A stretch of 60,313 nt of DNA from a virus (taxonomy: Duplodnaviria > Caudoviricetes), in the IMG/VR virus record IMGVR_UViG_3300006116_000003, positions 1 through 60,313 of that record, one strand, 5' to 3'. The position numbers and the translations under genes were made by a program. Positions 1-60,313 of the stretch are shown here, one piece after another. Position 1 is the first letter of the stretch. Every line of letters begins with the position of its first letter. The notes beneath the pieces were generated by a model that was not told where the DNA came from, did no database searches, and was given only the letters and a program-made list of their open reading frames with translations.

Positions 1-120
1 TGACAGCCTGCGGCAGGCTGGCTCGAGGACGCAGCTCCCCCAGCCACCGCGCCGACGCGCCCGTCAGCCGCAGGCTGTCAGGCTCGACGGCGCGGCTGCC
101 TCGTCAAGTATTGACGAGCG
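1..120. repeat. Terminal direct repeat, left copy
   Basis: Identical to 60194-60313; probably an assembly circularisation overlap. Confidence 0.95.
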
Positions 121-200
121 TGCACTAAGTATCGCTCAAGTAATACTCTGCGCGCTGACAGTAAAAAAATTTTCCTTGACAAGTTGCTGCGTTAACTTTT

Positions 201-209
201 TGTGGATAA
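201..209 (-). promoter_or_regulatory. Single perfect DnaA box in AT-rich context
   Basis: TGTGGATAA = reverse complement of TTATCCACA, flanked by A/T tracts. Confidence 0.35.
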
Positions 210-442
210 CTAAATAAAAAAAACTTGCATTGGGGGGTGGCACCCCCCTTGACAACAGGAAACAAAAGGCACCGTAGGGGCCGGTGCCACAAACCCACAT
301 ACCCCCTAAAAACTGGAGCAAAACGGGGGTGGGGTATATTTTTCCTAGGAAAAACATGCCTATCCGCCGAAGGGGGTATACCCCCAATTGACTGTGAGGG
401 CGGGGTGGGGGTATGTCGGCGGCGGACGGCGCCTTTGCGTCT

Positions 443-518
443 AGGGGGCGGGGATTCTCATGGTCCATCTCCGGGTGGGCTGGATGCGTATCGTAACAGG
501 CGCACTGCCCTGCCCCCT
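443..518 (+). ncRNA. Candidate structured RNA (3-way junction)
   Basis: 11-bp P1 (443-453/508-518), P2 with c(UCCG)g loop (463-480), P3 (485-489/500-504); G-U pairs work on + strand only. Confidence 0.4.
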
Positions 519-613
519 TTACACCCACGCACAGGCCGGCTACAGGAATGGCCATGAACACGACAGCGCCTCGACCGACGACCTGAGGGCGTAGCCACTG
601 GCTACGCTCGGAT

Positions 614-689
614 CTGGGTGTAGCTCAAGTGGTAGAGCGCCTGCCTTGGGAGCAGGAGGTTGTAGGTTCAAGTCCTGTCACCCAGACCA
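614..689 (+). tRNA. tRNA-Pro(UGG)
   Basis: Acceptor CTGGGTG/CACCCAG, anticodon arm CCTGC-CTTGGGA-GCAGG, TTCAAGT T-loop, encoded CCA; 76 nt. Confidence 0.95.
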
Positions 690-757
690 GTTTGAAATCG
701 AAGTAGAAGAGAAGATAGACCGTGGGTGCGCGTGGGAGTACAGCGCACATCTGGCCC

Positions 758-821
758 GGAACCCGAAACGGCTGACGATTGCCTGAGATGGCATGAAACG
801 CGAAAGCGTCCCGTGGAGTCC
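758..821 (+). ncRNA. Hammerhead ribozyme, type I; predicted cleavage after C810 (GUC)
   Basis: Stem I ACGG/CCGU, core CUGACGA (772-778), stem II UGCC-UGAGAU-GGCA, GAAA (795-798), stem III ACGC-GAAA-GCGU, GUC triplet; U-U at position 10.1-11.1 is non-canonical. Confidence 0.75.
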
Positions 822-919
822 TCCGATCCGGGGAATAACTGAGGACCTGAGGCCCACATACCCACGATCTATCTTCTTTTATGGAAGCTATCACCCAGAC
901 CAACATATCGAGGGTAGTT

Positions 920-1141
920 ATGGGCGACGATGTCGAAGCGATGAAGTCCAACCGCAAGCTGCAGTCGGCCATGAAGAAGCGCCGGCTTGAGGCTGAGCAC
1001 AATGAGCGGATGGAGAAGCTGTACGCTTATTACGCCGGCACCGAGGTTCCCCTCAGTCGCGTGGCGCAGCGCCTCGGCGTGGGCGAGATGGTTGCGATGA
1101 AGAAGCTGTCAGACTATGGGCGTCGTGTTTCGCCGGATTAG
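920..1141 (+). CDS. Small putative HTH DNA-binding protein
   Basis: GAGGG RBS before ATG920 (ORF open from 881); VPLSRVAQRLGV HTH-like segment. Confidence 0.55.
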   Translation: MGDDVEAMKSNRKLQSAMKKRRLEAEHNERMEKLYAYYAGTEVPLSRVAQRLGVGEMVAMKKLSDYGRRVSPD

Positions 1142-1171
1142 CTTATTTTCTTGTAGCAGAGCATCTCACTT
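1132..1171 (+). pseudogene. 5' remnant of a disrupted tRNA (probably Thr)
   Basis: GCCGGAT-TA-GCTT...AGAGC-A-TCTCA-CT; the acceptor strand pairs perfectly with 1688-1694. Confidence 0.75.
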
Positions 1172-1183
1172 TAAGGTAGTGTT

Positions 1184-1202
1184 CTTCCTCTCGGCGAGGA
1201 AG
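1184..1202 (+). promoter_or_regulatory. Hairpin occluding the HNH Shine-Dalgarno
   Basis: CTTCCTC-TCGGC-GAGGAAG ending 4 nt before ATG1207. Confidence 0.6.
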
Positions 1203-1206
1203 TATT

Positions 1207-1599
1207 ATGCCCACGCACAAAACGTACCCATGCCTAAACTGCGGAGTCACAGTTACTCGGGTGAACACGATGGGCAAGTATTGTTCGAACAAGTGCCAGC
1301 ATGCGCACACCAGAGCGCAGAAAGTCACTTGCGGAACAGCAAGCCATGCCTCCGTCAGGCGGTACCTTTTGGACACTCGCGGGAGGCAATGTCAAGAGTG
1401 CGGCATTGAAGGATGGAACGGCAAGGCGCTGACATTCGAGCTTGAGCACATTGACGGGAACGGGGACAATAACAACCTTATCAACCTATTGATACTATGC
1501 CCGAACTGCCACTCGCAGACGGATACGTACAAAATCCGCAATAGGGGTAACGGCCGTCACCAGAGAAGGGTGCGGTACGCCGAGAAAAAGAGTTTTTAG
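1207..1599 (+). CDS. HNH endonuclease (free-standing, homing type)
   Basis: CxxC motifs, ELEHIDGNGDNNNLINL..LCPNCH; lower GC than the genome. Confidence 0.9.
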   Translation: MPTHKTYPCLNCGVTVTRVNTMGKYCSNKCQHAHTRAQKVTCGTASHASVRRYLLDTRGRQCQECGIEGWNGKALTFELEHIDGNGDNNNLINLLILCPNCHSQTDTYKIRNRGNGRHQRRVRYAEKKSF

Positions 1600-1675
1600 G
1601 CTTCAGAAGCATTGCTGGCGATGCGCCGGATTTGTAACCCGGAGACAGGGGGTTCGATTCCCTCCTGAAGCACCA
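1600..1675 (+). tRNA. tRNA-Thr(UGU), atypical
   Basis: Acceptor GCTTCAG/CTGAAGC, anticodon TGT at 1633-1635, TTCGATT, CCA; A8/U14 swap and A31-C39 mismatch. Confidence 0.85.
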
Positions 1676-1676
1676 C

Positions 1677-1698
1677 TCGATCCCCACATCCGGCACCA
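1677..1698 (+). pseudogene. 3' remnant of the disrupted tRNA
   Basis: TCGATC-CCCAC-ATCCGGC-A-CCA: T-loop, T-stem strand, acceptor strand and CCA. Confidence 0.8.
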
Positions 1699-1770
1699 TT
1701 CTCTTCTGTCACTTCCCAAGAGGCGGCTGATCCATTACATATTGGGCCGTTACGCGAAGAGACGAGAGCT

Positions 1771-2376
1771 ATGCCCAAAAAACCACCAGCCGAGCCGAGA
1801 CTCTCGAAGAGCCCGTTGGCGCGCATGCGCCCTGACGGCGGGGTTATTCCGCTCCCTACGCCTGCGCACGAATACGACGACGTGACGGCCGCGATGGTCG
1901 AGCGCCTGCGCGCTGGTGGCCTGCGCAAGGATCAGGTGGCCAAGCTGGTCGGGGTGAGCCTGCCCACGGTCGAGAAGTATTACGGCGAAGAGATGCAGGC
2001 CGGCACGTCGTCCCTGATGACGAAAATCGCCTCGAACATGGCCGTCATCGCGCAGGATCCGGGGCACAAGCAGTCTGTCGTGGCCGGCAAGTTCATGCTG
2101 AGCCGGCTGATGCCCGAGGTGTTCAGCGAGAAGCAGCAGATCCAGTTTCTGGGCAAGGACGGTCGGCCGATTGACCCTCAGCAGACGACCACGCTCGACC
2201 CTTACCAGTTGACCGACGAGCAGCGTTACGCGCTGCGCGAGGCGGTGTCCGGCGTGCTGCGCGAGGCCATCGACGAGGCCAGCGGCTATCGGCAGTCTCA
2301 GGTTCCGGAGGCTGACTACACGATGATTTCGGACGGGACCGACGAGGCGGAAGTCGAAGAGATCGACGACGAATGA
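1771..2376 (+). CDS. terS: Terminase small subunit
   Basis: HTH (QVAKLVGVSLPTVEKYY); overlaps terL start. Confidence 0.7.
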   Translation: MPKKPPAEPRLSKSPLARMRPDGGVIPLPTPAHEYDDVTAAMVERLRAGGLRKDQVAKLVGVSLPTVEKYYGEEMQAGTSSLMTKIASNMAVIAQDPGHKQSVVAGKFMLSRLMPEVFSEKQQIQFLGKDGRPIDPQQTTTLDPYQLTDEQRYALREAVSGVLREAIDEASGYRQSQVPEADYTMISDGTDEAEVEEIDDE

Positions 2377-4097
2377 GCCGGTTGATCGACATTGGGGGTG
2401 GGGTTCTGATCGACCCGAGCGAGCAGCTTCGGCTTCTCGAGCGGTACGATTACGAGAACAGCCTCTATGACTTTCTGGTCGGCGCGTGGCAGCACATTGA
2501 CGCCTCGCCGTGGAAGGACGGCTGGCCGATTGAGGCTGTGGCCGAGCACCTGCAGGCCGTGGTCGATGGCGACATCAAGCGGCTGGTGATCAACATCCCT
2601 CCGCGTATGGGCAAGTCATCGATCACGTCTGTGGCCTTCCCGGCTTGGACGTGGGCGCAGACGGAACGGTCGGCCACCTCGGGGCCTCAAGTCCAGTTCC
2701 TCTGCGCCTCATACGGTTCGTCTCTGGCGATGCGCGACTCCGTGAAGTGCCGCCGACTGATCGAGAGCCCGTGGTACCAGCGGTATTGGGGCGACCGCTT
2801 CAAGCTGACGTCCGACCAGAACACCAAGGGGCGCTTCCTGAACGATCAGCGCGGCGAGCGCCTGATCACCTCGGTCGATGCGAAGATCACCGGCGAGGGC
2901 GGCTCGATCATCATTGTGGACGACCCGAACGCGGCGAATGAGGCCTTCTCGGAGGCCAACATCCAGTCCACGATTGACTGGTGGGACGGGACGATGAGCA
3001 CCCGCCTCAACGACCAGAAGACCGGCGCGATGATCGTGATCCAGCAGAGGCTGGCCGAGAACGACTTGACCGGCCACATCCTCGACAACGACACCGAGGG
3101 CGAGTGGACCCACCTTGTGCTGCCGATGCGGTACGAGTGGGAGCGCCACTGCTCGACGGTCATCGGTTGGGAAGACCCCCGCGGCTGCGACGACGACGGA
3201 GAGCCGCTGGTCAAGATCGGTGAGACAGGGGTCCGTGAGCCTGTCTCGCACAAGGCCGAGGTGGCTCTGAAGGAGCGGCAGGGCGAACTGCTGTGGGATG
3301 AGCGGTTCGGCGAGAAGGAAGTGGCCCGTCTGGAGCGCGTGCTGGGGCCGTATGGCGCCGCCGGCCAGTTGCAGCAGCGCCCCGACCCGCCGGGCGGCGG
3401 CGTGATCAAGCAGGAGTGGTGGAACCTGTGGGAGCACAAGGCCTATCCGGGGATGGATTTCATCTTGGCATCCCTCGATACCGCCTACACCACCGTCAAT
3501 TCCAATGACTTCTCGGCCTTGACCGTCTGGGGTGTGTTCACCGAAGACTTCAAGGCGCAGGAGATCCGGTCCTTTATGAAGGGATCGGGGGCCAGACAGG
3601 TCGAGCGCACCTACGTTGAGGGCTCGCCGAAGCTGATGCTGATGCACGCGTGGCAGGAGCGGCTCGAGTTTCACCAACTGATCGAGAAGGTGGCCGACAC
3701 CTGCCGGCGTTTGCGTGTAGATAAGCTGCTGATTGAAAATAAGGCCGCGGGTATTTCTGTGTCGCAGGAAATGCGGCGACTGTATAGCAGCGCAAGCTGG
3801 GCTGTTCAGTTGTCCGATCCGAAGAGTATGGACAAGCTATCGCGCCTCATTTCTATTCAGCATCTTTTTGCAGAGGGTTTGATCTTTGCGCCTGACTATT
3901 CGTGGGCGCAGGAAGTCATCAATCAGGTCGCGATGTTCCCGAAGGGGAAGCACGACGACTTGGTCGATACTGTGAGCATGTCGATCCGACACTTGCGCGA
4001 TCTGGGGCTTCTGACCCGCACCGCGGAACGAATGGAGGAACTTGAGTCGCTGAAGGTGTACCCCGGCAAGGGGCCGGTGCCGCTATATCCGGCGTGA
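2373..4097 (+). CDS. terL: Terminase large subunit
   Basis: IPPRMGKS Walker A, IIIVDD Walker B, SLDTA and HDDLVD nuclease motifs. Confidence 0.95.
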   Translation: MSRLIDIGGGVLIDPSEQLRLLERYDYENSLYDFLVGAWQHIDASPWKDGWPIEAVAEHLQAVVDGDIKRLVINIPPRMGKSSITSVAFPAWTWAQTERSATSGPQVQFLCASYGSSLAMRDSVKCRRLIESPWYQRYWGDRFKLTSDQNTKGRFLNDQRGERLITSVDAKITGEGGSIIIVDDPNAANEAFSEANIQSTIDWWDGTMSTRLNDQKTGAMIVIQQRLAENDLTGHILDNDTEGEWTHLVLPMRYEWERHCSTVIGWEDPRGCDDDGEPLVKIGETGVREPVSHKAEVALKERQGELLWDERFGEKEVARLERVLGPYGAAGQLQQRPDPPGGGVIKQEWWNLWEHKAYPGMDFILASLDTAYTTVNSNDFSALTVWGVFTEDFKAQEIRSFMKGSGARQVERTYVEGSPKLMLMHAWQERLEFHQLIEKVADTCRRLRVDKLLIENKAAGISVSQEMRRLYSSASWAVQLSDPKSMDKLSRLISIQHLFAEGLIFAPDYSWAQEVINQVAMFPKGKHDDLVDTVSMSIRHLRDLGLLTRTAERMEELESLKVYPGKGPVPLYPA

Positions 4098-4498
4098 TGG
4101 AGGGCGTTATGAACGAGTATGAGAGTGGGATCTTTGCCTTCGAGAAGGTGGTTTCCGGCGTTTTGGGGAAGACGAATGCGTCCCTTGAGGAGGCGGGCGT
4201 CGAATTTCGGATTGAGCGGTCCGACCAGATGGATGCGCGCCTTGCGGCCGACCGCGAGGCTGTCCGCGAGGCGGTTGGCGGGGCAATTTTCACCGCACGA
4301 CTGAACGCGCAGCGCACCGAAGACCTGCGCCGGCGGTTGCTCGAAGAAATCGGCCGCGTTGACCATATTGCGGGGCTCGTCACCGAACAAAGTGCAAGAA
4401 TGAGTCGCCTCTGGACCGAATTTGCTGCTATACCGGTCGCATTTCTTGAGATGGTCGGCGAAAAAGAAGAGGAAAAGGGCGTTGATGGACCCGAATAA
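4094..4498 (+). CDS. Hypothetical protein
   Basis: Coupled to terL stop. Confidence 0.6.
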   Translation: MMEGVMNEYESGIFAFEKVVSGVLGKTNASLEEAGVEFRIERSDQMDARLAADREAVREAVGGAIFTARLNAQRTEDLRRRLLEEIGRVDHIAGLVTEQSARMSRLWTEFAAIPVAFLEMVGEKEEEKGVDGPE

Positions 4499-4694
4499 TC
4501 GCATCCTGTGTCATGCGACGGTTGACAGTGTGTCTGATTGCACTTGGGAGGTGACCGTCTGGGGCGAAAGTCCATTTGACGTCACCAGAATCTATACTCT
4601 GACGGCGAAAGATGATAATTCAGCCGCGTTCGAGGGCATCGAACGCTTCACCGCGGAGATGGAAGACGTCCGCGCAGGCAAATCGAAGGATTGA
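4485..4694 (+). CDS. Hypothetical protein
   Basis: MDPNNRILC..; fills the gap before portal. Confidence 0.6.
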   Translation: MDPNNRILCHATVDSVSDCTWEVTVWGESPFDVTRIYTLTAKDDNSAAFEGIERFTAEMEDVRAGKSKD

Positions 4695-7027
4695 ACATGG
4701 ATAACGGCCTCGGTGCTCCCCTGATGAACATGCGAATGCCGGGGCCGGATCAGGAAGACCCCGATCTGGACTCGATTGTTATCTCCGACGCCGATCCCGA
4801 GCCCGACACCCACAAGGAAGACGACAAGGGCAACGTCATCGAGATCGAGCACGCCGATGGATCGGTGACAATCTCGCTCGATGACTCGCCTTTGATCTCG
4901 GGCGAGGGCGGTGCCGGCGACGATGGCGGCTGGTTCGACAATCTGGTGGACAAGATCGACCCGATGGAGCTCTCGGCCATCTCCGAGACCCTGATCCGCG
5001 GCATCGAAGAGGACATCGAGAGCCGCAAGGACTGGATCGAGGACCGCACGCAGGGCCTGAAGCTGCTTGGCCTCAAGGTCGAGCTGCCGGGCGTCTCTGG
5101 CGCCTCCGACGGCGCCCCTGTCGAGGGTATGTCACGCGTCCGCCACCCGCTTCTGCTCGAGGCCGTGCTGCGCTTTCAGGCCAACGCGCGCTCCGAGATG
5201 CTTCCGACCGACGGTCCGGTGAAGATCCGCGTCGATCAGGTGTCCGACACCCTACAGACCGACCAGTTGGCCAACGCTCTCGAGCGCGACTTCAACCATT
5301 ACCTGACCTCCACGGCCACCGAGTATTATCCCGACACCGACCGCATGCTGCTGATGCTGGGCTTCGGCGGCACGTCCTTCAAGAAGGTCTACTACTGCCC
5401 GCTGCGCAACCGGCCGGTGTCCGAGACCGTCGATGCCGACGACCTGATCGTCAACAACGACGCGACCGACCTCGACAACGCTAAGCGCATCACGCACCGG
5501 CTGATCATGCGGCCGTCCGTTGTGCGCCGCATGCAGATCCTCGGCGTCTACCGCGACGTGTCGCTGGGCGAGGCCAAGCCGCGCAACCTCGACTCGTTCC
5601 AGCGCGAGGAGAAGGAGCAGCAGGGGCTGGCGCCTGAGGCATCGAACCCCGAGGACCGCGACCGCGAGATCTACGAGTGCTACTGCGAGCTCGACCTCAA
5701 GGGGTTCGAGCACAAGTACAAGGGCAAAGTCTCCGGCCTCGAAGTGCCCTACTGTGTTACTATTGACGTTTCGTCGCGCGAGATCCTTTCGATTGTACGC
5801 AACTACGATCAAGAGGATCCCGACAATCTGCCCGAAGCACGCAAAGTATTCGTCAAGTATACTTTCGTGCCGGGCATCGGGTTCTACGACATTGGCCTGC
5901 TCCACATCTTGGGGAACACGACAAACGCTATCACGGCTGCTTGGCGTGAGCTGCTGGACGCGGGGATGTACTCGAACTTCCCCGGCTTCCTCATGGCCGA
6001 CACGGGGGCGAGGCAGAACACGAACATCTTCCGCGTTCCTCCGGGGGGTGGCGCGTTGGTGAAGACAGGCGGCCTGCCGATCAAGGACGCCATCATGCCG
6101 CTGCCGTACCAGCCGCCCAACGTCGCGATGATGCAGTTGGTGCAGGACATGGCCCAGACCGGCATGCGGATTGGTGGCACGTCGGAGCTTCAGGTCGGCG
6201 AAGGCCGGGCTGACGCGCCAGTGGGGACAACGCTGGCCTTGATCGAGCAGGCCACCAAGGTTCTGGACTCGGTGCACAAGCGCATGCACGCGGCTCAGGC
6301 GCAGGAGTTTCAGGCCCTGAAGCAGCGGTTCCGCGAGTACCCGAACAGCTTCTGGGAGCGCAACAACCGGCCAAATCAGGACTGGGATCAGCAGACCTTC
6401 CTGCAGGCGCTGGAGAACTGCGATCTCGTCCCGCAGGCCGACCCGAACACCGCTTCGCACGGCCAGCGGGTGATGAAGATCATGGCCCTGAAGCAGCTCC
6501 AGCAGCAAAACCCGTCGATGTACGACCCGATTGCGGTCGATACCGCGGCGCTGCAGGCAATCGGCTGGAGCAACCCCGAGCAGTTCCTCGTGCCGCCGAA
6601 CGCGCAGGCCGCGCCGCCGCCCGAGTTGATCCAAGCTCAGGCCAAGATGAAGAACGACGAGACGGACGCTCAGGCGCGGATGATGGAGGCGCAGGCCAAA
6701 GTCGCCGAGACGCAGGCCAAGATCCAGCAGGGCGCCTTCGCGCCGAAGCCGCAGGGCGGGCTGGGTGGCCCGGCTCAGCCGCAGGAACCGACGCCGATGC
6801 AGCTTGCGGAACTCAAGATCAAGCAGATGGATGCTGCGACCCGCGCTGAGGCCGTCGGGATCAAGCACCACGACACGATGGTCGAGGACCAGAACCGCGA
6901 TCTGGACCGCCAGAGCCGCGAGCGTGTCGAGCTGATGCAGTTGGCCAAGGAAGTCTTGACCCACCCTGAAGGCGTTGCAGGCGCCGAGCGTGGCGTCAGC
7001 AAGCTCAAGAAGGACGTCAGCGAATGA
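4691..7027 (+). CDS. Portal protein (podovirus type, long C-terminal extension)
   Basis: Position after terL, size, HPLLLEAVLRFQANA, GTSFKKVYY, APVGTTLALIEQ, Q/P-rich tail; start may be ATG4697. Confidence 0.88.
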   Translation: MNMDNGLGAPLMNMRMPGPDQEDPDLDSIVISDADPEPDTHKEDDKGNVIEIEHADGSVTISLDDSPLISGEGGAGDDGGWFDNLVDKIDPMELSAISETLIRGIEEDIESRKDWIEDRTQGLKLLGLKVELPGVSGASDGAPVEGMSRVRHPLLLEAVLRFQANARSEMLPTDGPVKIRVDQVSDTLQTDQLANALERDFNHYLTSTATEYYPDTDRMLLMLGFGGTSFKKVYYCPLRNRPVSETVDADDLIVNNDATDLDNAKRITHRLIMRPSVVRRMQILGVYRDVSLGEAKPRNLDSFQREEKEQQGLAPEASNPEDRDREIYECYCELDLKGFEHKYKGKVSGLEVPYCVTIDVSSREILSIVRNYDQEDPDNLPEARKVFVKYTFVPGIGFYDIGLLHILGNTTNAITAAWRELLDAGMYSNFPGFLMADTGARQNTNIFRVPPGGGALVKTGGLPIKDAIMPLPYQPPNVAMMQLVQDMAQTGMRIGGTSELQVGEGRADAPVGTTLALIEQATKVLDSVHKRMHAAQAQEFQALKQRFREYPNSFWERNNRPNQDWDQQTFLQALENCDLVPQADPNTASHGQRVMKIMALKQLQQQNPSMYDPIAVDTAALQAIGWSNPEQFLVPPNAQAAPPPELIQAQAKMKNDETDAQARMMEAQAKVAETQAKIQQGAFAPKPQGGLGGPAQPQEPTPMQLAELKIKQMDAATRAEAVGIKHHDTMVEDQNRDLDRQSRERVELMQLAKEVLTHPEGVAGAERGVSKLKKDVSE

Positions 7028-10000
7028 AGCTCGACCCCAAAGCCATCTCCCGCGCGCTGAACATTGCGAAGCGGATCGGGGAGAACATCGACCCCGGCTT
7101 TGGGGGCGTCAATTTTCCCAAGGTGGGAACTGGCGTGCCTCTGGTGCGCAAGTCCGGTGGGCGCACGGGGTACTCCGACGGCGGCTCACAGGGCGACCCG
7201 CGGCTGGGCCAGCAGCATGCCGAACCTGAGCCGGATTACTCCGCTCCCGACAGCTACATGAACATGTACAGCAAGGCGGCCGACGTTGCCTCCAAGCTGC
7301 CGATGAAGCAGGCCTCGCCCGAGCAGTGGAAGGCCACGCTCCTGAACAAGGGCGTGAAGCCGGCTGAGCTCAAATGGTCCGAGTTCGACAGGCGGCTCGG
7401 AGACAAGCCGACGGTGAGCCGCGAAGAAGTCGCGCGCCACTTCGACATCTATCAGCCCGACATCCACAAGACCGAACTGCGCGGGCCTGACACGAAATAC
7501 AGTGCACACACCTTGCCGGGGGGTAAGGAATACCGAGAGGTTTTGCTCCACGAAGCCAATCCGGACGAAACGCGCCATCTGTCTTCGCATTGGACGCAGG
7601 TCGGCGGAAATTATAATCCTTGGGATGACACGGATGAACCCGAAGATATTCCCGACGTCTACGTTCACGCCCGCCTGAAGGATCGCGAAACACCCGACCG
7701 AAAGAAGGTTCTGCATGCCGAGGAGCTGCAGAGCGACTGGGGGCAGGAGGGGCGCAAGAAAAGCGACGGGACCGGCGGCTTCCGCGACCCGGATTGGAGA
7801 AAGGTGCGGCAGGATACCGAGGCGCAGGACCGCTTCAAGGATTACATCCGCGACCTGTCGCAGCGCACGGGCATGCACATCGAGCCCGAGCGCCCTTATC
7901 CCGATATTTACGATGCTGCCAGAAAGACGGGGGAGCTGGAACAGGTCTTCGAGCATGGCCGTAACGTGAAGGCGGAAAGAGAAGCCAACCTCCGCCGCCT
8001 GAACGTGCCTGTTGAAGGCCCTTATGTCGGCAGCACCAACGACTGGGTCGATCTCGGCCTGAAGCACCTGCTCTCGCACGCCGCGGCGAATGGCCATGAG
8101 CATCTGGCGTGGACGCCGGGTGACATGCAGGCGACCCATTACCGTGAAGACAACGAGACCAAGCAGGCTGCCCGCGTCAAGGGCATGCAGAAGTTCTACA
8201 ACGAGATCGTGCCGAACCGCTTGCTGAAGCTGGCGCGGATGCACGATCCCGAAGCGCGTCTGGGAACCGTTCAGACCAAGGAACCGGAACGCGCTTCCAG
8301 CGACCCTCGCGGCTCCTACACCCTTCCCTCGCTCGAGATCACGCCGCGGATGCGCGAGAGCATTCTCAAGCACGGCTTTTCGGCCTACGCCAGCGGTGGC
8401 TCGGTCGAGGGATATGAGGATGGCGGCACGCCTGAACCTCACCCGCTGACCAACCCGGTCTATCACGGCACCAAGGGCGAATCGGTTTCGTCCCCGATGG
8501 CCAGCGGGTTCAATATGGAGATGTTTGACGCCCAGCATCCCTCACTGGATTACAATGCCGAGAACGTGACGGCTCTCGCGCTTGGGCCGCACGTTGCGCG
8601 TGACCCCAACATTTCCGGCGACTACCGCTTCACCACGGGGGAGGAGCACAAAGAAGGCGGGCGCAAGCCGCTGTACGCCCAAGGTAAGGTGATGATGCTC
8701 AACACCTTCCCCGATGAGAAGTTCTTCCCCGTCAAGCAGAAGCTCAATGACGACGGATCGCCTATTCGCTTCAGAGAAGACAATGACGACAATGCCGTTT
8801 ACAACACCGTTTATGCGGACGTGTTCCGACACAACCCAAAACTTGCCCACGAAGTTTTGACAGGTCACGGGTACGACCCAGAGACGGCCAGCGAATATGT
8901 GAAGGGCTTCCAGTCCGGCAAACCCTTTGCCGACCCCTACATGGGTTCTTCCCGGTTTCCGTATCGGGATATTGAGCACTTCCTCTCAAGCCACAGGACG
9001 TTGAAGCCGGGTGAGCGCAATATCAAGAAGGTGGTGAAGGATTTTCGCAAGCGCATGCGGGATCGGGGATACGTTGGCCTCAGCTACATCAACACCGACG
9101 ATGACGAAACCGCGAACGCCGAAGACAGGAAGTGCTACATCGTGTTCCCTCAGCGTGACAAGCAGACCGGCTGGTACCCCCTGCGGATGAAGCACGCTGC
9201 CTATGATCCGCAGGAAAAGGCTAGTTCGGTTTTGACCCGCGCTGACGGCGGCGAGACCGACGCGCCTATGGCCATGTCTGCTGCTCGCGAAAATGTACCC
9301 GGCATCACTGTTTCTCCGCGCCCCGGCAAGATGGGTGGCTACCCCGTCCGTGAAGGCACAATGGATGAGCATGAGCCTTGGACATACGCAGCAGAGCCGG
9401 GCGAGCACATGCCTTCGCCCCCTCCAATTCAGGAGCCGGTGTACAATTCTCCGCGCCTTGATCGCCTGCACAGGCTGACGGCGCCAATTTTCAAAAGCAA
9501 GGGCTTCAACGACCTCGTTTATGATCTGACCGGCCTTCGCAACCTGAAGGTCAGCCCGATTCATGGGACGTGGAAGGGCGAGGCCGAGCCTTCTTTTCAT
9601 ATCAGTCACCCCGACCTGACTGCCGAGCATGTCAGCAAGCTTGCGCCGTTGCTGGGGTTTGGTTTCCAGCAGGATGCGGTGGTCCACCATCACCACAACG
9701 CGGACCAGCAGGGTGACGGCATCCCGGCATATTATATCGGGAAGGGGTCAAAGCTTTCCCCTAAGGATTTGCAGAGGATCACGGAAGCCGCCCAGAAGGA
9801 GGGGCTTGATTACTCGCAAACTTCTGATGGCAGGGGTGTAAAGTTTTTGCATTTCGGTGATGATGGCGAAGACCTTGACAGGTTCGACAGATCTGTCGAT
9901 AACATCGCCAACGCATCGGGCTTGCCGCACAGGCATATCGTTAAGACTTCAGGAGACCTTCAAAATGCGCAGGACTATCTCCCCGCAATCTTTGGCTCGG

Positions 10001-11697
10001 TGGGAGGAGCGGGCGAAGGCGAGGGGATGGACTCACGCCCCGCACGATCACCCCATCTATTCGGAAGGATCGTCGATCACGTTCTTGCACCATACGCCAA
10101 AGCCGTCGCATCGGAAGGGTACCGGATCTCACCCGAAAGGCTAGCGGAGACATACGGGCTGACTCCGGAGGAGACGGAGAAGGTCCGCACGGCCATGCTG
10201 CCGAAAGGATCGGCTGATCGAACCACCGTTCCCCTGATGAACGGTGAGGAGCCGCTCGATGTCCGCCCGACCGGGGCGAACGGCAAAGCCAACGTCGGCG
10301 ACGTTCTTTTCGCACTGCAAAATCGTGCCGCGCGTCACGGCACGATCAACCCCGGCGACCACAGCCCTCAGGCGATGGATAGAATCGCTTCGGACGTGGC
10401 CAAAGAGGTGAAGTATCATACCGATACGGCCGGAAAGTCGGCCATCGGTTGGTACGACAGCGCCCTCAAAAAAGCGATGTCGCAGTACGAGGATCATTTT
10501 CCAGAGCTGAAGAACAACAAGGACGCGCAAGCTGCCTTCAAGGCGATCCTTGGGATCACCTCGCAGGGGCAGGATGTCTTCCAGAACTCGGGCCATACCA
10601 TTCGCGCATATGACTTGCTGCGCAAGGGGGTCCCAATCCCTGATGTCGTCAAAAAGCTTCGCGGCACCTTTGGAGACAAGACCCGAGCGATTGAGACCAA
10701 CCTCATGAAGCTGCACGACCTGTCCCAGAAGGCGGGCGGCTACGACGCGTTGAGCAATGTCCTCAACAAAAAGATGAGCGTCTCAGACTGGAACAAGTAC
10801 CTGAAAAACAACCCAAGCCTCCATTTCGATGGAGAGCCGTTGGGGATGAAGGGGGGTAGCAATCAGAAAGTCACCGGCTGGACGGTTTTTGGCCCGAAGA
10901 TCGGTTCGTTCATCAACAACCTGAATGGCGACTATTCCACCCTGACGGCCGACCTTTGGTTCAGCCGCACTTGGAACCGCCTGCTGGGCCACAACTTTAT
11001 TCACACCCCAGAAGTCGAGGCCAAGCAGTATCGCGACTTCCGCGATGCCCTCGTCGCCGAGCATGCCCATCACAATCCAGACGAGGCATTGCCTGAGGCA
11101 TCGCCATACAAGACCTCTGCGGGCAAGGTGAAGATGGACACCAGCGGCCGCCCGCAACCTTGGCTGCACGGCAATGACGTGGGGTCTTTGGGCCGTGACG
11201 AGATGGACAGCCTTGTCAATGATCCGGAGAAGATGCTGAGCTTGGCGCAGCAGGCCAACGACCTGTACCGGAAGGGCGGGTACAAGGGCAAAAGCGACCT
11301 TCGGCGTCGAGCCAAGAACTGGATCGAGAATCGCGAAAACCCCGTTGCTGCGCCGCGCGGCGACCTTGAGCGAGATTTTCAGCAGAACACCATCGAAAAG
11401 GCCCAGAAAAAGCTCAAGAAGCAAGGCCTAGACATCAGTGTCGCGGACATTCAGGCCGCGCTGTGGTTTCATGAAAAAGACCTCTTCAACAAGCTCGGGG
11501 TTGCATCCGAGAAGGCGAAGCCTGCGGATTACTCTGACGCCGCCGCCAAGATGCTCGCGCAGTACGCCGCCAATAGACCGGCTCCTCGCCCCAAGAAGTA
11601 CATCGGGGGAGGATTGACAAGCCGAGCGCCGCTTCATGTGCCAAAGGATGCCGTCGAAAGAGCACTTCTTATTGCGCGAAAGATGAGGTATAGCTGA
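7024..11697 (+). CDS. Large polyvalent protein (GNAT-like, ART-like and HhH-GPD glycosylase-like domains inferred)
   Basis: [13 protein letters not shown] domain; PVYHGT domain; [21 protein letters not shown] domain; xxxGG linkers. Confidence 0.65.
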
Positions 11698-11771
11698 CGC
11701 GTTGTGCCTCTTCTTCCAGTTTTCAACTATACCGCACTTGCCCACTACGCGGTGACTACACGGAGACAGTA

Positions 11772-13232
11772 ATGTCCGAACACCTGAAGCAAGCCCGCAA
11801 GTCCATGAAGGACAAGATCTCGCGCTACATGGAAAAGGGCGAGGGCGCGGTTGACGCTTCGGGGTACGTCGTCCCCGACTTCCTGAACGTGGGCGTGAAG
11901 ACCGGCGCTCGGCCGCTGACCCGCAAGCTGTACAAGCGCGGAGGCTCGGTCAAGGCTACGGGCACCGAAGCCGAAGGCAAGAAGGCCAAGCACCACGCTG
12001 GCCGCAAGGCGCGCAAGAGCGGTGGCGCCAGTGTAGTCAAGGACTACATCAACCGCGACCAGCGCGAAGCCAACGAAGATCGCGAGGGCGTCAAGCACCT
12101 CGGCGCCTACAAGCGCGGCGGGCGTACCAAGAAGGCTGACGGCGGCCTGATGGGGCCGGGCCTGTATGGCATGCAAAGCCAGCCCACTTCGAGCCGCATG
12201 AGCAAGGCCGCCGGCCTGAAGCGCGGCGGCCGCGCTGCCGGCGGCGAAGCTTACGACGATTCTGACATGGATGACGGCATGGATTTCGGCGCCGCCAAGC
12301 GCGGTGACGTCAAGACCATCTACCCGCCGAAGACCCCGATCAAGACCCGGCCGCTGCCCAGCCAGCAGCCGAAGCCGCGCCCGTTCAACGATCCCGATGG
12401 CGAGCGCATCCCCACCGACGCCGACGTCAAGCGCATGATGGGCTATAAGCGCGGCGGCAAGATGCCCATGAAGGAGTGGGAGGGCTCGCGCAAGGATCTG
12501 GTCGAGGATAAGAAGCTGGCCAAGAAGCACCACATGACCTTCAAGGAGTGGGAAGCTTCGGATCTCGACAAGAAGCACGACAAGCAGCAGAACATGAAGG
12601 GCCTGAAGCGCGGCGGCTCGGCTGACCATCCCCACGGCTGCCGCTGCGAGCGGTGCTGGGGCGGTCGCGCCAAGCGCGCCTCGGGCGGCGGCAACTGGAT
12701 CAAGGAAGCCGTCAAGCATCCCGGAGCCCTTCACAAGTCGCTGGGCGTCTCTGCGGGCGAAAAGATCCCGGAGAAGAAGCTCCTTCGCGCCGAACACAGC
12801 AGCAACCCTGTGACGGCCAAGCGCGCTCGCCTCGCCGAGACGCTGAAGAAGCTCCCGCACAAGAAGGGTGGAGGCTCTCTCTCGGTCAGTGACGGTGAAT
12901 TGGAAGGCACTCGTCCGACCGGTGACCGCCTCGCCCGCAAGGCTGGTGGCCGCGCCAAGGGCAAGACCAACATCAACATCGTGATCGCGACTGGCAAGGG
13001 CCAGCAGCCGATGGGCGGCCTTGGCCCCCAGCCCGGCATGCCGCCTCAGCAGCCGATGGGCCGCCCTGTGCCTGTCGCGCCTCCGGCTGGTGCTCCGGCC
13101 GCCGGCGCTCCGATGCCGATGCCCATCCCGATGCCGATGCCTTCGGGCGCCCCTGCCGGGGCACCTCCGATGGGTCGCAAGTTCGGTGGCCGCAGCACTC
13201 ACAAGGAGCATCGCCTGCTCCACAAGAAGTAA
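11772..13232 (+). CDS. Basic low-complexity protein with ~12 xxxGG motifs (putative internal head protein)
   Basis: GGAGA RBS; K/R/G-rich; repeated YKRGG/LKRGG/RKSGG. Confidence 0.75.
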
Positions 13233-13239
13233 GGAGAAA

Positions 13240-13261
13240 GGGCGTCCCCGAGGGGGCGCCC
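13240..13261 (+). terminator. Stem-loop, possible terminator or processing site
   Basis: GGGCGTCCC-CGAG-GGGGCGCCC followed by an AT-rich run. Confidence 0.4.
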
Positions 13262-13268
13262 ATTCATT

Positions 13269-13469
13269 ATGATGAATATCAGCACACTATTCGAAGCCGA
13301 ACTGAAGAAGATGATCGACGAGGAGCTGCAGCGAATTGCAGAAAAACTCCTCGTGGGCTTTTCAATTGACGACATGGGCCAATATAAGCACGAGACGGGG
13401 CGAGTCGCCGCCCTGCGATGGATCTTGGACGCCTGCGACGAAGTGAATGAAATTATTGCCAAGAAGTAG
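13269..13469 (+). CDS. Small hypothetical protein
   Basis: Helical 66-aa ORF directly before the GroES-like gene. Confidence 0.65.
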   Translation: MMNISTLFEAELKKMIDEELQRIAEKLLVGFSIDDMGQYKHETGRVAALRWILDACDEVNEIIAKK

Positions 13470-13478
13470 GAGAATACA

Positions 13479-13871
13479 GTGCCTCATATGATTATGGATC
13501 ATGAAACGGATCCGAAGAAGCAAATCTGGGACAAGGTCGGGAGCCTCGAGGATTTTGCGATTGCGAACAATCAGGTTCTCGTCGCCATCTACATCCGCCC
13601 CGAAAAGACCAAGTCGGGCATCGTCCTCCCCGACAACTACCGCGACGAAGACCGGTATCAGTCGAAGGCCGCCCTCGTCCTCAAGAAGGGGCCTGTCGCC
13701 TTCAAGGAAGAGAACCCCGAGTGGTTCGCCGACTTCGACATCAACGTGAACGATTGGGTGGTCTACCGGCCGTCTGATGGCTGGGCCATTACCATCAATG
13801 GCGTGCCCTGCCGGATGGTCAAGGACACCTCGATCAACATGCGAGTCCCCGCCCCTGACGCCGTTTGGTAA
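13479..13871 (+). CDS. GroES-like co-chaperonin
   Basis: QVLV...EKTKSGIVLPD...ALVLKKGP..F...NDWVVY mobile-loop pattern; AGGAG RBS, GTG start. Confidence 0.8.
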   Translation: MPHMIMDHETDPKKQIWDKVGSLEDFAIANNQVLVAIYIRPEKTKSGIVLPDNYRDEDRYQSKAALVLKKGPVAFKEENPEWFADFDINVNDWVVYRPSDGWAITINGVPCRMVKDTSINMRVPAPDAVW

Positions 13872-13882
13872 GGAATACGATT

Positions 13883-14752
13883 ATGGAAGAAGAAGTGATG
13901 GAGCCGCTCGAGGTCATCCTCGACGACGAAGCCCCCGAGGCCGACAAGGTTGAGGTTCAGGTCGAACAGGATCCGCCGAAGCCGGATATGATCGAGCCGG
14001 AAAAGGGCATCGAAGCCCTGCGCCAGCGCCTTGAGGCCGAGCAGAACGCCCGCATCGAGGCTGAGCGCCGCGCTCAGGCTGAATCGGAGCGCGCCTTCCG
14101 CGCGCAGAACGAAGCCCAGACCACGCAGTTGCACCTGATCAGCAACAGCATCGACAGCTACCGCCAGAACTCCGAAGTGCTCAAGGCGAACTACGCCTCG
14201 GCGATGGAGAACGGCGACTACAGCCAAGCCGCTGCGATTCAGGAAGCGATGGCGCGCAACTCGGCCGAGCTTCTCATGCTCGAGCAGGGCCGTGACACGA
14301 TGCAGGCGGCGCCCAAGCCGCAGGCGCCGACTTATCAGCCCCCGCAGCCCTCGGATCCCGTCGAGGCCTTCGCTGCTCAGTGCACGCCGCGCTCGGCCGA
14401 CTGGGTTCGCGCGCACCCCGATTACGTGACCAACCCGGCCCTGCAGCAGCAGATGTTCGCGGCCCACCAGTTCGCTGTGGCCTCGGGCAATCCGGTCGAT
14501 AGCCCGGCCTATTTCTCGGCCGTTGAGCGCGTGCTCGGCATCGACGACAGCGGCCACGAGACCCCGCGGCAGCGGGCCAGCGCACCGCCGGCCGCTCCGG
14601 TCAGCCGGGGCGCTTCGGGCACGGGCGGCTCCCGCCCGACCCACGTCACATTGACACCGGCGCAGCGCGAGGCTGCGAGGATGTCGGGGATGACCGACAA
14701 GGAATACGCCCAGAGCCTCATCAAAATGCGCCGTGAAGGGCGCATCATTTAA
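13883..14752 (+). CDS. Putative capsid scaffolding protein
   Basis: Acidic N-terminus, coiled coil, C-terminal LTPAQREAARMSGMTDKEYA; upstream of capsid genes. Confidence 0.7.
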   Translation: MEEEVMEPLEVILDDEAPEADKVEVQVEQDPPKPDMIEPEKGIEALRQRLEAEQNARIEAERRAQAESERAFRAQNEAQTTQLHLISNSIDSYRQNSEVLKANYASAMENGDYSQAAAIQEAMARNSAELLMLEQGRDTMQAAPKPQAPTYQPPQPSDPVEAFAAQCTPRSADWVRAHPDYVTNPALQQQMFAAHQFAVASGNPVDSPAYFSAVERVLGIDDSGHETPRQRASAPPAAPVSRGASGTGGSRPTHVTLTPAQREAARMSGMTDKEYAQSLIKMRREGRII

Positions 14753-14764
14753 CAGGAGTTACAG

Positions 14765-15376
14765 ATGGCACGCGTCCCCCGTAAATCGCCCGTGAAGCGC
14801 CTCTCCGCCCAGCGGGCGGCGGCCAATCGGGCTGCAGAAGAAGTCATTGTCGAGGCTGAACCCGAGATTGTGATCGTTCGCGAAGACCTTCGCGCCCCAA
14901 TCCGCGAGGAAGACCCGCGCGCTCGCGCTGATCGCCGCGCGCAGGAGATCTTGGGCCACGGCTCGTTCTCGGCCGGCACGTCCGACCAGTTCTACATCGA
15001 TCCGGACTCGATCCCCGACGGCTGGACCTACGAGTGGAAGCGCGCTCAGACGGTCAACAAGAACGAAGACGCCTATGGGATCGAACTGCGCCGCAACGGC
15101 TGGGAGCCGGTCCCTTCGGGCCGTCACCCCGAGCTGATGCCTCCGGGCGTCCGCGACGAAACGATCACCCGCAACGGCATGATCCTGATGGAGCGGCCGG
15201 CCGAAGTGACCGAGACCGTTCGCCGGATGGAATTGAACGAAGCGCGCGAACTGCAGCGCCTTCCTCACCAACTGGCCGGAGAAAGCCCGCGCGGGACTTT
15301 CGAGCGCAGGAACAAGGACTCTTCGCTACACAAAATCAAGAGCTCCTTCGAACCGATCATGGTCCCAGAGAACTGA
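14765..15376 (+). CDS. Hypothetical head-module protein
   Basis: AGGAG RBS; IPDGWTYEWKR..GWEPV..GMILMERP. Confidence 0.7.
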   Translation: MARVPRKSPVKRLSAQRAAANRAAEEVIVEAEPEIVIVREDLRAPIREEDPRARADRRAQEILGHGSFSAGTSDQFYIDPDSIPDGWTYEWKRAQTVNKNEDAYGIELRRNGWEPVPSGRHPELMPPGVRDETITRNGMILMERPAEVTETVRRMELNEARELQRLPHQLAGESPRGTFERRNKDSSLHKIKSSFEPIMVPEN

Positions 15377-15400
15377 GTCGTTTCGAAATGAATACTACAG

Positions 15401-15429
15401 AGGCCCGGTCAAAAGCCGGGCCTTTGTTT
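15401..15429 (+). terminator. Rho-independent terminator
   Basis: AGGCCCGG/CCGGGCCT stem followed by TTGTTT. Confidence 0.7.
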
Positions 15430-15430
15430 A

Positions 15431-15460
15431 TTGACAGAGTATCTTCTGTAGATGTATGAG
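15431..15460 (+). promoter_or_regulatory. Possible sigma70 promoter for capsid operon
   Basis: TTGACA-N18-TATGAG right after the terminator. Confidence 0.4.
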
Positions 15461-15553
15461 TCGTGATCACTCCCCCCGGCGTGGGAGACTCGTATTTATT
15501 TGGCCTCAGTTGCCCCGGAGCGCGACAACGGTCATCCCACAGGAGTCACCAAA

Positions 15554-16474
15554 ATGGCGAATACTTTTGCGCCCAATGGTTTCGCTCAGTTTCAGGGGAC
15601 TGGCGCAACGCCGTCTTACGAACAGACCGCGATGGCCATTGCCTCGACCAATACTACTCCGATTTTCCTCAACGACCCCATCGTTCAGGCTTCGAGCGCC
15701 TCGACTGGTGTCGGCACTGGTTACATCGCGCAGGCTGCTGCTCCCGTGTCGCTGGCCGTTTCGGGTATCGTGGTTACCGCCGGCGTTGCCGTCGCGACCT
15801 TCACAGCCCTGTCGGCCGCCCCGCCGGTCGGCGCCACTGTCGTGTTCACTGGTACAAGCTTCGCCACCGGCGGTAGCTTCAACAGCGCCTACACGATCAC
15901 AGCCTCCTCGACCACGACCGTCACCTTCACCGTCAACGGCGCCTTCTCGAGCACCCTGACCTTCGGTGCTGCCACCGTGTACGTGCCGGTTGCCGGCGTG
16001 TTCACAGGCTGCAAGTACCTCTCGACATCGCAGAAGCGCACTGTCTGGAGCAACTACTGGCCGGGTTCGGACGCCAACGGTGACGTCACCGCCTACGCGA
16101 TCACTGACCCGAACGCGCAGTTCGTTGTTCAGACCGGCAACAGCAACACCACCGCCACTGCGGTTGGTCTTGCGAACGTCGGCCAGAACATCGGCTTCAG
16201 CTACTCGCAGTCGGGTGTGACCACCACCAACGGCAACACCGCTACAGGCATCTCGACCTACTTCGCGGACCAGTACACCCTGTCGGCCAACTCGGCTCAG
16301 GGCTACTACGCGAACGCCGTCCTGCCGTTCCGCATCGTTTCGCTCCTGAACTACGTTCCCGGTCAGACCAGCCCGCTGGTCTCGATCAACGGTAGCGACC
16401 CGACCACCGCGTACAACAAGATCGTTGTTGGCTTCAACAACGCGATGCCCAACCGCCCCGGCGCTGGTATCTAA
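15554..16474 (+). CDS. Capsid decoration or minor capsid protein with inserted beta module
   Basis: AGGAG RBS, MANTFAPNGF start; immediately upstream of MCP. Confidence 0.7.
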   Translation: MANTFAPNGFAQFQGTGATPSYEQTAMAIASTNTTPIFLNDPIVQASSASTGVGTGYIAQAAAPVSLAVSGIVVTAGVAVATFTALSAAPPVGATVVFTGTSFATGGSFNSAYTITASSTTTVTFTVNGAFSSTLTFGAATVYVPVAGVFTGCKYLSTSQKRTVWSNYWPGSDANGDVTAYAITDPNAQFVVQTGNSNTTATAVGLANVGQNIGFSYSQSGVTTTNGNTATGISTYFADQYTLSANSAQGYYANAVLPFRIVSLLNYVPGQTSPLVSINGSDPTTAYNKIVVGFNNAMPNRPGAGI

Positions 16475-16487
16475 GGAGTAAGGCAAA

Positions 16488-17402
16488 ATGGCTGTCAATC
16501 TTTCAGCAATTAAAGACCTTCTGCTCCCCGGCCTCCGTGGGGTTGAAGGCAAGTACGAGATGATCCCAACTCAGTACGACAAGATCTTCACGAAGCACGA
16601 CTCGAAGATGGCGCTTGAGCGCACCGTCGAGATGCGCTTCCTTGGTCTTGCCGCACTGAAGAATGAAGGCGGTCAGACCTCGTTCGACAACGGCGCTGGC
16701 GAGCGTTTCGTGTACAACCAAGAGCACAATGAAATTGGCCTTGGCTACGCGATCACCCGCAAGGCCATCGACGACAACCTGTACAAGACCCAGTTCCATC
16801 CCTCGAACATGGGCCTCATCGAGTCGTTCCGTCAGACCAAGGAAATCTACGGCGCCTCGATCTTCAACTTCGCCCAGACCTACAACGCGGCGGTCGGTGG
16901 TGACGGTGTGGCCCTGTGCTCAACCGCTCACCCGATTGACGGCGGTACGATTGCCAACAAGCCGGTGGTGGACGTCGATCTTAACGAATCGACCCTGCTG
17001 AACGCTCTGATCGGCATCCGCACCAACTTCCGCGATCAGGCGAACCTGAAGATCCACGCCCGTGGCCGCAAGCTGATCGTTCCGCCTCAGCTCGAACCCG
17101 TCGCCGTCCGTCTGACCAAGACCGAACTGCGTCCGGGTACTTCGGACAACGACGTCAACGCGCTGCACACAGTCGCTGGCGGCCTGTCGGAAGGCTACTT
17201 GGTCAACGACTTCCTGACCTCGTCGTATGCTTGGTTCTTGCTGACCAACATCGACGGTCTGTCGTACATGGAACGCATGAAGTTTGAAATGGACATGCAG
17301 GTTGACTTTGTGACAGACAACCTTCTTGTCAAGGGCTACGAGCGTTACAGCTTCGGTTACTACAACTGGCGTTCTGTGTACGGTTCGTTCCCGACTTCGT
17401 AA
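16488..17402 (+). CDS. Major capsid protein
   Basis: 304 aa; strong RBS; ITRKAIDDNLY, KLIVPPQL, ERYSFG..NWR motifs; position. Confidence 0.88.
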   Translation: MAVNLSAIKDLLLPGLRGVEGKYEMIPTQYDKIFTKHDSKMALERTVEMRFLGLAALKNEGGQTSFDNGAGERFVYNQEHNEIGLGYAITRKAIDDNLYKTQFHPSNMGLIESFRQTKEIYGASIFNFAQTYNAAVGGDGVALCSTAHPIDGGTIANKPVVDVDLNESTLLNALIGIRTNFRDQANLKIHARGRKLIVPPQLEPVAVRLTKTELRPGTSDNDVNALHTVAGGLSEGYLVNDFLTSSYAWFLLTNIDGLSYMERMKFEMDMQVDFVTDNLLVKGYERYSFGYYNWRSVYGSFPTS

Positions 17403-17425
17403 CTTAAGCAGAAAGGAGAAGCAAA

Positions 17426-18667
17426 ATGTCTATTTCTGCTTTTGCGGGTCCGCTCGTTTCCTTCGGGCAGTCGCCTTATCCGGCGAGTGACTACAACCCG
17501 GAGATTGGTCCGTCGCTGTTTTACGCGGGTTCGGGGATCCTTGATCCCCGCACTCCGTACACATACAACCCCGGCCAAGACTTCGGTGCGGCCACCGCTG
17601 GCTTCCTCGGCGTGCAGGATGTGGTGTCTCTGAACATCCTCCCTTACACGCTGAGCAAGACTGCGATTGTCACCACCGCTGTCGCCGTCACCGCCAACAC
17701 GGCGATGACTCTGGCTGCGGCGTCGTCGGCCACCACCGGTATCGCCATCAACCAGTCGATCACTCGCGCCGATACCGGTGCGACGGTCACTGGCCTGATC
17801 GGGATCGACGCCTACACCTCGGTGACTGGCTACATCTCGAACGGCACCAGCGGCACCGCCGGCAACATTCTGATCGTCTCGACGGCTTCGGCCGCCCCGC
17901 TGACGATTGGCATGGTGATTAGCGGCACCGGCATCGGTAGCAACGTGGTGATCACTGGCTACGGCCCGACCGTCAACGTCTCCAACGGTGGCGCTGGCGC
18001 TGGCCTGACCGGCTCGTACACTGTCAGCGGCGCTCCGGTGGCCGCGGGCACAAGCGGCTCGCCAATCACGATCACTGCCTCGCTGGGGAACTCGACGCTG
18101 AACGCCATCGCTGCCGAACGCACTCCGTTCGGTTCGGCGGGTACCGTTCAGCTCTGGAACCCGATGGCCCTGACGGCTCGCGCGGTCAGCGTCACGCCGA
18201 CTTCGGGCACTCCGACTGCCAGCATCAACTTCACCGTCTCGGGCTATGACATCTATGGCTACCCGATGACCGAAGTTATCGCTCTGACGACCGGTTCGAC
18301 ACAGAACACGGCCGTCAGCGGCAAGAAGGCGTTCAAGTTCATCTCCTCGGTCGTTCCTTCGGTGACGGACACTGTGACCTATTCTGTCGGCACCACCGAC
18401 ACGTTTGGTCTCCCGATCCGCTCGGACTTCTTCGGCGATACCTTGATCGTGTACCCCGGAACCGGCTCCACGAACGTGGTGACCTCGGTGACTGGTTACA
18501 CAGCGGCAGTGACCACAACGGCCACTTCCACCACCGGTGACGTGCGAGGGACATACACTGTGCAGACAGCGTCCTCGACCAACACCAACCGACTGATTGT
18601 CCGTCAGTCGCCCGCCCTGTACAACATCAGCTCGGCAACGGGCCTGTTTGGCGTTACTCAGGCATAA
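17426..18667 (+). CDS. Virion structural protein (S/T/G-rich)
   Basis: AAGGAG RBS; beta-rich composition; follows MCP. Confidence 0.75.
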   Translation: MSISAFAGPLVSFGQSPYPASDYNPEIGPSLFYAGSGILDPRTPYTYNPGQDFGAATAGFLGVQDVVSLNILPYTLSKTAIVTTAVAVTANTAMTLAAASSATTGIAINQSITRADTGATVTGLIGIDAYTSVTGYISNGTSGTAGNILIVSTASAAPLTIGMVISGTGIGSNVVITGYGPTVNVSNGGAGAGLTGSYTVSGAPVAAGTSGSPITITASLGNSTLNAIAAERTPFGSAGTVQLWNPMALTARAVSVTPTSGTPTASINFTVSGYDIYGYPMTEVIALTTGSTQNTAVSGKKAFKFISSVVPSVTDTVTYSVGTTDTFGLPIRSDFFGDTLIVYPGTGSTNVVTSVTGYTAAVTTTATSTTGDVRGTYTVQTASSTNTNRLIVRQSPALYNISSATGLFGVTQA

Positions 18668-18679
18668 GGAGGCCTGTAA

Positions 18680-19063
18680 ATGAAAGGTCGTAAGCATCGC
18701 GAGACCGGTGGAGTGAATGAGGCCGACGAAGACCTCAAGAGCAAGCCGGAACGCTACAACGAGAGCCGCGTCGAAGGCGAGGCTGAAGAACGCAAGCATG
18801 GTGGCCGCGCCAAGCATCGCGAAAAGCGTCGTCATGGGGGCCACGTCGCCCATCACGAAAAGCACGAGATGCACAAGGAGCACGAAGGCCACAAGCGTCG
18901 TCGCAAGCGCAAGCATGGCGGCGAAGCTGAGGGCGAGAAGGCTATGCACCACGCTGGCCGCAAGCCCCGCAAGAGCGGCGGCTCGTGCGAATCGAGCCCG
19001 TTCTCTTCGGCCCGTAAGGGGGAGTTCCCCAAGGGTCGCAAGATGGACGGTGAAGTTGAGTAA
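18680..19063 (+). CDS. Small His/Lys/Arg-rich protein with 5 xxxGG motifs
   Basis: AGGAGG RBS; RETGG, RKHGG x2, RRHGG, RKSGG. Confidence 0.75.
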   Translation: MKGRKHRETGGVNEADEDLKSKPERYNESRVEGEAEERKHGGRAKHREKRRHGGHVAHHEKHEMHKEHEGHKRRRKRKHGGEAEGEKAMHHAGRKPRKSGGSCESSPFSSARKGEFPKGRKMDGEVE

Positions 19064-19088
19064 GGCTTAGGCCTTAGTCCACGAAGCG

Positions 19089-19114
19089 AACGGGGGCGTA
19101 ACAGCCCCCGTTTT
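19089..19114 (+). terminator. Rho-independent terminator
   Basis: AACGGGGGC-GTAACA-GCCCCCGTT-TT. Confidence 0.7.
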
Positions 19115-19130
19115 GCCATCGGAGATGGCG

Positions 19131-19400
19131 ATGTCTGATACATGGCAGAAGAAGGCTGGTCAGTCTTCGAAGGGTGGCTTGAACGAGAAGGGGCGCGCGT
19201 CCCTGCGTGCCGAGGGCCACGACATCAAGCGGCCGGTAACGGCCAAGGAAGCGAGCCACAGCCCTGAGGCTGCGCAGCGGCGCGAGAATTTCCGGACCCG
19301 CATGTGCGGCATGAAGGAGAAGCTGACGTCGTCGAAGACGGCTCATGATCCGAACAGCCGGATCAATCTCGCACTCAAGCGGTGGGACGTGAAATGCTGA
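19131..19400 (+). CDS. Small basic phage protein (DUF6321-like)
   Basis: GGLNEKGRAS..RRENFRTRM..DPNSRINLALKRW. Confidence 0.7.
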   Translation: MSDTWQKKAGQSSKGGLNEKGRASLRAEGHDIKRPVTAKEASHSPEAAQRRENFRTRMCGMKEKLTSSKTAHDPNSRINLALKRWDVKC

Positions 19401-19567
19401 AGAAGCCATTCTGGGACAAAGACGCCCCCAAAGACGTGATGCACAAGCATCTGGACCGCGAAGGCGTGAAAATGGCCAAGGCCAAGGCTCGCGCCGCTGG
19501 ACGACCGTACCCAAACCTAGTAGATAATTTGGCTGCGTCCAGAGCAGGACACACGAAGGGAAAATAA
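19394..19567 (+). CDS. Small basic protein
   Basis: AKARAAGRPYPNLVDN motif; coupled to neighbours. Confidence 0.65.
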   Translation: MLKKPFWDKDAPKDVMHKHLDREGVKMAKAKARAAGRPYPNLVDNLAASRAGHTKGK

Positions 19568-19568
19568 T

Positions 19569-20228
19569 ATGCGCCCGATTACTGTCACAGTGGGTCCGCT
19601 CGCCACGCCGAGTGCGAACGCTATCTGTCTCTCTCAGACACCGAACTCGACTTTTACGCTGAACGGCTCGCTGGTTTCTGGCGGCGTTGCCGTTATGGAC
19701 ACCGCCCGGCGCGTCCTTTTCACCACCACCTCGGCCAGCGACAACGGCAAGACCGTGACGCTCGTGGGGTCGGACATCAACGGCGCTCCGATCACCGAGG
19801 TGCTGACCCTCGTCAACGCCAACAGCGTGACGACGGCGTACACCAATCTCGACTACTCGAAGGTCTCTTCGATCACGATGGGGTCGGCTGCCGCCGGCGC
19901 GATCACCGTGGGTACGAACAACGTGGCCTCGTCGATGTGGGTCCGGCTGGACGAATGGGCCTCGGCCCAGACCTCGATTCAGGCCACCGCGAGCGGCACC
20001 GTCAGCTACACGGTGCAGCAGACGATGCAGGATCCCAACAGCCCGACAAACCCCGTCTCGCCGTATCAGGTGGCTTGGATCAACATCTCGGATCCGAACA
20101 TGGTTAACGCCAGCGCCACGATGCAGAGCACCTACGTCTCCACGCCGACCTTTGCCAAGGTCACCCTCAACAACGGCTCGGGCTCGGTCACCGCGATCTT
20201 CGCTCAGTCGGGCGTCGTTCCGTTCTAA
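19569..20228 (+). CDS. Virion structural protein
   Basis: S/T-rich, beta-type; structural operon. Confidence 0.7.
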   Translation: MRPITVTVGPLATPSANAICLSQTPNSTFTLNGSLVSGGVAVMDTARRVLFTTTSASDNGKTVTLVGSDINGAPITEVLTLVNANSVTTAYTNLDYSKVSSITMGSAAAGAITVGTNNVASSMWVRLDEWASAQTSIQATASGTVSYTVQQTMQDPNSPTNPVSPYQVAWINISDPNMVNASATMQSTYVSTPTFAKVTLNNGSGSVTAIFAQSGVVPF

Positions 20229-20243
20229 TAGGGGTTATAGCTT

Positions 20244-22460
20244 ATGTCCGGCTTTTCGGGTTCTCCTTCCAATCTCACTGCTGACGCGAGCGCGATTGCC
20301 TCGGCGCCGCAGCGTCTGCGCGACAACCTCGGCAAGCTCGAGGTCTCCGAAGTCCAGAACCTCTTCGAGGCCGACTTCGAGTACAGCGCGCAGCCGATGC
20401 GCTGGGAGCAGTACACCTCGGGTGGCGCGACCATTTCGGCCTCCTCGACCCTCGGCGGCGTGGTGATGAGCGTGACGTCGGCTTCGGGCGACGTGGCCAT
20501 CCGCCAGACCCGTCCGTATGTGCGCTACCAGCCGGGCAAGACGCTTTACATGTCGAGCGGCTTGCAGTTCGGCGCCGCGGTGGCCAACCAGCGTCAGCGC
20601 CTTGGCTTTTTCGATGACGGCAATGGCGTCTTCTTCGAGCAGGGCGACCCGACCGCGGCGAACCCGAGCGGCATGACCGCCGTTTACCGCACCGACAACG
20701 GCGGCAACGGCGTCAGCGAGACCCGTATTTATGCCAACAGTTGGAGCGACCCGCAGGGCGTGTTCCGCGGCATCAACCCGATCACCGGCGTCTTCAACGT
20801 CAACAACATCCAGATGTGGTGGGTGGAGTTCGCTTGGTACGGCGCCGGCCTGCTGCGCTGGGGCGTGCTGATCGGTGGCGAGCCCTACGTGCTGCATCAG
20901 ATCGGTATCGGTAACCTGCCCGGCCAGCTCGTTGCTTGGTCGCGCACGGGCAACCTTCCGATTCGCTATGAGCTGCGCAACATCGGTCCCTCGACCGCTG
21001 GCTCGATGACCCACTTCGGTGTGTCGGTGCTGGCCAAGGGCAAGATTGATACGCAGCGCGGCTTCACCTACGGCTACGGCATGGCCGCTGGTACGCCTGT
21101 GCGCGCCCCCGGTGCCTCGGCTACCCGCTACCCGCTGCTTTCGATCCGCTACCGCACAATGGGCACGCTGGAATACGGCGTCGATACGAACTACTCGGGC
21201 GCGAACGGCACCCTGCCGACTGGTGGCGCAGCCATCACTGGCTCGACCGTGCTTGCAGCCCAGATCGCGACCTCGACGATCAGCGGCACAACCCTCACCG
21301 TCGGCTCGGTCACTTCGGGCACCGTGGCGGTTGGCCAGCTTGTCGCCGGCACCGGCGTTGCCGCGGGCACAGTGATCCTGTCGGGCAGCGGCTCGACATG
21401 GACCGTGAACGTCTCGCAGACCGTGGCCTCGACCACGATGTACATGACGGCCGGCACCGTGATCACCGTGTCCGGCACGCCTTGGACGGCCAACCAGTGG
21501 CAGGGCAAGTACGTGTGGTCGCGCGGCACAACGGCCTCGGCCGCCAGCTTTACCGCCGCCGCCAACGTGGTGACTGTGACGACCTCGTCGGCGCACTTCC
21601 TGACCACGGGCAAGATCCTGACTTTCGCCGGCGGTACTTTGAGCACAGGCTCGCCGAACGGCGTCTTCCCGATCACCGTGACCGGCCCGACGACCTTCAC
21701 CTATAACGTCCCGAGCGGCTCGGGCACGCCGGGCGGTACGCTGACCTACACGCAGGGTCTGGGTCCGATTGGCCGCATCGCCTCGAACACCACCAACACC
21801 CTCACTGTGGTGGACAACGTGCTCGGCTCTCTGCCGATTGCGTTCACGGCCTCGTGCTCGGGCACCACCTTGACGACAACCGGTAACCCCGCGCTCGTCG
21901 CTGGACAGAACGTGTTCTCCTCGACCGGCGTGTCGCTGGGGACCATTGTCAGCGGCTCGGGCAACTCGTGGGTTGTGTCGCTGGGCGGCACCTACGCCTC
22001 GCAGACGATGACCACAGCCGGCATTCCGTACCCGATGGTCGCCCAGCCGGGCGCCAGCGCGAACTACATCATCGGCCTGATCGACCGTGGCCAGATCCTG
22101 CCGCAGACGCTGAGCATTTACTCGAGCGCCAACTGCACGCTGGAACTGATTGCTTCGACCTACCAGTCGCCGGTGACGCTGACGGGCGCGTCGTTTAGCA
22201 CGATGTACTCGCTAGGCTCGCTGAACAGCTTCACCGAGCGCGACGTGAGCGCCACGGCGCTGAGCGGCGGCGAAGTCGTCTATAACTCCCCACTGCCTTC
22301 GGGCGGTCTGCAGGCGTTCGACCTCACCAACTTCTTCCCGCTGTACAATACGGTGCAGGGCAACATCCCCGACATCCTGACAGTGGCCATCACGACGCCT
22401 TCCGGCTTCGGTACGAACACGGTCGGCGCCAGCATCATCGCTCAGGAAGCGATGTCGTAA
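20244..22460 (+). CDS. Virion structural protein with inserted beta modules
   Basis: RYQPGK..FEQG..WYGAG..NLPIRYE core plus S/T/G-rich inserts. Confidence 0.75.
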   Translation: MSGFSGSPSNLTADASAIASAPQRLRDNLGKLEVSEVQNLFEADFEYSAQPMRWEQYTSGGATISASSTLGGVVMSVTSASGDVAIRQTRPYVRYQPGKTLYMSSGLQFGAAVANQRQRLGFFDDGNGVFFEQGDPTAANPSGMTAVYRTDNGGNGVSETRIYANSWSDPQGVFRGINPITGVFNVNNIQMWWVEFAWYGAGLLRWGVLIGGEPYVLHQIGIGNLPGQLVAWSRTGNLPIRYELRNIGPSTAGSMTHFGVSVLAKGKIDTQRGFTYGYGMAAGTPVRAPGASATRYPLLSIRYRTMGTLEYGVDTNYSGANGTLPTGGAAITGSTVLAAQIATSTISGTTLTVGSVTSGTVAVGQLVAGTGVAAGTVILSGSGSTWTVNVSQTVASTTMYMTAGTVITVSGTPWTANQWQGKYVWSRGTTASAASFTAAANVVTVTTSSAHFLTTGKILTFAGGTLSTGSPNGVFPITVTGPTTFTYNVPSGSGTPGGTLTYTQGLGPIGRIASNTTNTLTVVDNVLGSLPIAFTASCSGTTLTTTGNPALVAGQNVFSSTGVSLGTIVSGSGNSWVVSLGGTYASQTMTTAGIPYPMVAQPGASANYIIGLIDRGQILPQTLSIYSSANCTLELIASTYQSPVTLTGASFSTMYSLGSLNSFTERDVSATALSGGEVVYNSPLPSGGLQAFDLTNFFPLYNTVQGNIPDILTVAITTPSGFGTNTVGASIIAQEAMS

Positions 22461-22470
22461 AGGACGGTAA

Positions 22471-23163
22471 ATGACGGCGAGCGGGACATACACGTACAAT
22501 CCCTCGCTTGGCGAGCTGACTCTCTATGCCTTCAATCTGTGCGGGATCCGGAACACGGAGATCGTGCAGGAGCATATGGAGTCGGCCCGCATGGCCTCCA
22601 ACCTGCTGCTCGGTCGCTGGAGCAGTCAGGGCGTCAACCTGTGGATGGTCAACCAGCAGACGATCCCGCTGGTGGCTGGGCAGGCGACGTACAGCCTGCC
22701 GTCGAACAACATCGTCATGCTGGACACCTATATCCGCACGACGGACAGTTCAGGCAACAGCACCGACCGCCTGATCCTGCCGATGAGCCGCTCGGAGTAC
22801 GCCTCGTACCCGAATAAGGCTCAGGAAGGCTTCCCGACGACCTACTGGCAGGATCGCCTGATCTCGAGCACCGTGACGCTGTGGCCCGTTCCTGACGGCT
22901 CTCAGACGTCTCTGGTGTTCTATCAGGTCTGCCAGATCGACGATGCGAACTTCTCGAACGGCCAGACGGTCAATGTCCCCGTCTACTTCCTCGAGGCCTT
23001 CGCCTACGGGCTTGGGCAGCGTCTGGCGACGATTTGGGCGCCTGAGAAGGCTGCCGGCCTGAAGGGGCTGGCCGACGAGGCATATCTCATCGCTGCAGCT
23101 CAGAACGTCGAAACCTCGGCCTTCTACATCTCACCGGGCATCACTGGTTATTATAGGACGTAA
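22471..23163 (+). CDS. Head-tail adaptor protein
   Basis: NLLLGRWSSQGVNLW..GQATYSLP..G.PT.Y..LWPVPD pattern of podovirus adaptors. Confidence 0.7.
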   Translation: MTASGTYTYNPSLGELTLYAFNLCGIRNTEIVQEHMESARMASNLLLGRWSSQGVNLWMVNQQTIPLVAGQATYSLPSNNIVMLDTYIRTTDSSGNSTDRLILPMSRSEYASYPNKAQEGFPTTYWQDRLISSTVTLWPVPDGSQTSLVFYQVCQIDDANFSNGQTVNVPVYFLEAFAYGLGQRLATIWAPEKAAGLKGLADEAYLIAAAQNVETSAFYISPGITGYYRT

Positions 23164-23166
23164 GCT

Positions 23167-23901
23167 ATGGCGTATGCTTCGAGGGCGGGTAAGGCCAGAA
23201 TCAGCGCCAGCAACCCGCAGGCCTTGGCCATTTGCGACCGTTGCGGCTTCACGTACAACCACGTCAATCTGCAGTGGCAGTTCGACTGGCGCGGATCGAC
23301 CCTGCAGAACACGCGGATCTTGGTCTGCAGGGAGTGTCTGGACGAGCCTCAGGAGCAGCAGCGCGCGATTGTCGTGCCGGCCGACCCTGTGCCGATCAAC
23401 AACCCCCGCGTCGAGAACTGGGCTGATGCCGAGACCGACTACCGTGCCACCTCGTCGGTGCCCACGATTGACCCGACCACTGGCCTGCCGGTGTACACGG
23501 TCAACCAGTTGGTCACGCAGGATGGTCAGAACCTGACGACGCAGCCCTACGGGCCGCCGACAGGGACGCGCTCCTCGCCGGCTATGCCAGCCTTCGGCGA
23601 GGGTAATTATTTTCCGCCGCTGTCGCTTCTCTCGGTCACCGGCGACGGGAACTACACGGTCAGCATCACGCTGAGCGCGCCGCACAACCTCGTCACGAAC
23701 AATCAGATCACGGTCGATGCATCGTCCTCGGCAAATGCCAATGGCACGTACAGTGTAACTGTGGTGTCCGCGGTGGCATTGACCTATCTGACCAACAAGA
23801 CAGTCCCCTCCGGCTCCTTGCTGACGGGCACCACTCTGGTGTATCCTGTCAATATCGGCCTTCCGTACAACTACGCTCAGCTTCCGCAGACAGGGATCTA
23901 G
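23167..23901 (+). CDS. Zn-finger protein with C-terminal beta module
   Basis: CDRCGF...VCRECLDEPQ; C-terminal APHNL..NGTYSVT module. Confidence 0.7.
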   Translation: MAYASRAGKARISASNPQALAICDRCGFTYNHVNLQWQFDWRGSTLQNTRILVCRECLDEPQEQQRAIVVPADPVPINNPRVENWADAETDYRATSSVPTIDPTTGLPVYTVNQLVTQDGQNLTTQPYGPPTGTRSSPAMPAFGEGNYFPPLSLLSVTGDGNYTVSITLSAPHNLVTNNQITVDASSSANANGTYSVTVVSAVALTYLTNKTVPSGSLLTGTTLVYPVNIGLPYNYAQLPQTGI

Positions 23902-23904
23902 TCA

Positions 23905-26130
23905 ATGGCGAACATCACAATCCCCAATCTGCCTCCTGTCATTTCTTTGAACGGCACGGAGATGATGGAAGTTGTTCAGAGCGGTACTTCGAGCCGCATG
24001 ACAGTTTCCCAGCTCTCGCTGTTCATTGCGTCCTACACGGCCGGTCCGGGGCTGACGCTGTCCGGCACCCAGTTCAGCATCACCAACACCGGCGTGACCG
24101 CGGGATCCTACACCGTCCCGAACTTCACCGTGAACGCGCGTGGCCAGATCACGGCCATCTCGAACGCCTCGACCACGGGCTCGGGAGCTGTGGTGCTGGC
24201 TACCTCGCCGACGCTTGTGACACCCGCGCTGGGCACGCCCTCGGCCGCCGTCCTGACCAACGCGACCGGCTTGCCGCTCTCGACCGGTATCACTGGCACG
24301 CTGAGCGTCTCGAATGGCGGCACTGGCACTGGTACGGCGGCTACCAACGGCCAGTTGCTGATTGGGAACGGCTCGGGCTTCACGCTCGCTACCCTGACTC
24401 AGGGCAGCGGCATCACCATCACAAACAGCGCGGGCGGGATCACCATCGCGGCCACCTCTTCGGGCGGCACCGTCACCTCGGTCAATGCGTCTGGCGGCAC
24501 GACCGGCATGACGTTTACCGGTGGCGCGATCACCACCAGCGGCACGCTGACAATGTCGGGCACGCTGAATGTGGCGAATGGCGGCACCGGCGCCACAACG
24601 CTTGCCGCCAACGGCCTTCTGCTTGGTAACGGTATTTCGGCCCTGTCCTCGGTGTCGGTTGGTACCACCGGTCAGGTGCTGGTCGGGAACACGAGCGCGG
24701 CTCCGACTTGGTCCACGCTTTCGAGCATCGCCGTCACCACGTTCAGCGGCGGCACGACTGGCCTGACCCCTTCGTCGGCTACATCCGGCGCGATCACCCT
24801 TGCGGGCACCTTGGCTGTGGCCAATGGGGGCACCGGCCTTACGACCTTGACCTCGAACTACCTGTACAAAGGTGCAGGTACCTCGGCGCTGGCTCAGTCC
24901 GTGGTCTATGATGACGGCACCAATGTCGGCATCGGGACGAGTTCGCCCAGCTATAGGCTGGATGTGTCGGCGACCGGAACTATTTCCGGTCGCGTGAAGA
25001 CTAGCGGTGCCCTTAACGCATTCTACATGGAAGACGCAGGCACCACGGCCGGCTCGCTTTACATTGGCTCTGTGGGCAACGACTGGCGCGTTGTCACAGG
25101 CTCTAATGAAAATCTTCGCGTTACTTCTGGCGGCAATGTCGGAATTGGGACGACTTCGCCCAGTTACAAGCTGGATGTGGCTGGCGCGGGCATGCGCCTT
25201 GGGGTCGGCGGCACGGCCGCCAGTAACACCACCTTTATCATCAACGCGACGAACAACGCTGCAAATGGCGGCGCGATTCAAGGCCAGCAGAACGGCTCGG
25301 CCACTTGGTTTATTGGGGACGCAGCGGCGGCAGTGGGTAGCGGAACTGGCTACATCACTTATGTTTACGGCGCGAACCCCGCCATCTGGTATACCAATGG
25401 CTCCGAGCGCATGCGCGTTGACTCCAGCGGCAACGTCGGCATTGGCACCTCGTCGCCGAGCACCTTCGGCCTTCTCGCTGCCGTCAAGAACGCCACGGGT
25501 GTCACCACGGCCGCAGTCTCCAACTCGAACGCTGCCACCAACGACGGCGCGAAGTTTTCCAGCTTCTATAGCACGACCGAAGTGGCCAGTATTGGCCACT
25601 ACTGGAATGGTTCGACGTTTATTGGCAGGCTGTACTCCTACGGCGACCTGACGTTCCTTGGGACCGCCACGCCGACCGAATTGATGCGCCTGACTGCCAC
25701 AGGCAACCTCGGCATCGGAACCAACAATCCGGGCGGCAAGTTCGATGTCGGCGGCGGCCTTTTCATTGTGGCCTCCTCCGGCTCGATCACCTCGTCCTCA
25801 CTGGCTGACGCCGTGGGTTACAAGGGCATGCCGCAGAACTCTCAGACTGCGTCCTACACGCTTGCCCTCACCGACATGGGCAAGCACATCTCGATCACCA
25901 CCGGCGGCGTGATTATCCCTGCCAACGGTTCGGTGGCGTTCCCAGTTGGCGCGACCGTCGTTGTCTTCAACAACAGCGGCTCGAACCAGACGATCTCGAT
26001 CACTACGGACACGCTGCGGCAGGCCGGCACGGCCAATACCGGCAGCCGCACGCTGGCCCAGTACGGCCTCGCCACGCTGGTCAAGGTGTCATCGACTGTC
26101 TGGGCAATCAGCGGCGCGGGCGTCTCGTAA
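23905..26130 (+). CDS. Tail fibre protein 1
   Basis: Repeats GTLxVxNGGTG and N(V/L)GIGT; C-terminal ...SGAGVS domain. Confidence 0.85.
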   Translation: MANITIPNLPPVISLNGTEMMEVVQSGTSSRMTVSQLSLFIASYTAGPGLTLSGTQFSITNTGVTAGSYTVPNFTVNARGQITAISNASTTGSGAVVLATSPTLVTPALGTPSAAVLTNATGLPLSTGITGTLSVSNGGTGTGTAATNGQLLIGNGSGFTLATLTQGSGITITNSAGGITIAATSSGGTVTSVNASGGTTGMTFTGGAITTSGTLTMSGTLNVANGGTGATTLAANGLLLGNGISALSSVSVGTTGQVLVGNTSAAPTWSTLSSIAVTTFSGGTTGLTPSSATSGAITLAGTLAVANGGTGLTTLTSNYLYKGAGTSALAQSVVYDDGTNVGIGTSSPSYRLDVSATGTISGRVKTSGALNAFYMEDAGTTAGSLYIGSVGNDWRVVTGSNENLRVTSGGNVGIGTTSPSYKLDVAGAGMRLGVGGTAASNTTFIINATNNAANGGAIQGQQNGSATWFIGDAAAAVGSGTGYITYVYGANPAIWYTNGSERMRVDSSGNVGIGTSSPSTFGLLAAVKNATGVTTAAVSNSNAATNDGAKFSSFYSTTEVASIGHYWNGSTFIGRLYSYGDLTFLGTATPTELMRLTATGNLGIGTNNPGGKFDVGGGLFIVASSGSITSSSLADAVGYKGMPQNSQTASYTLALTDMGKHISITTGGVIIPANGSVAFPVGATVVVFNNSGSNQTISITTDTLRQAGTANTGSRTLAQYGLATLVKVSSTVWAISGAGVS

Positions 26131-26765
26131 TGACCGGGATCCTCTGCGCCATCGCAGGAGCGGTCACCAGCTTTACCCCCGTGACCAACACCTACACGAG
26201 CGGCTCGGGCACCGAGACGATCCCGACCGGTGCGTCACAGGTGGTGATCGAGGTCTGGGGCGGCGGCGGCGGCGGTGGCCGAGGATCCAACAACTGTATC
26301 GGTATCCCCGGCGGCGGTGGTGGCGGCGGCGGCTACGTCAAGAAGACCTACGCGCTGACTGGCGGCAACGCGGGGCAGACCTTCACCTATTCAGTCGGCG
26401 CGGGCGGCGCGGGCGGCACAGTCAATAACGGCACGGCAGGCAGCAATAGCACCTGCGTGCAGGGCACTTTCAGCACCGCTACGTCTCTGACCGGTGGTGG
26501 TGGCGGTGGCGGCGTGGCGGGCGCGAGCGGCGGTAACCAAGGCACTGGCGGCACAGCCAGCGGCGGCGACACCAACACGTCCGGTACGGGCGGCGCAGCC
26601 GGCACACAGGCCGGCGGTGCCTCGCCCAATGGCGGCGGAACGCAGAACACGGCCGCTGCCGCCGGTAACCCTCCGGGCGGTGGCGGCGCGGGTAGCAACT
26701 TCGGCGCTCCTCCGGGGACTGGCGGCGCGGGCGCCACGGGCACAGTAAAGTTCAGCTACACATGA
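26130..26765 (+). CDS. Glycine-rich fibre-tip adhesin
   Basis: TAATG-coupled to fibre 1; polyglycine runs (VWGGGGGGG, GGGGGGGY). Confidence 0.75.
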   Translation: MTGILCAIAGAVTSFTPVTNTYTSGSGTETIPTGASQVVIEVWGGGGGGGRGSNNCIGIPGGGGGGGGYVKKTYALTGGNAGQTFTYSVGAGGAGGTVNNGTAGSNSTCVQGTFSTATSLTGGGGGGGVAGASGGNQGTGGTASGGDTNTSGTGGAAGTQAGGASPNGGGTQNTAAAAGNPPGGGGAGSNFGAPPGTGGAGATGTVKFSYT

Positions 26766-27079
26766 TCCCGAAGCAGAAATTCGTGCGCCGAGGCGACAAG
26801 ATCGCGCTTCTCCTCCACTTTGAAGATGGCGACGTTCTTGAGTACCACGAGCACACCCCCGACAACTACCACGACGTGGCCGTGGATGGGGGCAGTGTCC
26901 GCATTGCAGGCGAGAACCTTGAGTGGTTCATCGACGTCAACGAGGGCGAGCTCTGCGTCCTGCCAGACGACAGGCAGAGCCACCAGATCATTTCCCTTTC
27001 GGGGCACGCGGTTGTCGCGAACGTCTACCGGACTTACAGGCCACACCTTGAGCGCATGATCGGTCAAGACTGGGCATAG
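26762..27079 (+). CDS. Cupin-fold protein
   Basis: GDVLEYHEH...H.V.V.GS....GE...L....H. Confidence 0.6.
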   Translation: MIPKQKFVRRGDKIALLLHFEDGDVLEYHEHTPDNYHDVAVDGGSVRIAGENLEWFIDVNEGELCVLPDDRQSHQIISLSGHAVVANVYRTYRPHLERMIGQDWA

Positions 27080-27088
27080 GAGAAGAAC

Positions 27089-27415
27089 ATGAGCGTCATC
27101 ACTTGGGACATCGTGAAAATGGAGTGCTCTCCGCAGCACGATGGGCACGATAAGGTGGTTTCCACCTGCCACTGGACGCTCAGCGGCACGGACGGCACCT
27201 ATTCGAGCTACGCCTACGGTGCCACGCCCATCGCGTATGAGGCGGATGATGCCTTCACCCCCTATGAGAGCCTGACCAAGGATCAGGTGATCGGATGGGT
27301 GAAGGAGGCGCTTGGCAACGAACGGGCCGCCGCGTATGAAGCGTCTGTGGCGGCCCAAATCGATATTCAGGCCAACCCTCCCATTGTCAGCCCGCCACTT
27401 CCTTGGAGCGAATGA
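27089..27415 (+). CDS. Conserved phage protein, putative fibre assembly
   Basis: FTPYESLTKDQVIGWVKEALG..PLPW. Confidence 0.65.
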   Translation: MSVITWDIVKMECSPQHDGHDKVVSTCHWTLSGTDGTYSSYAYGATPIAYEADDAFTPYESLTKDQVIGWVKEALGNERAAAYEASVAAQIDIQANPPIVSPPLPWSE

Positions 27416-27606
27416 TGAACGTCACCCTTACCCTTGATCTGGACTCCGCCAACGACATCGTCAACGTCCTCGGCCAGCTTCCGACCGCGAGCGGCGCCTT
27501 TCCGCTGATGCAGAACGTCAAGATGCAGATCGACATGGCCGTCGCTGCCTCGAAGGCTCCTGCAGCAGAAGTCGAAGCGCCGCACGCTGAAGAACCCGCG
27601 GCCTAA
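27412..27606 (+). CDS. Small hypothetical protein
   Basis: Coupled ORF; VLGQLP motif. Confidence 0.6.
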   Translation: MMNVTLTLDLDSANDIVNVLGQLPTASGAFPLMQNVKMQIDMAVAASKAPAAEVEAPHAEEPAA

Positions 27607-27671
27607 GCAAGCTGGCGCCTTCGCCTTTTTCTTGGTAGAAGGGCGGAAATTGAAAGGCGAGACATAGTAAA

Positions 27672-28493
27672 GTGACGACGCCGCAGACAACTCCGCTGAC
27701 CTATAATGGGTACGTCGCGCAAGTGGCGACGATGGCTGTTGTCAATTACGGGACGATCACCAACGTCAGTTCGAACTCTATTGTGGTCGGTACGGACACG
27801 AGTCCGACATCGCCCACCTCGCCTTTCAACACCATCCTTCCGCAGATGCTGAATTACGCTGAGCTTCGTATTCAGCGCGATCTGGACCTTCTGCCGTCCC
27901 TCACCTCGAACACCTCGTATTCCCTGACCGCGGGATCGAACCTCCTGCAGTTGCAGACGAACGACTTCGTGACGGTGCAGACCGTCAGCATCCTGAACGG
28001 CACAGCCAACACCCCGCTGGTGCCGACGTCGAAGGAATACATCCAGAACACCTACAACGACTCGTCGTCGCTGGGCACGCCCCGCTTCTTCGCGATGTAT
28101 GGCGGTGATCTGACCACGGGCGGCACGGCCTACAACAACATCATTGTCGGCCCGTACCCAAGCGTTTCGTATCCCCTGACGATTACGGGCACCGTGCGCC
28201 TCAAGACCCTGTACCCGGCAGTCGGCAGCGACGGCTGGCCGACTCTGGGCACCGGCACCACCTTCATCAGCACGTACTATCCGGACATGCTGCTGATGGC
28301 GAGCATGATCTACATCAGCGCCTACCAACGCGACTTCGGCGCCGTCGGCAACGACACCCAGATGCCGGGCACCTACGAAGCCCAGTACGAAATGCTGCTC
28401 AAGGGATCGTCCACCGAAGAGGCCCGCAAGAGGTTCGCCTCGGCCGGCTGGACATCGATGGCACCGGCCCCAGCCGCCTCGCTGCCGAGGTAG
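27672..28493 (+). CDS. Tail adaptor/tubular protein
   Basis: AELRIQRDLD..GTPRFFA..VGPYP..PDMLL pattern. Confidence 0.7.
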   Translation: MTTPQTTPLTYNGYVAQVATMAVVNYGTITNVSSNSIVVGTDTSPTSPTSPFNTILPQMLNYAELRIQRDLDLLPSLTSNTSYSLTAGSNLLQLQTNDFVTVQTVSILNGTANTPLVPTSKEYIQNTYNDSSSLGTPRFFAMYGGDLTTGGTAYNNIIVGPYPSVSYPLTITGTVRLKTLYPAVGSDGWPTLGTGTTFISTYYPDMLLMASMIYISAYQRDFGAVGNDTQMPGTYEAQYEMLLKGSSTEEARKRFASAGWTSMAPAPAASLPR

Positions 28494-28498
28494 GGCCT

Positions 28499-31297
28499 AT
28501 GGCATATTCGAGCCTCAAGCTTCTGCCCGGCGTCAACGAGAACACGACGCCGGCCCTCAATGAAGCTGGCATTTCCTATAGCAACCTGATCCGGTTCATC
28601 TCTGATGGCCACAACGGCGCGCTGCCGCAGAAGCTGGGTGGGTGGACGGCCTACTACCAGAGCTCGACCTCGCCGATTGCGATGGCCTCGATCACCCGCG
28701 CCCTCTGGCCGTGGGAGGACACGAACGCGGTCACCCACCTCGCCGTGGGCATGCAGAGCTACGCCAACAACACCTCGAACAATGCGACCTTCACCGCGAC
28801 CATCGCGGCCAGTTCGTCGTCGCTCGTGGTCAGCAGCGTCTCGAGCGGCACGATCTACGTCGGCATGACTCTGGGGACGATCACCGGCGGCACCTTCTCT
28901 TCGCCAACCACAGTCACGATCACGGGGCAGGTGTCGGGCACCTCTGGCGGCGCTGGCACGTACTCGCTGAGCCAGACCAATACCGGCGGCGGCTCGGCCT
29001 CGGTGACGACCGCGGCGGTGTACACCAACAACGCCCTGCTGAACGTCATCACCAACGGCTCGATGTTGTCGAAGACGCCGCGATACATTGCCGACAACGT
29101 GACCCCGACCGTCTCCTCGACGGCCGGCAGTACCTATTTCGTCATCACCGACAGCACGACGACCGGCATCACCCAGTACGACACGGTCTACATCGCCACC
29201 CCGATTGCGGTCGCTGGCGTGGTGCTGTTCGGCCTCTACGCGTGCGACCCGAACGGCTACCTGAGCAGCACCCAGTACACCATCCAAGCCGCGAACATTC
29301 TGGGTTCGCCGCAGGCGGCCACGCTGACAGCCGCGACCTCGAGCTTCACCGCCTCGATCACCGGCGGCGTGATGACCGTCACAGGCTCTCCTACGGGTAC
29401 CATTCAGGTCGGCCAGACCCTCTCGGGCACTGGCGTCCCGGCCGGCACCGTGATCCTGTCGGGCAGCGGCACTTCGTGGACCGTCAACACCTCCACGGCC
29501 GTCTCGAGCACGACCATCACCGGCGCCCCTGTGACGCTGCCGCTGTTCACCGTGGCGTCGGGATCCTCGAGCGTCACCGTGACGCTGCCGAACCACGGTT
29601 ATAGCGTCGGATCGACCTTCCCCGTCCTCGCCTCGACCACCGTGGCCGGCGTGACCTTCTACGGGAACTATGTCGTCACGTCGGTGATCGATACGGCCGA
29701 CTTCACCATCGCGCCGAACTTCACCCCCGCCTCAAGCGGCACGGGCTATCTGAACAACGGCAACGCCCTCTACATCTATGGCTACGGCGTTGGATCGACC
29801 CCGACGACGACCGGTTACGGCATCGGCGGCTATGGCTCGGGCGGCTACGGCACCGGCTCGAGCGTCGTCGCCTCGACGGGCTACGCAATCCCGGCCGTGG
29901 ACTGGACGCTGGACAACTGGGGCGAGATCCTCGTGGCCTGCCCGATCATGCCTTCGACGCAGAACATCGCTTGCGCGTCGTTCTCGGGCACCGGTTCGGT
30001 CGGCGCCATCACGCTCTCGCAGTACCTTGCCTCGCCGATCCCGGTCGGCTCGCAGATCACGCTGTCTGGCTGGTCTCCGAGCAGCCTGAACACCGTCCAG
30101 ACGGTGACTGCATCGACCACCAATACCATCAGCTTCTCGACCACCACGACCACCGCCACCGTTGTGGGGACCGTGACGTGGAGCACCGCGCCTTACCAGC
30201 CGATCTATCAGTGGAACCCGCTTTCCTCGTCATCGACGGCGACGGTCATCCCGAACGCTCCGCCGGTCAACGACGGAATGTTCGTTGCGATGCCTCAGCG
30301 CCAGATCATTGCTTGGGGTTCGACCTTCACCGGCATTCAAGATCCGCTGCTGATCCGCTGGTGCGACGTCAACAACTTCAACTCATGGGTTGGCACGGTC
30401 ACGAATCAGGCCGGCTCGTACCGCCTGCCCAAGGGGTCGAAAATCGTCGGCGCGATGCAGGGTCCGCAGCAGGGCCTTGTCTGGACCGACCTCAACCTCT
30501 GGGCGATGCAGTACGTCGGCCAGCCGTATGTCTATAGCTTCAACGAGATCGGCTCGAACTGCGGCCTGATCGCGCGCAAGGCCGCTGGGTCGCTGAACGG
30601 CGTGGTCTACTGGATGGGGCCGACGCAGTTTTACAGGCTGTCTGGCGGCGGCGTTGAGCCGATCCTGTGCCCGATCTGGGACGTGATCTTCCAAGAGCTG
30701 GACAACAGCAACAACGGCGCGAACCTATACAAGATCCGCACTGCGGTGAATGCCCGCTTCGAAGAGATCACATGGTACTACCCGACCGTGTCGTCGGGCG
30801 GCGAGGTCACGGCCTACGCCAAGTACAATTCCGCGCTCAACATCTGGGACTATGGCACCCTTGGCCGGTCGGCGTGGATCGACCAGTCGGTTCTCGGCGC
30901 CCCCATCGGCGCGGATCCCCAGAGTCTTTACCTTTATCAGCACGAGACATCGAACGACGCGGCCGGCACGGCCATGCAGTCTTCGCTGCAGACGGGTTAT
31001 TTTGCTATCTCAGAGAGTGATGAAAAGGCCTATGTCGATCAGGTCCGCCCGGACATGAAGTGGGGCTTCTTCGGCGGCAGCCAGAACGCAACGGTCAACC
31101 TGACTTTCTACGTGGCCGACTATGCCGGCCAGACGCCGCAGGTCTACGGCCCCTACGCGGTGACGCAAAGCACCCAGTACATCTCGCCGCGCTTCCGCGG
31201 ACGTCTGGTCTCCGTCGGCGTTTCAAGCAACGACGTTGGTTCTTTTTGGCGACTTGGTAATATCCGCTACCGCGTGACGCAGGATGGGAAGTTCTGA
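28499..31297 (+). CDS. Tail nozzle / DNA-stabilisation protein (P22 gp10, T7 gp12-like) with beta inserts
   Basis: WTLDNWGE, DPLLIRWCD, WTD..LWAMQY, propeller-like; C-terminal WRLG..R....DG. Confidence 0.75.
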   Translation: MAYSSLKLLPGVNENTTPALNEAGISYSNLIRFISDGHNGALPQKLGGWTAYYQSSTSPIAMASITRALWPWEDTNAVTHLAVGMQSYANNTSNNATFTATIAASSSSLVVSSVSSGTIYVGMTLGTITGGTFSSPTTVTITGQVSGTSGGAGTYSLSQTNTGGGSASVTTAAVYTNNALLNVITNGSMLSKTPRYIADNVTPTVSSTAGSTYFVITDSTTTGITQYDTVYIATPIAVAGVVLFGLYACDPNGYLSSTQYTIQAANILGSPQAATLTAATSSFTASITGGVMTVTGSPTGTIQVGQTLSGTGVPAGTVILSGSGTSWTVNTSTAVSSTTITGAPVTLPLFTVASGSSSVTVTLPNHGYSVGSTFPVLASTTVAGVTFYGNYVVTSVIDTADFTIAPNFTPASSGTGYLNNGNALYIYGYGVGSTPTTTGYGIGGYGSGGYGTGSSVVASTGYAIPAVDWTLDNWGEILVACPIMPSTQNIACASFSGTGSVGAITLSQYLASPIPVGSQITLSGWSPSSLNTVQTVTASTTNTISFSTTTTTATVVGTVTWSTAPYQPIYQWNPLSSSSTATVIPNAPPVNDGMFVAMPQRQIIAWGSTFTGIQDPLLIRWCDVNNFNSWVGTVTNQAGSYRLPKGSKIVGAMQGPQQGLVWTDLNLWAMQYVGQPYVYSFNEIGSNCGLIARKAAGSLNGVVYWMGPTQFYRLSGGGVEPILCPIWDVIFQELDNSNNGANLYKIRTAVNARFEEITWYYPTVSSGGEVTAYAKYNSALNIWDYGTLGRSAWIDQSVLGAPIGADPQSLYLYQHETSNDAAGTAMQSSLQTGYFAISESDEKAYVDQVRPDMKWGFFGGSQNATVNLTFYVADYAGQTPQVYGPYAVTQSTQYISPRFRGRLVSVGVSSNDVGSFWRLGNIRYRVTQDGKF

Positions 31298-31713
31298 TGA
31301 CGGCATCGGTTACAGATATTCTGACCGCGATGAAGAACGTGGTGGTCGCTTTGTCAAACATCGCGACCAATGTTCTTTCGCTGTACAACAACATCGCCAC
31401 CGTTTCTCTTTTCGAGGGCGCTGCGACTACTTCGACATCGGTCCTGTACACTGCGAATAGTGCGACAAATTCGCATGTGAATACGATCAACATCTGCAAC
31501 ACGGCCGGAACCTCGGCGACGTTTTCGCTGTACATCGTCCCCTCGGGCGGCACGCCTTCGGCCTCGAACGCGATCTTCTACAACTGCCAGATCTTGGCCA
31601 GCACGACCACGCTCTGGACTGGCGTTTTGGTGATCCCCACCGGCGGCACGCTGCAGGGCAGCGCCTCGGCCGCCACGGTAACGTTCTCGATTGCTGGGGG
31701 CAGCGCAACATGA
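31297..31713 (+). CDS. Tail-associated structural protein
   Basis: Coupled to nozzle; beta-rich. Confidence 0.65.
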   Translation: MTASVTDILTAMKNVVVALSNIATNVLSLYNNIATVSLFEGAATTSTSVLYTANSATNSHVNTINICNTAGTSATFSLYIVPSGGTPSASNAIFYNCQILASTTTLWTGVLVIPTGGTLQGSASAATVTFSIAGGSAT

Positions 31714-32489
31714 GTATTACCTCATTTCCTCCCGCACCGGTCTCGACGTCCAGCTCAGTCGCGGCACCTTGGTACATGCAGGTGGCCCGCGGCCTCGTCC
31801 CCGGCTGCTCGGAGGTCAATATCTATGGCTTTCAGAGCGCGTTGCCCTCCAGCAGCGGCGCAACCTATTACCCGGTCTGGGAAAACGCGACCGCGTACAC
31901 ATATCCCGCATCGGCTACGACTATGCTCTTGTGGTCGTCGTCGGCGTCTGACACCAACGTGTCGATTCTGATCCAAGGCCTCGATGCTTCGTACAATCAA
32001 ATTTCCGAAACGCTGACGTTGACCAACGGAACGACGGGCGTGACAACGGTCAACAGTTACCTGCGGATCAATGGCATCCAAACCTCTGGTTCCGTCAACG
32101 CGGTCGGCACCATCAACCTCGGCAATGCCGGGAAAACAGTTCAATACGCCGAAATCACGGTCGGCAATGGCAAGAGCCAGATGATGGTGTACACCGTGCC
32201 GAATGGGTACACCTTTTACCTGACGCGCTCGAACGCCTACTCCAGCCTGAACGGCAACACCGCAGGAAACTACGCCAATTACCGCGTGCAGACCTTCACC
32301 TCGACAGGCCTCGTCCAGACGGTACTGCAGGCCCCGTTCACAACCAACTACCAGACTCTTCGCGTCTCTCCTCGGGCGTACCCGCAAAAAACCGACATTC
32401 AATGGCAGGCTGCGGGCAATCCCGCTTCCGGCACCTTTTCTGTCGGCATCGGCGTCGAGGGCGTCCTGATCTCCAACACGGCCGCATAA
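31710..32489 (+). CDS. Virion structural protein
   Basis: Coupled ORF; S/T-rich. Confidence 0.65.
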
Positions 32490-32499
32490 GGAACACGTC

Positions 32500-33102
32500 A
32501 TGCCTCTCAAGAAGGGCTCAAGCCAGAAGACCATCAGCAAGAACATCGCCGAGATGGTTCGCGCCGGTCACCCGCAAAATCAGGCGGTGGCGGCAGCCCT
32601 GAACGTGGCGCGCAAGGGCCGCGCGGCGGGCGGCGGCATGCCCGACGACAGCCAAGAGGGCACAAGCTCTCAGACCGTGCATGTCGGCCCGATCCACAGC
32701 TCCGTGGCTGGCCGGACAGACCACCTGCCGATGCACGTCCCTTCGGGCTCTTACGTGATCCCCGCCGACATCGTCTCGGCCGCAGGTGAGGGCAACACGA
32801 TGGCCGGCTTCCGCGTCATGCGTCGGATCTTCGGCGGCATCCCCTACAGTGGCAAGGCGATGCCCTATGGCCAGTCAAGCTCCCCGTACAATGAGCCGCT
32901 GCCCGGCAAGGCCGCAGGCGGCGTTGCGACAGTCCCGATTGTGGCCGCTGGCGGCGAGCACGTCGTTTCGCCTGAGCAGGTGATGCGCATCGGCGACGGC
33001 GACATGGAAACTGGGCACCGAGTGCTCGACGAATTTGTGAAGCGCATGCGCAAGGAGACTGTGAAGACCCTGCAGAACCTGCCCGGACCGAAGAAAGACT
33101 GA
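32500..33102 (+). CDS. Hypothetical protein with AxGG and GxYVIP-type modules
   Basis: [16 protein letters not shown]..; [17 protein letters not shown]; [10 protein letters not shown]. Confidence 0.7.
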
Positions 33103-33107
33103 TATAT

Positions 33108-33608
33108 TTGGAGATGAAAATGACTACTTCTTATGACGATATTGTCGTCCGAGTGGGGACGCCTGAAGACTTGAATCAAATTGTCGAGATCGCGCTCCAA
33201 GGCGCAGAAGAAAATGCTTTCGTGAAGTCGAACCCAGAGAAGCTGATCGAAGACTTCTGGCACGGTTTGGTCCAAGATCACGGGATTGTCGGAGTCATCG
33301 GCAAGCCCGGAGATATTATTGAAGGCGTGGTACTTCTACGCCTCGGCACAATGTGGTATTCGGATGTGCCGGTGATCGAGGAAAAGGCGGTTTTTATTCG
33401 CCCCGAGTACAGAAGTGCAAAGGGTGGAAGGGCTCGGAGACTTTGTGAGTTCTCCAAGCAAGTCGCAGATTCTCTTGGTCTACCCTTGATCATCGGGGTG
33501 GTGTCGAACCAGCGTACTGAAGCAAAAATTCGCCTTTACAGGCGACAGTTTGGTGAACCGGCCGGGGCGTTCTTCCTTTACGGGGCGAAGACCGGGGAAC
33601 TGCAGTGA
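33108..33608 (+). CDS. GNAT-family acetyltransferase
   Basis: VFIRPEYR..GGRARRL motif A; precedes ejection proteins; true start may be 33114 or 33120. Confidence 0.75.
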   Translation: MEMKMTTSYDDIVVRVGTPEDLNQIVEIALQGAEENAFVKSNPEKLIEDFWHGLVQDHGIVGVIGKPGDIIEGVVLLRLGTMWYSDVPVIEEKAVFIRPEYRSAKGGRARRLCEFSKQVADSLGLPLIIGVVSNQRTEAKIRLYRRQFGEPAGAFFLYGAKTGELQ

Positions 33609-33622
33609 CGGAGAAGTAAGTA

Positions 33623-36600
33623 ATGTGCGGTAAGTCGTCACAGAGTACACAGACGGTCTCGATTCCGCCAGAGGTGCTTGCCCAGTACCGGGCCGTCACT
33701 GAGCGCGCCAATCAGATCGATCAGCAGGCGTTCCAGCCGTACTCGAACGACCCGAACGACTTTGTCGCGCCGCTCAATCAGACCCAGAACTACGGCATTG
33801 CCAACACAAACGCCGCGGCCAATCAGGCTCAGCCCTATTACGGGGCGGCCACCAACTACGCGCTTGCTGGCGGCAATGCCGTTAATCCCACCCAAATCGG
33901 CGCGCAGCAGATCGGCCAGTACATGAACCCCTTCTTGGGGACTGTGGTCGGCAACACCGCCGCGCTACTCAACCAGCAGCAGCAGGCCCAGATGTCGGGC
34001 CAAACCGGCAACGCCATTCAGCAGGGTGCCTTCGGCGGCGACCGCGCGGGCATCGCCGCGGCGAACCTCGCAGGCCAGCAGCAGTTGGCCTTTGGCAACG
34101 CTATCTCGCCGCTGCTGACGCAGGGCTACAACACCGCGCTGCAGACAGCTCTGCAGCAGCAGGGCGTCGATCTTGGCGCTCAGCAGGCGAACCGTCAGGC
34201 CCTGCAGCAGACCGCTTCCGCGCTTGCCGGCCTTGGTGCTGGCGCGCAGACGGCTGCCTTGCAGGGTGCGCAGGCCCAGCTTTCGGCTGGTCAGGTGCAG
34301 CAGCAGACCGAACAGGCCGGCAAGACCGCGCTATACAGCCAGCATCAGCAGGCAGTGTCCCTGCCTTACCAGCAGCTCCAGCAGCAGGCGAACATCTCGG
34401 AAGGCATCGGCGCGAACTCCGGATCGACCACGACCGGATCGTCGGAGCTCTCGGACCGTCGCGCCAAGCACGACGTGCACGAGATTGGCCGCACCTTCGA
34501 CGGCCAGCCGATCTACAACTTCAAGTACAACGGCGACGACCGTACCCAGATCGGCCTCATGGCTCAGGATGTCGAAAAGCATCATCCCGAAGCCGTGGGG
34601 CTTGCTGGCGGCATGAAGACCGTCGATTACGGCAAGGCGACCCACGACGCTGCTCGCCGTGGCCACTTCGCCAACGGCGGCCTCGCCGGCAACAGTGAAG
34701 GCGGGATGGTCCACATGGGCCACATGGGCGAAGGCTACGCTGGCGGCGGCATGGCCGAGCCAATGGGCTACGGCTCGTCGCCTTTCGTTGGCTACGACCC
34801 GACAGCAGCCTATCAGTCGCTCTACGGCGGCCTGCTGGGGCATCAGGGCGGTATGGGCGCGCAGGGCGGCTTCAGCATCCCGACCGGCTCCCCCGGCCGT
34901 GCCCAGTTGGTTACTCCGAGCATGAAAATGCCGGAGCTGCCGAGCGCAGGCGACGAGGCCAAGAAGGCGGCCGACACGGCCATTGCCTTGGGTAAGCTCG
35001 GCAACGATGCGCACCTGTTCCACTTTGGCAACGCCGAGGACCGGAACTGGACAAGCAAGCCCTCTGTCTCGTCGGGTGTGGCTGGCTCGAAGCTCGTCAA
35101 TTCGATGGCCCCGATCATCGCCCGCAACAACGCCGCTCTTTCTTCGGAAGCGAACAGCAGCGGCATCGGCGCGAAAAGCACAGAGAACCCCGAAGCCACC
35201 ACGGACTCCGGCACGGACTCGCTCGGGTCGGAAAGTGCGGACATTTCGTTCGAAAAGCGTGGCGGCCGTATCGGGTTCGGCCTTGGCGGCGGCATGCCCT
35301 ATGCCGGATCCACAGAAACCGACGTCCCGGACGAGAAGCTAGACGCCAACAAGCTCATGCAGGCCGATCCGTCGGGCCTTGCCAAGCCCGGCGGCGGCGG
35401 CGCGAGCGGCCTGCTCGGCGCGGCCGGCTCGCTGGCCTCGCTGATCCCCGGCGGGCAGGCTATTGGGTCCGCGCTTGGCGCTGGCAGCAAGATTGCTGGA
35501 TTGCTCGCCTTTGCGCACGGCGGCTCCGCTGGTGACGGCGGTGACGACGAAGAGTCGGGCGACTTTGTTCCGAAGAAGGAAGACATCCCAGACGACAACC
35601 CGCATGCGCAGCTCAATGTTCCCCCGCTCAATATGCCGAAGCCCGACAGCGGGATGAGCGGCGCATCGCAGGGCCTTGGGGCTATGGCTGCGATCCTGCC
35701 GTTGCTCATGGCCGCCAAGAACGGTGGCGCCGTTGGATATGCTGAAGGCGGTGACGTTGGTGATGGTGATGACTCGCCTCTGCTGCGCAGCATCATGGGC
35801 CAGCTTTCCGGCGTCGATCAGGAAAAGTTTCTGGACGAGATGCAGGAAGACGGCGCGGCTCCGAAGCCCGAATCCGCGCCTATCGGCCTCGGCCCCAAGG
35901 ATGGTGGAAGCGCGCCGCTTCCGGCAGCCTCGGGCATCGCCCAAGGCCTGCGTGCGAAGATCATGAAGGGCGAAGGGACCGACAAGTTCACGAACCCATA
36001 CGACGTGGTCTATGGCGCGAACCCGCGGACAGGCCTGTCGCCGTATGCCAACCCGCACGACCATCTGAGCTCGATGCCGATTGGCGACGTGCAGGACTTT
36101 CAGCGTCAACTGATCGGTGCCACGAAGGGCAAGGTCCGCGGCCTCGGCCCCAATCTGGGGACCGGCGCTGTCGGTGCCTATCAGTTCACGCGCGATACGT
36201 TGGCCAATCTGGCGCATAAGCTCTACGGCGACAACTGGCGCTCGATGAAGTTCACCCCCGAGGTGCAAGACGCTCTGGCGGCTGAGCTGGCCCGTGAGCG
36301 CAATGGCCACCTCGCCGGCACTTGGGCGGCTTTCCGCAACGAAGGTCCTGAGGGCAAGGCCCTGCGCGCTCAGGCGGGCTACGCCTCGGGCGGCCTTGTT
36401 GGCCGTCACGGCTACGAAGAGGGCGGATCCCCGATCCGGACCGACGAAAATGGATACCTGATCGATCCGTCAGACTCCTCCGATGACTCCGAAGGGTACG
36501 GTGACGAGGGTTACACCCCGTCCGGGCAGATGGGCTCGAGTGAGTTCGCGAGCCCGTACAGCGAAAAGCTGGTCAATGACGCGCTGGATCAGGCGGGCGG

Positions 36601-38335
36601 CAACATCAATCAGAACATGACGGACGAGGCCGCGCAGGCCGATGCCGACACGCAGCGCCAGCTCCAGCCCTTCCTCACGAAGGCGGGGCGTGCGGCTGGG
36701 CAGCGCATCAATCAGATGGCCGATCAGGAGGGCATTCCCCGCGACCGTGGCGTCCTCGGCAACGTCCTGCACGGCAAGTTCATCAGCGGCCTTGGCAAGG
36801 GCGAGGCTGACTCGTGGCTTCCGCTGCTTGCCGGCATTGGTGCTTCGATGTCCGGCCCGTACCGCGGCATCGTTGGCCTCGGTCAGGGGCTGGCGGCCGG
36901 TGCCAAGACGGCGCAGGGCCTTCGCCAGTACGAGCTCGAAAACGACATCCGTCGTGGCCAGCTTGGCGTTGCGCAGCGGCAAGCTGACACAAACCGCCTG
37001 CATGTCCTCACGAACGCCGTGCCTCAGTTCATGAGCCGCTTCCGAGATGCAGGCAACGGGTACTTCTACGACCCGACAGGGCATTTTGCCGGATCCGGCC
37101 CGCTTGGTGCGAATGGACGTCCTATGCTTACCGCAGGCGAAATGGATCGCCTGCGCGGCAATTTCATCGACCAGATCGCCCGCAATTACCAAATGGACCC
37201 CACCCAAGTGTCGGCTGCGGCCGGCCTGAGCCCGGACGCTGGGCCGGGTGGCGGAGGGCTTATGCCGCCGACCCCAGCCCCGACTGGCGGCGCAACACCC
37301 GCACCCGACGCGGCCGCAACCCCCACGGGGCAGCCCACGCAGCACATCACCCGTCACCATCCGATGCGGAAGGCCGTCTCGGCTGGGCCAGCTTGGGCGG
37401 AGCCGAAGAACTACGCCACCGCGCCAGAGTACACGGACATGCCGGCAAGGACGCCGGGTGCCGCATATACCCCGGAAACGGACCCCGATGTCTTGCAGCG
37501 TCGTGCGAATTCGGGCGATCAGGGGGCTGCTGCCTTGCTGAACAGGTATCGCAGCGGTGACTTCGCCCCGATTGTTGCGAGCACGCAGCGCCCTGACAGC
37601 GCGTATACGTCTTGGGCTTCTGGCCTCAAGACCCAGCGGGCCAATGTCGATACCGACCGTCGTTCGGCAGTCGATTTCCGCAACGGCGCCAGCAACTACA
37701 AGACCGAGCGGGACGCTGTGGTCACGCCTTCCGATGCGTTCCTTGCCAGCGCCAAGGATCACGATCCCAGCCGCACTGGGCGCGGTCTGGTGTACCAGAT
37801 GAGCCGCGGCCTTTCGCCTTATGGGGTTGTCGGGGGTGAGGCCTCCAACATCACCGACGACGCTTCTGCCGCAAGGGCAATGGCGCAGGGCGCCGCTGGT
37901 ATTGCGCGCAAGTACGGCATCCCGTTCGCCACGCCCAATATGGACCCTGCCACGACTTCGGCGGGCTCGCTGTACTATGGCGTCATGCTCGAGCGCGCGG
38001 CCGCCAATGCCGCGCACCACAAGGCCGATACCTTCTATCACCACGACACCGCGCTTTCGGGGCAAGGTGGGATTGGGCAAATGTCGAAGTTCAACCGCGA
38101 ATGGGCTGCCGGGAACCCGGTCACCAAGTTCCTTGGTCAGGATGTGAGCCGCAACGGCTTCATCAAGGGGATGACGCCGCAGGAAAAGGCGCAGTACGTG
38201 CAGTACCTTCCGCCGGTTCCGAAAAACGGGACGCCTCGCAACGGGCTGTATCGGTTCAAGAACGGCCTTGTCGAATATGACAATGGCACACCTTACCCCG
38301 GCGGTAAGCCCGGCAGCCGCCTGATGGCAAACTGA
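33623..38335 (+). CDS. Large ejection (internal virion) protein with internal S74 chaperone and muramidase-like domains
   Basis: MCG start, Q/A-rich N-terminus, SDRRAK..IYNFKY..IGLMAQDVE..PEAV..VDYG, EG..YDVVYG..AVGAYQF..FTPEVQD. Confidence 0.75.
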   Translation: MCGKSSQSTQTVSIPPEVLAQYRAVTERANQIDQQAFQPYSNDPNDFVAPLNQTQNYGIANTNAAANQAQPYYGAATNYALAGGNAVNPTQIGAQQIGQYMNPFLGTVVGNTAALLNQQQQAQMSGQTGNAIQQGAFGGDRAGIAAANLAGQQQLAFGNAISPLLTQGYNTALQTALQQQGVDLGAQQANRQALQQTASALAGLGAGAQTAALQGAQAQLSAGQVQQQTEQAGKTALYSQHQQAVSLPYQQLQQQANISEGIGANSGSTTTGSSELSDRRAKHDVHEIGRTFDGQPIYNFKYNGDDRTQIGLMAQDVEKHHPEAVGLAGGMKTVDYGKATHDAARRGHFANGGLAGNSEGGMVHMGHMGEGYAGGGMAEPMGYGSSPFVGYDPTAAYQSLYGGLLGHQGGMGAQGGFSIPTGSPGRAQLVTPSMKMPELPSAGDEAKKAADTAIALGKLGNDAHLFHFGNAEDRNWTSKPSVSSGVAGSKLVNSMAPIIARNNAALSSEANSSGIGAKSTENPEATTDSGTDSLGSESADISFEKRGGRIGFGLGGGMPYAGSTETDVPDEKLDANKLMQADPSGLAKPGGGGASGLLGAAGSLASLIPGGQAIGSALGAGSKIAGLLAFAHGGSAGDGGDDEESGDFVPKKEDIPDDNPHAQLNVPPLNMPKPDSGMSGASQGLGAMAAILPLLMAAKNGGAVGYAEGGDVGDGDDSPLLRSIMGQLSGVDQEKFLDEMQEDGAAPKPESAPIGLGPKDGGSAPLPAASGIAQGLRAKIMKGEGTDKFTNPYDVVYGANPRTGLSPYANPHDHLSSMPIGDVQDFQRQLIGATKGKVRGLGPNLGTGAVGAYQFTRDTLANLAHKLYGDNWRSMKFTPEVQDALAAELARERNGHLAGTWAAFRNEGPEGKALRAQAGYASGGLVGRHGYEEGGSPIRTDENGYLIDPSDSSDDSEGYGDEGYTPSGQMGSSEFASPYSEKLVNDALDQAGGNINQNMTDEAAQADADTQRQLQPFLTKAGRAAGQRINQMADQEGIPRDRGVLGNVLHGKFISGLGKGEADSWLPLLAGIGASMSGPYRGIVGLGQGLAAGAKTAQGLRQYELENDIRRGQLGVAQRQADTNRLHVLTNAVPQFMSRFRDAGNGYFYDPTGHFAGSGPLGANGRPMLTAGEMDRLRGNFIDQIARNYQMDPTQVSAAAGLSPDAGPGGGGLMPPTPAPTGGATPAPDAAATPTGQPTQHITRHHPMRKAVSAGPAWAEPKNYATAPEYTDMPARTPGAAYTPETDPDVLQRRANSGDQGAAALLNRYRSGDFAPIVASTQRPDSAYTSWASGLKTQRANVDTDRRSAVDFRNGASNYKTERDAVVTPSDAFLASAKDHDPSRTGRGLVYQMSRGLSPYGVVGGEASNITDDASAARAMAQGAAGIARKYGIPFATPNMDPATTSAGSLYYGVMLERAAANAAHHKADTFYHHDTALSGQGGIGQMSKFNREWAAGNPVTKFLGQDVSRNGFIKGMTPQEKAQYVQYLPPVPKNGTPRNGLYRFKNGLVEYDNGTPYPGGKPGSRLMAN

Positions 38336-38345
38336 GGAAACAGCC

Positions 38346-40055
38346 ATGCCTGACAATTTCTCGGACTTCTTCACAAAGACCAACAAGGCCCGCGGCAACT
38401 TGGTTGGCGATGTGCGCGCAGCCGCCGGCAATGTCGTTCCCGACATCGTGGAGATGGGGAAGGGGCTGGCCTCGCTTCCCGCCGCTGCGTGGCATAGTCC
38501 CAAGGACACCGCTCTGGCCGCTGCGCAGGGGCTCTATCAGCCGTATGTTGACATCTACAACAACCCAGAGCAGCAGATGGTCGAGCACCCCGTCGGGACA
38601 GCTCTCTCCCTCATTCCTTTTTTCGGCGCGGCCAAAGCGTTTCTGGGCGGCATGTCGGCGGCCGGTCTGCGCGGCGGTGTGACTGCTGCCGCCCGGTCGC
38701 TCGTGCCGCCTTTGCGCCCGAGGGCGCGTCCGCAGGTGCTTCACACGGTCCCGCACCCCACGACGGGGCTGCCACATGTCACGCCGACTCCGGCTGTCGT
38801 TGAGGCCGTCCAGAACAGTGGCCTCTCGAGGGCAAGCCAGCGCGTCCTGCTGAAGAACCGAAAGTTCCACAAGACGCTGCAGGACGTGGCTGATGCCAAG
38901 GGCACGATTTCTCCGGCCACTGTGCGTGAAGCGGCTCTGCGCGAAGGCGGGGTCAATCCGGAGAACATCACGCGCAGCATGGCCCACCGCGAGGCTCCCG
39001 TGGGCGCTACGCGCGGGCAGCGTACTGGCGCGCAGGCCTACGCGGACTCGAACAGGGCCGCGGCCCGTGAAGCCGTCGGCCTTACGGACGATGTCGCCGC
39101 TCCAGCAGCCCCTCCGCCGCCTCAGCCCATTGGTGACTTCCGGTTCAAGAATGGCCAGTGGGAGAGCCCCAACGGCACCTATGTCGGCGACCGGGCCAAT
39201 GCCGACCTCAGCCGGCTCCACGAGCAAAATTTTGGCTACGACCCGTCTTTCTCTGGAGGCGACGTCTCGGTCGCGCCCCGAGCGACCGGCGTGAAGGGGG
39301 TTGCGCAGGAAATCCTGAGCGAAGATCCGAGCACCTACGGTCCGTCTTCGGTCACGGCTCCGCGTGACGGCGGCGGTCTGGCGACACATCCAATCATTAA
39401 TACGGGTGCCGATGCCCTCTTGGGCGCTATGCGCCTTCCATTCCCTGTAAACATGCTTGCGGAAGGCGCGAAGAACCTTGCCGTGTCCTCCGCCGCAAAG
39501 CGCGCGGGCACAGCCGCCTCTGCTGCGGAAAGGCTGGAAGCTGCTGGCGCAGACGCTGCCCGCAATTTCTCGCTCACTCCCGGCCAGTATTACGGTGGCG
39601 CGGGCCTTACGCTCGGATCGAACATCGCCTCGTCCTTGGGTCGCGATCAGGATCAGCAAGCGCCTGAACAGCCGCCTGCTCCGCGCGTGAACCTTGTACC
39701 CGAAGGCCTGCCCTCGGGCGTTCCTGTCCCGCACGAAAAGCTGCAGGCTGAGGCTCGGGCCGCGGACATGGCCCAAAGCCGTGCGCCCGCACAAGCGCAG
39801 GCCGATGATGAGTATTCGGACGACTACAGCTATCGGCCGCCGGCGCAGCAGGCGGAGCCCGGCATGCACTATGGCGGCCGCACTGCATACAAGTCGGGCG
39901 GAAAGGTGACTTCGGGCATCGAGCCGCTGGTGCAGCGCCTCATGACCGGGTATAAAAAGGCGAAGATGGCGGAGCAGGAAACGACCAAGCCTCTGCTCAA
40001 CCATCACGACCAGACCATTGTTCGCGCGCTGCGCGTGGCCAAGAAGGCAATTTGA
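38346..40055 (+). CDS. Putative second ejection protein
   Basis: Ala-rich, hydrophobic stretch, xxxGG pair near C-terminus. Confidence 0.65.
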   Translation: MPDNFSDFFTKTNKARGNLVGDVRAAAGNVVPDIVEMGKGLASLPAAAWHSPKDTALAAAQGLYQPYVDIYNNPEQQMVEHPVGTALSLIPFFGAAKAFLGGMSAAGLRGGVTAAARSLVPPLRPRARPQVLHTVPHPTTGLPHVTPTPAVVEAVQNSGLSRASQRVLLKNRKFHKTLQDVADAKGTISPATVREAALREGGVNPENITRSMAHREAPVGATRGQRTGAQAYADSNRAAAREAVGLTDDVAAPAAPPPPQPIGDFRFKNGQWESPNGTYVGDRANADLSRLHEQNFGYDPSFSGGDVSVAPRATGVKGVAQEILSEDPSTYGPSSVTAPRDGGGLATHPIINTGADALLGAMRLPFPVNMLAEGAKNLAVSSAAKRAGTAASAAERLEAAGADAARNFSLTPGQYYGGAGLTLGSNIASSLGRDQDQQAPEQPPAPRVNLVPEGLPSGVPVPHEKLQAEARAADMAQSRAPAQAQADDEYSDDYSYRPPAQQAEPGMHYGGRTAYKSGGKVTSGIEPLVQRLMTGYKKAKMAEQETTKPLLNHHDQTIVRALRVAKKAI

Positions 40056-40063
40056 GGTAGATC

Positions 40064-41167
40064 ATGTCCACGACGAACAAGAACCTCAATCAGCCCGCCA
40101 CCGGCTCCTCGAACTGGGACTCGGCGCTGAACACCAATTTCGGGTACATCGACAGTGCCTTTGGCGGTGTGACCTCGATCTCCGGCCTGACGTCGGGGAC
40201 GACCACCCTGACCTCCACGCAGTACACCCCGCCGATCCTGAAGCTGGCCGGCACCCTGACTGGCAACGTCACCATCCAGATCCCGAGCGGCATCGGCGGC
40301 TACTGGTTCGTCTACAACAACTGCGTGAACACGGGCGGCAACACCTACACCGTCACCCTGACCTCGGGCGGCGGCGGATCGTCTGTCGTGCTGACAGCGG
40401 CGTCGTATTCCTCGGTCATCTGCGACGGCACCAACGTCACCTATTCGAGCACGGTGCCCTCGGCGGCCGGCGGCAGCACCACCCAGATCCAGTACAACAA
40501 CGGCGGCACGCTGTCGGGATCCTCGTCGCTGACGTGGAACGCGCTGTCGTCCACCTTCACGGGCACCATCGCGGCCAGCACGAACACCCTCGTCGTCACC
40601 AGCCCCTCGGGCACGATCTACCCCGGCATGACGCTCGGCACGATCACAGGCGGCACCTTCACCTCGCCGACCACCGTGACGATCACGTCTCAGGTCTCGG
40701 GCACCACGGGCGGCGCGGGCAGCTACAGCCTCAGCCAGACCAACACCGGCGGTGCAGGCGCGACGGTGACGACGGCCTCGTTTACCGCGCTCACGACCAA
40801 CTACATCATCGCCTCGCTCACAGGCACCGCCCTGTCGGCGATCAACGTGGCCGGAACGAACAACCCCGTCGGCTACCTGCAGCTCCTCAAGACGACCAGC
40901 CCGACCGTCAGCTCGGCGACCAACGGGTATTTCGTCTACACAAGCAGCAACGTCACAATCACGGCCGCGAACTTCAACGTGCAGGACAACTTCCTGATCG
41001 TGAACAGCAGCGCCTCGCCGATCTCGATCATTGCCGGCACAGGCACGACCATCCGCTTCGCCGGCTCGTCTGTCACGGGAACCCGCACCTTGGCCGCCTA
41101 TGGGCAGGCTTCGGTGCTTTGCGTCGATACCGGGATCTTCTCGGTCGGCGGGGCTGGCGTCTCGTAA
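40064..41167 (+). CDS. Tail fibre protein 2
   Basis: N-terminal LNQP..NWDSALNTNF..ID anchor; QIQYNNGG; C-terminal GGAGVS domain paralogous to fibre 1. Confidence 0.8.
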   Translation: MSTTNKNLNQPATGSSNWDSALNTNFGYIDSAFGGVTSISGLTSGTTTLTSTQYTPPILKLAGTLTGNVTIQIPSGIGGYWFVYNNCVNTGGNTYTVTLTSGGGGSSVVLTAASYSSVICDGTNVTYSSTVPSAAGGSTTQIQYNNGGTLSGSSSLTWNALSSTFTGTIAASTNTLVVTSPSGTIYPGMTLGTITGGTFTSPTTVTITSQVSGTTGGAGSYSLSQTNTGGAGATVTTASFTALTTNYIIASLTGTALSAINVAGTNNPVGYLQLLKTTSPTVSSATNGYFVYTSSNVTITAANFNVQDNFLIVNSSASPISIIAGTGTTIRFAGSSVTGTRTLAAYGQASVLCVDTGIFSVGGAGVS

Positions 41168-41610
41168 TGACCGGGATGATGGTCGCCTTTCAGGGAGCGA
41201 GTAACTTCGCAGGATCGTCGTCGGCGTACACGGTGACCGTGTACTATGCGACGTTCAGCCCGCAGGGCAACCAGCGGTTCAATTCCGGCTATCTGGGCGT
41301 CGGCTACGGCAGCATCACCCCCACCACCTACTTCTCGAACTCGCAGGCCGCGCAGTTCACCGTCTCTTCGCTCTACGCTCTTGGGGCGGGCGACGGCTCA
41401 AGCGGATCGTGCACCCTTTCTCTGGTCCTCACCGGTTCGGTGGTTCCGAATCAGAACGCATTCACTTATGTCAGTGTCGGTGGTAGCGTGTACAACGCGA
41501 CAGACGCCACCTACACGGCTGGGTATAACTCATCCTCGTGGGCATGGACTGCAGCATCCAATCCCTTCGGGACCACCGCCAACGCCAACATCTCTGTTGC
41601 GATCACTTAA
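41167..41610 (+). CDS. Fibre-tip / receptor-binding protein 2
   Basis: TAATG-coupled; starts MTGMM like MTGIL of adhesin 1; S/T/Y-rich. Confidence 0.7.
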   Translation: MTGMMVAFQGASNFAGSSSAYTVTVYYATFSPQGNQRFNSGYLGVGYGSITPTTYFSNSQAAQFTVSSLYALGAGDGSSGSCTLSLVLTGSVVPNQNAFTYVSVGGSVYNATDATYTAGYNSSSWAWTAASNPFGTTANANISVAIT

Positions 41611-41623
41611 GGGCAGCACGTCA

Positions 41624-41914
41624 ATGGACCCCCAAGTTCAATCCTCTCTCGTTACAGGCATCGTGACTCTGGTTACCGGTGCCATTGGCGGCAACTGGCT
41701 TGGCCGGAAGAAGTCCACTGCGGCCTCGACCGAGCGGTGCGACAAGATCTGTGGCCTGATGGTCAACAGCTTCGACAAGCTGCTGACGGCCTTGGACGTG
41801 GTCGGCGAGCCGCCGGAGATGAGAACCGCGATTCGTGAGGCACGCGACAGCATCGTGACGGCCAAGAACTATCTCGGCATGCACGGGTCGGAATTGAAGG
41901 TCACGGCGGAATGA
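41624..41914 (+). CDS. Holin/antiholin-like membrane protein
   Basis: One N-terminal TM helix; overlaps the endolysin start. Confidence 0.55.
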   Translation: MDPQVQSSLVTGIVTLVTGAIGGNWLGRKKSTAASTERCDKICGLMVNSFDKLLTALDVVGEPPEMRTAIREARDSIVTAKNYLGMHGSELKVTAE

Positions 41915-42360
41915 CCCCCTCAAGCGATTGCCTCTGGCTGATCCGCCGCTTTGAAGGCTTCCGGCCCGAGGCCTACCTGTGCCCGGCCGGAAAGTGGACC
42001 ATCGGCTGGGGCCACACGGGGCACGACGTGTCGCCGGGCCTGACGTGGAAGCAGGACAAGGCCGATGCGGTGATGGCCGCTGACGTCGCTCATAGCTGGG
42101 GCGGCATCCAGAAGCTGGTCGGCAAGTGCACACAGGGCCAGTGCGATGCCCTGACCGACTTCGCCTTCAACCTCGGCGTCAACGCGCTGCTCGGCTCGAC
42201 CCTTCTCGAGAAGCACAAGGCCGGCGACTATGCCGGCGCTGCGGCTGAATTTTCGAAGTGGTGCTATGCCCACGTCAATGGCAAGCTGATCCAGCTACCC
42301 GGCCTTGTGAGCCGCCGGGCCGCAGAGGCTGACATCTATAGGAAGGGAACCGAAGCATGA
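41911..42360 (+). CDS. Endolysin, GH24 phage lysozyme
   Basis: FEG...AYLCPAGKWTIGWGHT, DAL.DFAFNLG, GLVSRRAAE. Confidence 0.92.
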   Translation: MTPSSDCLWLIRRFEGFRPEAYLCPAGKWTIGWGHTGHDVSPGLTWKQDKADAVMAADVAHSWGGIQKLVGKCTQGQCDALTDFAFNLGVNALLGSTLLEKHKAGDYAGAAAEFSKWCYAHVNGKLIQLPGLVSRRAAEADIYRKGTEA

Positions 42361-42521
42361 TGGAATGGATGCGCGCTCGCTCGCAGGAGCTTTCGACCAA
42401 GATCGGGGCGATCATCGCCGCGGCGGCTGGCGCTGCGACTGTGGCGAACAACTTGTCGAGCCCTTGGAATTACGTGGCCTTCGGCGCGGCTATCCTTCTC
42501 GCCGTCTTCCCCGAGAAGTGA
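42357..42521 (+). CDS. Small two-TM protein, putative holin
   Basis: 54 aa (MMEWMRARSQ...AILLAVFPEK); ATGA overlap; not in the ORF track. Confidence 0.6.
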   Translation: MMEWMRARSQELSTKIGAIIAAAAGAATVANNLSSPWNYVAFGAAILLAVFPEK

Positions 42522-42524
42522 CCG

Positions 42525-43100
42525 GTGCTTGGCCTCCTGCTTAGCGGGGGCATGAGATTCGTCTCTGGCCTCTTCAAGGAGCCGCTGCTTCTCGCCCTTT
42601 TTGCGGTCGCCATCATGTTCTCGCTGGTGGCCGGCTGGGGCGAGATGAACAAGAAAAAGTACCTTCACGCCGAGCAGTCGGTGAAGGCGCTGCAGCAAAG
42701 TGTGGACAACCTCAAGCAGGGAATCGCCGAGGTCAATGCGAGGGCCGCGGCGAACAAGGCTGCAGTTGAGGGCAACCAGAAGGCGATCAGTCATGATGAG
42801 GAAAGATCTATTCGCGGCAAGCTTGCTGATGCTCTTGAGCGCCTGCGGAACACCCAAGCCAGTCTCGACGCGGCCGGATCCGGCGCTGTGCCCCAAGCTG
42901 CCGGAACCCCCGCCAGTGCTGCTGGAGCCGGTGGACAGGCCAAGCTGGATGAAGTCGCCTGCACCTCGGCCGTGATCAAGGCCGAAGGGTGGCAGGACTG
43001 GTATGCGAAGATGCGTGCTGCCTCAGGTCCGGCGGGCCAGCAGCCGGCCCAGCAGAATAACCTCGGGGCCAATGTCCTCGGGGGTCTCCCCAGTCAGTAG
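42525..43100 (+). CDS. i-spanin (Rz-like)
   Basis: N-terminal TM plus coiled coil; contains a nested lipoprotein gene. Confidence 0.75.
   Translation: MLGLLLSGGMRFVSGLFKEPLLLALFAVAIMFSLVAGWGEMNKKKYLHAEQSVKALQQSVDNLKQGIAEVNARAAANKAAVEGNQKAISHDEERSIRGKLADALERLRNTQASLDAAGSGAVPQAAGTPASAAGAGGQAKLDEVACTSAVIKAEGWQDWYAKMRAASGPAGQQPAQQNNLGANVLGGLPSQ
42793..42975 (+). CDS. o-spanin (Rz1-like) embedded in +1 frame
   Basis: Lipobox LLSAC, Pro-rich mature peptide, fully nested in Rz. Confidence 0.8.
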   Translation: MMRKDLFAASLLMLLSACGTPKPVSTRPDPALCPKLPEPPPVLLEPVDRPSWMKSPAPRP

Positions 43101-43337
43101 GCGCTGCTGGAGCTTGCCGAGGGCCTCAGCGGCCGCTGCGGCGTGATCAGTCACTGCGAACTGGAGGTGCTGGAAATCGGCGCGAGGCGGGAGATCGTCC
43201 GAGGCGAGAGGCTTGCACGTCATGTCGAGATCTCCGTGCTGGTCCGGCAGGATGTGGAAATTGGCGAGATACTCGTCGATGCAGGGCGCGCAGAAGTTGG
43301 CCTTCGGGGTTCCGTGCTCGCATGTCTTTCGCTTCAT
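43023..43337 (-). CDS. Hypothetical protein (CxH/CxxC)
   Basis: Coupled to upstream minus-strand gene; overlaps Rz end convergently. Confidence 0.5.
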   Translation of the reverse strand: MKRKTCEHGTPKANFCAPCIDEYLANFHILPDQHGDLDMTCKPLASDDLPPRADFQHLQFAVTDHAAAAAEALGKLQQRLLTGETPEDIGPEVILLGRLLARRT

Positions 43338-43573
43338 GCGGAAAATTCCTTCACCTTGCCGATGTGCATGCAGCCGATGGCTACAGGCCCCTTGCTGTAA
43401 TAGGTGACGGAGTTGTGGCTGCTGTCCTTGTAGACTTCGTTCACAGTGATGAAGTCGGACTCGGCCATGATCTCCATAAGATCTTCGAGCGTATCGGCCT
43501 CATGGTCGCCAATAATTTGGTGGACGAGATGGCCACTGAAGCTCGGCATATTCATTGTGAAGAGAAATCGCAT
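43334..43573 (-). CDS. Hypothetical protein
   Basis: GGAG RBS; MRFLFTMNMPS start. Confidence 0.65.
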   Translation of the reverse strand: MRFLFTMNMPSFSGHLVHQIIGDHEADTLEDLMEIMAESDFITVNEVYKDSSHNSVTYYSKGPVAIGCMHIGKVKEFSA

Positions 43574-43590
43574 ACTATAGCTCCGAGGAA

Positions 43591-43614
43591 AGGGCGAGGC
43601 CGTAGCCCCGCCCT
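43591..43614 (-). terminator. Stem-loop with c(UACG)g tetraloop
   Basis: AGGGCGGGGC-TACG-GCCTCGCCCT-TT on minus strand after the SSB-like gene. Confidence 0.6.
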
Positions 43615-43625
43615 CCACTCGTTAC

Positions 43626-44276
43626 TTAGCCGAAGTCGTCTTCATCAGCAACCGGAGCCGAAACCTTGGTGCTCCCGGTCGTGGGAGCGTGCGAGGCCTT
43701 GGTCTCGGTGGCCGCTTCGGTAGCGCGCGGCACGTAGGTCAGGTCGCTGGGGCGTGCAGCCCACGAGACCAGCTCAAACACCGGCGAATAGTTGGTGGTC
43801 TTGTTGCCACCGCCTTCCGAGGTGATCGGGATGGTGTCCTTGAGCACGAACACCGGCAGCTTGCCGGGGTTGGCGGCGGCACCAGACACGTAGGCGTCGT
43901 GCGCGGCGTCGATGCCGCGGAGGAAGGCCTTGGCCGTCGAAGCCAGCTCGCGGACGTCACCGCCGCATTCCTTGGTCAGCTTCACCAGAACGCGCGCACC
44001 CGGCTTGTGGCCCGGAGTCGGAGGGCTGGTCACCTTCGACTTGCTGTCGATGTGGGCCAGAGCGAAGCTCGGCGCACCACCGGTGTTGAAGTCGATGAAG
44101 CCGGTCTCGAGGTTCTCGAAGTCGAAGACCGCCTTGAACGAACGGGTGATGTCGATCTGCTCGTTCTCGCCGTTCACGCGGTCGCGGCGGAACATGCGGC
44201 CAGCCTTCGCATCGTACTTGACGATGGGGATGATGTCGCCGCTCGAGGCCGCTTCGTAGTTGATGCCAATAGCCAT
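43626..44276 (-). CDS. Putative ssDNA-binding/annealing protein
   Basis: Acidic aromatic C-terminus (ADEDDFG); adjacent to exonuclease. Confidence 0.6.
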   Translation of the reverse strand: MAIGINYEAASSGDIIPIVKYDAKAGRMFRRDRVNGENEQIDITRSFKAVFDFENLETGFIDFNTGGAPSFALAHIDSKSKVTSPPTPGHKPGARVLVKLTKECGGDVRELASTAKAFLRGIDAAHDAYVSGAAANPGKLPVFVLKDTIPITSEGGGNKTTNYSPVFELVSWAARPSDLTYVPRATEAATETKASHAPTTGSTKVSAPVADEDDFG

Positions 44277-44341
44277 TTACGTCTTCCTTTTTCGCAGCGA
44301 TCTAGCCCGCCGCTTGCTTCTCCGCACGTCGCGGAAACTGG

Positions 44342-45094
44342 TTACATGCCCCAGATCTCGAACACCTCGTGGCGGGTGACTGGGTCATCGAAATAGAAGC
44401 TGTCAACGTCAGGGATCACGAGAGCGGCAAGCTCGAGCGGATCTTCGCTGATGGACAGGAATTTCTGGATCGTCAGGGCGACACGCTCAAGAGACTTGAG
44501 GTGCTGGTCGTAATTCTCGAGCTCATACGTCGCCACCTTCGAGGGCGTGGTGTAGGAGATGCGGGCCGACAGGTTGTTGCCCCGCACGGCCTTGTAGAGC
44601 GACACCTGACGGGCATGCGGCACACTGATCTTGCTGGGCAGCCGGTGCGTCGTCTTGAGGTCGATCAGGATGCCCTTGTGCTCCCACTCGAAGTCGTAAT
44701 AGCCGATGATCGGCACGGCCAAGCCTTCGACCGTGTGCGAGACGTGGCCCTGCAGCGACGACGGGATGCCGTAGGGGCGCAGCTCCTGCAGGCCGGTCTT
44801 CACGAAGCCGGGAATCGCGTCCCGCTCCTTCTCGACGCGGGGATCGGTGCTCAGCGCAGTCAGCGTGTTGTACTGCTCACGCGCGGCCGCAACGCACTCC
44901 TCGAGCGATGCTTTCGGGTTCACGAGGCCGTGGGCAATGCCTGTTTCCGAGGCTGTCCCGCGGTGCGCCGCCGGCCCGACGGGGTTGTTCCGCTTCATGC
45001 ACTTCTGCAGGATGAAGGCCGCGGGGGAGTTGACGAAGGTGTTGCAGGATGACGGGGAAAGGTGCTGCATCCCGTACTTTTCGAAGGGGCTCAT
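44342..45094 (-). CDS. PD-(D/E)XK (RecB/Cas4-like) exonuclease
   Basis: HLSPSS, RGTASE, IGYYDF..LIDLKT, HARQVSLY. Confidence 0.85.
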   Translation of the reverse strand: MSPFEKYGMQHLSPSSCNTFVNSPAAFILQKCMKRNNPVGPAAHRGTASETGIAHGLVNPKASLEECVAAAREQYNTLTALSTDPRVEKERDAIPGFVKTGLQELRPYGIPSSLQGHVSHTVEGLAVPIIGYYDFEWEHKGILIDLKTTHRLPSKISVPHARQVSLYKAVRGNNLSARISYTTPSKVATYELENYDQHLKSLERVALTIQKFLSISEDPLELAALVIPDVDSFYFDDPVTRHEVFEIWGM

Positions 45095-45250
45095 ATCTGT
45101 CCTTGCGTATCTCGTGCCCGAGAAATCGGGCAAAAGGGGTCTGCTGTCAAGCGATGGTCTGAAAATTATTTCCTTCGCATGACTTGCACTGACTATCGTT
45201 TTACGCCATGAAGCGGCAGGCCCAAGCGCGCCGCTATCGAAAGGAAAGAG

Positions 45251-45505
45251 ATGATCAAGATCGTTCGACAGGCCTCCGCGCCGCTGAACAAAAAGACAAA
45301 AAGCTACCCACTACACGAGCTTCAGGTCGGCGATGGCCTCGACCTGCCCGACGACATGGGGAACTACGGAAACGGCCGCTCGCGCCGCGAGGTGTCCGTG
45401 CGTAACTCTGTGGGTTTCTTCCGCAAGCGCAACCCCGATCATCGGTTCGAGATCGGCTGGCACCCGAGGAAGGAAAACGTGATTCGCGTTGTCCGCATCG
45501 CATAG
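45251..45505 (+). CDS. Small basic protein (YPxxxLxVGD family), paralog of 49818
   Basis: YPLHELQVGDGLDL..IRVVRI. Confidence 0.7.
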   Translation: MIKIVRQASAPLNKKTKSYPLHELQVGDGLDLPDDMGNYGNGRSRREVSVRNSVGFFRKRNPDHRFEIGWHPRKENVIRVVRIA

Positions 45506-45516
45506 GGGAGGGATCG

Positions 45517-45696
45517 ATGAAGTTGACGGAAAGCCAGAAGCGGTGGATCCGCCTGACGAAGAAGATTGAACGACTCGAGCGTCTGGTCGTCTTGACCAAG
45601 GCCGAGAGAGCGCAGATCAAAAGCCCGGTGATGGAAGACCTGAAGTGCTGGGGGCTGCGCGACGAAGCGATTACCAACCGGCTGAAGGCCGCATAA
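45517..45696 (+). CDS. Hypothetical protein
   Basis: GGGAGG RBS; 59 aa. Confidence 0.55.
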   Translation: MKLTESQKRWIRLTKKIERLERLVVLTKAERAQIKSPVMEDLKCWGLRDEAITNRLKAA

Positions 45697-45712
45697 CGAA
45701 GAGGAGATAGAC

Positions 45713-45928
45713 GTGAAGGATAATTACGCATTCCCCGCGGGGCCTCGTCCCGGCATGGAGCTGCGCGACTGGTTCGCCGGCCTCGCAATGCAGGCGCTGG
45801 TGACGCGCTATGGCTCCGACCTGTCCATGCAATTGGGTGCCGTTTCGGCATACACCGTCTCGGACGCATTGCTTCAGGTCCGCGACATGACCGAAGAACA
45901 GCGCGACGAATTCCTCCGCGAAGACTGA
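45713..45928 (+). CDS. Hypothetical phage protein
   Basis: AFP..GMELRDWFAGLAMQAL..AY..SDALL family. Confidence 0.75.
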   Translation: MKDNYAFPAGPRPGMELRDWFAGLAMQALVTRYGSDLSMQLGAVSAYTVSDALLQVRDMTEEQRDEFLRED

Positions 45929-45949
45929 AGATAGAAGGGATAACATCTG

Positions 45950-46186
45950 ATGACCTATGAAATTGCACAAGACCGCCTGCGCCTGCTGATCGAGCGCATC
46001 GAGAACCTGAACGAGGACAAGAAAAACATCTCGGACGACATCAAGGACGTGTTCCTCGAGGCAAAGGCTGGCGGCTTCGACGTCAAGGCGATGCGCGAGA
46101 TCATCAAGCTGCGCAAAAAGAACAAGGACGAGCGTGACGCCGAAGAGGCTATGGTCGAACTGTACAAGGGGGCTCTGGGGCTGTGA
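45950..46186 (+). CDS. gapR: GapR-like (DUF2312) DNA-binding protein
   Basis: RLRLLIERIENL.EDKK.I.DDIKDVF.EAK..GFDVK.MR.II.LRK. Confidence 0.9.
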   Translation: MTYEIAQDRLRLLIERIENLNEDKKNISDDIKDVFLEAKAGGFDVKAMREIIKLRKKNKDERDAEEAMVELYKGALGL

Positions 46187-46509
46187 GGGACGTTCTCGCA
46201 ATCATCGGCATCGCCATCGCCGCCTTCTGCGGCGTGGTCCTGCTGGCCTTCGGCCTCAACTACGTCTCCCTGACAGCTCAAGGCTTCTTTGCGCCGCGCT
46301 ACACGGCCATTGACGCCAAGGTCTTCAAGGAGAGCGTCCAGTACAACGAGGGCATGGTCCGCGACCTGTCCGAGCTGGAGCGCCAGTACAAGCAGGCCGA
46401 CGCCGACGGGAAGGCCGCGCTGCGGCCGATCATCCGCCACCGCTTCGAGGTGTATGACGAAGGCCGCCTGCCGGCCGATCTCGCCGCCTTCTACGACAGC
46501 ATCAAGTAA
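46183..46509 (+). CDS. Membrane-anchored protein
   Basis: N-terminal TM; FKESVQYNEGM. Confidence 0.7.
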   Translation: MRDVLAIIGIAIAAFCGVVLLAFGLNYVSLTAQGFFAPRYTAIDAKVFKESVQYNEGMVRDLSELERQYKQADADGKAALRPIIRHRFEVYDEGRLPADLAAFYDSIK

Positions 46510-46519
46510 GGGTCAGATC

Positions 46520-47017
46520 ATGAAGAGAATGATTATCGCGTTGCCCCTGCTCGCCCTCGCGGCGTGCGTTGACCGGACGCCGCAGTCCTCGGATCAACTG
46601 GCCAACCAGCAGCAGGAACGGCTGTCGAAGCAGTCGGTCCAGTCTGTCGGCCTGCCGGCCATTACCAACTTTCAGGAGAAGCGTATCCTGAAGGACATCC
46701 TCGAGCTGCGCGACACGCCGAACCTCGTCACCTACACGTACCTCACCGACCTCAATGGGCGGCTGCACAAGGTCTGCGATAGCATCGGCTACGGGGTGCC
46801 CTATGCCACCCAGTACACCAGCCCGCAGAAGCTGGTGTGGAGCAACGGTCAGGACAATGGCCACATCCCGATGCCGCAGGCCGACCCCAATGGCCTGTTC
46901 AGCCCCGCTGCGGCCGATGGCACTTGGGTGCTGTGCCGGGTGCCGGGCAAGGATGACGTGAAGCCGGTTTACATCGAGCCGCGGATCATCACGTCGCCCT
47001 TCCCTCTGTCCTCTTAA
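46520..47017 (+). CDS. Lipoprotein
   Basis: MKR..LLALAAC lipobox; SIGYGVPYATQYT..QADPNGLF..GTWVLC. Confidence 0.75.
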   Translation: MKRMIIALPLLALAACVDRTPQSSDQLANQQQERLSKQSVQSVGLPAITNFQEKRILKDILELRDTPNLVTYTYLTDLNGRLHKVCDSIGYGVPYATQYTSPQKLVWSNGQDNGHIPMPQADPNGLFSPAAADGTWVLCRVPGKDDVKPVYIEPRIITSPFPLSS

Positions 47018-47034
47018 CTGGATACCATCCCGTC

Positions 47035-47502
47035 ATGATCATCATGGGAATCGACCCCGGCCTCAGCGGCGCTATCGCAACCTACGACACGGAAACCGGA
47101 GACCTTATGGTCGAGGACATGCCGACGGTCGAGATTGTCCGCAACGGGAAGAGTAAGCGCGAGATCAGCGCCCAGCTCCTTTCGGAGGCCATTGCCGCGG
47201 CATACGCCAATCAGGCGTTCCTCGAGCGAGTGGGGGCGATGCCCGGTCAGGGCGTTTCGAGCACGTTCTCTTTCGGCCGATCTGTCGGCATGATCGAGGG
47301 CGTGCTCGCCACGCTCGACATCCCCACCACCATCGTCCCGCCCACGACGTGGCAGCGCAAGGTCAACGTGCGCGGGGGCAAGGATGGAGCGCGGGAGAGG
47401 GCCATGCAGCTCTTTCCCAAGCAGGCAAAGCTTTTCAGCCGGAAGAAGGATGACGGTCGGGCCGACGCTGCCCTGATCGCGTACTACGGCGCACACATCT
47501 AA
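47035..47502 (+). CDS. ruvC: RuvC-like Holliday junction resolvase
   Basis: GIDPG.SGA, FLERV, FSFG, DGRADAALIA. Confidence 0.88.
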   Translation: MIIMGIDPGLSGAIATYDTETGDLMVEDMPTVEIVRNGKSKREISAQLLSEAIAAAYANQAFLERVGAMPGQGVSSTFSFGRSVGMIEGVLATLDIPTTIVPPTTWQRKVNVRGGKDGARERAMQLFPKQAKLFSRKKDDGRADAALIAYYGAHI

Positions 47503-47612
47503 AAATGGGGCTGGCTGTCTGTGAACATGCCAGCCCCAGAGTCGTCGCACATGGAGGTGTAGCGCACCTCTCTCTGCCATAAGAAACCGCATATTTGCAA
47601 GAGAGATGAAGC

Positions 47613-49694
47613 ATGCGAGATTTTGACGAGGAGTTTGCTGGCCCTTCGGAATACGCACACATGTATCGGAGCATTGGCTGGCAAGTAGTTCCCTCGCTGC
47701 ACCCGTCCGAGAACCAAGCTTGGAAGCGTCCGTGCGTGAAGTGGAAAGAATATCAGGACAAGCTGATCTCCGACGAGCTGTTCAATGACTGGTACGGCGA
47801 CAACGGAGAGTTCCTTCACCGCCTGAACCTCGGCCTGATGACTGGCGAGTGCTCTGGCAACATTATGTGCGTCGATCTGGATATTCAAAAGCTGCCGCAA
47901 GCTCTGGAATGGTGGCAGGATATTCTGGACGATTACAACTCGAGCATGCCGCTGGCCGCGCCGACACAGCGCACGGGCGGCGGTGGCCTGCAGATCTTCG
48001 TCCGCGCGCCCGAGGGCTATGTCATCCCGACGGGCAAGACGTCCATTGGTGTCGATATTCGCGGCCACGGCGGCTTCGCCGTGCTGCCCCCGTCGATGCA
48101 CGAGAGCGGCAAAAACTACTCGTGGATGCCCGGCTGCGAGCCGTGGAAGATCGAGATCCCCGACGCCGCTGAGTGGCTGCTCGAGGCGGTCGAGGACGTG
48201 CTGGAGAAGTACGGCGGGGCAACCCGCGTCGATGGCCCGCGGCAGCATACGGACAGCCCCGACGTCGCCCTCGACAACTTCGGCGCCATCATCGATGGGC
48301 GCGAAGACTACATGGCCAAGCTGATCTGGGCAAAGGTGGTTGATCACAGGCGCGACTACGTCTCGATGACCGACGAGATCTCGAAGCGGCTGATGCTCGA
48401 GGCCTTCAACCAATACGCCATCAGCGTAAAGAGCCGCCTGCGCGAGGCCGGGATCTCGAACGCCGACCTGCTCGAGCGAGAAGGCCGCGGGATCACCGAG
48501 TTCGCCAAGAAGTGGCAGATCGCGATGAGCAAGTGGTTCACCGACGTGGCCGAAGCTGCAGCGGTGCCGAAGAAGCGCGATGCGCCTGCGCCGGCCGAGA
48601 AGGTCTACGAGGTGACCGAGGACGAGGACGGGATCCAGAGGCCGGTCTTCGAGCCCTTCCCGATGATGTCGATCCCGATGATCAAGGTCATGCCTGACCC
48701 GAAGTGGCTGATCGAGGGCGTCGTGATCGAGAACGCCTTCGGCATAATCTACGGTGCGCCGGGCTGCGGGAAGACGTTCATCTCGCTCTCGATGGCGCTG
48801 TCGATTGCGGCCGGGCTGGCGCAGTGGTGGGGGCACAAGATCAACAAGCACGGGCCGGTGATCTACATTTCGTCGGAAGGCGTCAGCGATCTCAAGTTCC
48901 GCATCGCGGCTTGGGAAGTCGCCACCGGCATCAATGTGGACAGCATCCCGTTCTACCTGATCCACGTCCCCATCAACTTCATGAGCCCGGACGAGATCGA
49001 GCGGCTGTCGATGACCATCCAGTATTCGAACATGATGATGGGCGAGATGCCTGTGGCCATGTTCGTGGACACGGTCAGCCGTGCCCTGCCCGGTGCGGAT
49101 GAGAACCTGCAGAAGGACATGACGCTGTTCGTGCGTGCGTGCGACCAGCTCAAGGTTGAGTTCGGCTGCACGATGTTCGGTATCCACCACACCAACAAGC
49201 AGCAGGGCATGCGCGGATCGAGCGTGCTCGATGGTGCGGCCGACTTCATTTACGAGATCCGGCGCGAGGAAGGCGTCACGATTGGCGAAATGAAGGCCAA
49301 GAAGATCAAGGCGGCTGCTGACGGGTGGTCGAAGGCCTTCAAGCTCACAGAGGTGCTGTGCGGGGACGTGGCGGGCCACACGAGCCTGTTCGCCGAGCCT
49401 GCGGCCAAGGAAGACCTGCATGTGGTGCAGGAGCTGCCGAGCAAGTTCACCTGTCAGGAGATCCTGAACACGATGGAGCGGGCTTGGAACGACAAGAAGC
49501 CGTGGTCCACCCAGCCGAACACGCGCAGGGATGGCCGCTACGCCCCGATGCTGATGACCCGCTGGGAGATGAGCGAAGAGGTGGCCGAGGGGTTGATCAA
49601 TAGCTGGCTCCTGAACGGTATCGTCGAGGTCGATATGTGCGACAGGCAGAACAAGATTAAGGGGCTGAAGGTGATCACCGGCCTCTATTACTGA
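47613..49694 (+). CDS. Prim-Pol primase fused to AAA (RepA-like) helicase
   Basis: NLGLMTG..CVDLD..TGGGG.Q..DIRG.GG..VLPPS; GAPGCGKT, FVDT, IHH, RGSS. Confidence 0.9.
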   Translation: MRDFDEEFAGPSEYAHMYRSIGWQVVPSLHPSENQAWKRPCVKWKEYQDKLISDELFNDWYGDNGEFLHRLNLGLMTGECSGNIMCVDLDIQKLPQALEWWQDILDDYNSSMPLAAPTQRTGGGGLQIFVRAPEGYVIPTGKTSIGVDIRGHGGFAVLPPSMHESGKNYSWMPGCEPWKIEIPDAAEWLLEAVEDVLEKYGGATRVDGPRQHTDSPDVALDNFGAIIDGREDYMAKLIWAKVVDHRRDYVSMTDEISKRLMLEAFNQYAISVKSRLREAGISNADLLEREGRGITEFAKKWQIAMSKWFTDVAEAAAVPKKRDAPAPAEKVYEVTEDEDGIQRPVFEPFPMMSIPMIKVMPDPKWLIEGVVIENAFGIIYGAPGCGKTFISLSMALSIAAGLAQWWGHKINKHGPVIYISSEGVSDLKFRIAAWEVATGINVDSIPFYLIHVPINFMSPDEIERLSMTIQYSNMMMGEMPVAMFVDTVSRALPGADENLQKDMTLFVRACDQLKVEFGCTMFGIHHTNKQQGMRGSSVLDGAADFIYEIRREEGVTIGEMKAKKIKAAADGWSKAFKLTEVLCGDVAGHTSLFAEPAAKEDLHVVQELPSKFTCQEILNTMERAWNDKKPWSTQPNTRRDGRYAPMLMTRWEMSEEVAEGLINSWLLNGIVEVDMCDRQNKIKGLKVITGLYY

Positions 49695-49817
49695 ACGCTG
49701 GCGAACACCCGCGGTCACCTATGGACAGCCACAACACTCACACAACACAGTTGACACAACTTTCGCGTTATGATTTAAGAATGCCCGCCCCATAGGGCTA
49801 GTTTAGAAAGGAATCAT

Positions 49818-50084
49818 ATGACCATCGCGATCATCAAGAACGCCGGACCTGTCCCTGCTCGTGTCCAGAGCAATGCCCGTTACAACAACGCCTATCCCTT
49901 CGACAAGCTCGAGGTGGGCGATGCCTTTGACGTTGAAGGTCAGGGTGAGGTTGACTCGAGCGGGCGCTATGCGAGCTGGAAGTCGGTTTCGGCCTGCGCG
50001 TCGGCGAAGGGCAAGAAGACTGGCAAGAAGTTCGTTTGCCGTCGCGTGAGCGAAAAGCACGTCCGCATCTATCGCGTTTCCTGA
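49818..50084 (+). CDS. Small basic protein (YPFxxLEVGD family)
   Basis: YPFDKLEVGDAFDV..VRIYRV; TTGACA upstream at 49751. Confidence 0.75.
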   Translation: MTIAIIKNAGPVPARVQSNARYNNAYPFDKLEVGDAFDVEGQGEVDSSGRYASWKSVSACASAKGKKTGKKFVCRRVSEKHVRIYRVS

Positions 50085-50088
50085 CTGC

Positions 50089-50121
50089 TGGCGGCGGTTG
50101 TCACGTTGGCGACCGCCGCCA
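50089..50121 (+). terminator. 15-bp hairpin
   Basis: TGGCGGCGGTTGTCA-CGT-TGGCGACCGCCGCCA; no U-tract on + strand. Confidence 0.45.
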
Positions 50122-50146
50122 ACCACCCACAATGGAGGATCGAGCT

Positions 50147-50338
50147 GTGATCAAGTACCCCGAAGAGATACTCTACAGCCGCGTGAAGGAGCTCGAACGG
50201 GCCCTGTCGTTCTACGCGAATGAGGACAACTGGCTGTGCGCCTCGACCGGCTTCGCAGCGCAGTACGACCCCGAGCCGCCGGCTGTGCAGCGCGACCGTG
50301 GCCTGATCGCCCGTCGCGCGCTGGGCGTTGCTGAATAG
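50147..50338 (+). CDS. Hypothetical protein
   Basis: GGAGG RBS, GTG start; ALSFYA..DRG.IARRAL. Confidence 0.65.
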   Translation: MIKYPEEILYSRVKELERALSFYANEDNWLCASTGFAAQYDPEPPAVQRDRGLIARRALGVAE

Positions 50339-50350
50339 CGGGAGGCGGCC

Positions 50351-50647
50351 GTGGCGAATGATGACCCCAACAAGCCCACGCTGCAGGAGATCGCCAACAT
50401 GCCGATCTCGCAGTCTGTCGTGGCCATGCGCTGCTGGTATGACTCCGACTGGGGCAAGCCGCAGCCGGAGAACATGAGGCGGTTCCGCGTCAAGTTCGAC
50501 TACAGCTACACCGTCGAGGCCAGCTTCGATGAGGTAGTGGAGGCGGAGGACGCCAAGTCCGCTGAGGACATCGCGGAGGAGGAGATCGTTGATGATTATG
50601 GCCACGATGTCGAGATCGGCATCATGAGCGTTGAGGAGGTAGATTAA
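50351..50647 (+). CDS. Acidic hypothetical protein
   Basis: GGAGG RBS. Confidence 0.6.
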   Translation: MANDDPNKPTLQEIANMPISQSVVAMRCWYDSDWGKPQPENMRRFRVKFDYSYTVEASFDEVVEAEDAKSAEDIAEEEIVDDYGHDVEIGIMSVEEVD

Positions 50648-50832
50648 TGACCCACAGCATCCAACCCCTCGTGTTCAGCGCCCTGATCGTGCTGGGGTGC
50701 GTCATCACCGTGCTGGTATGCCTTGAGGACGATCCGCGCACGCCGCGCACCACCAAGCTGCTGACCCTGCTGACTGTCGCCTTCACGCTGCTGATCCCGG
50801 TGGCCGTTATCTGCTGGGGGCTGGGGCTGTGA
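50647..50832 (+). CDS. Small two-TM protein
   Basis: Two hydrophobic helices; TAATG coupling. Confidence 0.6.
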   Translation: MTHSIQPLVFSALIVLGCVITVLVCLEDDPRTPRTTKLLTLLTVAFTLLIPVAVICWGLGL

Positions 50833-51083
50833 TCCTGTTTCCCGTCACCGCCGCCGTTCGCAGCAACGCGAACAACAAGTTGAAACCTGCCAATTCGGTC
50901 GGGATATTCGATAGCTATGGCTACACGGTATCGTTCGGGCGGGGGCCGATAGACCTGCCCGGCGACAGCCTCGACCTTGGCCTCAAGATCGCGTCAATGA
51001 TCAACGCCGCTTACGAATACGGGAAGGCTGACGCGCAGGCGAAACTTCGGGAAGCCCTTGGAATTGAGGAGGACCAAGCATGA
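50829..51083 (+). CDS. Hypothetical protein
   Basis: GTGA coupling. Confidence 0.55.
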   Translation: MILFPVTAAVRSNANNKLKPANSVGIFDSYGYTVSFGRGPIDLPGDSLDLGLKIASMINAAYEYGKADAQAKLREALGIEEDQA

Positions 51084-51331
51084 CCAGCACCACACAGGCC
51101 GATGTGGCCGAACTGATTGAGCATCTAAGGCATCCGTACCCAGAAATAGCGGGGATGGTGGCAGACAAAGCCGCCGACACGCTCGCAGCCCTGTCCGCCC
51201 GTCTGGCCGAGGTGGAGGCGGAGAACGTGCGGCTACAAAAGGAAAACGGCATACGCCAAAGGCGCATCGAGCGGCTGGAAAAGCTGCACCGTGACATCAT
51301 AGCCTACCAAGCAGGAAAGGCAGAGCAGTGA
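51080..51331 (+). CDS. Coiled-coil hypothetical protein
   Basis: AADTL..L..VEAENVRL. Confidence 0.6.
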   Translation: MTSTTQADVAELIEHLRHPYPEIAGMVADKAADTLAALSARLAEVEAENVRLQKENGIRQRRIERLEKLHRDIIAYQAGKAEQ

Positions 51332-51531
51332 GCGATATGGACAACATCCGCACCAACTTCTGCGTTGGGTGCAAGGAGGCCGCCGACCGCGTCAAGCAAC
51401 TGGAGGCGGAGAACGCGCGGCTGCGGGAGGCGTTGCGGGCTATTATCTATCTTGACCATCACAACATGGGCGCATCGTCCACATGGGCAAATGTCGCCCG
51501 CGCCGCCCTCGCGGGAAAGGCAGACCAATGA
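51328..51531 (+). CDS. Hypothetical protein
   Basis: CVGC; LEAENARLREAL..ARAAL. Confidence 0.6.
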   Translation: MSDMDNIRTNFCVGCKEAADRVKQLEAENARLREALRAIIYLDHHNMGASSTWANVARAALAGKADQ

Positions 51532-51627
51532 TCCCGCCCGCGCTGCGCCACTGGCTGTGGGTGAACTTCGGGATCGACGTTTACGAGTGGCGGGATGATG
51601 AGATCAGATTTTAGAAGGAGCAAAGCA

Positions 51628-51963
51628 ATGTTTTTTCAATACAACCAGAACAACTCGGGCGGCGGCTTCATCGTCAATGACCGCGTGGCCCACAACGTCT
51701 TCATCGAGGCCGACAGCCCCAAGGATGCTGACGAGAGGGCGCAGGAAATCGGCATCTACTTCGACGATGACTACGAGGTTGACTGCGAGTGCTGCGGCAC
51801 CCGCTGGAGCCGCGCTTGGGAGGACGGCATGGAGACGCCCATGATCTACGGCACGCCCATCGAGGACTACAAGGAGCATTGGGCCGAGCCCGGCAAGCCC
51901 TACGCCTGCGTCTACTACAAGGACGGCGGGCAGGTCAGCTACAGCCGCACGGGGGACGCGTAA
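51628..51963 (+). CDS. Conserved phage protein
   Basis: YNQNNSGG.F..IEA..GIYFD..DCECCG.RW; AAGGAG RBS. Confidence 0.75.
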   Translation: MFFQYNQNNSGGGFIVNDRVAHNVFIEADSPKDADERAQEIGIYFDDDYEVDCECCGTRWSRAWEDGMETPMIYGTPIEDYKEHWAEPGKPYACVYYKDGGQVSYSRTGDA

Positions 51964-52283
51964 TGAGCGACGAAACGATGCCCGAGTGGGTGCTGATCGA
52001 GGCCGGGAAGCGGAGTGGATGGGCTGATAAAAGCCCGCACACCTTGCTCCAATTGTACCGCTCGTGCGCCCACAGCGCGTACCGCGCCCTCTGTGACATG
52101 ATCCTGAAGCACGAGCAGCCGCCTGTGGACCCCAAGCTGCTGCTCGTGCGCGAGGCCTGTGCGCAGATTTTCGAGGAGAGCGGTATGGAGGACGCGAATA
52201 ACTTCCGAACAGGCGACTGGGATGATTTCCACTCTATACGGGCCGCCCTTCTCGCCATCGACCTGTGGGAGAAGCGGCAATGA
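51963..52283 (+). CDS. Hypothetical protein
   Basis: TAATG coupling; MSDETMPEW. Confidence 0.6.
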   Translation: MSDETMPEWVLIEAGKRSGWADKSPHTLLQLYRSCAHSAYRALCDMILKHEQPPVDPKLLLVREACAQIFEESGMEDANNFRTGDWDDFHSIRAALLAIDLWEKRQ

Positions 52284-52408
52284 CGAGCAACCACTGGCTG
52301 CTCGCCGTCATCGTGGCCGTGCTGTGCGCGGCAGGCTGGCTGGCCACGACCAAGCCGAACGTCCTCCCGCCGCAGGAGCGGGAAGATCCAGAGGAGTGGT
52401 GGTGGTGA
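52280..52408 (+). CDS. Small TM peptide
   Basis: 42 aa, coupled at both ends. Confidence 0.45.
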   Translation: MTSNHWLLAVIVAVLCAAGWLATTKPNVLPPQEREDPEEWWW

Positions 52409-52641
52409 GCGACGAACCATATGACACCGTCGAGGGCCTGAGCGAGCAGGAGGCTGAGTTCACTTGGCAGAGCAGCACGTTGTCCTTCATGGCCGACTGC
52501 GGCACTGGCCTGCTGGCTGAGGGCCGCAAGCAGGAGCGTGAGCGCATCGCGGACTGGCTGCGCAAGAACAATGCGGAAATCTGCGACCAGTCGCCCACGA
52601 CCATCGCCGCCGCAATCATTGACGAGGAGCACTGGCAATGA
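52405..52641 (+). CDS. Hypothetical protein
   Basis: GTG start; ERERIADWLRK. Confidence 0.55.
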   Translation: MSDEPYDTVEGLSEQEAEFTWQSSTLSFMADCGTGLLAEGRKQERERIADWLRKNNAEICDQSPTTIAAAIIDEEHWQ

Positions 52642-52850
52642 GCGACAGCCGGGCCGAGATCGCGCGCCTCGAGGAGTGGGTGGGCGAGCTGTATTGGAAA
52701 CTGATGCGGATGACCGACCGCTGGCAGGAGCAGCGTGCGCGCATCGAGAGCATCCGGCAGGAGACCGAGGCCGAGATCGCCGCATGGCTGCGGAAGCACG
52801 GTTACACGCAGATCGCCAAGAAGATCGAGGATGGGGAGCATCTGAAATGA
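52638..52850 (+). CDS. Hypothetical protein
   Basis: IAAWLRKHG..IEDGEHL. Confidence 0.6.
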   Translation: MSDSRAEIARLEEWVGELYWKLMRMTDRWQEQRARIESIRQETEAEIAAWLRKHGYTQIAKKIEDGEHLK

Positions 52851-53035
52851 GCATCGCAATCGTAATCGCCGTCTATGCGACAGTGGCGCTGGCCACAGCC
52901 TATGTGGCAGGCAGGCTTGATGTTGACGAGCTGGCCCTTGCGCCCCTGAGCCTCTTGTGGCCGATCCTCTTGCCGATTGTGGGCATCTTGACGCTGCTCA
53001 CCGCCATCTACGACTTGGGGAGGAAGGGCAAATGA
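52847..53035 (+). CDS. Small two-TM protein
   Basis: Hydrophobic helices; LLWPILLP. Confidence 0.6.
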   Translation: MSIAIVIAVYATVALATAYVAGRLDVDELALAPLSLLWPILLPIVGILTLLTAIYDLGRKGK

Positions 53036-53196
53036 ACGTCTGGGTGATCCAGTGGTCCTACAAGGAGGGGACGGGCGCGGACATCATCGAGCCGGCCTTT
53101 GTCAGCGAGGACAAGGCGCGGTGGCTGGTCGCGCTGCTGCACAAGATGTGTCCGGACAAGAGGTTCGAGCTGCACAATCTCAAGGTCAGGGGGTAG
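53032..53196 (+). CDS. Hypothetical protein
   Basis: ATGA coupling; MNVWVIQW. Confidence 0.55.
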   Translation: MNVWVIQWSYKEGTGADIIEPAFVSEDKARWLVALLHKMCPDKRFELHNLKVRG

Positions 53197-53198
53197 GC

Positions 53199-53417
53199 GT
53201 GGAAAAGGATCTCGTCGAGAAGCTGATGGACTGCGCCACCTTCGGGGCGGAAGGCGCAGAGCACCTCTGCTTCGATGCCGCGATGCGCATCTTGTCCCTT
53301 GAGAAGGCGCTGAGGAAGATCGTGCTGGTCGATGCAGACGTCCTGTGCCCCGCAAGCGACATGTGCGACATCGCGCTCGAGGCGCTGGGCTGGGAGGTCA
53401 TCGATGAAGATCGATAA
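53199..53417 (+). CDS. Hypothetical protein
   Basis: GTG start; DLVEKL..LEKALRKI. Confidence 0.55.
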   Translation: MEKDLVEKLMDCATFGAEGAEHLCFDAAMRILSLEKALRKIVLVDADVLCPASDMCDIALEALGWEVIDEDR

Positions 53418-53631
53418 GCAGATCATATCGGCCTTAGAGGCCTCAGGACGCCCGTGGGAGCTCGTGGAGGGCTCTCGGCACGTCAAGGTGAGGGTGGATG
53501 GCCATCTCGTCGCGATCCTGCCCCTGACGCCAAATGAGGCGAATCGGCGGGCGGTCAAAAACTGCTTGTCCCAGATCAAGCGCGCGAGCAGGGGGATATA
53601 CCCCGCAACCCGCACACCGGAAAAGGCATGA
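53404..53631 (+). CDS. HicA-like small protein
   Basis: LEASG.PWELVEGSRHVKV beta-hairpin His, C-terminal helix. Confidence 0.5.
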   Translation: MKIDKQIISALEASGRPWELVEGSRHVKVRVDGHLVAILPLTPNEANRRAVKNCLSQIKRASRGIYPATRTPEKA

Positions 53632-53783
53632 CCGAGGACAAAAACGAATTTATCGCCACCGTGGCTGCGTCTGCAGCAGTCGCGGCGCGGCTCGAGGAGC
53701 GGGAGCGAATCGCCCGCTGGTTCAGGAAGCACGGCCGTGAGCAGACGGCGCGGCAGATCGAGGCTGGGGAGCACCTCAATTGA
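53628..53783 (+). CDS. Hypothetical protein
   Basis: ERERIARWFRKHG..IEAGEHL; coupled. Confidence 0.55.
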   Translation: MTEDKNEFIATVAASAAVAARLEERERIARWFRKHGREQTARQIEAGEHLN

Positions 53784-54002
53784 GCGAAGAGGTTATGAAG
53801 GAAGCGCGCCGGCTATGCCTTGCCAGCAAGGTCTGGGGGCGGCCGTGCGCGGTGGCTATCGAAACAGGCCAGTGGGATCAGGGCAGCGTCGTCCAGTCGT
53901 TCGTCCCGCGGGCGCAGGCGAACCTGAAAAACCGCCCAACTGGTCAATAGATTGTACCAATTGGGTGCTTATGGTACATCTGGCGAAAGAACGGAGATAC
54001 AA

Positions 54003-54422
54003 ATGGCACGTCCCCGGTACGAAACGCAGGCCGATCTCGACGCGGAATTGATCATCGCGGAAAGGATCGGGAAGCACCTGAAGTCCGAATACATCAAGCT
54101 GCCCCAGAACAGCCGCGCCGACTTTCTGTTCCACACCGAGGGCAAGCCCAAGGCCATCGTCGAGATCAAGAAGCGTTCGAACACCCGCAACAAGTACGAG
54201 ACGTACATGCTGGGGCGGGGCAAGTACGACGCGCTGCTTGATTGGAGCAAGAAGGGCTTCAACACCGCGCTGTTCGTGCAGTGGACGGACGATCTGGCCT
54301 ACGTGAAGATCCCCGCGACCTTCACCGAAGGCGTGGGTGGACGATACGACAGGGGCGACCCCCTCGACCGCGAGAGCGTGGTGCTGATCGGCACAACCCT
54401 CTTCAAGTCGATCACGGAATGA
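54003..54422 (+). CDS. PD-(D/E)XK-type nuclease
   Basis: RADF....AIVEIKKR; GGAG RBS. Confidence 0.65.
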   Translation: MARPRYETQADLDAELIIAERIGKHLKSEYIKLPQNSRADFLFHTEGKPKAIVEIKKRSNTRNKYETYMLGRGKYDALLDWSKKGFNTALFVQWTDDLAYVKIPATFTEGVGGRYDRGDPLDRESVVLIGTTLFKSITE

Positions 54423-54446
54423 AGTGAGAGAAGGCAGGAGACGCGC

Positions 54447-54713
54447 ATGAGCATTCTGGACACCATCTTCCCCAATAAGAAGCTGGCCGAGCTTCAAGAG
54501 TCCGTCAGGAACCTCTTGCAGCACGTCATCGACAAGGATCGGGAGATCCGAAAGCTCAAGGACGACCTGAGGAACAGCCGGCTGGAGAACAGCAAGCTGT
54601 CGATCCGCGTGCGCATGCAGAAGGACCAGATTGTCGAGCTCGACAACAAGGTCCGCAACGCCCTCTTCCGAGACGAGAAGACAGGGCGGATCACCAAGGC
54701 TCCGAAGGAGTAG
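54447..54713 (+). CDS. Coiled-coil hypothetical protein
   Basis: AGGAG RBS; RDEKTGRI C-terminus. Confidence 0.7.
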   Translation: MSILDTIFPNKKLAELQESVRNLLQHVIDKDREIRKLKDDLRNSRLENSKLSIRVRMQKDQIVELDNKVRNALFRDEKTGRITKAPKE

Positions 54714-54865
54714 GAGCCCGCAGTCCCCATCCTCGATCTGGCAGCGACAGCCGCAGCCTACTGGCTGGCAGGCAAGGCCCTGACGTACCTTCCGGAGAGG
54801 TGGTGGTGGACGCCGCTGGCCATGATCAGCTTCGCGGCCATCCTGCTGCACGGGGCAAAAGTGGT

Positions 54866-55028
54866 CACGGAAGTCTCACGGAAGCTCACGGAAGTAAGCG
54901 TGCTTACTATCTCTAAGTGATTGAAATCATTGCACGGAAGTCGTTACGGAAGTCTCACGGAAGCTGCGGAAGCGACTTCCGTACTCATTGAAAAGAAAAG
55001 AAAAAACCACGGAAGTCGAAAACGGAAG
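54866..55028. repeat. Iteron-like CGGAAG array, putative replication origin
   Basis: 9 direct and 1 inverted copy of (c)ACGGAAG, 10-13 bp spacing within clusters, A-tract at 54991-55006. Confidence 0.7.
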
Positions 55029-55298
55029 GGGGCCACCTTATTTTATAAGGTGCGTACTGAGGTACGCGCACCTATAAGGGATATGGAGTTGAGCGCGCCG
55101 GGCGCGGAAGCGTGATCTCGCCCCTTGACGGGGCTCGTCCCGCACGGGGGCTTCGCCCCCTTTCCGCTGGCGCAGGCGATATGTGATGGAGGTTGTATGG
55201 CTGAAGGAAGGAATGGCCGTGTGGACGGTCGTGTGGATGATCGTGCTGGTGGTCGTCGTGCCGGTGGGCGCAATGGCCGGAAGGGGGGCGCGGACGCA

Positions 55299-55589
55299 AT
55301 GGCCGGTAAGCTGTCGCGCATGATCGGAGGCAGGGCCTACATGCGGCACGATGGTGAGGTCGATGTGGCAAAGAAGGATCGGTGGGTGCTGGTGCACGTA
55401 CCCGAGTGGTCGAGGGATGGCTGGAAGAGCTACAAGCTGTTTCTGGATGATGCGAAGGCGCGGAAGAAGGTCTGGCACCTCGCGCACAAGGATGGCCGGA
55501 TCACCGGCGGCGCGTTCATTACCAATCTGATGGAGAACCACCCCGACGCCCTGCAGTGGGCAACGTGGGCGATTAAGGAGTGCAACTGA
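55299..55589 (+). CDS. Hypothetical protein
   Basis: C-terminal part of the 154-aa ORF looks coding; start uncertain. Confidence 0.55.
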   Translation: MAGKLSRMIGGRAYMRHDGEVDVAKKDRWVLVHVPEWSRDGWKSYKLFLDDAKARKKVWHLAHKDGRITGGAFITNLMENHPDALQWATWAIKECN

Positions 55590-56236
55590 TGGCCAAGTCG
55601 TTTCAGCGCAAGCGCAACCCGAACATTGTCCTCCCCCCGTCGAGGCCGGGCTCGGCTCCGTGGCAGACGTCCTACGGGTTGTACATTGCCGGCAGCGAGG
55701 CCATCGATGACATGAAGGTGGTGATCCGGGCGATGGAGGATAAGTGGGGCGTCGGTGCGCTCCGGATGAAGGTCGGGGCTGAGCTGCGCGAGAAATTCGA
55801 CCGGCAGCGGTACCTGACCAATCAGGCCATCTGGGCTGGGGATCTTGAGGAGCTGCGCACACAGACCAAGCGGATGATCAGCGCCTACCGCGCGCTCGAC
55901 AAGGCCGCTGAGGCTGCAGGCGAGAGCAGGAAGCCGGTCGAGCAGTGGGAGGCTGTGCTGGACTTCGGGGCTGTGCTGGTGGTGGTGAAGCACCCCGATG
56001 ATGTGGTCAAGGTGGCTGCGGATGGCCGGAAGAAGGTGGTCTGGTCGCTCGATGAGGTTGCGGCTCTGGTCGATCAGCAGACGGCGACAATGTACGCCAA
56101 GCTGGCCTTCCCCGGAGCCACGGTGATCAAGACGGATAGCCAGATCGACGACCCCCTGAACAACCTCAAGACGTCGGACACCGACCTCGATCAGGACATC
56201 TCGGACATCGCGGTGGTGGACGACTGTCCGTTCTAG
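55589..56236 (+). CDS. Conserved phage protein next to putative origin
   Basis: AAGGAG RBS; KWGVG.L..ELREKF..Q; acidic DDCPF tail. Confidence 0.7.
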   Translation: MAKSFQRKRNPNIVLPPSRPGSAPWQTSYGLYIAGSEAIDDMKVVIRAMEDKWGVGALRMKVGAELREKFDRQRYLTNQAIWAGDLEELRTQTKRMISAYRALDKAAEAAGESRKPVEQWEAVLDFGAVLVVVKHPDDVVKVAADGRKKVVWSLDEVAALVDQQTATMYAKLAFPGATVIKTDSQIDDPLNNLKTSDTDLDQDISDIAVVDDCPF

Positions 56237-56508
56237 GGGATCTCGCGGTGGACGTGCTCGACGAACCACTCGAGCGGGATCAGGCCTTGGTCGAAGGCCT
56301 TGAGGAGAAGGGCAGGGGCGCCCTTTACGCCCCTGACCCCCCAGTACGTGCCCTGCCGCTCCCCGCAGTCGCAAATCCAAGCCGCATCGATCACACGGAA
56401 GGAGTGGCGTTCGATGAGAGCCTTGAATTGCTTTGCGGTGAGCGTGACAGGGCGAGTGCCGCGCCGGCGAACCTTCCTCACCACCTTGGTTGAAGTGCTG
56501 CGGCGCAT
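56233..56508 (-). CDS. Putative HTH DNA-binding protein
   Basis: LTAKQFKAL...AAWICDCGERQ..YW; AGGAGG RBS. Confidence 0.6.
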   Translation of the reverse strand: MRRSTSTKVVRKVRRRGTRPVTLTAKQFKALIERHSFRVIDAAWICDCGERQGTYWGVRGVKGAPALLLKAFDQGLIPLEWFVEHVHREIP

Positions 56509-56518
56509 TGTGTCCTCC

Positions 56519-56689
56519 TTAGGCGGCGATGATGCCGCGGTTCACAAGATCTCGAGCTGCCCGGCCAAACCAGCCCTGCAGCTCATAGGCAAGGCCGGTA
56601 TCGTGCAGATGCTGCCACGCAGCGATCTGGGTTGCTTCGTCAGCTTCCTCGACGCCCTCAGCGATCATCACGGCGGTGAAATTGTCCAT
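56519..56689 (-). CDS. Conserved small phage protein
   Basis: AWQHLHDTGLAYELQGWFGR; 56 aa, not in the ORF track. Confidence 0.7.
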   Translation of the reverse strand: MDNFTAVMIAEGVEEADEATQIAAWQHLHDTGLAYELQGWFGRAARDLVNRGIIAA

Positions 56690-57045
56690 CAGAACTCTCC
56701 CAGTTCGATTACGTCATAGGTGTGGGGCTTGTCGTTTGGGCCTTGCGCAACCTGAATAGCGCACGTCGAGCAATTGACGATCACCATTCCGTTGTCCTGC
56801 CACTGGGCCTCTGCCAGCGTGCATTGATCCGGCGGAAGGATGCCGACAGACAGGCCGCCGGGCACCTTCTGGCAGCAAAAGCCGACGAAGCGGGCGCTGG
56901 CGCAGGAGGCGTCACCCCTGCGCATGGTAGGCGCTGCCTCCTTGAGCCAGTCCAGAACTGCGTAGCCGTGCCAGTGGAGGTAGACGCCGCAAGCAGTGCC
57001 ACGGGCGTCGTCGAAGCGGACGATAACGCGGTCTCTCATGATCAC
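56689..57045 (-). CDS. Hypothetical protein
   Basis: VYLHWHG motif; coupled. Confidence 0.65.
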   Translation of the reverse strand: MIMRDRVIVRFDDARGTACGVYLHWHGYAVLDWLKEAAPTMRRGDASCASARFVGFCCQKVPGGLSVGILPPDQCTLAEAQWQDNGMVIVNCSTCAIQVAQGPNDKPHTYDVIELGEF

Positions 57046-57332
57046 GCCTCCGCATCGCTGGAGGGGATCTCCACAAGCTCTACGGCGGGGACGGAGGGCT
57101 TGTCGCTGATGACTGCCTTCACGGCCTCGATCTCGGCCACGGTGGTGTCGAAGACCTTGTGGTAGCAGCGCGCGTTGTCTGCCCGACGCTCGGCGTCGTA
57201 GTCGTACTCGACGCGCTGCCCGAGGCAGAGCAGCTCGACAAGGCGCGAGGCCTTCTCGATGGTGTCGAAGGCGTAGCGGTTGTAGCCGACGTTCACGATG
57301 TACTGGGTCGAGGGGAAGGGGTGCTTGCTCAT
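57042..57332 (-). CDS. Hypothetical protein
   Basis: AGGAG RBS. Confidence 0.65.
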   Translation of the reverse strand: MSKHPFPSTQYIVNVGYNRYAFDTIEKASRLVELLCLGQRVEYDYDAERRADNARCYHKVFDTTVAEIEAVKAVISDKPSVPAVELVEIPSSDAEA

Positions 57333-57343
57333 GTCTGTATCTC

Positions 57344-57508
57344 CTAAGCTTTGACGATAATGAGGCGGTTGGAAAGAAGGGCGACGGTCAGGTTGATAGC
57401 GTTTTGGCGGGTGATGCCGATGTCGAGCAGCGGCTGGATGCGGGTCTCGATCTCGTCGGCGATGGCAAAGCCCATCGCCTTGAGTTCTGCGGGTGACTTC
57501 TTGCTCAT
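57344..57508 (-). CDS. Hypothetical protein
   Basis: 54 aa MSKKSPAELK..; TGATG coupling. Confidence 0.5.
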   Translation of the reverse strand: MSKKSPAELKAMGFAIADEIETRIQPLLDIGITRQNAINLTVALLSNRLIIVKA

Positions 57509-57732
57509 CAAAACGCTCCCATTGCTAAGTCTTCAGTCATTGAGACCAGACCGTCGAAATCTTCATTGGGTCCGAGAACATCGATCAGCGTCAGAACCAT
57601 CTCAAGATCGACGCCCGCGTTCTCAGCAAGGTCGGTTAAGTATTCGTAACGACTTTCGGCACCTTCTTCCTGATAGCGTTCCAAGGGGATCGTGCGTTCG
57701 CGATTGATGCGCTCGATGCTCTTATTGCTCAC
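57508..57732 (-). CDS. Conserved small phage protein
   Basis: SRYEYL..LAE..LGPNEDFDGLV. Confidence 0.7.
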   Translation of the reverse strand: MSNKSIERINRERTIPLERYQEEGAESRYEYLTDLAENAGVDLEMVLTLIDVLGPNEDFDGLVSMTEDLAMGAF

Positions 57733-57733
57733 G

Positions 57734-57880
57734 TCAGTTGCTCCCGGTTGTGAGGTTGAGGGCGGCGCGACACTGGTCGCAGGGGGCGCGCTTTTCGCTG
57801 TAGCAGAAGGCGTAGAGCTTGCCGCTGCGCTCGATGCAGGCTGCCCGCAGGGCTGGGGTCCACTCGCTGGTGGTGGTCAC
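57734..57880 (-). CDS. Small Cys-containing protein
   Basis: GAGGAG RBS, GTG start, 48 aa, 4 Cys. Confidence 0.45.
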   Translation of the reverse strand: MTTTSEWTPALRAACIERSGKLYAFCYSEKRAPCDQCRAALNLTTGSN

Positions 57881-57892
57881 GTCAGGATCTCC

Positions 57893-58225
57893 TCAGCGAG
57901 CGGTCTTGCGAGCCGCGATGCGGACGGTGGTGTAGCCGGCGACGGTCTTCTGGTTCTTGCTGAACCAGCGGCCATCGACGCCCAGCTCACGCAGCTTGGC
58001 TTCGGCAGCCTTGGGGTCGAGCGTGTCGCGGGCCGCGACAGTGACGACAGCGGCGCGGAACCACTCGCCGTCGAACTCGGTGCTGCCGGTGCTGGCAGCC
58101 TCGGCCTTGATCTGAGCGGTCAGCTCCTTCTCGAGAGCGGTCAGGTCGGCGATCTGCGCCTTGATCTCGCCGAGGCGGTCGATGATCGAGGCGGGCTTGA
58201 TGGTCGGGGCGAACTTGGTAGCCAT
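57893..58225 (-). CDS. Conserved phage protein
   Basis: IDRLGEIKAQIADL..FDGEWFRA; GGAG RBS. Confidence 0.7.
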   Translation of the reverse strand: MATKFAPTIKPASIIDRLGEIKAQIADLTALEKELTAQIKAEAASTGSTEFDGEWFRAAVVTVAARDTLDPKAAEAKLRELGVDGRWFSKNQKTVAGYTTVRIAARKTAR

Positions 58226-58272
58226 AGCGTCATCTCCAGATAAGGGGCGGGGCTGAGCCACCGCCCGAGTTC

Positions 58273-58300
58273 AATGTAAGTGCGTTCAGACAGATTTCAA
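58273..58300 (-). promoter_or_regulatory. Sigma70-like promoter
   Basis: TTGAAA-N16-TACATT on minus strand. Confidence 0.45.
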
Positions 58301-58307
58301 TACCAGC

Positions 58308-58520
58308 TCATGCAAAAATTTCGTTCACCGTCTCAGCGCCCTCCTTGAAGTAGACGTTGACGTAGCTGTGGTCGCTCTCGATCCGGACGATTTTGCCCCA
58401 GCGGTCGCTGCGGCTGATCTCCTTGGCGTACTCGCAGGCGTCAGCGTGCCAGCGGAACTTGGCGATCTCGAGCCACTGGGCGGGGTCGATGTTGTCTTCG
58501 ATGCAAACGGTGTGAAACAT
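58308..58520 (-). CDS. Hypothetical protein
   Basis: GGAGG RBS. Confidence 0.6.
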   Translation of the reverse strand: MFHTVCIEDNIDPAQWLEIAKFRWHADACEYAKEISRSDRWGKIVRIESDHSYVNVYFKEGAETVNEIFA

Positions 58521-58523
58521 GGC

Positions 58524-59015
58524 TCAAGCCTCCCCATCGATGCGCGCAAGGACGGCTTGGGCCTCAAGGACATCCTGCCAGTCGCCGGTTGCGTAATTGT
58601 CTTCGGTCAGCGACCACACGGCATCGAGCAGGCCAAGCATCTTGCGCAGCGACCCTAGCGTGGCGTGGGCCTCGTCGCGCACACGGCGGTCAGCCCTGCG
58701 CTTGGCATCGCGCTCCGCGCGCTCCTCAGCCTTGCGCGCAGCCTCCTGCTCCTCGAACCCGATGCCGTGCTTGGCAAGGTGGTGTTCGTACCGCTTGATG
58801 TAGCGGGCAGCCTGCAGGCGGGCAGCGCGGATCGAGTCGTAGCCGCGGGTGTTGTACGCGACTGCGCCGGTATCGATGCGTATGATCTCGCCGACGTAGT
58901 AGTCGTAGGCGCGAAGGTTGGACAGCGATATGCCCTCGGCCTCGCGCACCTTGACGATGTAGTTGGCTCCGTCGGTGCGGATGGGGGTGCTGGTCACGGT
59001 GGTCATGGCGCTCAC
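58524..59015 (-). CDS. Hypothetical protein
   Basis: Minus-strand block; start may be 59006. Confidence 0.65.
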   Translation of the reverse strand: MSAMTTVTSTPIRTDGANYIVKVREAEGISLSNLRAYDYYVGEIIRIDTGAVAYNTRGYDSIRAARLQAARYIKRYEHHLAKHGIGFEEQEAARKAEERAERDAKRRADRRVRDEAHATLGSLRKMLGLLDAVWSLTEDNYATGDWQDVLEAQAVLARIDGEA

Positions 59016-59032
59016 TCCGGTTGGAAGGGGGT

Positions 59033-59052
59033 GGCGGGGCCGAAGCCCCGCC
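59033..59052 (-). terminator. c(UUCG)g hairpin
   Basis: GGCGGGGC-TTCG-GCCCCGCC on minus strand. Confidence 0.55.
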
Positions 59053-59060
59053 GAGGCTGG

Positions 59061-59504
59061 TCAGAAGTTGTAGTCGTGGAAGGCGCGGCGACCAGCGTAG
59101 GCGTCGCCGCCCTGCTCGAAGGTCTTGGTGCCCGAACGCTTCCACTTGCGGCGCTCGTTGCCATCCTCGTCGGTCCAGCGGCGCAGGCTGATCTTGATCA
59201 CATGCCCGCAGGAGTTGCGCGTGTACTCGTAACGCTGGATCTCGGGGTTGACGCAGTTGGCGCAGAAACCGCCGGCTTCGAAGATCAGCTCGTCGCCGTT
59301 GACCAGCTTGGCGTGGTCGCCGCGCAGCGTGATCGTGGTCGGGGTCTTGGCTATGATGGTGTAGGCTTCGATGTCGGACCACACCGAGACGCTGACGCCG
59401 TCGCCGATGTCGAGGGCGCTGATGGCGTCGGCTGCGGCGTTGATCTCGGCGGTGCGCTCAGCGATCCACGGGCGGGCGAAGGTGGTGATGGCGTTCATGG
59501 TCAT
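59061..59504 (-). CDS. Conserved phage protein
   Basis: IGDGV...WSD..AYTII..GGF.A.C..GRR.FHDYNF. Confidence 0.75.
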   Translation of the reverse strand: MTMNAITTFARPWIAERTAEINAAADAISALDIGDGVSVSVWSDIEAYTIIAKTPTTITLRGDHAKLVNGDELIFEAGGFCANCVNPEIQRYEYTRNSCGHVIKISLRRWTDEDGNERRKWKRSGTKTFEQGGDAYAGRRAFHDYNF

Positions 59505-59541
59505 GTCTCCGGTCAGGTCAGGGTCGATGGTCAGGCGTGGA

Positions 59542-59799
59542 TCAGACGAAGTCTTCGAGCAGCAGGCAGGCTTCGCGCGCAGCCAGCCAGCACTTGTCGT
59601 CGATCAGCTTCTGGATCTGGCGGAACTGCTCGTACTCGGCGGTGCCAGCCTGCAGCTTGCGCTCACGGAGCTCGTCGTACAGGCGGTCGGAGAGAGCCGA
59701 CGTCAGGGCGCGGATGCAGAAGAGGGCTTCGCGGACGTCGCGCAGGGTTTCGAACTTGGCGTTGTTGGCGTTCTCGTAGGTGAAGGTCGCTTCGGTCAT
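59542..59799 (-). CDS. Hypothetical protein (first gene of minus-strand block)
   Basis: AGGAG RBS. Confidence 0.65.
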   Translation of the reverse strand: MTEATFTYENANNAKFETLRDVREALFCIRALTSALSDRLYDELRERKLQAGTAEYEQFRQIQKLIDDKCWLAAREACLLLEDFV

Positions 59800-60083
59800 G
59801 GTAGGCTCCTGTGCGCTGGGCGTTCCTCGCCCGGTGGCAAATCTATCTCATACCTCGACCCCGAAGTCAAACGATTCATGCAGCTCAGCACGCATTCATT
59901 GCGCTCGCCTGTCTGAAAGCTGCATGAGCGGAAGGGCTGTCGGTTGGTGGCCGCCCACTCAACATCAGCCTTAGATAGCCTTTTCTCGCCCCGGAAACGC
60001 GCCCTACAGCGCGAAGATCGATTGCCGTGGGGCTATGCTGCGGACGGCAGGCCGACGCGCTGTACGGGCCTCTGAGCCGCCCT

Positions 60084-60246
60084 GCCGCCGCGCCCTCCGC
60101 GCCTGCGTCCTCGAGCCTGACAGCCTGCGGCAGGCTGGCTCGAGGGCGCAGCTCCCCCAGCCGCCGCGCCCTCTGCGCCTGCGTCCTCGAGCCTGACAGC
60201 CTGCGGCAGGCTGGCTCGAGGACGCAGCTCCCCCAGCCACCGCGCC
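60084..60246. repeat. 76-bp tandem repeat (2 copies plus partial), each a long palindrome
   Basis: Units 60084-60159 and 60160-60235 differ at 2 nt. Confidence 0.9.
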
Positions 60247-60313
60247 GACGCGCCCGTCAGCCGCAGGCTGTCAGGCTCGACGGCGCGGCTGCCTCGTCAA
60301 GTATTGACGAGCG
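60194..60313. repeat. Terminal direct repeat, right copy
   Basis: Identical to 1-120. Confidence 0.95.

Follow-up and report, generated by a model that had tools for sequence, protein, structure and literature searches.

In the 60,313-nucleotide stretch of viral DNA analysed here (hereafter the window; Duplodnaviria, Caudoviricetes, IMG/VR record IMGVR_UViG_3300006116_000003), an old tRNA-Thr gene has been destroyed with its two ends left in place, and between these ends lie a complete foreign tRNA-Thr(UGU) gene and an intact gene for an HNH endonuclease. The explanation that we favour, and hold to be probable, is that a free-standing HNH homing endonuclease gene, together with a replacement tRNA-Thr of phage type, was copied into the resident tRNA-Thr(UGU) gene at its anticodon. 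The viral record is complete at 60,313 bp and carries direct terminal repeats of 120 bp. The features referred to below are as follows.

614-689, plus strand: tRNA-Pro
about 708-880, plus strand: conserved structured RNA
881-1141, plus strand: small open reading frame, whose last codons and TAG stop overlap the 5' tRNA relic
1132-1698, plus strand: whole nested element (relics, HNH gene and spare tRNA)
1132-1143, plus strand: 5' relic of the old tRNA-Thr(UGU) gene, covering its acceptor strand, positions 8-9 and the first part of the D-stem
1144-1171, plus strand: tRNA-like sequence following the 5' relic, with an oversized D-loop, then AGAGC-A, 5 nt and CTT; its end falls at the expected place of U34
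1144-1676, plus strand: inserted cassette, its left edge uncertain (1144 to 1172)
1184-1202, plus strand: hairpin CTTCCTC / GAGGAAG containing the Shine-Dalgarno sequence of the HNH gene
1207-1599, plus strand: gene for an HNH endonuclease of 130 aa, in which an N-terminal zinc ribbon precedes the HNH core and a conserved basic tail
1600-1675, plus strand: complete spare tRNA-Thr(UGU) with encoded CCA (ARAGORN and Rfam)
1677-1698, plus strand: 3' relic of the resident tRNA-Thr(UGU) (T-loop through acceptor strand, A73 and CCA)
1771-2376, plus strand: small-terminase-like gene
2373-4097, plus strand: large terminase gene (PHROG 38, E 1.5e-80)

The two ends of a broken tRNA gene

An earlier note on this DNA, made from its letters, had described two tRNA halves, an HNH open reading frame and a complete tRNA-Thr(UGU) beginning on the base after its stop codon, and all of these elements lie where it had placed them. 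Its pairing of the outer ends also held on inspection. GCCGGAT (1132-1138) is the sole 7-mer of 1100-1206 with a reverse complement in 1676-1760, so that the pair is unique between the flanks; the complement, ATCCGGC (1688-1694), is followed by A-CCA, and the acceptor strands form a perfect 7-bp helix. The middle of the old tRNA, as had been claimed, is missing: positions about 35-54, comprising the 3' anticodon strand, the variable loop and the 5' T-stem, are absent. The 3' relic begins in the T-loop and not at position 35, so some further event must have removed 20 nt from the old gene. The preserved acceptor helix is what would be expected if the outer halves were joined or assembled into a working split tRNA; this reading is contradicted by the sequence, in which positions about 35-54 are gone, the D-loop is aberrant and no intron core is present, and we give it practically no credence.

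The extent of the 5' half had to be revised. It had been drawn as 1132-1171, and the claim stands for 1132-1143, which is identical to the tRNA-Thr of a relative described below (L002) at 12/12 positions. The rest, 1144-1171, is only tRNA-like: AGAGCA alone matches the L002 tRNA, and 573/5000 shuffles score equally well, which is not significant. This segment may be decayed resident sequence or, as an alternative, a relic carried in by the cassette. Among loci of the HNH family (see below), 14/79 show TAGAGC and then TAAATA within 30 nt, upstream of the HNH start codon; the window resembles this element at 1152-1180, and part of the former 5' half may therefore be cassette-borne.

The identity of the broken gene was approached through its acceptor stem and D-arm. 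Bacterial tRNA genes retrieved with these resident elements (n = 80), mostly from Alpha- and Betaproteobacteria, carry the anticodon UGU in 77 cases and CGU in 3, from which it follows that the broken gene was a tRNA-Thr, in agreement with the earlier assignment. The best of them is identical to the L002 gene at 67/72 positions, and the exact 72-nt L002 tRNA had no occurrence in 185,579 species genomes. Judged by these sequence matches, the broken gene resembles those of hosts and is a canonical tRNA-Thr(UGU), so that it and the gene nested inside it represent one and the same isoacceptor.

An intact allele in a distant relative

The earlier note had proposed a search for relatives with an intact GCCGGAT...ATCCGGC-A-CCA tRNA and no HNH gene, and one such relative was found. 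The viral contig L002 carries an intact 75-nt tRNA-Thr(UGU) at the syntenic site and lacks the HNH gene; its tRNA-Thr sits between the same conserved structured RNA, directly upstream, and the small terminase gene. Both relics in the window match this tRNA without a difference (12/12 for the 5' relic as given above, 22/22 for the 3' relic). The 22-mer 1677-1698 occurs in only 2 IMG/VR stretches, as the 3' end of the L002 tRNA-Thr(UGU) and in an unrelated tRNA-Leu (L003). The small terminase of L002 is 37% identical to that of the window, and the structured RNA is far better conserved than the proteins. The presence/absence polymorphism that characterizes a free-standing homing endonuclease is thus seen at this locus through one relative, which is single and distant.

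Finding relatives required alignment queries; with the small terminase or the HNH protein alone as the query, scans of viral contigs returned none. Alignment-based scans yielded small-terminase relatives in 6 viral and 8 metagenome loci. Among these, tRNAs upstream of the small terminase gene were found only on the L002 contig (which appears again as L007 and L097), and a second intact allele was not found; the ten other loci, two of which are the same contig twice, have no tRNA at that place. The small open reading frame at 881-1141 has one homologue, 84% identical, and this is located downstream of a small terminase gene on a tRNA-free contig, so that it offers no closer pre-insertion allele. 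As side observations, relatives differ greatly in what precedes their small terminase gene, and a search with a 27-mer of the structured RNA matched L002 only.

Composition and setting of the cassette

The 533 bp between the relics have a GC content of 0.525 vs 0.619 for the genome, which places them in the lowest 0.33% of 533-nt windows, and GC3 is 0.68 in the HNH gene vs 0.83 and 0.82 in the terminase genes. The base composition of the cassette is foreign, and we are dealing with an insertion of foreign DNA rather than an intron. The stretch is contained in 24 freshwater metagenome DNA runs, and no RNA runs are listed with it. Contigs from 4 freshwater runs compared with 500-2600 gave no joint bypassing the cassette, a result of little weight as the contigs are short.

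The HNH gene is separated by 170 nt from the small terminase gene downstream of it, and the large terminase is confirmed by PHROG 38, an arrangement reminiscent of the terminase-associated HNH nucleases that some cos phages need for packaging. We regard a packaging function as very improbable. Members of this HNH family reside in tRNA clusters of unrelated phages and not beside terminases in the loci examined, and no HNH gene was present upstream of the small terminase in the stretches read of L002, L006 and L008 (the other loci were covered by the tRNA scan). The genome-end HNH protein of Arthrobacter phage Karkharias belongs to a different PHROG and its similarity, at E 0.04, is not significant; moreover, the genome ends of the virus studied here are the 120-bp direct terminal repeats. 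On these three grounds (dissimilarity to the Karkharias protein, tRNA-cluster habitat and terminal repeats) the packaging candidate was rejected.

The HNH gene and its product

The open reading frame is intact, with its ATG start at 1207 and its TAG stop at 1597-1599. Among PHROG HNH families its product best matches PHROG 10822 (E 1.4e-25), and it scores 17.1 bits with the Pfam HNH profile, under the cut-off of 21.4. An alignment of 35 relatives shows residues H81, N93, C98, N100, C101 and H102 to be invariant; the window protein keeps them all, as it does every other invariant Cys, His and Asn column of this alignment, catalytic and zinc-binding alike. From these residues, the protein is recognized as carrying the core motif and the CxxC zinc ligands that define the HNH superfamily. 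Its AlphaFold2 model is confident (pLDDT 87), and the top rows of a Foldseek comparison with the PDB, all of them HNH nucleases (GVE2 HNH, McrA, Cap5, the Cas9 HNH domain and I-HmuI), are weak, at E >= 0.1, so that the protein may have the beta-beta-alpha-metal fold of the superfamily; a sequence search of the PDB gave one uninformative match (E 0.068). Relatives are numerous, with 1127 at E up to 1e-5 among 5.8 billion proteins, the best being 59% identical.

The Shine-Dalgarno sequence of the gene is enclosed in the hairpin at 1184-1202 (minimum free energy -15.4 kcal/mol, z -2.0), which 7/200 shuffles equal in folding. Similar hairpins precede the HNH start codon in L012, L013, L021, L038 and L074. 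Such Shine-Dalgarno hairpins are usual for phage homing-endonuclease genes, and the one in the window may likewise have a regulatory role.

An HNH family tied to tRNA-Thr

A scan of IMG/VR with an alignment as the query returned 544 HNH loci, and the best 80 of these 544 were analysed. ARAGORN was run on all 80 loci, and a tRNA was considered adjacent when it lay within 100 nt of the HNH match. In these best 80 of 544 loci, 47/91 HNH-adjacent tRNAs are Thr (37 of them UGU) vs 23/296 elsewhere, an enrichment with an odds ratio of 12.7 and a Fisher p-value of 1.6e-18, which is generous because some of the 80 loci are near-copies. A tRNA-Thr adjoins the HNH gene in 44/80 loci, in 3 of them on both sides, and all but one of the adjacent tRNA-Thr genes (46/47) are on the HNH strand. 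The earlier note had also suggested looking for the same HNH and tRNA unit in other contexts, and it recurs: in 16/80 viral loci the tRNA-Thr overlaps the HNH match or starts at most 10 nt from its end, and in the T5-like coliphage HdH2 the stop codon of an annotated family member abuts a tRNA-Thr. By tblastn the family is present in 207 phage records. Its members were observed in tRNA clusters of many unrelated phages.

A tree of the HNH proteins was built from 73/81 rows, eight being left out for a translated match of under 90 aa or an internal stop. The Thr label requires 6 changes on this tree vs a mean of 13.3 after shuffling (0/500 shuffles as low), which, as kin share tRNA labels, is a measure of clustering and not of co-evolution. 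Members adjacent to tRNA-Val fall in one branch, together with three Gly-adjacent members and one Ala-adjacent member. On the tree, the window protein is closest to those of L022 and L057, neither of which has a tRNA within 1.5 kb of its HNH gene. In L038, L050, L061 and L068, the HNH gene lies beside a canonical tRNA-Thr whose anticodon arm is that of the presumed target; either specificity varies within the family or self-cutting is tolerated.

Broken and intron-split tRNA genes beside other family members

Running a tRNA-Thr profile over the loci, followed by reading of the sequences, revealed further damaged tRNA genes. Locus L091 shares the architecture of the window, with a 5' half, an HNH gene, a complete tRNA-Thr and a 3' half in this order and with complementary acceptor halves, and is thus a second nested case. 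Clean canonical tRNA 5' halves were found directly upstream of the HNH gene in L021, L051 and L077, while in L040, L042, L032 and L049 a 3' tRNA relic begins at the HNH stop codon or directly downstream of it.

Group I introns were found at a related position. An Rfam search of all 80 loci detected Intron_gpI in L017, L024, L027 and L090, and L018, with 49.6 bits, fell just short of the cut-off of 50. Three of these introns, those of L018, L024 and L027, interrupt a tRNA-Thr(UGU) located 5 to 240 nt from the HNH gene, and excising 204, 200 and 210 nt, respectively, restores a 76-nt tRNA-Thr(UGU). These introns were placed between U34 and G35, following the group I rules by which the exon ends in U and the intron in G, and in the intron-bearing loci the HNH gene sits outside the intron. 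The 5' relics of L021 and L091 break at this same 34/35 position, as does that of the window if 1144-1171 is read as tRNA. By analogy, this is the pattern of collaborative homing, in which the target of a free-standing nuclease is the insertion site of an intron. Of the remaining two introns, that of L017 is in a tRNA read as Asn(GUU) and that of L090 is distant from the HNH gene.

The presence of group I introns at 34/35 of tRNA-Thr(UGU) beside three sister HNH genes raises another reading, namely that the window holds the remains of a mobile, HNH-bearing group I intron that lost its core and part of the 3' exon, the spare tRNA having arrived separately. Positions 1-3000 of the window gave no Rfam intron match at E up to 10, which, together with the missing middle of the tRNA, also upholds the earlier statement that the insert is not a spliceable intron. 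The distance from the break to the HNH start codon is only about 35 nt, the sister HNH genes lie outside their introns, and the tight junction between stop codon and tRNA is common to many loci, which argues that HNH gene and tRNA move together. We consider a decayed intron improbable.

A somewhat stronger competitor, which we still deem unlikely, is that illegitimate or tRNA-to-tRNA recombination brought in a piece of a tRNA cluster, with the HNH gene merely aboard and without a role. tRNA clusters are recombination hot spots, both junctions fall within conserved tRNA segments, and the variability seen ahead of the small terminase gene fits such exchange, as does the finding of contigs from other phages of the same lakes that carry a tRNA-Thr differing from the spare at 4-5/76 positions in unrelated flanks. 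Passive transport leaves unexplained the location of the family at tRNA-Thr in more than half of the loci analysed, the recurrence of broken tRNA halves directly against the ends of HNH reading frames and the apparent coincidence of the break with the intron insertion site.

The spare tRNA-Thr

The tRNA at 1600-1675 scores 53.1 bits with the Rfam tRNA model (gathering score 29) and, as the HNH stop codon TAG occupies 1597-1599, starts on the very next base. The identity elements of tRNA-Thr include G1-C72, C2-G71 and A73; the spare tRNA has all three, along with a UGU anticodon and a cloverleaf, and is by sequence a tRNA-Thr. It is of phage type: position 8 is A and the D-stem reads GCAT/ATGC. 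Its unusual features are this A8 and an A-C mismatch at 31:39. Its D-arm and anticodon arm are like those of tRNA-Thr from T5-like phages and from loci L040 and L043. Compared with the resident allele, it diverges all along the D-arm and the anticodon stem. Among tRNA-Thr genes, the A8/GCAT type accounts for 12/47 of those adjacent to HNH genes vs 4/20 of the others; since the type is not exclusive to HNH neighbours, we do not claim strict co-inheritance.

A proposed route of insertion

In the mechanism that we favour, a cassette of ~530 bp would have been copied into the proteobacteria-like tRNA-Thr(UGU) gene of the phage. Enzymes of the family would cleave tRNA-Thr genes close to the anticodon, at about position 34/35, a site proposed because group I introns occupy it beside three sister HNH genes. 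Repair of the break from cassette-bearing genome copies would then bring in the nuclease gene with its tRNA, and crossovers in the conserved D-arm and T-loop would leave the recipient with only its outer ends. Differing as it does throughout the D-arm and anticodon stem, the spare tRNA would both replace the lost function and escape the nuclease. Expression of the nuclease would be held low by the Shine-Dalgarno hairpin together with RNase P cleavage of the abutting tRNA at the stop codon. Several observations speak against this reading: the one relative with an intact gene is distant, and ten further small-terminase loci lack a tRNA at that place; no contig bypassing the cassette was seen in the 4 freshwater runs; some family members adjoin canonical tRNA-Thr genes; L022 and L057 are without a nearby tRNA; and 20 nt of the old gene are missing between position 35 and the T-loop. 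Cutting of the canonical tRNA-Thr gene by the HNH protein and resistance of the spare copy are both inferred.

Discussion

Homing endonuclease genes survive in introns or inteins of essential genes, or between genes. What appears here is a third solution, in which the target gene is broken and a different, working copy is brought along. Free-standing homing endonucleases in phage tRNA clusters are already known; new here are the clean syntenic intact allele, the quantified link of an HNH family to Thr and the coincidence with an intron insertion site. Two other kinds of element come close. Synthetic cleave-and-rescue drives link a nuclease directed against a needed gene to an uncuttable copy of that gene, and homing-endonuclease genes of organelles supply a second copy of one end of the gene into which they have inserted. 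The former are engineered and the latter replace a gene end only, whereas the cassette in the window carries a whole tRNA. The phage's own tRNA-Thr, for its part, is probably not essential.

Among described phage systems, the experimental precedent is SegB of T4/T6, which cleaves within tRNA genes of phages and promotes their inheritance (PMC2330249). It resembles the system proposed here in that a nuclease encoded among phage tRNA genes cuts tRNA genes of phages without it and is inherited with the flanking tRNAs, with no intron involved. It differs in being a GIY-YIG rather than an HNH enzyme, in recognizing a T-loop motif common to many tRNAs (PMC13096335) and in lying between tRNA genes and not inside a broken one, nor is a same-isotype replacement described for it. 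SegB homologues are significantly co-located with tRNAs, for which section 10 of PMC13096335 gives no isotype preference. The F-Tfl enzymes (2004, cited in PMC2330249) are, as presented there, site-specific endonucleases of a phage tRNA gene region and share this setting. [quoted passage not shown] 2009 and of Bonocora and Shub 2009). The published cases, as given in the same source, are protein-coding genes and the window is without an intron; unlike in collaborative homing, function and the proposed protection would come from a second, divergent tRNA copy. A literature search, covering listed records and the papers cited here, found neither an isotype-specific HNH family inside a broken target tRNA with a replacement nor group I introns in phage tRNA-Thr genes.

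A further suggestion, which we put forward as a tentative possibility, is that the cassette is a natural cleave-and-rescue drive against the tRNA-Thr(UGU) of rival phages, and possibly of the proteobacterial host, with an uncuttable spare that may serve as anti-defence cargo. tRNA-Thr(UGU) is a prime target of the PARIS nuclease AriB, and the tRNA-Thr of T5 helps to bypass it (PMC12409363); since phage copies help in this way, such cassettes could spread an anti-defence trait. That this particular cassette spreads an anti-defence tRNA is speculation. If the suggestion were true, a selfish element would travel across unrelated phages in company with a host-range trait, with tRNA genes as universal landing pads.

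The cassette offers a concrete route by which tRNA genes may pass between unrelated phages. As the HNH family, with more than 1100 relatives, is tied to one isotype, it would supply a ready collection of natural nucleases whose predicted target is the anticodon region of tRNA-Thr genes. Finally, the occurrence beside one nuclease family of tRNA-Thr genes that are intron-protected, divergence-protected, or broken and replaced would make it a good system for studying the origins of mobile introns.

A structured RNA and a short ORF among the tRNA genes

The interval between the tRNA genes upstream of the HNH gene holds a conserved, structured RNA about 170 nt in length, closed by a long stem and also found in L002, a related viral contig, and in L004, and an ORF whose final codons and TAG stop lie within the tRNA relic:

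window 708-880, + strand: structured RNA, positioned between tRNA genes
L002 4270-4436: structured RNA counterpart
L004 about 1470-1620: structured RNA counterpart
window 881-1141: ORF of 86 aa

RNAalifold, run on three sequences, placed 50 pairs in the structured RNA, with both sides changed in 8 of them. The Arthrobacter phages Karkharias and Constance carry sequence 79% identical to this RNA over 107 nt, and no Rfam match to it was found at E values up to 10. One possibility is that the tRNA operon yields it as a small RNA through processing, comparable to the species I and II RNAs of T4. The adjacent ORF has a sole homologue, 84% identical, which is encoded on another contig (L103) downstream of the small terminase gene; from this location we conclude that the gene has moved.

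Candidate donors of the spare tRNA and RNAs near HNH-family genes

Four freshwater sequencing runs (X10-X13) yielded a tRNA-Thr with 4-5 differences from the spare tRNA-Thr (window 1600-1675), including G1628T and C1640A in window positions. It is carried, with unrelated flanks, on contigs of other phages, which are AT-rich and come from the same freshwater samples; the spare tRNA may have been donated by such phages.

Among the best 80 of 544 IMG/VR loci with the HNH family, L017 carries, directly downstream of the family member, a tRNA split by a group I intron (locus positions 1889-2156; intron match 61.9 bits). We read this tRNA as Asn(GUU), so the family is not tied to introns of tRNA-Thr alone. 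Further RNAs were observed among these loci. GOLLD RNA matches, each cut off by the locus end, occur downstream of HNH and tRNA-Thr units, at a distance of about 0.9 to 1.1 kb, in L038 (2805-3199, 147.1 bits) and L066 (1658-2059, 153.7 bits). Viral contig L085 encodes a full bacterial-type RNase P RNA (2887-3246, 188 bits) in the same tRNA cluster as its HNH gene, and tmRNAs share tRNA clusters with HNH genes on viral contigs L019 (779-1129) and L089 (1947-2347).

Variable content upstream of the small terminase gene

The tRNA-Pro(UGG) gene, complete in the window (614-689), has only a hairpin as its counterpart in L002 (about 4213-4262), with a stem similar to the tRNA-Pro acceptor stem; this hairpin could be a minihelix or what a deletion left behind. 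In contrast to L002 (about 4190-4600), its close relative L008 has neither the structured RNA nor the two tRNAs upstream of its small terminase gene; a short hairpin (about 2590-2660) takes their place. The site is a hot spot for cargo in this group of phages.
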